Assembly (NCBI GenBank): GCA_000004985.1
Contig: GG739190.1
DNA: 4,214 nucleotides
Direction: 5' to 3' (one strand)
Source of the DNA: Naegleria gruberi
Taxonomy: Eukaryota
Shown here piece after piece: positions 1-4,214 of this stretch. The position numbers and the translations under genes were made by a program. The notes under the pieces were generated by a model. The model was not told where the DNA came from and did not search any database. It saw only the letters and a list, made by a program, of their open reading frames with translations. The first letter of the stretch is position 1. Each line of letters opens with the position of its first letter.

Positions 1-196
1 TCATGTAGGTTTTGGAGAATATGAATTGGTGTTAGAATTAGAGTTTTTTAAAATATGGGTTAGAGTTGGCTTTCAACCAACACGAATATATGACAAATAA
101 AAATTTAGCTTGTTGTTGTTAAAAATTCTTGTTTTATTTTTGTGGGTTGGAAGCAAGCTGGAAAGTGGGAAATAAATTTTTTCCTCAACTGATGGG

Positions 197-204
197 TAAT
201 CTAG
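197..204. repeat. Left copy of putative 8-bp target-site duplication, TAATCTAG
   Basis: Identical 8-mer in direct orientation immediately outside both TIRs (197..204 and 4014..4021). The identity does not extend to a 9th base on either side. Confidence 0.7.
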
Positions 205-218
205 CGGGGGGAGACAAC
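205..218 (+). repeat. Left terminal inverted repeat, CGGGGGGAGACAAC
   Basis: Exact reverse complement of 4000..4013 (GTTGTCTCCCCCCG), 14/14 matches. Similarity stops at the inner edge: 219/3999 and 220/3998 mismatch. Confidence 0.8.
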
Positions 219-285
219 CTGACTTCAACTACCACTAGGGAGGGTCATTTCCCGCCTTTCCTTTTTTGTCATATGATCAACAACT

Positions 286-292
286 AAATATT
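286..292 (+). promoter_or_regulatory. TATA-like element TAAATAT about 165 bp upstream of the ATG, inside the transposon 5' region
   Basis: Sequence only. Position is compatible with an internal element promoter. There is no transcript evidence. Confidence 0.15.
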
Positions 293-440
293 CAAATAAA
301 AACATCAGATTACCAACAACCAACAACAAAACACACCAAACCATGATCCTCTCCGCAGTTACTGAACATCTAACTCATGTTCGATTCATATTTTGGTTGT
401 TCGAGTATTTGTTGGAACTGAATCAACGTTAAAAACAATT

Positions 441-456
441 CAATCAATAAAAAAAA
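441..456 (+). promoter_or_regulatory. A-rich translation-initiation context (CAATCAATAAAAAAAAA-ATGG), yeast/eukaryote-like Kozak leader
   Basis: A run of 9 A precedes the ATG and a G follows at +4. There is no Shine-Dalgarno-like purine-rich GGAGG upstream. Confidence 0.3.
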
Positions 457-3400
457 ATGGGTCGATCATCATTCAAAGTTGAAATAAATAAAAATTGTTT
501 GGGGATTACTGATTATGATAAATTCGATATATTATTGGATGTTGAAAAGAACAAAGTAATGGATGGAAGTGGGAAAATAGCTGGCACTATTGTAAATAAA
601 TGTTTACGTTCTATTGACTGCACAAAAATTCACAACAAAAACAGAAAATCTGACTCGTGCGTGAAGTGTTGTGATTTGAAAAGCAAGCTAGATACAAATC
701 TCCAAAAAGTTCATAAAATTCTAGAAAATCCAAATACTCTTCCTCCTTATTCATCCATAATACCATATCCTCAAGTCATGTATCAACTATTACGTGAAAC
801 TACGAAAGCTTTGGGAAAGTGTGAGCCCAGTAACTTTGAAACAAAAATAATAGAATCATTAAGGAAGGCCAAAGCACAATATGAGATTAATTCAAGTCTT
901 AAATCAAAACATATTAAAATGAACAAAGATCCAACAATTGAAAATAAGCAATGTGAGCAAGAATTACTAGAAAATGAGCAAGAATTAATTGAAAATGAGC
1001 AAGAATTCATTGAAAAAGATACTGATCAATCCAAACAATCCAAAAAAACTGATAGATACACACACATTCCACCTCAAAAACAAAATCCATTATCATCCAA
1101 AGGTTTTGGAAAATTCGAGGAATGTTTTTTTGTAAAATTTCTTCATAACCAATTAGAAAATTTCACTCTACCCCCAAATGCTCACAGATATGATGAAGTA
1201 ATGAAACGGTATTGGTTTCTTGGGAGGTATTTTAGTGGAAAGCAATTTTTCAATCAACTATCCGGTAAAAAGAATCAACAAATTCCTTGTAATTGGAGAA
1301 CAAATCTGCAATACAACATAGTGATGCCAAGTAACAACACCATGAAAAACTGGTTACCAAAAGGAAGCATTGGAATATGTACATATTCTGATTCAGTATT
1401 CAATAGTTTAGAACCTAATTCGTGTAAAGAAGTATGTGTTTCAATGGATGGAATGAAGGTTCTGAAAAAATTGGAAAGAATGAACGGTCAAGTAATTGGA
1501 ACATCTCAAAAAATTAATGTGAAAACACCACCATCCAACCATAATATCAACCTTAGTGAAGTTACTGAAGAAATGGTACTTTTTAATGTTAATGCAATAG
1601 ATAACAGTTGGCATTGTCCTTTAGGATGGTTTGCTATATCTTCTGCTGACAAAATTAATGACTTCATTTACGAAAAAATGATATTATGTAATGAAAAATT
1701 AAAAGGTTACTCTCTAAAAATGGTGTGTGGATGTGCAGATGGTGAGGCAGATGCTAAAAATTTGCAGAAACTTTTACGAGAGAAAATTGATCCAAATTTC
1801 ATATTTGTGACTGATTATGTACATAATTTCAAGAATCAAAGAAATTGTTTGTTCAATGGGACAATTTTGAAAAACATTAATATGTCAACACTTATTAAGT
1901 TGATGAATAATTATCCACATCTATATGAAATGCTGGATAAAGAAGAAGTCTCACCCTCAGATATTATGGCTATTAATCCATGTCTTGAACTGACCTCTCC
2001 AAAAGTAGTAGAAGTGTTAAAATCACTCAGAAATAATGATGCTGCCATTTTGGCTAAATATTTAGAAACTATTCGAGAAGTGTATGATGTCATTAATGAT
2101 AATGATGTTGACATTGTTGATAAATTAGAATTATGTAAAGAATATTTTTCAAATATTCCTGCCAAGCAATATCCTGAAAAAACTAGAAACATTTGTCTTC
2201 ATACTATTGAAGGATTTCAATATCTTGCAAATACCTATTCAAATTTTAGACCAAGTTGTATAACAACTAATTATAATGAGCTAATGTTTTCCATTATTAG
2301 AAAGAGGTATCCACGAGCCACAGCAAAGCAATTCTGTTCATCAATATTAATTGCCTTCTATATTTTCCTATTAACATCTTGCTCAGAAGAGGTGAGAGGA
2401 TTTTCTCTTCCTGAAACGGAATGGACTGAGCATTATAGAGGAATGAAACTTAAAATTAAGTCTCTCCCAAATCTGAAAAATATTGATCCGAATTTTGTAG
2501 AATTAACTAAAGATGAAATTAATGCATTAGATAAATGGTTGACTAAGGTAAATCATAATATTGAAGGATATGTACGTAAAAGTACTCTCAGAATGGAATC
2601 ATGTGCCCCTAAAAAATTATTCCTTTGCTGCCCAATTAATGGATGTGATCGTCAAAAACCTTATATTGTGAAAGGCCAATTCAAGAATCATCTATTATCC
2701 AAGCACTCTGATAAAATAACTAGTGAACAACAAGCTATATCTGTAGTTAGAGAATTAGAGTGCAAACATTTTGAATTACAGTTTTTAGCTGATTCTGAAG
2801 TACGAAAGAACAGTGTTAACCTTAATAAGCAAGAAAGAGAAAAAATATGTGAAGAATCTTCTATATCCAATAAGTCACAAGACACAATGAGTACTCTTAC
2901 ACAACTGTCAATAAGGGACTCCAGTACGTGTGATGGTTCGACACGTACAACCATTCAACAACCAACCAATCAAATAATTACTCCTCAACTTAATAATAGT
3001 AATGGTATTGAAAAATATTTGGTTTCAAAGTATTTGAATGAAACTAAAATTCACATAGATATTAGCAATGATGATATTGTAGAGAGCGTAATATCTGTGA
3101 AAAATAATGAAAATTATCATGTTGTTGTCTTAGATTTAGAAACTACTGGGCTAATGCCAAATGACCATGAAATAGTGCAAGTGGGAATGATTTCATTAAT
3201 TTCCAAATGTGCATTTTCAATATATATTAAACCAAAATACCATGATTGGAGTAGTCATGCTAAAAAATTACATGTTGACAAAATGAATGAAATCAATAAT
3301 GGAAAACAATTAGACCAAATTATCATTCCAATCCACAATTATTTAACAAAGAACAATAGTTGTACTGCTGTTGTATTGGTACATTCAACATCATTGGACA

Positions 3401-3864
3401 GAAATTTCCTCATGAAAGCATTGACAAAACATGGCTTACCTATTGATAGGTACATGATAGTGAATACTATAAGCGAAGAATTCTTCCCTAAGCAGAAACT
3501 TGAAACACTGTTCAACCAAGTGAACAAGCCAATGAATACAACAACAAAAGATATAATAGGTGTTGCACATGATGCAGCCTTTGATACGGCCATGTTGTTT
3601 GATATAATCAAACACAAATTTGGAGATAATATTGATGGTGTTTTAGAAGCATGTATGTGCTTTCATGGTCGTCTGTGTGGTGATAAAAAGAGGAAGAAAC
3701 CTAATCATGATATTAACACAAAGAGAAAGAAGAAGAAGACAGAACCCAATACAAGTTCCGATCATTTTTTTAAACAATCACAAATAATAGAATTTATTCC
3801 CTGGACACCAGATACCAACAAAAATACAACCCGACAAAGGAAAACGAGAAGAAACAAAAAGTGA
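457..3864 (+). CDS. Transposase-like multidomain protein (1135 aa) with zinc-finger modules and a C-terminal DnaQ/epsilon-like DEDDh 3'-5' exonuclease domain
   Basis: Uninterrupted 3,408-nt ORF. An in-frame TAA at 448..450 lies just upstream of the first ATG, which sits in the A-rich context AAAAAAAAATGG. The ORF ends with TGA at 3862..3864. It lies entirely between the TIRs. Recognisable exonuclease motifs and zinc-finger spacing are present (see domain features). Confidence 0.85.
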   Translation: MGRSSFKVEINKNCLGITDYDKFDILLDVEKNKVMDGSGKIAGTIVNKCLRSIDCTKIHNKNRKSDSCVKCCDLKSKLDTNLQKVHKILENPNTLPPYSSIIPYPQVMYQLLRETTKALGKCEPSNFETKIIESLRKAKAQYEINSSLKSKHIKMNKDPTIENKQCEQELLENEQELIENEQEFIEKDTDQSKQSKKTDRYTHIPPQKQNPLSSKGFGKFEECFFVKFLHNQLENFTLPPNAHRYDEVMKRYWFLGRYFSGKQFFNQLSGKKNQQIPCNWRTNLQYNIVMPSNNTMKNWLPKGSIGICTYSDSVFNSLEPNSCKEVCVSMDGMKVLKKLERMNGQVIGTSQKINVKTPPSNHNINLSEVTEEMVLFNVNAIDNSWHCPLGWFAISSADKINDFIYEKMILCNEKLKGYSLKMVCGCADGEADAKNLQKLLREKIDPNFIFVTDYVHNFKNQRNCLFNGTILKNINMSTLIKLMNNYPHLYEMLDKEEVSPSDIMAINPCLELTSPKVVEVLKSLRNNDAAILAKYLETIREVYDVINDNDVDIVDKLELCKEYFSNIPAKQYPEKTRNICLHTIEGFQYLANTYSNFRPSCITTNYNELMFSIIRKRYPRATAKQFCSSILIAFYIFLLTSCSEEVRGFSLPETEWTEHYRGMKLKIKSLPNLKNIDPNFVELTKDEINALDKWLTKVNHNIEGYVRKSTLRMESCAPKKLFLCCPINGCDRQKPYIVKGQFKNHLLSKHSDKITSEQQAISVVRELECKHFELQFLADSEVRKNSVNLNKQEREKICEESSISNKSQDTMSTLTQLSIRDSSTCDGSTRTTIQQPTNQIITPQLNNSNGIEKYLVSKYLNETKIHIDISNDDIVESVISVKNNENYHVVVLDLETTGLMPNDHEIVQVGMISLISKCAFSIYIKPKYHDWSSHAKKLHVDKMNEINNGKQLDQIIIPIHNYLTKNNSCTAVVLVHSTSLDRNFLMKALTKHGLPIDRYMIVNTISEEFFPKQKLETLFNQVNKPMNTTTKDIIGVAHDAAFDTAMLFDIIKHKFGDNIDGVLEACMCFHGRLCGDKKRKKPNHDINTKRKKKKTEPNTSSDHFFKQSQIIEFIPWTPDTNKNTTRQRKTRRNKK
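601..672 (+). other. N-terminal Cys/His cluster (C49-x5-C55-x3-H59-x8-C68-x2-C71-C72); possible zinc-binding or DNA-binding module
   Basis: Spacing read directly from the translation CLRSIDCTKIHNKNRKSDSCVKCC. It does not match the THAP or BED consensus exactly. Confidence 0.3.
955..1017 (+). repeat. 3 x 21-bp in-frame tandem repeat encoding acidic heptads EQELLEN / EQELIEN / EQEFIEK
   Basis: The units are 955..975 GAGCAAGAATTACTAGAAAAT, 976..996 GAGCAAGAATTAATTGAAAAT and 997..1017 GAGCAAGAATTCATTGAAAAA. A partial fourth unit lies upstream at about 934..954. Confidence 0.7.
1414..1956 (+). other. Candidate RNase H-like (DDE-type) transposase catalytic region containing a [C/D]xxH motif (D453-Y-V-H456, nt 1813..1824)
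   Basis: Candidate first-D contexts are VCVSMD331GMK (nt 1447..1449) and NAID382NSW (nt 1600..1602). The candidate second D is CAD428GEAD432 (nt 1738..1752). About 25 aa downstream lies KIDPNFIFVTDYVHNFKN, which resembles the [C/D]xxH block of hAT/Mutator/P transposases; Mutator-like elements (MULEs) have FPN...CxxHxxxN here. The third acidic residue is not identifiable by eye. Confidence 0.35.
2626..2706 (+). other. C2H2-like zinc finger (C724/C725-x4-C730-x14-H745-x4-H750)
   Basis: Translation is LCCPINGCDRQKPYIVKGQFKNHLLSKH. This is Cys2-His2 spacing with a slightly long 14-residue spacer, where the canonical spacer is 12. Confidence 0.5.
2857..3006 (+). other. S/T/N/Q-rich low-complexity linker (aa about 801..850), likely disordered
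   Basis: Translation is SSISNKSQDTMSTLTQLSIRDSSTCDGSTRTTIQQPTNQIITPQLNNSNG. It separates the zinc finger from the exonuclease domain. Confidence 0.5.
3109..3636 (+). other. DnaQ/epsilon-like DEDDh 3'-5' exonuclease domain (aa about 885..1060); catalytic residues D893, E895, D981, H1038, D1043
   Basis: Motif I is HVVVLD893LE895TTGLMP (nt 3133..3141). Motif II is VVLVH976STSLD981RNFL (nt 3382..3399). Motif III is GVAH1038DAAFD1043TAMLF (nt 3568..3585). Spacing is I to II 88 aa and II to III 62 aa, matching E. coli DnaQ (about 91 and 64). The segment FSIYIKPKYH also resembles DnaQ FHVYLKPDRL. Confidence 0.8.
3685..3861 (+). other. Basic C-terminal tail with bipartite NLS-like clusters (KKRKK-x7-KRKKKK and RQRKTRRNKK)
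   Basis: Translation is DKKRKKPNHDINTKRKKKKTEP ... TRQRKTRRNKK. Two K/R clusters lie at nt 3685..3741 and a terminal basic decamer at 3832..3861. Confidence 0.45.
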
Positions 3865-3999
3865 TTTTCTATGTAATATACTTGTTGTTTTACTAGGGTG
3901 GTACATTCTGTTTCATGTATTGTGGTGTTGTTCACTATGAAGCAAATATTTTTTAGTCCCGATTAGGAAGGTTTCTCAGAGTACCCTCTGTTAGCACGA

Positions 4000-4013
4000 G
4001 TTGTCTCCCCCCG
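4000..4013 (+). repeat. Right terminal inverted repeat, GTTGTCTCCCCCCG
   Basis: Exact reverse complement of 205..218. Confidence 0.8.
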
Positions 4014-4021
4014 TAATCTAG
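4014..4021. repeat. Right copy of putative 8-bp target-site duplication, TAATCTAG
   Basis: See left copy; 8/8 identical and in direct orientation. Confidence 0.7.
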
Positions 4022-4214
4022 TGAACGTAAACCACACCAGCAAACAAACCAGCTAGAAATTGCCAGCTATGGGTTACCTTTAATTTTGTAAAGAAATGCC
4101 ATTGATTACAACAGAAAATTTCAGAAGAGAATTTGGTTTTATTTTCACTATTTATAAAGCGAATATTTACACTCTAGATTTTTCTTAGGTTTGTTGTTGT
4201 TGAGCAAATTTTCA

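Follow-up and report, generated by a model that had tools for sequence, protein, structure and literature searches.

What kind of sequence occupies most of this small, unplaced scaffold of Naegleria gruberi, and are its boundaries those of an intact mobile element? Our reading of the window, by which we mean the whole 4,214-bp stretch analyzed here, is that positions 205 to 4013 are, with high probability, a single cut-and-paste transposon of the P superfamily, complete and apparently autonomous, inserted at the target TAATCTAG. The element is probably still mobile.

The first-pass annotation had placed perfect 14-bp terminal inverted repeats (TIRs) at both ends, with an identical 8-mer immediately outside each and the only long open reading frame (ORF) of the window between them; direct reading of the sequence, together with the ORF listing, bears out each of these features (Table 1). 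Both copies of the 8-mer lie in direct orientation, and each adjoins the outer edge of its TIR arm. Perfect complementarity of the TIRs ends at 14 nt, with just weak, gapped likeness further inward. Taken strictly, the direct repeat spans 9 nt (GTAATCTAG at 196-204 and 4013-4021), because G196 coincidentally equals the last TIR base, G4013; a target-site duplication (TSD) of 8 bp is preferred since the TIR then stays symmetrical and the length agrees with that of a relative in Naegleria lovaniensis. Beyond the TSD the flanks read CAACTGATGGG on the left and TGAACGTAAACC on the right, and an insert-free site would read CAACTGATGGG-TAATCTAG-TGAACGTAAACC. Inside the element, a subterminal motif, ACTAGGGAGG at 234-243, returns as ACTAGGGTGG at 3892-3901 (the AGGGAGGGT motif). 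It resembles the terminus of the N. lovaniensis element and is a putative functional site.

Table 1. Features of the N. gruberi element (window coordinates).
Feature	Position	Strand	Basis or remark
Left TSD copy, TAATCTAG	197-204	.	Identical to 4014-4021; outer flanks unrelated
Left TIR, CGGGGGGAGACAAC	205-218	+	Exact complementarity with 4000-4013
5' subterminal untranslated region	219-456	+	Shared words; promoter and transposase-binding sites presumed there
Single uninterrupted ORF, 1135 aa, stop codon included	457-3864	+	NAEGRDRAFT_54887, EFC35489.1 / XP_002668233.1, 'predicted protein'
N-terminal Cys-rich, beta-rich domain, ~aa 12-75	490-681	+	Alignment; strands in model, pLDDT 66-86
Long-helix, coiled-coil-like region, ~aa 105-197	769-1047	+	Model helices 105-119, 126-155, 162-197
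P-type RNase H-fold DDE core with all-helical insertion domain, ~aa 215-660	1099-2436	+	Pfam, Foldseek, profile alignment
Catalytic residues D331; D428; E608; D453xxH456 signature	1447-1449; 1738-1740; 2278-2280; 1813-1824	+	
Conserved C2H2-type zinc finger, aa 724-750 (CCPINGC...KNHLLSKH)	2626-2706	+	Alignment
DEDDh (DnaQ/epsilon-like) 3'-5' exonuclease domain, ~aa 886-1070	3112-3666	+	Pfam, profile, Foldseek
Disordered basic C-terminal tail, KKRKK...KRKKKK	3697-3861	+	pLDDT <50 over aa 1074-1135
3' subterminal untranslated region	3865-3999	+	Kept in N. fowleri relic (CCCGATTAGGAAGGT...CACGAG) and metagenome copy L004
Right TIR, GTTGTCTCCCCCCG on + strand	4000-4013	-	Reverse complement of 205-218
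Right TSD copy, TAATCTAG	4014-4021	.	Identical to 197-204

An inverted repeat of this length is by itself less telling than the annotation had supposed. Its figure of about 0.03 for a chance 14-bp inverted repeat was too optimistic for an inverted repeat of whatever composition, since 23% of 2000 Markov-1 shuffles of the AT-rich window hold a perfect 14-nt inverted repeat somewhere. The claim that the abutting 8/8 repeat makes coincidence very unlikely does stand: the match between abutting flanks has p = 4.5e-5, and the joint chance of TIR plus abutting TSD is about 1e-5. A scan of the real window for perfect inverted repeats (10 nt or longer) directly bordered by a 6-10 nt direct repeat returned the combination (205, 4013, 8) alone, and under the same loose criteria a direct repeat of at least 8 nt arose in 7 of 3000 shuffles. 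A scaffold as small as this one, with the window spanning all of it, is often a repeat, and on that account the 8-mer might mark where a larger duplicated segment ends, or come from faulty assembly. Such an origin is extremely improbable, given that likeness between the left and right flanks ends at the 8-mer save for one coincident G, that both scaffold ends are about 200 bp away from the TIR and TSD, that relic copies never reach into the flanks, and that the same architecture recurs in the independent genome of N. lovaniensis.

The ORF is free of introns, and its product is a P-element-type DDE transposase. The Pfam domain TNP-like_RNaseH_N (PF21787) is matched at aa 321-433 with 22.9 bits, just under the cut-off of 24.6; 16 of the 26 family members match it at E<=0.01, several over the cut-off (best 51.8 bits). 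For the AlphaFold model, whose core has a pLDDT above 90, the top Foldseek matches are the Drosophila P transposase structures 6p5a and 6pe2 (6p5a_A: E 1.2e-12, TMt 0.69, 475 columns, at an identity of only about 16%). The model places a helical insertion between D428 and E608, and the Foldseek alignment covers nearly the whole 6p5a chain. Searches of the PDB with family profiles of 26 and 13 sequences returned 6p5a as the sole transposase match (E 3e-8 and 6.5e-9, respectively); with just the four close homologues in the profile, the P transposase was not recovered. Profile alignment sets D331, the DxxH motif and E608 onto P-element D230, SDTPH and E531, and the longer signature D...D...DxxHxxKxxRN...(V)ExFFxxxR aligns with D230, SDTPHLIKLVRN and E531 of P. 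None of the five residues D331, D428, D453, H456 and E608 varies across 13 relatives (16-47% identity), and K459, R462, N463, F611, S612 and R615 are likewise invariant in the same alignment (A3).

An alternative is hAT, a superfamily whose members likewise have 8-bp TSDs and short TIRs and, as in P, a C/DxxH signature together with a helical insertion domain. The 8-bp TSD, present here and common to both, does not discriminate between them. Hermes transposase appears among the Foldseek matches (E 2.7e-4), with a poor fit (TMt 0.23, rmsd 29.9, against 0.69 for P transposase), and it is P transposase that stands alone among transposases in the PDB profile searches. A zf-BED match occurs in one distant family member, whereas neither the PF05699 dimerisation domain nor any other hAT Pfam match was found in the 26 members, and the motif around the catalytic glutamate, (V)ENFFSxxR, is of the kind seen in P (IVEHFFGSMR). 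On this fold and domain evidence hAT was rejected as very unlikely.

The P superfamily makes 8-bp TSDs, and the duplications beside the TIRs, TAATCTAG here and ATATTCTC in N. lovaniensis, fit the P criterion of 7-8 bp. With Drosophila P and its superfamily, including vertebrate THAP9 and Pdre, the Naegleria element further shares short TIRs, one transposase gene, an RNase H-fold DDE core with a helical insertion domain (6P5A being the best structural match) and a coiled-coil region upstream of that core. This region occupies the place of the P transposase leucine zipper, and within it three 21-bp tandem units at 954-1019 (family D1) encode EQELLEN, EQELIEN and EQEFIEK. In the Naegleria element, by contrast, no THAP domain, Pfam GBD or P C-terminal domain is detectable: THAP (PF05485) has no Pfam match in the window protein at E<=1, and neither the GTP-binding insertion (PF21788) nor a P C-terminal Pfam domain is matched among the 26 members. 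The conserved cysteines of the N-terminal domain (C14, C53, C67 and C70) have the spacing C-x38-C-x13-C-x2-C, not C2CH, and this is a putative DNA-binding domain not recognisable as THAP; in our view a THAP domain is not obligatory for the P superfamily. Unlike P, the protein has a C2H2 finger after the core, in which C725, C730, H745 and H750 are invariant and whose profile positions are matched by zinc-finger proteins. It also has a fused C-terminal DEDDh exonuclease and is encoded without introns. The TIRs differ as well, being 14 bp long with a CGGGG terminus, while those of the Drosophila P element measure 31 bp and start with CATGATG. The basic tail at the end of the Naegleria protein is likely a nuclear localisation signal.

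The exonuclease domain is matched by PF00929 in the window protein with 24.7 bits, over the cut-off of 24. By family profile it matches the Thermotoga maritima PolC exonuclease (E 3e-22) and Escherichia coli epsilon (4e-12), and by Foldseek TREX, RNase T and DnaQ. Its Exo I (D893-x-E895), Exo II (D981) and Exo III (H1038-x4-D1043) residues are all invariant in the alignments, and from these active-site residues the domain is predicted to be catalytically intact. The same order of transposase and exonuclease is found in the relatives P0016, P0020 and P0033 and in P0027, from a transcriptome of the amoebozoan Soliformovum; the fusion thus occurs in two eukaryotic supergroups (Heterolobosea and Amoebozoa) and in metagenome relatives. 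Both the superfamily assignment and the exonuclease fusion are additions to the first reading of this locus. The fusion is already named in the literature and has never been properly described: the literature searched has a single sentence on it, a one-line mention of "DEDDh nuclease in P" that denotes a P-superfamily transposon with a DEDDh nuclease, the same combination. The meeting report cited for this mention contains neither sequences nor hosts nor an architecture, and the mention may concern the Naegleria family or another.

Exonucleases of this class also accompany transposases elsewhere. From Naegleria, Kolobok_1/2_NaeGru have been reported, and from molluscs, arthropods and cnidarians the KolobokD lineage, which encodes a DEDDh (DnaQ) exonuclease proposed to degrade the 3' ends of transposition intermediates (Kojima & Bao 2022, PMC9587614). 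KolobokD resembles the Naegleria element as a DDE cut-and-paste transposon of a P-related superfamily with a DEDDh/DnaQ-type exonuclease (PMC9587614), and the C/DxxH signature is common to Kolobok and P, features that would also suit a Kolobok element of the exonuclease-bearing type at this locus. The defining marks of Kolobok, however, are a TTAA TSD and 5'-RR...YY-3' ends (PMC9587614), whereas the present element has TAATCTAG as its TSD and CG...CG termini. In Pfam, Kolobok_1_NaeGru and six other reference Kolobok cores match the Mutator-like PF20700, six of these seven over the curated cut-off (E as low as 3.5e-57), and none matches PF21787; the 26-member family studied here matches PF21787 and never PF20700. 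The CCHC finger that follows the first D in KolobokD (PMC9587614) is likewise absent from the alignment here. Kolobok and KolobokD were rejected on TSD, termini and Pfam discrimination, and we find such an identity scarcely credible. The Dada elements also join a DDE transposase with DxxH and a DnaQ-like 3'-5' exonuclease in one polypeptide, and there the exonuclease was proposed to process cleaved 3' ends (Kojima & Jurka 2013, PMC3706591). Dada differs in that its exonuclease is of the DEDDy type and interrupts the stretch from the second D to DxxH, where that of the Naegleria protein is C-terminal, and in its short TSDs and small-RNA gene targets (PMC3706591).

In the N. lovaniensis genome assembly, a homologue 37% identical to the window protein lies within TIRs of its own of about 170 bp (terminus CAGGGAGGG), of which 144 nt are 100% identical. 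The perfect 8-bp direct repeat on both sides of it, ATATTCTC, differs from TAATCTAG, and the site of insertion is unrelated. These TIRs, together with a different 8-bp duplication, provide independent support for the TIR and TSD reading. A C(A/G)GGG terminus is common to the relatives, with CGGGGGTGGAGATC in the relative L002, CGGGGTGCTGAC in an element from a bog metagenome and CAGGGAGGGTGAGCC in N. lovaniensis; it takes the form CGGGG in L002 and in the multicopy bog-metagenome relative, and the flanks are unrelated. The bog-metagenome relative has a sharp boundary and seven different left flanks, and a scan for its right end gave just two further loci; all of its left flanks end in TA and all of its right flanks begin with TA. 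Neither of the two bog-metagenome contigs with both flanks has a clean 8-bp TSD (7/8 at a 1-nt offset in L008, none in L010). No conclusion on the TSD of this relative is drawn, because metagenome contigs of multicopy repeats may be chimeric; TSD length across the wider lineage may not be uniform.

Other copies are decayed or partial. A metagenome holds an internally deleted copy of 90-94% identity (L004), and N. fowleri holds a decayed, internally deleted relic. The G-rich terminus is missing from L002 at its left end and from L004 and L005 at their 3' ends, and these three are treated as decayed or truncated copies. Similarity running through the 8-mer into the flanks had been named at the outset as evidence against a TSD; in two decayed copies the likeness to the window stops before 4013 and never enters the flank. 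No convincing TIRs were found on L020, the contig of a distant relative (P0041). A protein homologue search with a four-sequence alignment returned the same three proteins and no more, and profile A1 run against metagenome contigs gave 358 pattern matches, of which 0 encode a relative. The initial interpretation of the locus as a complete cut-and-paste DNA transposon is supported by the P-type ORF, the N. lovaniensis element, the common termini and the decayed copies.

P-type transposases have repeatedly been domesticated, THAP9 being one example, and the N. gruberi protein could in principle be an immobile host gene of such origin, its TIR and 8-mer being ancient relics or coincidence. One full copy was seen; the sole sign of another in the genome comes from P0004, a protein fragment of 185 aa with 99% identity, on a second N. 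gruberi scaffold (1820 bp, EFC35356.1); this fragment could be an assembly duplicate or haplotig. Homologues of the Naegleria clade keep 36-40% identity to the window protein, and the N. lovaniensis copy is situated among ordinary genes, as a host gene would be. Yet the perfect TIRs and perfect 8/8 TSD stand in non-coding, AT-rich DNA, which argues for recent insertion, and the N. lovaniensis copy has its 144 nt of identical TIR and a TSD of its own at an unrelated site. The presence of nothing but a decayed, internally deleted relic in N. fowleri is the pattern of a transposon, unlike that of a conserved host gene, and the copies from metagenomes either have internal deletions or are multicopy. 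We therefore regard domestication as highly unlikely.

For a mobile P-type element, transposition may be pictured as follows. The single 1135-aa protein would bind the G-rich ends through its N-terminal Cys-rich domain, its C2H2 finger or both, and the RNase H-fold site D331/D428/E608 would excise the element and join its 3'-OH ends to target DNA. Two strand transfers staggered by 8 bp, followed by host gap repair, would leave the 8-bp duplication. The DEDDh exonuclease may trim the 3' single-stranded ends that arise from staggered P-type cleavage, at donor flanks or on intermediates, and such trimming would aid donor repair or end processing. The substrate and role of the exonuclease, GTP dependence and the assignment of the DNA-binding domains are points that we infer. 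A bolder proposal, which we consider doubtful, is that in a deep branch of P-type elements that spans supergroups, the chemistry of transposition requires the exonuclease. In one version it would clear long 3' overhangs on the donor, and the element would mend its own excision site; in another, an ERI-1-like action on small RNAs would blunt RNAi silencing. We know of no eukaryotic cut-and-paste transposon in which a function for a built-in second nuclease has been demonstrated by experiment.

The locus offers a P-type element from a free-living heterolobosean amoeba that is apparently intact and can serve as a clean reference, with exact ends, a TSD and an intron-less ORF, and it documents a conserved fusion of transposase and DEDDh exonuclease. 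The annotation of NAEGRDRAFT_54887 and of its homologues in N. lovaniensis and N. fowleri is corrected accordingly. Together with the exonuclease acquisitions in Kolobok and Dada, the fusion suggests that 3'-5' exonucleases have been taken up by DNA transposons on several occasions. On either version of the bolder proposal, the transposase of Naegleria would have a second nuclease activity built into it. This compact, single-protein element would be a handy system for probing the role of nucleases in cut-and-paste transposition.

The element under study in Naegleria gruberi is classed as a P-type transposon of ordinary mechanism that carries a sparsely documented accessory domain. Direct reading of the window sequence agreed with every coordinate of the first-pass annotation, including its statement that the terminal inverted repeats (TIRs) bracket the only long open reading frame (ORF). 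Past 14 nt, similarity between the left and right ends is weak and gapped. Taken literally, the direct repeat spans 9 nt, since G196 is the same base as the last TIR base, G4013; we prefer an 8-nt target-site duplication (TSD), which keeps the TIR symmetrical and agrees with the N. lovaniensis element. The TIR had been regarded as improbable by chance, which proved too strong a view: a perfect 14-nt inverted repeat occurs somewhere in 23% of Markov-1 shuffles of the 32%-GC window, and the TIR by itself is therefore weaker evidence than first held. The abutting flanks match at 8/8 positions (p = 4.5e-5), which, combined with the shuffle frequency, gives a joint chance expectation of ~1e-5 for the TIR and its abutting 8-bp repeat. 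A scan asking for perfect inverted repeats no shorter than 10 nt, bordered directly by a direct repeat of 6-10 nt, returned a single match in the real window, (205, 4013, 8); under these loose criteria, 7 of 3000 shuffles gave a direct repeat of at least 8 nt. Short CAACAA/TTGTTG-type runs seem to reflect the simple-sequence make-up usual in the N. gruberi genome and not to belong to the ends of the element. The window is an entire small N. gruberi scaffold (4214 bp), and its ORF has the same length as NAEGRDRAFT_54887 (EFC35489.1 / XP_002668233.1), annotated "predicted protein". A second N. gruberi fragment, EFC35356.1 (185 aa, 99% identical to window protein aa 35-211), is encoded on a separate 1820-bp scaffold.

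Features of the element, its protein and its relatives
Feature	Sequence	Position	Remarks
Left TIR	window	205-218	CGGGGGGAGACAAC
Right TIR	window	4000-4013	exact reverse complement of left TIR
TSD	window	197-204; 4014-4021	TAATCTAG, same orientation, adjoining both TIR arms
ORF	window	457-3864	+ strand, 1135 aa
CAACAA/TTGTTG-type runs	window	100-125; 276-330; 4186-4203	both flanks and 5' untranslated region of element
Cys-rich beta domain	window protein	N-terminus	followed by long helices
Tandem 21-bp units	window	954-1019	three, in frame, inside long predicted helix
PF21787	window protein	aa 321-433	TNP-like RNase H N-terminal domain, P-element/THAP9 family
C2H2 finger	window protein	aa 724-750	conserved; with long helix and disordered linker between core and exonuclease
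PF00929	window protein	aa 890-1047	RNase_T/DnaQ-like exonuclease
Lys/Arg-rich disordered tail	window	3697-3861 (aa 1081-1135)	KKRKKPNHDINTKRKKKK ... RQRKTRRNKK
TIRs	L001, N. lovaniensis	5882-6055; 9130-9292	~170 bp, versus 14 bp in N. gruberi
Element ends, example copy	L008, bog metagenome	958-978; ~5110-5124
Decayed relic of family	L005, N. fowleri VFQX01000022.1	~7113-9531	internally deleted
LTR retrotransposon polyprotein	L007, bog metagenome	4411-8655	Ty3/gypsy-type (RVT_1, RNase H, rve, chromo)

An exhaustive HMMER search returned 60 relatives. PF21787 scores 22.9 bits in the window protein against a cut-off of 24.6, and is matched in 16 of the 26 aligned family members, with a top score of 51.8 bits. 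Against the PDB, the 26-relative profile reached E 3e-8 with 6P5A, the P transposase of Drosophila, and a profile from 13 trimmed cores reached E 6.5e-9 with it; no other transposase was matched. The HMMER alignment places family slDEieir on P FDEMKV (D230; window D331), fDyvHlvKnlRN on P SDTPHLIKLVRNH (window D453/H456) and TnvvEnfFSivR on P QDIVEHFFGSMR (E531; window E608), and D331, D428, D453/H456 and E608 are invariant across 13 relatives of only 16-47% identity. An AlphaFold2 model built from the 26-sequence alignment (mean pLDDT 75, core >90) gave 6p5a_A and 6pe2_A as its best predicted structural matches in a Foldseek search of the PDB (E 1.2e-12, TMt 0.69, 475 columns).

P, hAT and Kolobok are mutually related, and 8-bp TSDs are found in both P and hAT. 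The hAT reading was ruled out by the fold, the model reaching a TMt of only 0.23 with the hAT transposase Hermes, and by zero hAT Pfam domains in 26 members. Kolobok called for a real test because the KolobokD lineage encodes a DEDDh exonuclease and Kolobok families are listed for N. gruberi (Kojima & Bao 2022, PMC9587614). The defining marks of Kolobok are TTAA TSDs together with RR..YY termini (PMC9587614), and the window element has neither. All seven reference Kolobok cores from Data S5 of that paper, Kolobok_1_NaeGru included, match the Mutator-like PF20700 (six over the curated cut-off; best E 3.5e-57) and none matches PF21787, whereas the window family shows the reverse, with matches to PF21787 and, in 26 members, never to PF20700. 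Kolobok and KolobokD were thus ruled out on TSD, termini and Pfam pattern, and with hAT rejected on fold and domains the element is assigned to the P type.

The C-terminal domain of the window protein is a DEDDh exonuclease, with PF00929 at 24.7 bits (cut-off 24). Its residues D893-x-E895, D981 and H1038-x4-D1043 are invariant in the family, and the active site is intact in sequence. The family profile matches the T. maritima PolC exonuclease domain (E 3e-22), E. coli epsilon (4e-12) and Cas2-DEDDh (5e-11), and the predicted fold resembles TREX1/2, RNase T, DnaQ and the DinG exonuclease domain. No THAP domain is recognisable in the N-terminal Cys-rich beta domain. The 21-bp unit (TGAGCAAGAATTA[C/A]T[A/T]GAAAATGA) encodes heptads of EQELxEN type (EQELLEN/EQELIEN/EQEFIEK) in a region that occupies the place of the leucine zipper in P transposase; the insert is missing from the N. 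lovaniensis and L002 (metagenome) homologues (alignment columns ~226-280). The basic tail, missing in the three closest homologues, is probably a nuclear localisation signal.

The N. lovaniensis locus L001 (contig PYSW02000070.1) encodes a homologue that shares 37% identity with the window protein; it lies at an unrelated site, surrounded by ordinary genes. Its TIRs, of 16-nt and 144-nt arms each 100% complementary with a small indel between, overlap the annotated CDS over its first 55 nt and terminate in CAGGGAGGGTGAGCC, directly outside which lies a perfect 8-bp direct repeat, ATATTCTC. L001 is a second family member with the same TIR/TSD architecture and TSD length, and its own 8-bp repeat, together with the TIR/TSD and P-type DDE core of the window element, bears out the initial reading as a DNA transposon. 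The L001 terminus CAGGGAGGGTGA resembles window 232-244 (CTAGGGAGGGTCA), located 27 nt in from the left end in N. gruberi, and this likeness may reflect a common transposase-binding motif. The C(A/G)GGG terminus also occurs at the L002 right end (CGGGGGTGGAGATC) and in a multicopy bog-metagenome relative (L007-L019) of the same transposase-exonuclease architecture, with a protein ~18% identical to the window's. The left boundary of this relative, CGGGGTGCTGAC, stays sharp against 7 different flanks; on the right the element ends in ...GTCAGACACCCG. TA closes each of the 7 left flanks and opens each of the 4 right ones, and may either belong to the TIR or reflect a preferred target; the two contigs carrying both flanks, possibly chimeric, gave no clean 8-bp TSD. 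The L007 retrotransposon lies directly downstream of a copy truncated at its 3' end, an arrangement that looks like nested or adjacent eukaryotic repeats.

Two decayed copies bear on whether the 8-mer belongs to a larger repeat, the annotation having held that similarity running into the flanks would tell against a TSD. The N. fowleri relic, partly annotated as hypothetical protein FDP41_001138, is spread over three frames and lacks about aa 340-398 and 552-853; the 3' subterminal stretch of the relic agrees with window 3958-3999, and the final 14 nt differ. L004 (ENA metagenome ERZ929261, 1134 bp) is 90-94% identical to the window in nucleotides, with frameshifts and deletions of window 1646-3031 and 3391-3778, and points to a dead derivative in a close N. 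gruberi relative from an environmental sample; its similarity stops at ~window 3996, short of the TIR. In both, similarity ends before 4013 and never enters the flank.

By analogy with established P-element biochemistry, the transposase would bind the element ends, excise the element and reinsert it with an 8-bp stagger, host repair then producing the TSD. DnaQ/PolC-like affinities suggest DNA 3' ends as the substrate of the exonuclease. Because Drosophila P transposase cleaves with a long 3' stagger, the exonuclease would most economically serve to trim 3' overhangs, either on the flanks of the donor or on intermediates; an RNA-directed, ERI-1-like role is a possible alternative. Comparable speculation has been made for Dada (PMC3706591) and KolobokD (PMC9587614). 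The transposase-exonuclease order recurs in P0016, P0020, P0033 and P0027, the last from the amoebozoan Soliformovum irregulare, and the fusion, on these protein sequences, is not confined to the window copy; a Pompholyxophrys relative has the core alone. A DEDDh nuclease in P transposons is mentioned in one sentence of the literature, which cites a meeting report containing no details; among the papers searched, none besides this one describes the fusion.

Follow-up and report, generated by a model that had tools for sequence, protein, structure and literature searches.

A predicted P-type transposon of Naegleria gruberi that encodes a transposase fused to a DnaQ/PolC-type DEDDh exonuclease

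What kind of element joins a transposase-like protein to a DEDDh exonuclease, and what might such an exonuclease do? This question is raised by a 4214-nt stretch of Naegleria gruberi contig GG739190.1 (the window), which proved to hold a whole cut-and-paste DNA transposon encoding one protein (Table 1). We accept the ends of the element because the target-site duplication adjoins the perfect 14-nt terminal inverted repeats and because related elements have similar termini, G-rich and of the same style (CAGGGAGGGTGAGCC, CGGGGAGGGAGAGCC, CAAGGGGGGTTAGCGG and CAGGGGGGGTACAC). Given the composition of the window, identity of an 8-mer at these fixed positions is expected by chance at ~4.5e-5, while the 14-nt repeat, taken as a bare local alignment, scores 28, where shuffled sequences average 21.3 and reach at most 31, and is only modestly above chance. 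Inside the repeats, a MAFFT alignment of the left flank with the reverse-complemented right flank reveals a gapped inverted similarity that is weak and not statistically established by itself. The empty site reconstructed by removal of the element has no long open reading frame, which places the insertion in non-coding DNA.

Table 1. Positions of the transposon, its termini and the parts of its protein within the window.
Feature	Position (nt)	Strand	Remarks
Target-site duplication, left copy	197..204	.	TAATCTAG; identical to 4014-4021; adjoins the terminal inverted repeat on its outer side
Complete transposon	205..4013	+	3809 bp; bounded by terminal inverted repeats and 8-bp duplication
Left terminal inverted repeat	205..218	+	CGGGGGGAGACAAC; perfect 14-nt reverse complement of 4000-4013
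Left subterminal region	219..262	+	motif TAGGGAGGGTCA at 236-247; weak gapped inverted similarity to 3965-3999
Transposase-exonuclease fusion	457..3864	+	single intronless ORF, 1135 aa, stop codon included
N-terminal Cys-rich cluster	601..678	+	aa 49-74 (C49, C55, H59, C68, C71)
21-nt tandem repeat, three copies	954..1016	+	encodes (E)NEQEL(L/I) units within the ORF; Tandem Repeats Finder and repeat search
P-element-type RNase H-like DDE core with all-helical insertion domain	1417..2316	+	predicted, aa 321-620
Predicted catalytic D331	1447-1449	+	
Predicted catalytic D428	1738-1740	+	
DxxH signature	1813-1824	+	D453-H456
Predicted catalytic E608	2278-2280	+	
C2H2-type zinc finger	2626..2706	+	aa 724-750 (C725, C730, H745, H750); between transposase core and exonuclease
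Linker	2827..3108	+	aa 791-884; low-confidence, poorly conserved
DEDDh (DnaQ/PolC-type) 3'-5' exonuclease domain	3109..3636	+	predicted, aa 885-1060
Exo I	3127-3153	+	VLDLETTGL
Exo II	3382-3408	+	HSTSLDRNF
Exo III	3565-3594	+	AHDAAFDTAM
Basic C-terminal tail, disordered	3679..3861	+	aa 1075-1135 (KKRKK, KRKKKK, RQRKTRRNKK); read from sequence
Right subterminal region	3965..3999	-	minus-strand motif CAGAGGGTAC; weak inverted similarity to 219-262
Right terminal inverted repeat	4000..4013	-	GTTGTCTCCCCCCG as read on the + strand
Target-site duplication, right copy	4014..4021	.	TAATCTAG

The encoded protein aligns from end to end with its three closest homologs (36-40% identity) and was modelled by AlphaFold with a pLDDT of 76.7. 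Its transposase-like part, recognized as such in the first-pass annotation, is real: the TNP-like RNase H N-terminal domain (PF21787) scores 22.9 bits over aa 321-433, a little under the cutoff of 24.6, and the same model passes its cutoff in relatives, reaching 38.7 bits among those scored individually and a best E of 1.3e-13 among 38 relatives. A profile of the family recovers the Drosophila P transposase structure 6p5a (E = 5.2e-14 and 1.6e-14), the alignment pairing the D230, D303, DxxH and E531 motifs, and a Foldseek search with the AlphaFold model finds the same structure (E = 1.3e-12, TM 0.67 over 482 columns). Because the window protein is marginal on both of its Pfam models and its own four-sequence profile fails to reach 6p5a, the link to P runs through the wider family, to which the clade of the window protein is joined by hhalign at a probability of 100% (E = 1.2e-74). 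On the family profile and predicted structure, the N-terminal two-thirds of the protein is identified as a P-element-type DDE transposase, not a hAT or a Kolobok one.

The remaining modules are smaller. A Pfam scan of the window protein found no THAP domain; its Cys-rich N-terminal cluster, whose C-x3-(C/H)...C-x2-C pattern is common to two homologs (P0001 and P0002), is a possible zinc-binding DNA-recognition module. The four zinc ligands of the C2H2 finger are invariant in the four-sequence alignment, and the family profile weakly matches C2H2 fingers such as those of GLI and YY1. The tandem repeat falls in an insertion that the homologs lack. The linker before the exonuclease, with pLDDT <50 across aa 804-852, is only 10-18% identical to the homologs, as compared with 42-55% in the core and 30-35% in the exonuclease. 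The C-terminal tail, likewise with pLDDT <50 and absent from the homologs, resembles a nuclear localization signal and might function as one.

The exonuclease at the other end of the protein is apparently intact. Translation places it where the first-pass annotation had put it in the 1135-aa frame, and the five residues named there (D893 and E895 in Exo I, D981 in Exo II, H1038 and D1043 in the Hx4D of Exo III, spaced 88 residues from D to D and 57 from D to H) are invariant in the three closest homologs, with no mis-call on alignment, and conserved in almost every distant relative, so that the DEDDh set appears complete. The RNase_T search (PF00929) proposed as a check matches aa 890-1047 at 24.7 bits (E = 3.8e-5), just over the cutoff of 24, and NCBIfam 3'-5' exonuclease models match the same region with a best E of 3.4e-9, far under their full-length cutoffs. 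With a 49-sequence profile, the window protein first, the best match is a PolC-type exonuclease (2p1j, E = 2.3e-24), followed by DnaQ/epsilon (~1e-15; 1j53 and 5fku, ~2.5e-15), Exo X (8e-13), TREX (1e-8 to 1e-9), SDN1 (8e-5) and ERI1 (6e-4). In keeping with the earlier assignment of motif I to a DnaQ/PolC/TREX type, the exonuclease is closest to the DnaQ/PolC type. The domain is modelled at pLDDT >90 over most of its length and superposes on the DinG exonuclease, RNase T, DnaQ domain, TREX1-like and PolC exonuclease structures. It shares with bacterial DnaQ, Pol III epsilon and PolC the Exo I DxE, the Exo II D, the Exo III Hx4D, similar spacing and the fold, but it is not attached to a polymerase, has HSxxLD where they have HNxxFD in Exo II, and is only 14-24% identical to them in structural alignments. 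The ranking of these matches suggests a bacterial origin for the domain. DEDDh enzymes include RNases, and an RNA substrate is possible for this exonuclease as well.

The fusion persists across a deep, widespread family of elements of protists, with Naegleria as host here and further members from Protostelium and from metagenomic sequence. The exonuclease is present in at least 19 members dispersed through the family tree, and the fusion retains an intact DEDDh set even where identity falls to roughly 17-25%. The chimeric read-through considered in the first-pass annotation is thereby ruled out; as judged from these comparisons, the fusion is real and old, and the exonuclease an ancestral, selected part of the lineage. 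Two related loci have termini of their own. The Naegleria lovaniensis homolog lies between inverted repeats of 160-172 nt that start with CAGGGAGGGTGAGCC and comprise a perfect 144-nt block and, beyond a short run of mismatches containing an indel, a perfect 16-nt block at the terminus. An exact 8-bp duplication (ATATTCTC) flanks these repeats. Another homologous element (L005) has 16-nt perfect repeats (CAAGGGGGGTTAGCGG) and a duplication matching at 7/8 positions.

Two other superfamilies come into question. If the element were a hAT transposon, a superfamily with 8-bp duplications and CAG-type termini, the P signal would reflect distant kinship only; the N. lovaniensis terminus CAGGG does fit the YARNG pattern of hAT ends, the Hermes structure 2bw3 is among the Foldseek matches (E = 2.7e-5), and the top entry from the viral library is a Pandoravirus hAT-like protein. 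However, the Hermes superposition is poor (TM 0.25, rmsd 28.9 Å, versus TM 0.67 for 6p5a), the profile searches that recover 6p5a at ~1e-14 list no Hermes chain, and the DxxH followed by KNxRN and ENxFSxxR aligns with motifs of the P transposase. Scans of the window protein and of 56 relatives gave no hAT dimerization domain; one relative has a zf-BED match. We regard a hAT assignment as very improbable. We give equally little credence to membership in KolobokD, the Kolobok lineage whose DDD/E transposase is accompanied by a DEDDh (DnaQ) exonuclease, even though Kolobok has been reported from Naegleria, shares the C/DxxH signature with P, and gives weak HMM scores (<=20.8 bits) for some family members. 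Held-out Kolobok cores score 49-138 bits on that HMM, and the window protein, which has no significant score, is absent among the 30 matches listed. Kolobok is further defined by 4-bp TTAA duplications and 5'-RR..YY-3' termini, as opposed to 8 bp and 5'-CG or 5'-CA here, and both the family profile and the predicted structure match a P transposase instead. Finally, KolobokD exonucleases are reported to resemble exuperantia, TREX and ERI1 most, and ours PolC/DnaQ, which suggests that the two lineages acquired their exonucleases separately.

Two further readings concern function. The gene might be immobile, being a domesticated host gene or the product of chance read-through from a transposase into an exonuclease exon captured from the host. 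The N. lovaniensis homolog lies among ordinary genes of its host and was found on a single contig, and since a search found neither a second copy nor a deletion derivative of the window element, the case for mobility depends on a single duplication at each locus. Yet terminal inverted repeats and 8-bp duplications flank the gene at three independent loci, with the N. lovaniensis repeats perfect over 144 nt, and persistence of the intact fusion at such low identity excludes a one-off chimera, making an immobile gene very unlikely. Alternatively, the element may be as described but its exonuclease may work on RNA or on DNA outside transposition, for example by degrading silencing small RNAs in the manner of ERI-1 or SDN-type DEDDh RNases, or by removing stray DNA. 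Many RNases have the DEDDh fold, RNase T, oligoribonuclease, REXO2 and SDN1 are among the profile or structural matches, and suppression of silencing would presumably give a transposon a selective benefit. Against this, though not decisively, the top profile matches are DNA proofreading exonucleases, well ahead of ERI1 and SDN1, and the covalent link to a transposase, seen in at least 19 lineages, suggests that the exonuclease works inside the transposition complex; we consider such a substrate unlikely.

The reading we prefer, a P-superfamily transposon, is in keeping with several features of known members such as the Drosophila P element, vertebrate THAP9 and zebrafish Pdre. The first and second D, the DxxH..K..RN and the E..FF/FS..R align with those of Drosophila P transposase, and the 8-bp duplication and the predicted fold agree. 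In zebrafish Pdre, terminal repeats of 13 bp and subterminal repeats of 12 bp accompany an 8-bp duplication, an arrangement resembled by the short terminal repeats and subterminal inverted similarity seen here. In contrast to these animal elements, the window element and its relatives reside in protists, and its protein (~15% identical to 6p5a) has a different, Cys-rich N-terminus and adds a C2H2 finger and the C-terminal exonuclease. [quoted passage not shown] The description found of the group is a single sentence, and the meeting report cited for it contains neither the word DEDDh nor sequences, hosts or architecture. The fusion of a transposase and a DEDDh nuclease is therefore already briefly noted in the transposon literature, and ours is a new member of a kind already known yet barely characterized.

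Our analysis points to a plausible, and likely, task for the exonuclease, which would trim 3' single-stranded ends left by staggered cleavage. In the Cas2-DEDDh trimmer-integrase of CRISPR adaptation, the exonuclease trims 3' overhangs of DNA due for integration. The logic is the same, and there too a DEDDh domain is fused to a DNA-integrating enzyme (8fy9, exonuclease match E = 8.1e-12), but that system is prokaryotic and its integrase unrelated (Cas1-Cas2 as against DDE), such that the analogy is one of design and implies no family membership. The cuts of Drosophila P transposase are staggered by 17 nt and leave single-stranded 3' extensions; the broken donor site is mended by homologous recombination or non-homologous end joining (PMC7776569). 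The processing of flanking hairpins proposed in the first-pass annotation fits such a transposase poorly. If the stagger of Drosophila P applies, the transposase would excise the element with similar 3' extensions, and the tethered exonuclease could act in cis on the 3'-ended strands, either trimming non-complementary overhangs on the donor flanks so that the break can be rejoined, or cleaning up 3' ends, whether on the excised element or on a gapped integration product. For KolobokD, 3'-end degradation of DNA intermediates has been proposed (Kojima and Bao, 2022). As a whole, we think it probable that this is a P-type transposon with a catalytically complete DEDDh exonuclease for end processing; if so, the element would bring its own end-processing activity and would not depend on host nucleases.

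A transposon of 3809 bp, inserted in non-coding DNA, occupies positions 205–4013 of the window; we draw its ends here because an exact 8-bp target-site duplication abuts both terminal repeats and because the homologous elements described below share the same design. Taken as a bare local alignment, the 14-nt terminal repeat scores modestly above shuffled sequence (28, versus a shuffle mean of 21.3 and maximum of 31), and the chance of an exact 8-mer at both fixed flanking positions is ~4.5e-5. An inner G-rich motif near each terminus resembles the outermost terminus of the Naegleria lovaniensis homolog (CAGGGAGGGTGA). As a candidate for the true element end this motif was rejected, since the octamers that flank it (ACTACCAC and TTAGCACG) differ and it is the outer repeat that has the exact duplication; it may be an internal binding site. 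Further out, the flanks contain two similar stretches in direct orientation (109–127, TTGTTGTTGTTAAAAATT; 4190–4210, TTGTTGTTGTTGAGCAAATT), which could be low-complexity host sequence or an older repeat that the element entered. Neither Rfam families nor tRNAs were found within the window. An exact look-up of the window protein gave no match, and when metagenome and viral contigs were scanned with the family patterns, neither relatives nor a second copy of the element turned up.

Features of the N. gruberi element and its 1135-aa product, with the long inverted repeat of the N. lovaniensis homolog (contig L001)
Feature	Position	Strand	Description
Target-site duplication	197–204 and 4014–4021		TAATCTAG, 8/8, directly outside both repeat arms
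Terminal inverted repeat	205–218 and 4000–4013		CGGGGGGAGACAAC, perfect, 14 nt
Inner G-rich motif	236–247 and 3979–3990		TAGGGAGGGTCA / CAGAGGGTAC (minus strand), ~20–30 nt inside each terminus
Single long ORF	457–3864	+	1135 aa, intronless
21-nt tandem unit	954–1016		3 in-frame copies, 92% matches; encodes ENEQEL(L/I) units
Predicted catalytic residues of transposase	D331, D428, E608	+	Mapped from alignments/profiles
C2H2-type finger	C725, C730, H745, H750		Between core and exonuclease; all four invariant
Linker	After C2H2-type finger		10–18% identity; pLDDT below 50 for aa 804–852
DEDDh exonuclease domain	3109–3636 (aa 885–1060)	+	Pfam RNase_T, family profile, predicted fold
Basic disordered C-terminal tail	3679–3861 (aa 1075–1135)		KKRKK, KRKKKK, RQRKTRRNKK; only in window copy
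N. lovaniensis inverted repeat	L001 9912–10055 and 13130–13273		Perfect, 144 nt; overlaps gene start

The C-terminal part of the encoded protein is a complete DEDDh exonuclease domain, as the first-pass annotation had proposed, and the five catalytic residues that it named (D893/E895, D981 and H1038/D1043) are all exactly at those positions. On the window protein alone the Pfam RNase_T match (PF00929, aa 890–1047) is marginal, at 24.7 bits against a cutoff of 24, and the 3′–5′ exonuclease models of NCBIfam match the same stretch (best E 3.4e-9) at scores far below their full-length cutoffs. Such a match needed further support, which was given by the homologs, the family profile and the predicted structure. 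In Pfam scans of relatives, RNase_T scores reach 75.8 bits. All five catalytic residues are unchanged in three homologs that are 36–40% identical to the window protein: in the resulting four-sequence alignment Exo I (D893-L-E895 within VLDLETTGL) is invariant in 4/4 sequences, as are Exo II (D981 within HSTSLDRNF) and Exo III (H1038-DAAF-D1043 within AHDAAFD, the Hx4D arrangement of the ‘h’ subtype). Among more distant relatives Exo I reads D(L/F/M/T)ETTG, and Hx4D is found in every relative that covers the Exo III region. At the Exo II position one 1721-aa relative (P0017) has NSHFEERI in the HMM alignment, where the other relatives keep Asp; this may represent a replacement of the catalytic Asp by Glu, or an alignment that is off by one residue.

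The assignment to the DnaQ/PolC type, also made in the first-pass annotation, held up in profile comparisons. A family profile of 49 sequences, headed by the window protein, matched the PolC-type exonuclease of Thermotoga (2p1j) at E 2.3e-24, followed by DnaQ and Pol III epsilon (~1e-15), Exo X (8e-13), Cas2-DEDDh (8fy9; 8e-12), RNase T and TREX2 (~1e-9) and TREX1 (~1e-8), with ERI1 reaching only 6e-4. A second, word-indexed protein search with the same profile gave nine matches, mostly bacterial PolC, DinG-like and GIY-YIG exonuclease fusions. The AlphaFold model used here was built from the 49-sequence alignment (mean pLDDT 76.7; a version from the four-sequence alignment, with pLDDT 41, was discarded) and has pLDDT of ~90 or above over most of the exonuclease domain. 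Foldseek matched this part of the predicted model to the DinG exonuclease domain, RNase T, a DnaQ domain, the TREX1 homolog Plex9.1 and PolC exonuclease (E 6e-6 to 1e-4, target TM 0.5–0.7); its predicted fold is that of an RNase H-like exonuclease. A viral structure library contained no protein of the fused architecture, yielding only stand-alone exonucleases and one poor hAT-like match.

The transposase core was identified largely through its wider family. On the window protein alone, the TNP-like RNase H N-terminal domain (PF21787, a Pfam model based on P-element transposase) matches aa 321–433 at 22.9 bits, just under its cutoff of 24.6, and the window's own four-sequence profile does not reach the Drosophila P-element transposase (6p5a) at E < 1; since this profile falls short, the link to 6p5a was made via more distant relatives. 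Searched exhaustively with a profile, 1.84 billion representative proteins gave 661 relatives at E ≤ 1e-3, 66 of them at E ≤ 1e-10; cluster look-ups yielded almost no taxonomic assignments for relatives. PF21787 was matched by 21 of 38 distant relatives (best E 1.3e-13), and Pfam families for hAT dimerisation, THAP and MULE by none of the 38. A profile of these 38 relatives, from which the window protein was excluded, matched 6p5a at E 1.6e-14 in an alignment that spans the first Asp (AFDEMKV), the second (SDLGTGN), a D..H..K..RN stretch and the catalytic Glu (VEHFFGSMRSR), the reference catalytic residues of the P-element core being D230, D303 and E531; the 49-sequence profile headed by the window protein gave E 5.2e-14. 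The window clade and the 38 relatives were themselves joined by hhalign with a probability of 100% (E 1.2e-74 over 697 columns). The best PDB match of the predicted model in Foldseek was likewise the P-element strand-transfer complex (E 1.3e-12, target-normalised TM 0.67, 482 columns). P-element transposases have a GTP-binding insertion domain; the insertion region of the window protein aligns with that part of 6p5a, and PF21788 is unmatched in the window protein. A DxxH signature (D453-Y-V-H456, 453–456), defined as in PMC9587614, is nearly invariant across 49 sequences.

Outside the two catalytic domains, the alignment shows a conserved Cys-rich cluster at the N-terminus that is unlike THAP; scans of the window protein and of 56 relatives gave no THAP match. 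THAP is typical of animal P/THAP9 elements, and its use as a superfamily-wide criterion is a matter of convention. The 21-nt tandem repeat sits in an acidic helical insertion that is missing from the three homologs, and so represents a recent in-frame expansion in the N-terminal region. The basic C-terminal tail looks like a bipartite nuclear localisation signal.

The fusion of transposase and exonuclease is a trait of the family. In Pfam scans of individual proteins, RNase_T lies C-terminal to the transposase core in relatives down to ~17–25% identity, and by these scans together with exonuclease HMM matches at least 19 family members carry the exonuclease; these members fall on almost all major branches of a neighbour-joining tree of the core (a rough distance tree, made from fragmentary proteins). 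Most of the members that lack the exonuclease are truncated by contig ends, and only three (P0025, P0035 and P0030) combine a long C-terminal tail with no detectable exonuclease. Essentially all exonuclease-bearing members retain the DxE, D and Hx4D motifs, apart from the apparent D-to-E change in P0017, and within the window clade the exonuclease is 30–35% identical, as against the much lower identity of the adjoining linker. Such a pattern is what an ancestral module under purifying selection shows. The first-pass annotation had allowed that related copies might lack the domain and that this copy might be a chimeric read-through into a captured host exon; the distribution of the exonuclease, the retention of its motifs and the contrast in identity between exonuclease and linker exclude such a one-off event. 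Single family members (P0035 and others, alignment A5) bear a Ulp1 protease (Peptidase_C48), a zf-BED domain or a weak Myb-like match, indicating that this P-like lineage acquired further host-type modules.

Homologous elements with defined ends occur elsewhere. N. lovaniensis has an intronless homolog whose neighbours are ordinary host genes. It is bounded by inverted repeats of 160–172 nt that start CAGGGAGGGTGAGCC and are made up of two perfect blocks, one of 144 nt and a terminal one of 16 nt, parted by a short run of mismatches that includes an indel; an 8/8 duplication (ATATTCTC) flanks the repeats directly. The left arm of the 144-nt repeat contains the ATG (10001) and the first 18 codons, so that the right end of the element repeats, in inverted orientation, the promoter-proximal region and the ORF start. 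The element of a distant relative, a 1463-aa protein encoded on Logan contig L005, has termini that match perfectly over 16 nt (CAAGGGGGGTTAGCGG) and a 7/8 duplication (TGAATATG/TGAATAAG), and two further loci have matching G-rich termini at one end each. Flanking inverted repeats above shuffle level were not found on four other contigs (L004, L006, L008 and L009), which may be truncated or have ends of a different kind. A subterminal motif, TTGGCGAC(G/A)TTGA, is common to the inverted repeats of the N. lovaniensis element (L001 ~9940–9960) and of a metagenomic element (L002, 142–175 / 3302–3335). This motif sits just upstream of the ATG and could be a transposase-binding site; it was not seen in the window element. 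On two contigs from an extremely AT-rich metagenomic host (L008 1323–1829 and L009 356–862), a 168-aa ORF lies just upstream of, and on the same strand as, an 805-aa transposase–exonuclease ORF, and probably belongs to the same gene, as an upstream exon or a split-off N-terminal portion.

We are confident of this anatomy and of the classification of the element; the best assignment of the family is to the P superfamily, as a divergent protist lineage that lacks THAP. An 8-bp duplication is also a feature of hAT elements, which likewise have CAG-type termini. Membership of hAT is ruled out here by the missing hAT dimerisation domain (PF05699, in neither the window protein nor the 56 relatives scanned) and by the poor Foldseek match to the hAT transposase Hermes (2bw3; TM 0.25, rmsd 28.9 Å, versus TM 0.67 for 6p5a); nor do Hermes chains appear in the profile searches that match 6p5a. 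The P-element rule is an 8-bp target-site duplication, accompanied by 31-bp terminal repeats in Drosophila P and by 13-bp terminal and 12-bp subterminal repeats in zebrafish Pdre (PMC7776569), and the window element resembles this pattern in its 8-bp duplication, its short terminal repeats and its weak subterminal inverted similarity.

The other superfamily to be weighed is Kolobok, which is present in Naegleria and one lineage of which, KolobokD, encodes a DEDDh (DnaQ) exonuclease (Kojima & Bao, 2022; PMC9587614). Kolobok elements are defined by 4-bp TTAA duplications and 5′-RR..YY-3′ termini (PMC9587614), whereas the duplications of this family are 8 bp and non-TTAA, and its termini are 5′-CG...CG-3′ in the window element and start with 5′-CA in its relatives. 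Seventeen Kolobok cores from Data S5 of PMC9587614, in which KolobokD members are not told apart, were used to build an HMM, which gave 49–138 bits for four held-out Kolobok cores versus at most 20.8 bits for family members among the matches listed, and the window protein is not among the 30 matches listed. These low scores are those expected of distant kinship between superfamilies sharing C/DxxH, not of membership. The duplications, termini and weak HMM scores together rule out Kolobok or KolobokD membership, so that what is shared with KolobokD is the encoded DEDDh exonuclease as a trait only; even here the KolobokD enzyme is, by its published description, nearest to the TREX/ERI type, whereas that of the window element is of PolC/DnaQ type.

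The mechanism proposed here starts from an element that is intact and has defined ends, from a DDE core of P type in which the catalytic triad is present, and from a DEDDh active site that is complete and conserved. Drosophila P transposase makes a staggered cut that leaves 17-nt 3′ single-stranded extensions, and the donor break is repaired by homologous recombination or non-homologous end joining (PMC7776569). If excision here proceeds in the same way, P cleavage geometry implies that both donor flanks would bear 3′ overhangs derived from the inverted repeats; these would be identical in sequence, not complementary, and so must go before the flanks can rejoin. The DEDDh domain is tethered by a flexible linker, and a 3′–5′ exonuclease thereby held in the cleavage complex could remove the overhangs. 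Alternatively, it might clean up 3′ ends on the excised element or on a gapped integration product. The Cas2-DEDDh trimmer-integrases offer a functional analogy to such a transposase–exonuclease. The main rival is an RNA substrate, with the exonuclease degrading, for example, small RNAs involved in silencing; DNA proofreaders rank far ahead of ERI1 and SDN1 in the profile matches, and we disfavour the RNA reading because of this ranking. Trimming of 3′ overhangs by the tethered exonuclease is plausible, at somewhat short of an even chance, and the same general role was proposed for the KolobokD exonuclease by Kojima & Bao (PMC9587614).

To the knowledge of the first-pass annotation, such a domain had not been described in any cut-and-paste superfamily. 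This is contradicted in print twice: by the account of KolobokD (PMC9587614), which is brief, and by a passing mention of P and piggyBac transposons with a DEDDh nuclease (Kapitonov, cited in Bao & Jurka, 2013). The meeting report cited for the latter offers no particulars, and the word DEDDh is absent from it. We found no fuller description of a P-type transposon with a DEDDh nuclease in the literature, nor a biochemical study of any DEDDh-bearing transposon, whether P, piggyBac or KolobokD; such P-type elements are therefore known to curators and essentially uncharacterised. This analysis contributes the exact boundaries, the duplication and the catalytic maps of the element. It also gives evidence for a fusion that is both ancestral to and widespread within a protist lineage lacking THAP, and indicates that the exonuclease is PolC/DnaQ-like, unlike the TREX/ERI type described for KolobokD.

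End-processing and break repair are generally regarded as tasks that cut-and-paste transposases leave to the host. Here a proofreading-type exonuclease has remained fused to the P-type transposase throughout a highly divergent family and has kept its catalytic residues, which argues for a nuclease role in transposition. Putting these observations together, one may tentatively picture a deep, uncharacterised protist branch of P elements which captured a PolC/DnaQ exonuclease once, early and independently of the TREX/ERI-like one of KolobokD, and in which it has since been an obligatory and active part of a ‘trimmer-transposase’ that removes the 3′ overhangs of P-type staggered cleavage; as a whole, this joint reading is doubtful. 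If true, it would be a eukaryotic counterpart of the Cas2-DEDDh trimmer-integrases, would mean that DDE transposons converged on recruiting an exonuclease, and would offer a direct experimental handle on the post-excision processing of P-type 3′ overhangs. The window element is a compact, intact and intronless 3.8-kb starting point with defined ends, and work on it could show whether exonuclease recruitment converged across transposon superfamilies and CRISPR integrases.

Follow-up and report, generated by a model that had tools for sequence, protein, structure and literature searches.

A flagged segment of Naegleria gruberi DNA very probably encodes the N-terminal half of the RNase H-like catalytic domain of a DDE transposase from the P superfamily (P element/THAP9-type); the gene resides in an intact transposon with an 8-bp target-site duplication (TSD). 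The segment, nucleotides 1414 to 1956 of the 4,214-nucleotide stretch that we analyzed (the window), is in frame with a 1,135-amino-acid (aa) open reading frame (ORF), the only long one in the window, and corresponds to aa 320 to 500. The closest homologues of the ORF are Naegleria lovaniensis proteins (37% identity). An exact-protein look-up returned no record of the window protein itself. A sequence-only reading had left the segment ambiguous among superfamilies or in a possible new one; it can now be treated as part of an ordinary P-superfamily transposase with an assigned triad, terminal inverted repeats (TIRs), TSD, and domain map (Table 1).

Table 1. Features of the Naegleria gruberi element, in window coordinates.
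Feature	Position (nt)	Strand	Basis or remark
Left TSD, TAATCTAG	197-204		Same 8-mer at 4014-4021; abuts the TIR
Left TIR, CGGGGGGAGACAAC; element start	205-218	+	Perfect 14-nt inverted repeat with 4000-4013
ORF, 1,135 aa, single and uninterrupted; transposase, zinc finger, and exonuclease fusion	457-3864	+	
Putative zinc-binding CCCC module, C-x40-C-x12-C-x2-C, aa 14-71	496-669	+	Invariant Cys
RNase H-like catalytic domain, N-terminal half, aa 325-467	1429-1857	+	AF2 secondary structure, PF21787 match, 6P5A alignment
D331, predicted first catalytic Asp, VSMDGMKV, on β1	1447-1449	+	Aligns with P-element D230
D428, predicted second catalytic Asp, CGCADGE, directly after β4	1738-1740	+	Aligns with P-element D303
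D(2)H block, D453-Y-V-H456-N-F-K459-N-Q-R462-N463	1813-1845	+	Boundary of β5 and insertion domain
All-α insertion domain, aa 476-593, between β5 and the E-bearing helix	1882-2235	+	
E608, predicted third catalytic residue, TTNYNELMFSIIRKR, helix aa 605-617	2278-2280	+	Aligns with P-element E531
C2H2/BED-like zinc finger, C725-x4-C730-x14-H745-x4-H750	2629-2706	+	Conserved columns
DEDDh (DnaQ/RNase T-type) 3'-5' exonuclease domain, aa 890-1047	3124-3597	+	PF00929, profile matches
Right TIR, GTTGTCTCCCCCCG; element end, 3'-terminal G	4000-4013	-	Pairs with 205-218
Right TSD, TAATCTAG	4014-4021		Copy of the 8-mer at 197-204

The residues that had drawn attention to the segment are present. The sequence CGCADGEAD occupies aa 424 to 432, and FVTDYVHNFKNQRN occupies aa 450 to 463, with D453 through H456 encoded at nucleotides 1813 to 1824, both as originally placed. 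The distance from D428 to D453 is 25 aa, matching the approximate spacing first reported. We assessed conservation in a 35-sequence alignment of relatives sharing 17 to 48% identity, dropping gapped sequences column by column. D428 (33/33), H456 (33/33), and D453 (32/33) were kept nearly throughout, as were K459 (32/33), R462 (33/33), and N463 (33/33) of the same block. Because the D428...D453xxH456 motif persists among relatives of such low identity, it is not a chance occurrence. The proposed "acidic cluster" survived in part: D428 is conserved family-wide, but D432 varies even among the four closest homologues.

The catalytic triad, which the sequence-only reading had considered unresolved, can be assigned from the alignments and a structural model. 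The glutamate is predicted to be E608 in NYNELMFSIIR, which aligned with P-element E531 in QDIVEHFFGSMR and was present in 33/33 nongap sequences. It falls outside the flagged segment, 180 aa past D428 and behind an all-helical insertion, and the MULE-like +34 spacing at which it had been sought was the wrong expectation. The first aspartate, D331, lies within the segment, had not been named before, and is conserved in 28 of 29 nongap sequences. In the AF2 model, D331 lies in the strand at model positions 125 to 134, D428 follows the strand at 221 to 227, and E608 sits in the helix at 405 to 417. The predicted triad is thus D331 (β1), D428 (after β4), and E608 (α4), and the spatial convergence of the three residues rests on the alignment together with this secondary-structure placement. 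The earlier claim of a catalytic core therefore holds: the segment contributes to the RNase H-like core of a DDE transposase, with D428 as the second aspartate and D453xxH456 as the [C/D]xxH signature. That C/DxxH motif is common to several superfamilies (PMC9587614), and D(2)H has been named as a signature of P, in which mutation of D339 impairs excision (PMC8230255).

Sequence profiles assigned the core to the P superfamily. A family profile built from the window core and 21 distant relatives matched the Drosophila P transposase (6p5a_A) with an E value of 2.3e-9. In the resulting alignment, P-element residues D230, D303, D339xxH342, and E531 fell on D331, D428, D453xxH456, and E608. The catalytic residues of the P element are D230, D303, and E531, and the element generates 8-bp TSDs and 17-nt 3' overhangs (PMC7776569). 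D331 in VSMDGMKV paired with D230 in LAFDEMKV, and D453YVH456NFKNQRN paired with SD339TPH342LIKLVRN. We also aligned the family by hhalign with P0053, a canonical P-like protein that contains PF21787, PF21788, and PF21789. The match (probability, 98.9%; E = 1.9e-17) extended over 396 columns across all three P domains, with the D(2)H block on dpPHLLKNIRNN and E608 on the ENLFSIIRGK motif. Remote homology had been proposed as a check on the segment, and both the family profile and hhalign picked the P element transposase.

Direct searches with single sequences or shallow profiles were less informative. When the 1,135-aa protein was searched against PDB sequences with phmmer, only a weak match to PolC exonuclease and noise were returned. 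A four-sequence profile retrieved only exonucleases, and the match to the P element required the deeper family profile. Among Pfam models, TNP-like_RNaseH_N (PF21787) matched aa 321 to 433 of the window protein at 22.9 to 23.8 bits (gathering cutoff, 24.6), and neither PF21788 nor PF21789 matched it directly. Across the family, PF21787 matched 18 of 35 members (E < 0.01; best E, 1e-13) and exceeded its cutoff in seven relatives (P0017, P0026, P0027, P0029, P0032, P0035, and P0041).

Fold comparison pointed to the same assignment. The AF2 model (pLDDT, 75; pTM, 0.72) shows the strand and helix order expected of an RNase H fold, β1-β2-β3-α1-β4-α-β5, followed by a helical insertion and then the E-bearing helix; the N-terminal half, from β1 to the helix after β5, holds most of the flagged segment. 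In a Foldseek search, the closest solved structure was the P element transposase (6p5a; E = 1.7e-12; TM, 0.67). The next match was Hermes, and it bears on whether the protein is instead a hAT transposase, since hAT elements also have 8-bp TSDs, a C/DxxH motif, and an RNase H fold interrupted by an insertion domain. The Hermes match was far weaker (E ~1e-3; TM, 0.27), and neither the C-terminal dimerization domain nor the Hermes-like core of hAT was found, which makes that reading very improbable. An affiliation with Mutator-like (MULE) transposases is the least credible of the alternatives. The FPN...CxxH...N block that follows the second aspartate in MULE cores does look similar, but the protein has neither the short second-D-to-E spacing nor the MULE transposase domain. 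Profiles and fold thus single out P, with Mutator and hAT far behind. Of the two affiliations that the D variant and 8-bp TSD had been taken to favor, P-like stands and hAT-like does not. The suggestion of a divergent or new lineage is borne out as a divergent lineage inside P, not as a new superfamily.

The core shares its plan with the Drosophila P element transposase (6P5A/6PE2) and human THAP9, which have the same arrangement of D on β1, D after β4, and E on α4, as well as a D(2)H-x2-K-x2-RN block after β5 and a fold interrupted by an all-helical insertion domain. Identity between the window protein and 6P5A is only about 14 to 15%, and the first catalytic motif is DG in the Naegleria clade versus DE in P. 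[quoted passage not shown] We compared the GTP contacts of the P element (K385, K400, V401, S409, F443, D444, N447, and D528) with the window protein. In the 6P5A alignment, S514, Y543, D544, and N547 correspond to S409, F443, D444, and N447. Y543, D544, and N547 are kept within the Naegleria clade, and in the wider family D544 was found in 11 of 33 sequences and N547 in 8 of 33. The equivalents of K385 and K400 are M492 and A505, so that neither lysine is kept, and D528 is replaced by N605. With these contacts retained only in part, any dependence of the transposase on GTP is uncertain.

The ORF lies within an element that appears, from its sequence, to be an intact autonomous DNA transposon inserted with an 8-bp TSD. 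The element spans 3,809 bp (205 to 4013) and is bounded by perfect 14-bp TIRs that are directly flanked by TAATCTAG, and the TSD on which the sequence-only reading had relied is genuine. The chance expectation of such a configuration of TIRs and TSD within the window is ~7e-6. As here, P elements have 8-bp TSDs and short TIRs with a 3'-terminal G. The left TIR is G-rich, begins with a 5' C, and resembles the N. lovaniensis terminus CAGGGAGGGTGAGCC. A subterminal motif, AGGGAGGGT (237 to 245), is also similar to an N. lovaniensis terminus; we give this resemblance little weight because at least one match of this type occurred in 40 of 200 shuffles.

A relative of the element is mobile. This sister element, 3,411 bp long and from N. 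lovaniensis, is present in at least seven copies, six of seven with perfect 8-bp TSDs that all differ, and identical 3,411-bp copies occur at sites with differing TSDs. The corresponding proteins, clustered at 90% identity, comprise nine distinct sequences over many contigs. These observations bear on the reading of the ORF as a THAP9-like host gene that was domesticated and does not move. Homologues in N. lovaniensis lie amid ordinary genes, public records label those in Naegleria either "hypothetical protein" or "Exonuclease domain-containing protein," and neither a search of metagenome contigs for related loci nor an exact TIR search found a second copy or an empty site of the window element. 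On the other hand, the ORF is bracketed by a perfect TIR and 8-bp TSD, the sister element is multicopy with a different TSD at every site, and Naegleria fowleri retains only decayed fragments, as is typical of transposon turnover. We therefore regard domestication as very unlikely and retain the reading of a mobile P-type transposon. A word-indexed homologue search with the family profile yielded three further proteins only. One metagenome contig (L002) has a subterminal inverted repeat of ~70 nt and a right end (…GATCTCCACCCCCG) similar to the right terminus of the window element; no clean left terminus or TSD could be defined on it. A second contig (L003) carries a decayed copy that lacks TIRs.

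Besides its core, the protein has three further modules. P element and THAP9 transposases carry a THAP domain, whereas the window protein has no Pfam match to THAP and begins with an unrelated CCCC module that has no fold match in the PDB. Its four cysteines are invariant in nine diverse relatives, and the pattern is present in 10 lineages. We propose the module as a putative DNA-recognition domain in the place that THAP occupies in P elements. Downstream of the core, and in contrast to the P element, the protein carries a C2H2/BED-like finger followed by a DEDDh exonuclease. The residues of the finger were conserved in most nongap sequences (C725, 27/27; C730, 23/23; H745, 22/24; and H750, 24/25), and a zf-BED Pfam match in one relative (P0016) fell on the same columns. 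The exonuclease domain matched PF00929 at 24.7 bits (cutoff, 24), and with the family profile the E values were 2e-26 for the PolC exonuclease (2p1j) and ~4e-16 for DnaQ epsilon. All DEDDh motifs are present (ExoI, D-x-E; ExoII, D; ExoIII, H-x4-D), and the four close homologues show no substitution at the predicted catalytic residues D893, E895, D981, H1038, and D1043. The domain is predicted from these motifs to be catalytically intact, and 13 of 35 relatives share the fusion.

An exonuclease beside a C/DxxH core also raises the reading that the element belongs to Kolobok, specifically to the KolobokD type. Kolobok has been reported from Naegleria, shares the C/DxxH motif, and includes KolobokD, in which a DDE transposon encodes a DEDDh (DnaQ) exonuclease with a proposed role in 3'-end processing during transposition (Kojima et al. 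2022, PMC9587614). Published criteria, rather than direct sequence comparison, set the window element apart from that superfamily (PMC9587614). Kolobok produces 4-bp TTAA TSDs, and it is excluded here because the TSDs are 8 bp, with seven non-TTAA insertions. Kolobok termini are 5'-RR...YY-3', compared with 5'-CG/CA...CG/TG-3' here. Nearly all Kolobok elements (all but Kolobok1) carry, between C/DxxH and E, a zinc finger that the window protein lacks; no alignment column from aa 457 to 607 reached 50% Cys plus His. The exonuclease is closest to PolC and DnaQ-epsilon, whereas that of KolobokD, from animal hosts, is reported as TREX/ERI1/exuperantia-like. With the top sequence and fold matches going to P, we give membership in Kolobok very little credence. 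Dada elements also combine a DxxH DDE transposase and a DnaQ-like 3'-5' exonuclease in one polypeptide (Kojima & Jurka 2013, PMC3706591). Their exonuclease is DEDDy and sits inside the core, in the interval from the second D to DxxH, in contrast to the C-terminal DEDDh domain here, and they target small-RNA genes with short TSDs, whereas the seven TSDs here have no obvious common motif.

The fusion of a P transposase with an exonuclease is not new in kind. One sentence in an earlier paper (PMC3627910) mentions a P-superfamily transposon likewise paired with a DEDDh nuclease. That mention omits sequences, hosts, domain order, and termini and may or may not concern the Naegleria-type lineage. 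The combination of P transposase, 3'-5' exonuclease, and non-THAP head is otherwise barely documented, this sentence being the only mention that we found in the searchable literature.

These features suggest how the element may move. The G-rich ends could be recognized by the N-terminal CCCC module, the helix-rich region upstream of β1, or both. The transposase, which we infer to be catalytically active, would pair the ends and excise them through its DDE site, and the 3'-OH ends (with a 3'-terminal G, as in P) would be joined to target DNA 8 bp apart. P-type cleavage leaves long 3' overhangs, and the exonuclease would trim the 3' single-stranded DNA that arises during excision or repair. If it does act on transposition intermediates, this would bear on how the long 3' overhangs of P-type elements are processed. 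A more speculative reading, which we consider less likely than not, is that the element and its ~50 protist and metagenome relatives, most of them unannotated, constitute a deep P lineage that lacks a formal description and has a fixed architecture, with the exonuclease integral to transposition. The proposed order is a CCCC module (no THAP), split RNase H core, C2H2/BED finger, and PolC/DnaQ-like DEDDh exonuclease. If this is true, the fused exonuclease would be a step in transposition that trims long 3' overhangs and not a passenger. The Naegleria elements are intact and recently mobile and could therefore provide an experimentally tractable handle on P-type second-strand cleavage and end processing. 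Genome annotation, including that of relatives of the pathogen N. fowleri, would also gain if the Naegleria homologues were recognized as P-type transposons that are intact and were recently mobile.

The window, 4214 nt long, is AT-rich (GC 32%), and nucleotides 1414-1956, which the sequence-only reading had proposed as a catalytic core with a D-x-x-H motif, lie in frame with its single long open reading frame and code for amino acids 320-500. The two peptides quoted in that proposal are exact. CGCADGEAD occupies residues 424-432 (D428 at nucleotides 1738-1740), and FVTDYVHNFKNQRN occupies residues 450-463 (D453 to H456 at nucleotides 1813-1824), with 25 residues separating D428 from D453. With residues 201-848 as the query, HMMER was run exhaustively against 1.84 billion representative proteins and recovered 51 relatives at E ≤ 1e-3. 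The nearest were Naegleria lovaniensis proteins (37-47% identity), while the remainder comprised Naegleria fowleri fragments, a transcript from the amoebozoan Soliformovum, and proteins from metagenomes or read archives that carry no annotation. The motif goes beyond chance, being conserved in an alignment of 35 sequences that share only 17-48% identity with the window. Among non-gap sequences, D428, E608, H456, R462, and N463 were each retained in 33 of 33, D453 and K459 in 32 of 33, and D331 in 28 of 29. Only part of the acidic cluster CAD428GEAD432 held up: D428 is conserved, but the rest of the cluster is not.

The affiliation of this core, earlier left ambiguous among P, hAT, and Mutator-like elements, was settled as P by sequence profile and fold. 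In Pfam, the window protein had a near-threshold match to TNP-like_RNaseH_N (PF21787; residues 321-433; 22.9 bits versus a cutoff of 24.6) and an above-threshold match to RNase_T (PF00929; residues 890-1047). PF21787 was matched in 18 of the 35 relatives, several well over the cutoff (best E, 1e-13), and neither the window protein nor its relatives matched hAT, MULE, or other transposase families. When a profile built from the window core and 21 distant relatives was compared with solved structures, the sole transposase match was the Drosophila P element transposase (6p5a_A; E = 2.3e-9). When profiles were compared, P0053, a canonical P-like protein that has PF21787, PF21788 (GBD), and PF21789, was matched at a probability of 98.9% (E = 1.9e-17; 396 columns), and the match was continuous through all three P-type domains. 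The established P-element triad is D230, D303, and E531 (PMC7776569), and D339, within the D(2)H motif, has been described as belonging to the signature of the P superfamily, its mutation impairing excision (PMC8230255). The flagged motif is an ordinary P signature.

Coordinates of the element, its encoded domains, the predicted fold, and the blocks aligned with the P element
Feature	Position	Details
Only long uninterrupted ORF	457-3864	+ strand; 1135 aa
TIR CGGGGGGAGACAAC	205-218 / 4000-4013	14 nt, inverted, perfect
Direct repeat TAATCTAG (TSD)	197-204 / 4014-4021	abuts TIRs
C2H2/BED-like finger	2629-2706	C725-x4-C730-x14-H745-x4-H750 (CPINGC...HLLSKH); between transposase and exonuclease
DEDDh exonuclease, C-terminal	3124-3597	aa 890-1047; D893, E895, D981, H1038, D1043
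Strands (AlphaFold2)	125-134, 140-147, 172-180, 186-194	model numbering
Helix, strand, helix (AlphaFold2)	197-216, 221-227, 233-243	model numbering
Strand, helix (AlphaFold2)	249-252, 254-267	model numbering
Helix run, helix (AlphaFold2)	276-393, 405-417	model numbering
Family D-E/G block		P element LAFD230EMKV; window VSMD331GMKV (profile alignment to 6p5a_A)
Family SSDG		P element IVSD303LG; window CAD428GE (profile alignment to 6p5a_A)
Family fDyvHllKnlRN		P element SD339TPH342LIKLVRN; window TD453YVH456NFKNQRN (profile alignment to 6p5a_A)
Family TNvvEnfFSivR		P element QDIVE531HFFGSMR; window NYNE608LMFSIIR (profile alignment to 6p5a_A)
N. lovaniensis TSDs		ATATTCTC, GAGAACTC, TCTGTGTT, ATTCTTGT, CAGAAGAA, ATTGTTTA; 8 bp, perfect

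An AlphaFold2 model of residues 201-848, built with a 22-sequence alignment (mean pLDDT, 75; pTM, 0.72), places D331 (model 131) within the first strand, D428 (model 228) directly after β4, D453 (model 253) after β5, and E608 (model 408) in a helix beyond the helical insertion. The RNase H-like fold of the predicted core is split, as it is in P and THAP9 (PMC8230255), and in this arrangement the carboxylates of D331, D428, and E608 would be expected to converge. The sequence-only reading had named a missing RNase H fold or a confident match to an unrelated family as grounds for rejection; the fold was recovered, and no such match arose. The insertion domain is a homologue of the GBD of P, in which K385, K400, V401, S409, F443, D444, N447, and D528 contact GTP. 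Mapped through the family-profile alignment to 6p5a_A, Y543, D544, and N547 are the equivalents of F443, D444, and N447 and are invariant in four Naegleria-clade proteins, whereas M492 and A505 replace K385 and K400, and N605 replaces D528. Family-wide, 11 of 33 sequences retain D544 and 8 of 33 retain N547.

The coding region lies between perfect TIRs abutted by a direct repeat, which therefore define an element of 3809 bp (205-4013) with non-coding flanks. From base composition, ~7e-6 such configurations would be expected by chance in the window. Both the 8-bp TSD and the 5'-C(A/G)...(C/T)G-3' termini of the window and N. lovaniensis elements fit P, which makes 8-bp TSDs (PMC7776569). The last 3' nucleotide of both elements is also a G, which in the P-element complex makes the contact with GTP. 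Kolobok elements have TTAA duplications and RR/YY termini (PMC9587614) and were excluded by the 8-bp non-TTAA duplications and the termini found here; in contrast to almost every Kolobok, the alignment contains no conserved Cys/His column in the stretch from DxxH to E. The sequence AGGGAGGGT (237-245), about 30 nt in from the left terminus, resembles the N. lovaniensis terminus and could be a candidate transposase-binding site, but at least one match of this type arose in 40 of 200 shuffles.

The N. lovaniensis relative measures 3411 bp, and its TIRs, of ~140 nt, start CAGGGAGGGTGAGCC. We located it at seven loci, six with perfect TSDs that all differ in sequence, and nine distinct sequences from many contigs make up its protein cluster at 90% identity. 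This sister element is multicopy and recently mobile. One of the seven full-length copies, L008 (PYSW02000079.1), has mismatched flanks (ACAAAGTG versus GTTACACG), possibly reflecting recombination between copies, rearrangement, or an assembly join. The TIRs (4882-5030 and 8155-8292 of N. lovaniensis locus L001) take in the start codon of the transposase ORF and nine or more of its opening codons, and therefore the beginning of the ORF is repeated in inverted orientation at the right end. In N. fowleri, the family is present only as fragments of 162-626 aa (P0004, P0006, P0012, and P0078), whose annotations read hypothetical or exonuclease-domain protein, whereas full-length identical copies are numerous in N. 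lovaniensis. The family appears to have decayed in the pathogen N. fowleri and to have been recently active in the non-pathogenic N. lovaniensis. A right end on metagenome contig k141_91059 (ENA; L002, 3340-3380), ...GATCTCCACCCCCG, is much like that of the window element, ...GTTGTCTCCCCCCG, which suggests that the clade shares a conserved G-rich terminal motif; on this short contig, neither a left terminus nor a TSD could be cleanly defined.

Two accessory domains follow the transposase. The finger is conserved in almost every relative whose sequence extends to it, and C725-H750 is where the zf-BED Pfam match of the relative P0016 falls. All five exonuclease catalytic residues are invariant among close homologues, and the active site is apparently intact. 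RNase_T was found in 13 of the 35 relatives, many of the others being truncated contigs; this recurrence makes the fusion a lineage feature rather than an accident of the window copy. By family profile, the exonuclease is closest to bacterial PolC (2p1j; E = 2e-26) and E. coli DnaQ epsilon (~4e-16), with TREX and ERI1 behind, whereas that of KolobokD is reported to be similar to TREX/ERI1, which suggests independent capture.

The window element is an intact transposon of the P superfamily in a Naegleria-like host, and it belongs to a divergent lineage with an exonuclease fusion that has been little documented. Our analysis demonstrated P-type DDE core homology and fold, conservation of the triad and D(2)H, TIRs, and 8-bp TSDs. 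Transposition would be cut-and-paste, as in P, with the N-terminal module recognizing the element ends together with the helix-rich region ahead of β1, and with strand transfer at positions 8 bp apart. Given the 17-nt 3' single-stranded extensions that P-type excision produces (PMC7776569), we speculate that the fused 3'-5' exonuclease might trim 3' single-stranded DNA at donor flanks or in gap repair; comparable functions have been suggested for the KolobokD (PMC9587614) and Dada (PMC3706591) exonucleases. The association of DEDDh nucleases with P transposons is already known. Its mention in the literature cites a meeting summary without detail, and in the open-access literature we found neither a fuller account nor a description of the four-Cys (CCCC) N-terminal module, which spans residues 14-71 where THAP stands in P. 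This accessory architecture is the sole part that a specialist might want to follow.

Three tandem 21-nt units at 954-1019 encode the acidic heptads EQELLEN, EQELIEN, and EQEFIEK inside an insertion that is absent from the N. lovaniensis and metagenome homologues. The Lys/Arg-rich C-terminal tail (KKRKKPNHDINTKRKKKK at 3685-3744 and RQRKTRRNKK at 3832-3861) looks like a putative nuclear localization signal; three close homologues lack it, their proteins stopping soon after the exonuclease.

Follow-up and report, generated by a model that had tools for sequence, protein, structure and literature searches.

The window examined here, 4,214 bp in length, is a whole scaffold of Naegleria gruberi, and nearly all of it is one intact P-type cut-and-paste DNA transposon. 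The transposon extends from position 205 to position 4013 (3,809 bp) and is inserted in AT-rich, non-coding DNA on this unplaced mini-scaffold; the coordinates 457 to 3864 cover only its ORF. That ORF (457..3864, plus strand) starts with ATG, occupies a single exon and encodes an unusual transposase-exonuclease fusion of 1135 aa, corresponding to N. gruberi gene NAEGRDRAFT_54887 (XP_002668233.1). The original prediction had described it as a 1135-codon frame free of stops and frameshifts, and it contains no internal stop.

An 8-bp TSD, TAATCTAG, lies unstranded at 197..204, where it adjoins the left TIR, and is repeated at 4014..4021. The left TIR, CGGGGGGAGACAAC (205..218, plus strand), is the exact reverse complement of the right TIR, GTTGTCTCCCCCCG (4000..4013, minus strand), which confirms the earlier counts of 14/14 identical TIR positions and 8/8 identical TSD positions. 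We scored the window by adding the length of a perfect TIR to that of a perfect abutting TSD; its best score was 22, a value reached in 0 of 300 first-order Markov shuffles (mean, 13.7; maximum, 18). A metagenomic family (L011-L013) has 19-bp termini, CGGGGGTGGAGATCGCCAG, that are homologous to the left TIR of the window. Because the flanks of these contigs diverge exactly at CGGGGGTGGAGATCGCCAG, they provide independent support for the boundary of the N. gruberi element. At 14 bp, the perfect TIR is short; that of the Drosophila P element measures 31 bp.

The 5′ subterminal untranslated region (219..456, plus strand) includes CTACCACTAGGGAGGGTC at 229 to 246. The motif at 237 to 245, AGGGAGGGT, is the terminal motif of a sister element in Naegleria lovaniensis, and CTACCACTAG, in the same region, is common to the window and the metagenomic family. 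This region is a putative transposase-binding site or promoter. The 3′ subterminal untranslated region (3865..3999, plus strand) includes GTACCCTCTG at 3981 to 3990, a motif of the left AGGGAGGGT type in inverted orientation; the homology of a decayed metagenomic copy, L009, to the window ends just past it.

A P-superfamily transposase fused to an exonuclease

The P-element-type transposase core spans 1099..2478 (plus strand; aa 215 to 674) and consists of HTH-like helices followed by a split RNase H fold into which an alpha-helical domain is inserted. Its catalytic triad, D331 (nucleotides 1447 to 1449), D428 (1738 to 1740), and E608 (2278 to 2280), is intact, is invariant in 11 aligned relatives and, in a profile comparison with the P transposase structure 6P5A, aligns in order with D230, D303, and E531; a DxxH motif is formed by D453 and H456. 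The window protein scored 22.9 to 24.0 bits against Pfam TNP-like_RNaseH_N, just below the cut-off of 24.6, and the same family matched 18 of 28 relatives (best E = 1.3e-13), none of which matched a Mutator or hAT model. When the core profile was compared with the PDB, the sole significant match was 6P5A (E = 1.6e-5). A confident AF2 model (pLDDT, 81.7), in which the alpha-helical insertion is present between D428 and E608, gave 6p5a_A as the top Foldseek match (E = 7.8e-13; TM, 0.63 to 0.65; 472 columns), while Hermes (hAT) and Transib reached a TM of about 0.25 to 0.34. The transposase core and the 8-bp TSD place the transposon in the P-element superfamily.

The nearest known system is Drosophila P and its superfamily (P, 1360/ProtoP, Galileo, and Pdre, with THAP9 as a domesticated relative). 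The N. gruberi element has in common with P a homologous DDE RNase H core that is preceded by an HTH and contains the alpha-helical insertion domain, DxxH...K..RN and ENFFS.IR-type motifs, an 8-bp TSD, within the 7 to 8 bp of the superfamily, short TIRs with separate subterminal motifs, and a single transposase gene, although that gene has no introns and the element resides in a heterolobosean amoeba, not in an animal. No Pfam GTP-binding domain was matched in the core. Of the residues through which P transposase contacts GTP, at least one, D528, has an asparagine (N605) as its counterpart, which makes GTP dependence uncertain.

The N terminus also differs from that of P. A Cys-rich region (496..672, plus strand), with C14 followed by C49, C55, C68, and C71, is a putative zinc-binding, DNA-binding domain that sits where P transposase has its THAP domain, and its CxGI...C...CxxC pattern, different from that of THAP, is repeated in homologues and distant relatives. 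The window protein had neither a THAP nor any other N-terminal Pfam match at E ≤ 1, and none of the Pfam families that the 28 relatives matched was THAP. Since THAP is typical of P elements and does not define them catalytically, we file the element as a P variant.

Three further accessory segments were found. Three in-frame 21-bp tandem repeats (954..1019, plus strand) encode EQELLEN, EQELIEN, and EQEFIEK and are predicted to be helical and coiled-coil-like; this heptad repeat falls in a gap of the homologues' alignment and is found in a second N. gruberi copy. A C2H2-like zinc finger (2629..2706, plus strand; C725, C730, H745, and H750) separates the transposase core from the exonuclease; it is an addition relative to P, its residues are invariant in 4/4 close homologues, and its pattern, CP...C...G....H....H, persists in the consensus drawn from 28 distant relatives. 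The C-terminal tail (3664..3861, plus strand) is rich in Lys and Arg, with KKRKK, KRKKKK, and RQRKTRRNKK read from the translation; it occurs in the N. gruberi copy and in none of the aligned homologues, and is a candidate nuclear localization signal.

Downstream of the finger, 3118..3621 (plus strand; aa 888 to 1055) encodes a DEDDh 3′-5′ exonuclease of the proofreading (DnaQ/RNase T) type. This C-terminal domain of about 170 aa is absent from P, Galileo, and THAP9. Its catalytic residues are intact, as the original prediction stated: D893 and E895 (VVLDLETTG) form Exo I (DxE), D981 (HSTSLDRNF) supplies Exo II, and H1038 and D1043 (AHDAAFD) form Exo III (Hx4D). The window protein scored 24.7 bits against Pfam RNase_T (cut-off, 24), and profile comparisons matched the PolC exonuclease domain 2p1j (E = 7e-23 with a 28-sequence profile), DnaQ epsilon, and TREX1/2. 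The DEDDh residues are invariant in 4/4 Naegleria-group homologues at 37 to 48% protein identity, and the combination of TNP-like and RNase_T domains recurs in distant relatives of approximately 20% identity, among them the amoebozoan Soliformovum, where it is present in transcripts. This invariance and the recurrence of the architecture in distant relatives suggest that the exonuclease is a selected part of the gene.

Relatives, copy number and age

In N. lovaniensis, the sister family (C9374_013644 and paralogues) comprises seven copies of 3,411 bp, each at a locus of its own, in unrelated gene neighborhoods with no synteny in common. Six of the seven are 100% identical and the remaining one differs by 2 nt; perfect 8-bp TSDs, each distinct, flank six of the seven copies, including five of the six identical ones. 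Judging from these copies, the family is clearly mobile and either active or very recently so. The N. lovaniensis family and the metagenomic P0002/P0012 family have the domain order of the window protein at 36 to 37% protein identity (BLASTP) and likewise carry the terminal or subterminal motifs CGGGGG..GAGA and AGGGAGGGT; of these two, it is the N. lovaniensis family that shows the 8-bp TSD. In the N. lovaniensis element, unlike that of the window, the TIRs measure about 110 to 120 bp and begin at CAGGGAGGGTGAGCC, with termini starting with CAGGG; the outer CGGGGGG terminus is missing there, as are the heptad repeat and basic tail. A very distantly related family that carries the exonuclease likewise has an 8-bp TSD, GCAGTTTT, seen across contigs. 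Only fragments of the transposon family were found in Naegleria fowleri.

The original prediction had named as objections to a young element a solitary copy, or other copies that are highly divergent or share with this one disabling mutations at conserved positions. None of these objections arose: no conserved catalytic position is damaged, and the window protein matches NAEGRDRAFT_76989, another N. gruberi gene model, located on its own scaffold of 1,820 bp, at 175 of 176 residues over aa 35 to 210. Past aa 210 the second model continues with a tail that is encoded nowhere in the window, and because of this divergent tail the second copy is probably disrupted. These two were the only N. gruberi gene models of the transposon family in a collection of 15 billion proteins, and two metagenome scans yielded no further copy. 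With one further copy only, partial and probably disrupted, the family may be nearly extinct in N. gruberi. However, ORFs of transposable elements often go unannotated, and counting gene models therefore gives too low a copy number. The two tiny unplaced scaffolds could also be explained in part by haplotype or assembly redundancy.

The intact ORF is informative about age. Among possible substitutions in 457 to 3864, 5.4% would create a stop, so that an ORF still free of stops has a probability of 0.16 after 1% neutral divergence and of 0.025 after 2%; the intact ORF thus limits neutral decay to less than about 2%. Identity of the TIRs and TSDs is weak evidence of age when taken alone, because the probability that all 22 of 22 positions are identical is still 0.41 at 2% divergence (0.10 at 5%). 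The decayed metagenomic relative L009, which has diverged by 6 to 10% at a pN/pS of 0.8 and carries nine small indels besides three large deletions, provides a contrast that supports the recency of the window copy. That the N. gruberi copy is recent and coding-competent is therefore supported, though not proven. "Potentially autonomous" is a fair wording for a copy of this kind, whose activity is inferred. The description of the element as young and potentially autonomous accordingly gains support from the intact ORF, the near-identical second copy, and the recent sister family, and stops short of proof.

Alternative readings and the possible role of the exonuclease

We think it likely that the window contains a complete P-superfamily transposon with a fused DEDDh exonuclease that is recent and potentially autonomous. 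An unlikely alternative is that the transposon, though intact, is in effect dead or solitary, having recently arrived or moved and being now inactive in N. gruberi through silencing, a missing host factor, or a subtle inactivating missense change. This would accord with the two N. gruberi gene models, the partial state of the second and its divergence after aa 210, the fragments in N. fowleri, the two scans that gave no further copy, and the lineage-specific heptad repeat and basic tail of the N. gruberi protein; against it, every catalytic and invariant family position is intact, the sister element of N. lovaniensis clearly is, or was until very recently, active, and gene models underestimate the number of copies. 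It is very improbable that the ORF is a domesticated transposase-exonuclease gene, co-opted by the host in the manner of THAP9 and no longer mobile. A long intact ORF annotated as an ordinary predicted protein, and catalytic residues kept across Naegleria species at 37 to 48% identity, are what such a gene might show, but the perfect TIRs and abutting TSD are still present, the N. gruberi copy sits in non-coding DNA on an unplaced mini-scaffold, and the N. lovaniensis homologues are multi-copy and identical, with different TSDs and non-syntenic neighborhoods. The TIR and TSD evidence and the multi-locus copies largely refute domestication.

Membership in another superfamily, KolobokD or hAT with features in common, seems to us the least probable reading. 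hAT elements make 8-bp TSDs, and their YARNG-like ends may be compared with the CAGGG of the N. lovaniensis termini, but no hAT dimerization or other hAT Pfam domain was found in the 28 relatives, and the fold is closer to P transposase (TM, 0.63) than to Hermes. KolobokD is likewise a eukaryotic DDE cut-and-paste transposon with a DEDDh (DnaQ-like) exonuclease, and Kolobok is present in Naegleria (PMC9587614). In contrast to the 8-bp TSD and P-type core of the N. gruberi element, Kolobok has a 4-bp TTAA TSD, RR...YY termini, and zinc fingers internal to the core. All five Kolobok cores taken from that paper match PF20700 Mutator (for four of them E lies between 2e-7 and 1.5e-52, and the fifth is a weak, sub-threshold match), whereas 0 of 28 relatives of the N. 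gruberi element do so, their matches being to TNP-like; furthermore, the ENFFS.IR-type consensus of the third motif aligns to VEHFFGSMR of P transposase. A Kolobok identity was rejected on TSD and Pfam evidence, and a hAT identity on Pfam and fold evidence. Given an 8-bp TSD and P-type core, unlike those of KolobokD, the exonuclease of the P-superfamily element was apparently acquired independently.

By homology with P, the encoded protein would bind the CGGGG-type termini and subterminal motifs, pair the ends and cut the transposon out, and join its 3′-OH ends to target DNA at positions 8 bp apart. The 8-bp stagger is the one mechanistic point that the TSDs demonstrate directly. P-type cleavage leaves 17-nt 3′ extensions (PMC7776569). 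The fused exonuclease would most plausibly trim 3′ single-stranded tails, and candidate substrates are the long 3′ overhangs left on donor flanks by staggered cleavage of the P type, or 3′ flaps arising in gap repair. The transposon's own 3′-OH ends would be a harmful substrate for a processive 3′-5′ exonuclease. Related roles have been proposed elsewhere: Kojima and Bao (2022, PMC9587614) suggested that the KolobokD exonuclease trims or degrades 3′ ends of intermediates in transposition, and the DEDD exonuclease of Dada (Laccaria and Ectocarpus) was suggested to process cleaved 3′ ends (Kojima and Jurka 2013, PMC3706591). Dada targets small-RNA genes, whereas eight TSD sequences from the group of the N. 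gruberi element reveal no obvious target preference, and the exonuclease of the latter, unlike that of Dada, is of the DEDDh type and appended at the C terminus.

We speculate, tentatively and with rather more doubt than belief, that these elements represent an old, undescribed branch of the P superfamily in protists, in which THAP was replaced and a DEDDh exonuclease became permanently fused and integral to transposition. Its members would be found in the Heterolobosea (N. gruberi, N. lovaniensis, and N. fowleri), in the amoebozoan Soliformovum, and in several environmental organisms represented by metagenome contigs. In such a branch, the exonuclease might trim the long 3′ tails peculiar to P-type cleavage or edit junctions between donor and target. 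If this is true, the N. lovaniensis element, with its six identical copies, and similar members would be currently active and would constitute natural "transposase plus end-processing nuclease" machines.

Superfamily placement of the transposase core

The Pfam model for the TNP-like RNase H N-terminal domain, which is of P-element type, matched aa 321 to 433 of the window protein with 22.9 bits, just below the cut-off of 24.6. The same model was matched by 18 of 28 aligned relatives (best E = 1.3e-13), none of which matched a hAT or Mutator Pfam model. A PDB search with the single sequence gave no match for the transposase part, and full-length profiles of 4 and 28 sequences were dominated by exonuclease matches, so that a trimmed core alignment was required. 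Across the entire PDB, the core profile built from that alignment (11 sequences) significantly matched a single entry, 6P5A, the P element transposase of Drosophila (E = 1.6e-5). Residues D331, D428, and E608 align to the catalytic D230, D303, and E531 of 6P5A, and the segment DYVHNFKNQRN aligns to SDTPHLIKLVRN. Because the equivalent of D528 is Asn, GTP dependence is uncertain.

The AlphaFold2 model of aa 215 to 674, made from the core alignment, was confident (pLDDT 81.7, pTM 0.81). Foldseek ranked 6p5a_A and 6pe2_A at the top (E about 1e-12, TM 0.63 to 0.65, about 470 columns), with Hermes (hAT) and Transib far lower (E about 1e-4, TM 0.25 to 0.34). A full-length model from four sequences was unusable (pLDDT 41) and was kept out of the fold search. 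The Pfam matches, the core-profile match to 6P5A, and the Foldseek ranking together place the transposase core in the P superfamily.

Kolobok is the only superfamily for which a DEDDh exonuclease has been reported, in the KolobokD lineage (PMC9587614), and membership there was therefore tested directly with five Kolobok transposase cores from Data S5 of that study. All five matched PF20700, “Mutator-like transposase” (four at E 2e-7 to 1.5e-52, one weakly), and none matched the TNP-like domain in Pfam. Kolobok elements duplicate TTAA, whereas the target-site duplication (TSD) of the window element is not TTAA. Kolobok and KolobokD were thus rejected, as was hAT, given the lack of hAT Pfam models among the relatives and the poor fold match to Hermes.

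The window protein differs from canonical P transposases in three respects. Pfam found no THAP domain, which canonical P transposases carry; the N-terminus is instead Cys rich in another way. A conserved C2H2-like finger (C-x4-C-x14-H-x4-H; C725/C730/H745/H750), encoded at 2629-2706 (aa 725 to 750), sits between the core and the exonuclease, where P transposase has an acidic C-terminal domain; it is followed by a conserved ECKHF motif and is kept even in relatives at about 20% identity. Unlike canonical P transposases, the window protein carries a C-terminal DEDDh exonuclease. Three in-frame 21-bp tandem repeats at 954-1019 (EQELLEN/EQELIEN/EQEFIEK) lie at roughly the position of the P transposase leucine zipper. 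They are missing in all homologues yet carried by a second N. gruberi copy; the segment is predicted to be helical, and its expansion looks recent and lineage specific. Only the N. gruberi protein has a tail rich in Lys and Arg (3664-3861, aa 1070 to 1135), in which the runs KKRKK, KRKKKK, and RQRKTRRNKK resemble an NLS.

Element boundaries and mobility of sister elements

The left terminal inverted repeat (TIR), CGGGGGGAGACAAC at 205-218, is the exact complement of the right TIR at 4000-4013, and an 8-bp TSD, TAATCTAG, directly adjoins both arms on their outer sides (197-204 and 4014-4021). The element is therefore 205..4013 (3,809 bp); the interval 457-3864 is the open reading frame (ORF) alone, which lies on the plus strand and has 1135 codons. 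These ends, the TSD, and the open ORF agree with the original prediction. When each inverted-repeat pair was scored as perfect TIR length plus abutting perfect direct-repeat length, the window reached 22, against a mean of 13.7 and a maximum of 18 in 300 first-order Markov shuffles. The window is a whole small unplaced N. gruberi scaffold, consisting of the element and ~200 bp of flank per side. The reconstructed empty site held no ORF of more than 58 codons, tRNA and Rfam searches of the window returned no features, and no convincing additional subterminal repeats were common to both ends.

A related family gave independent support for 205 and 4013 as the true ends. In this metagenomic family, P0002/P0012, the terminus CGGGGGTGGAGATCGCCAG is recognisably homologous to the window TIR, and contigs with different flanks part exactly at the outer terminus. 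In the very distant, exonuclease-bearing P0077 family, the terminus is TACGGGGTGCTGAC, and an 8-bp sequence, GCAGTTTT, is common to the left flank of one contig and the right flank of another. Three ENA metagenome contigs (L011 to L013) carry the same 1020-aa gene with one flank common and the other different; L011 and L012 agree on the right side but not on the left. The assemblies of this multicopy element are therefore chimeric. The flanks in L011 to L013, L017, and L019 look chimeric between copies, and TSDs are unreadable from these single contigs.

In N. lovaniensis, a 3,411-bp element ending in CAGGGAGGGTGAGCC occupies each of the seven loci analysed, all in different gene neighbourhoods. 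Perfect 8-bp TSDs, all distinct, flank six of the seven (ATATTCTC, TCTGTGTT, ATTCTTGT, CAGAAGAA, ATTGTTTA, and GAGAACTC); six copies are 100% identical across 3,411 bp, and the seventh has 2 differences. These copies mark it as a very recently active transposon with P-type 8-bp duplications. The only copy without a TSD (ACAAAGTG versus GTTACACG; L006, PYSW02000079.1, element at 1382-4792) may be the product of recombination between two copies or of a deletion next to it.

The N. lovaniensis termini also prompted a different reading, in which the true element spans 236-3990 and lies inside another small TIR element. Window positions 236-245 read TAGGGAGGGT, whose inverted counterpart runs up to position 3990. 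The motif AGGGAGGGT, found 32 nt in from the left end of the window element, is the outermost sequence of the N. lovaniensis element (motif regions: window 229-246 and 3981-3992; N. lovaniensis locus L001, 5882-5897; metagenomic contig L009, about 884-910). Homology of L009, a decayed copy, to the window ends at about 3992, just after the right-hand motif, and L009 is without the outer 14-bp TIR. This nested arrangement was rejected: the 8-bp flanks of 236 and 3990 form no duplication (ACTACCAC versus TTAGCACG), a perfect TSD adjoins the outer TIR, and the outer CGGGGG..GAGA with the adjacent CTACCACTAG is conserved in the metagenomic family, in which the outer terminus is exactly where flanks part. 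The displaced motif and the missing TIR of L009 suggest that either the cleavage point shifted within the family relative to a conserved binding motif or ends were lost.

Age, copy number, and taxonomic spread

The original prediction held that the window copy is young and potentially autonomous. Identity of the TIRs and TSD is weak evidence of youth by itself: the probability that all 22 paired positions are identical is 0.64, 0.41, and 0.10 for divergences of 1%, 2%, and 5%, respectively, and TIR arms need not start out identical. The open ORF is more informative. Stops would be created by 551 of 10,215 single substitutions (5.4%), and an unconstrained copy would still be open with a probability of 0.16 after 1% and 0.025 after 2% divergence, with indels uncounted. 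The window copy is also not alone. NAEGRDRAFT_76989, the second N. gruberi gene model of the family, lies on a 1,820-bp scaffold and is identical at 175 of 176 aa over aa 35 to 210, a span that covers the lineage-specific heptad repeat. Its tail past aa 210 is encoded in no frame of the window, and it is therefore no duplicate of the window scaffold; judged by sequence, it is a separate and probably disrupted copy. An example of an old copy of the family is L009 (1,134 bp), a metagenomic relative, 90 to 94% identical, that has lost three large internal segments, carries nine small indels, and shows a pN/pS of 0.8. In the window copy, all family-invariant positions of both catalytic domains are intact. 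As a whole, this evidence supports the original prediction of a recent, coding-competent insertion with matched ends. The element may be active; the N. gruberi genome may contain very few copies of the family.

Among 1.84 billion representatives searched exhaustively with HMMER, there were only 60 relatives. The closest are from N. lovaniensis (37% identity, BLASTP) and two metagenomic families; distant relatives (about 20 to 27% identity) often have the same pair of TNP-like and RNase_T domains. A word-indexed profile search found no homologues past the first three, a viral contig scan found no relatives, metagenome scans by protein alignment and by the 22-nt left terminus had no matches, and looking up contigs by the exact protein sequences of the window, P0071, and P0014 gave none. 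In the EukProt transcriptome of the amoebozoan Soliformovum irregulare, transcripts P0037 and P0075 encode proteins of 1812 to 2481 aa in which a long Pro-rich N-terminal extension precedes the TNP-like core and the RNase_T exonuclease; the fusion is thus present and transcribed in an amoebozoan too. Only truncated gene models (P0015, P0018, P0019, and P0087; 162 to 626 aa) were found in N. fowleri, the best being 67% identical to window aa 398 to 553. The family appears to have decayed in this pathogen and to be intact in N. lovaniensis and at least one N. gruberi copy.

The distant P0077 and P0043 families (L016 to L021, JGI/ENA metagenomes) encode TNP-like plus RNase_T proteins of 1144 to 1201 aa, in at least 12 near-identical variants. 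Their termini are of a TACGGGG type, and a long poly(A)/(GA)n tract comes right after the stop codon. In L016, a Ty3/gypsy-type retroelement lies directly downstream.

The fused exonuclease and its significance

The RNase_T model matched aa 890 to 1047 with 24.7 bits (cut-off, 24). As originally predicted, the DEDDh residues are intact: D893/E895 in VVLDLETTG, D981 in HSTSLDRNF, and H1038/D1043 in AHDAAFD. In profile searches, the nearest solved structures were the PolC and DnaQ proofreading domains and TREX1/2. An intact DEDDh domain is found in frame with the transposase across very long evolutionary distances.

The TSDs show 8-bp staggered integration, and the ends are of a conserved CGGGG type. 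Transposition would proceed by cut-and-paste as in P elements, with end binding, synapsis, excision, and, by analogy, 3'-OH strand transfer 8 bp apart in the target (PMC7776569). P transposase cleaves the non-transferred strand at a point 17 nt into the element, so that single-stranded 3' extensions of 17 nt remain (PMC7776569). End processing is therefore the most plausible activity for a fused 3'-5' exonuclease. A role in 3'-end processing has been proposed for the DEDD exonucleases of KolobokD (PMC9587614) and Dada (PMC3706591). We speculate that the exonuclease would act on donor-flank 3' tails or gap-repair flaps.

Youth and autonomy are fairly ordinary for a transposon copy; the architecture is more interesting. 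P elements are a classic transposition model, the P superfamily has been characterised mainly in animals, and handling of the unusual 17-nt 3' overhangs of P elements is still credited to host repair. In the searchable literature, DEDD exonucleases are reported for Kolobok and Dada transposons and none for the P superfamily, nor are P-type elements described in Naegleria; Repbase, outside that scope, has N. gruberi entries (e.g., Kolobok-1_NaeGru), and prior curation of the element there is possible. The protein of the window is identical to NAEGRDRAFT_54887 (XP_002668233.1), which GenBank has carried since 2010 under the name “predicted protein,” and the paralogues in N. lovaniensis bear no label other than “exonuclease domain-containing protein”; for genome annotation, these are transposon genes, not host genes.

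The natural fusion of a P-type transposase with a DEDDh exonuclease is shared between Naegleria and an amoebozoan in conserved form. With Dada and KolobokD, this would make three independent cases of DDE transposons acquiring a DnaQ-like exonuclease, which suggests a recurrent selective advantage in a transposon's own 3'-end processing. With six identical copies in N. lovaniensis and an intact copy in N. gruberi, a culturable model amoeba, it would offer an apparently active system for probing the role of a nuclease in cut-and-paste transposition and a possible genetic tool for Naegleria.
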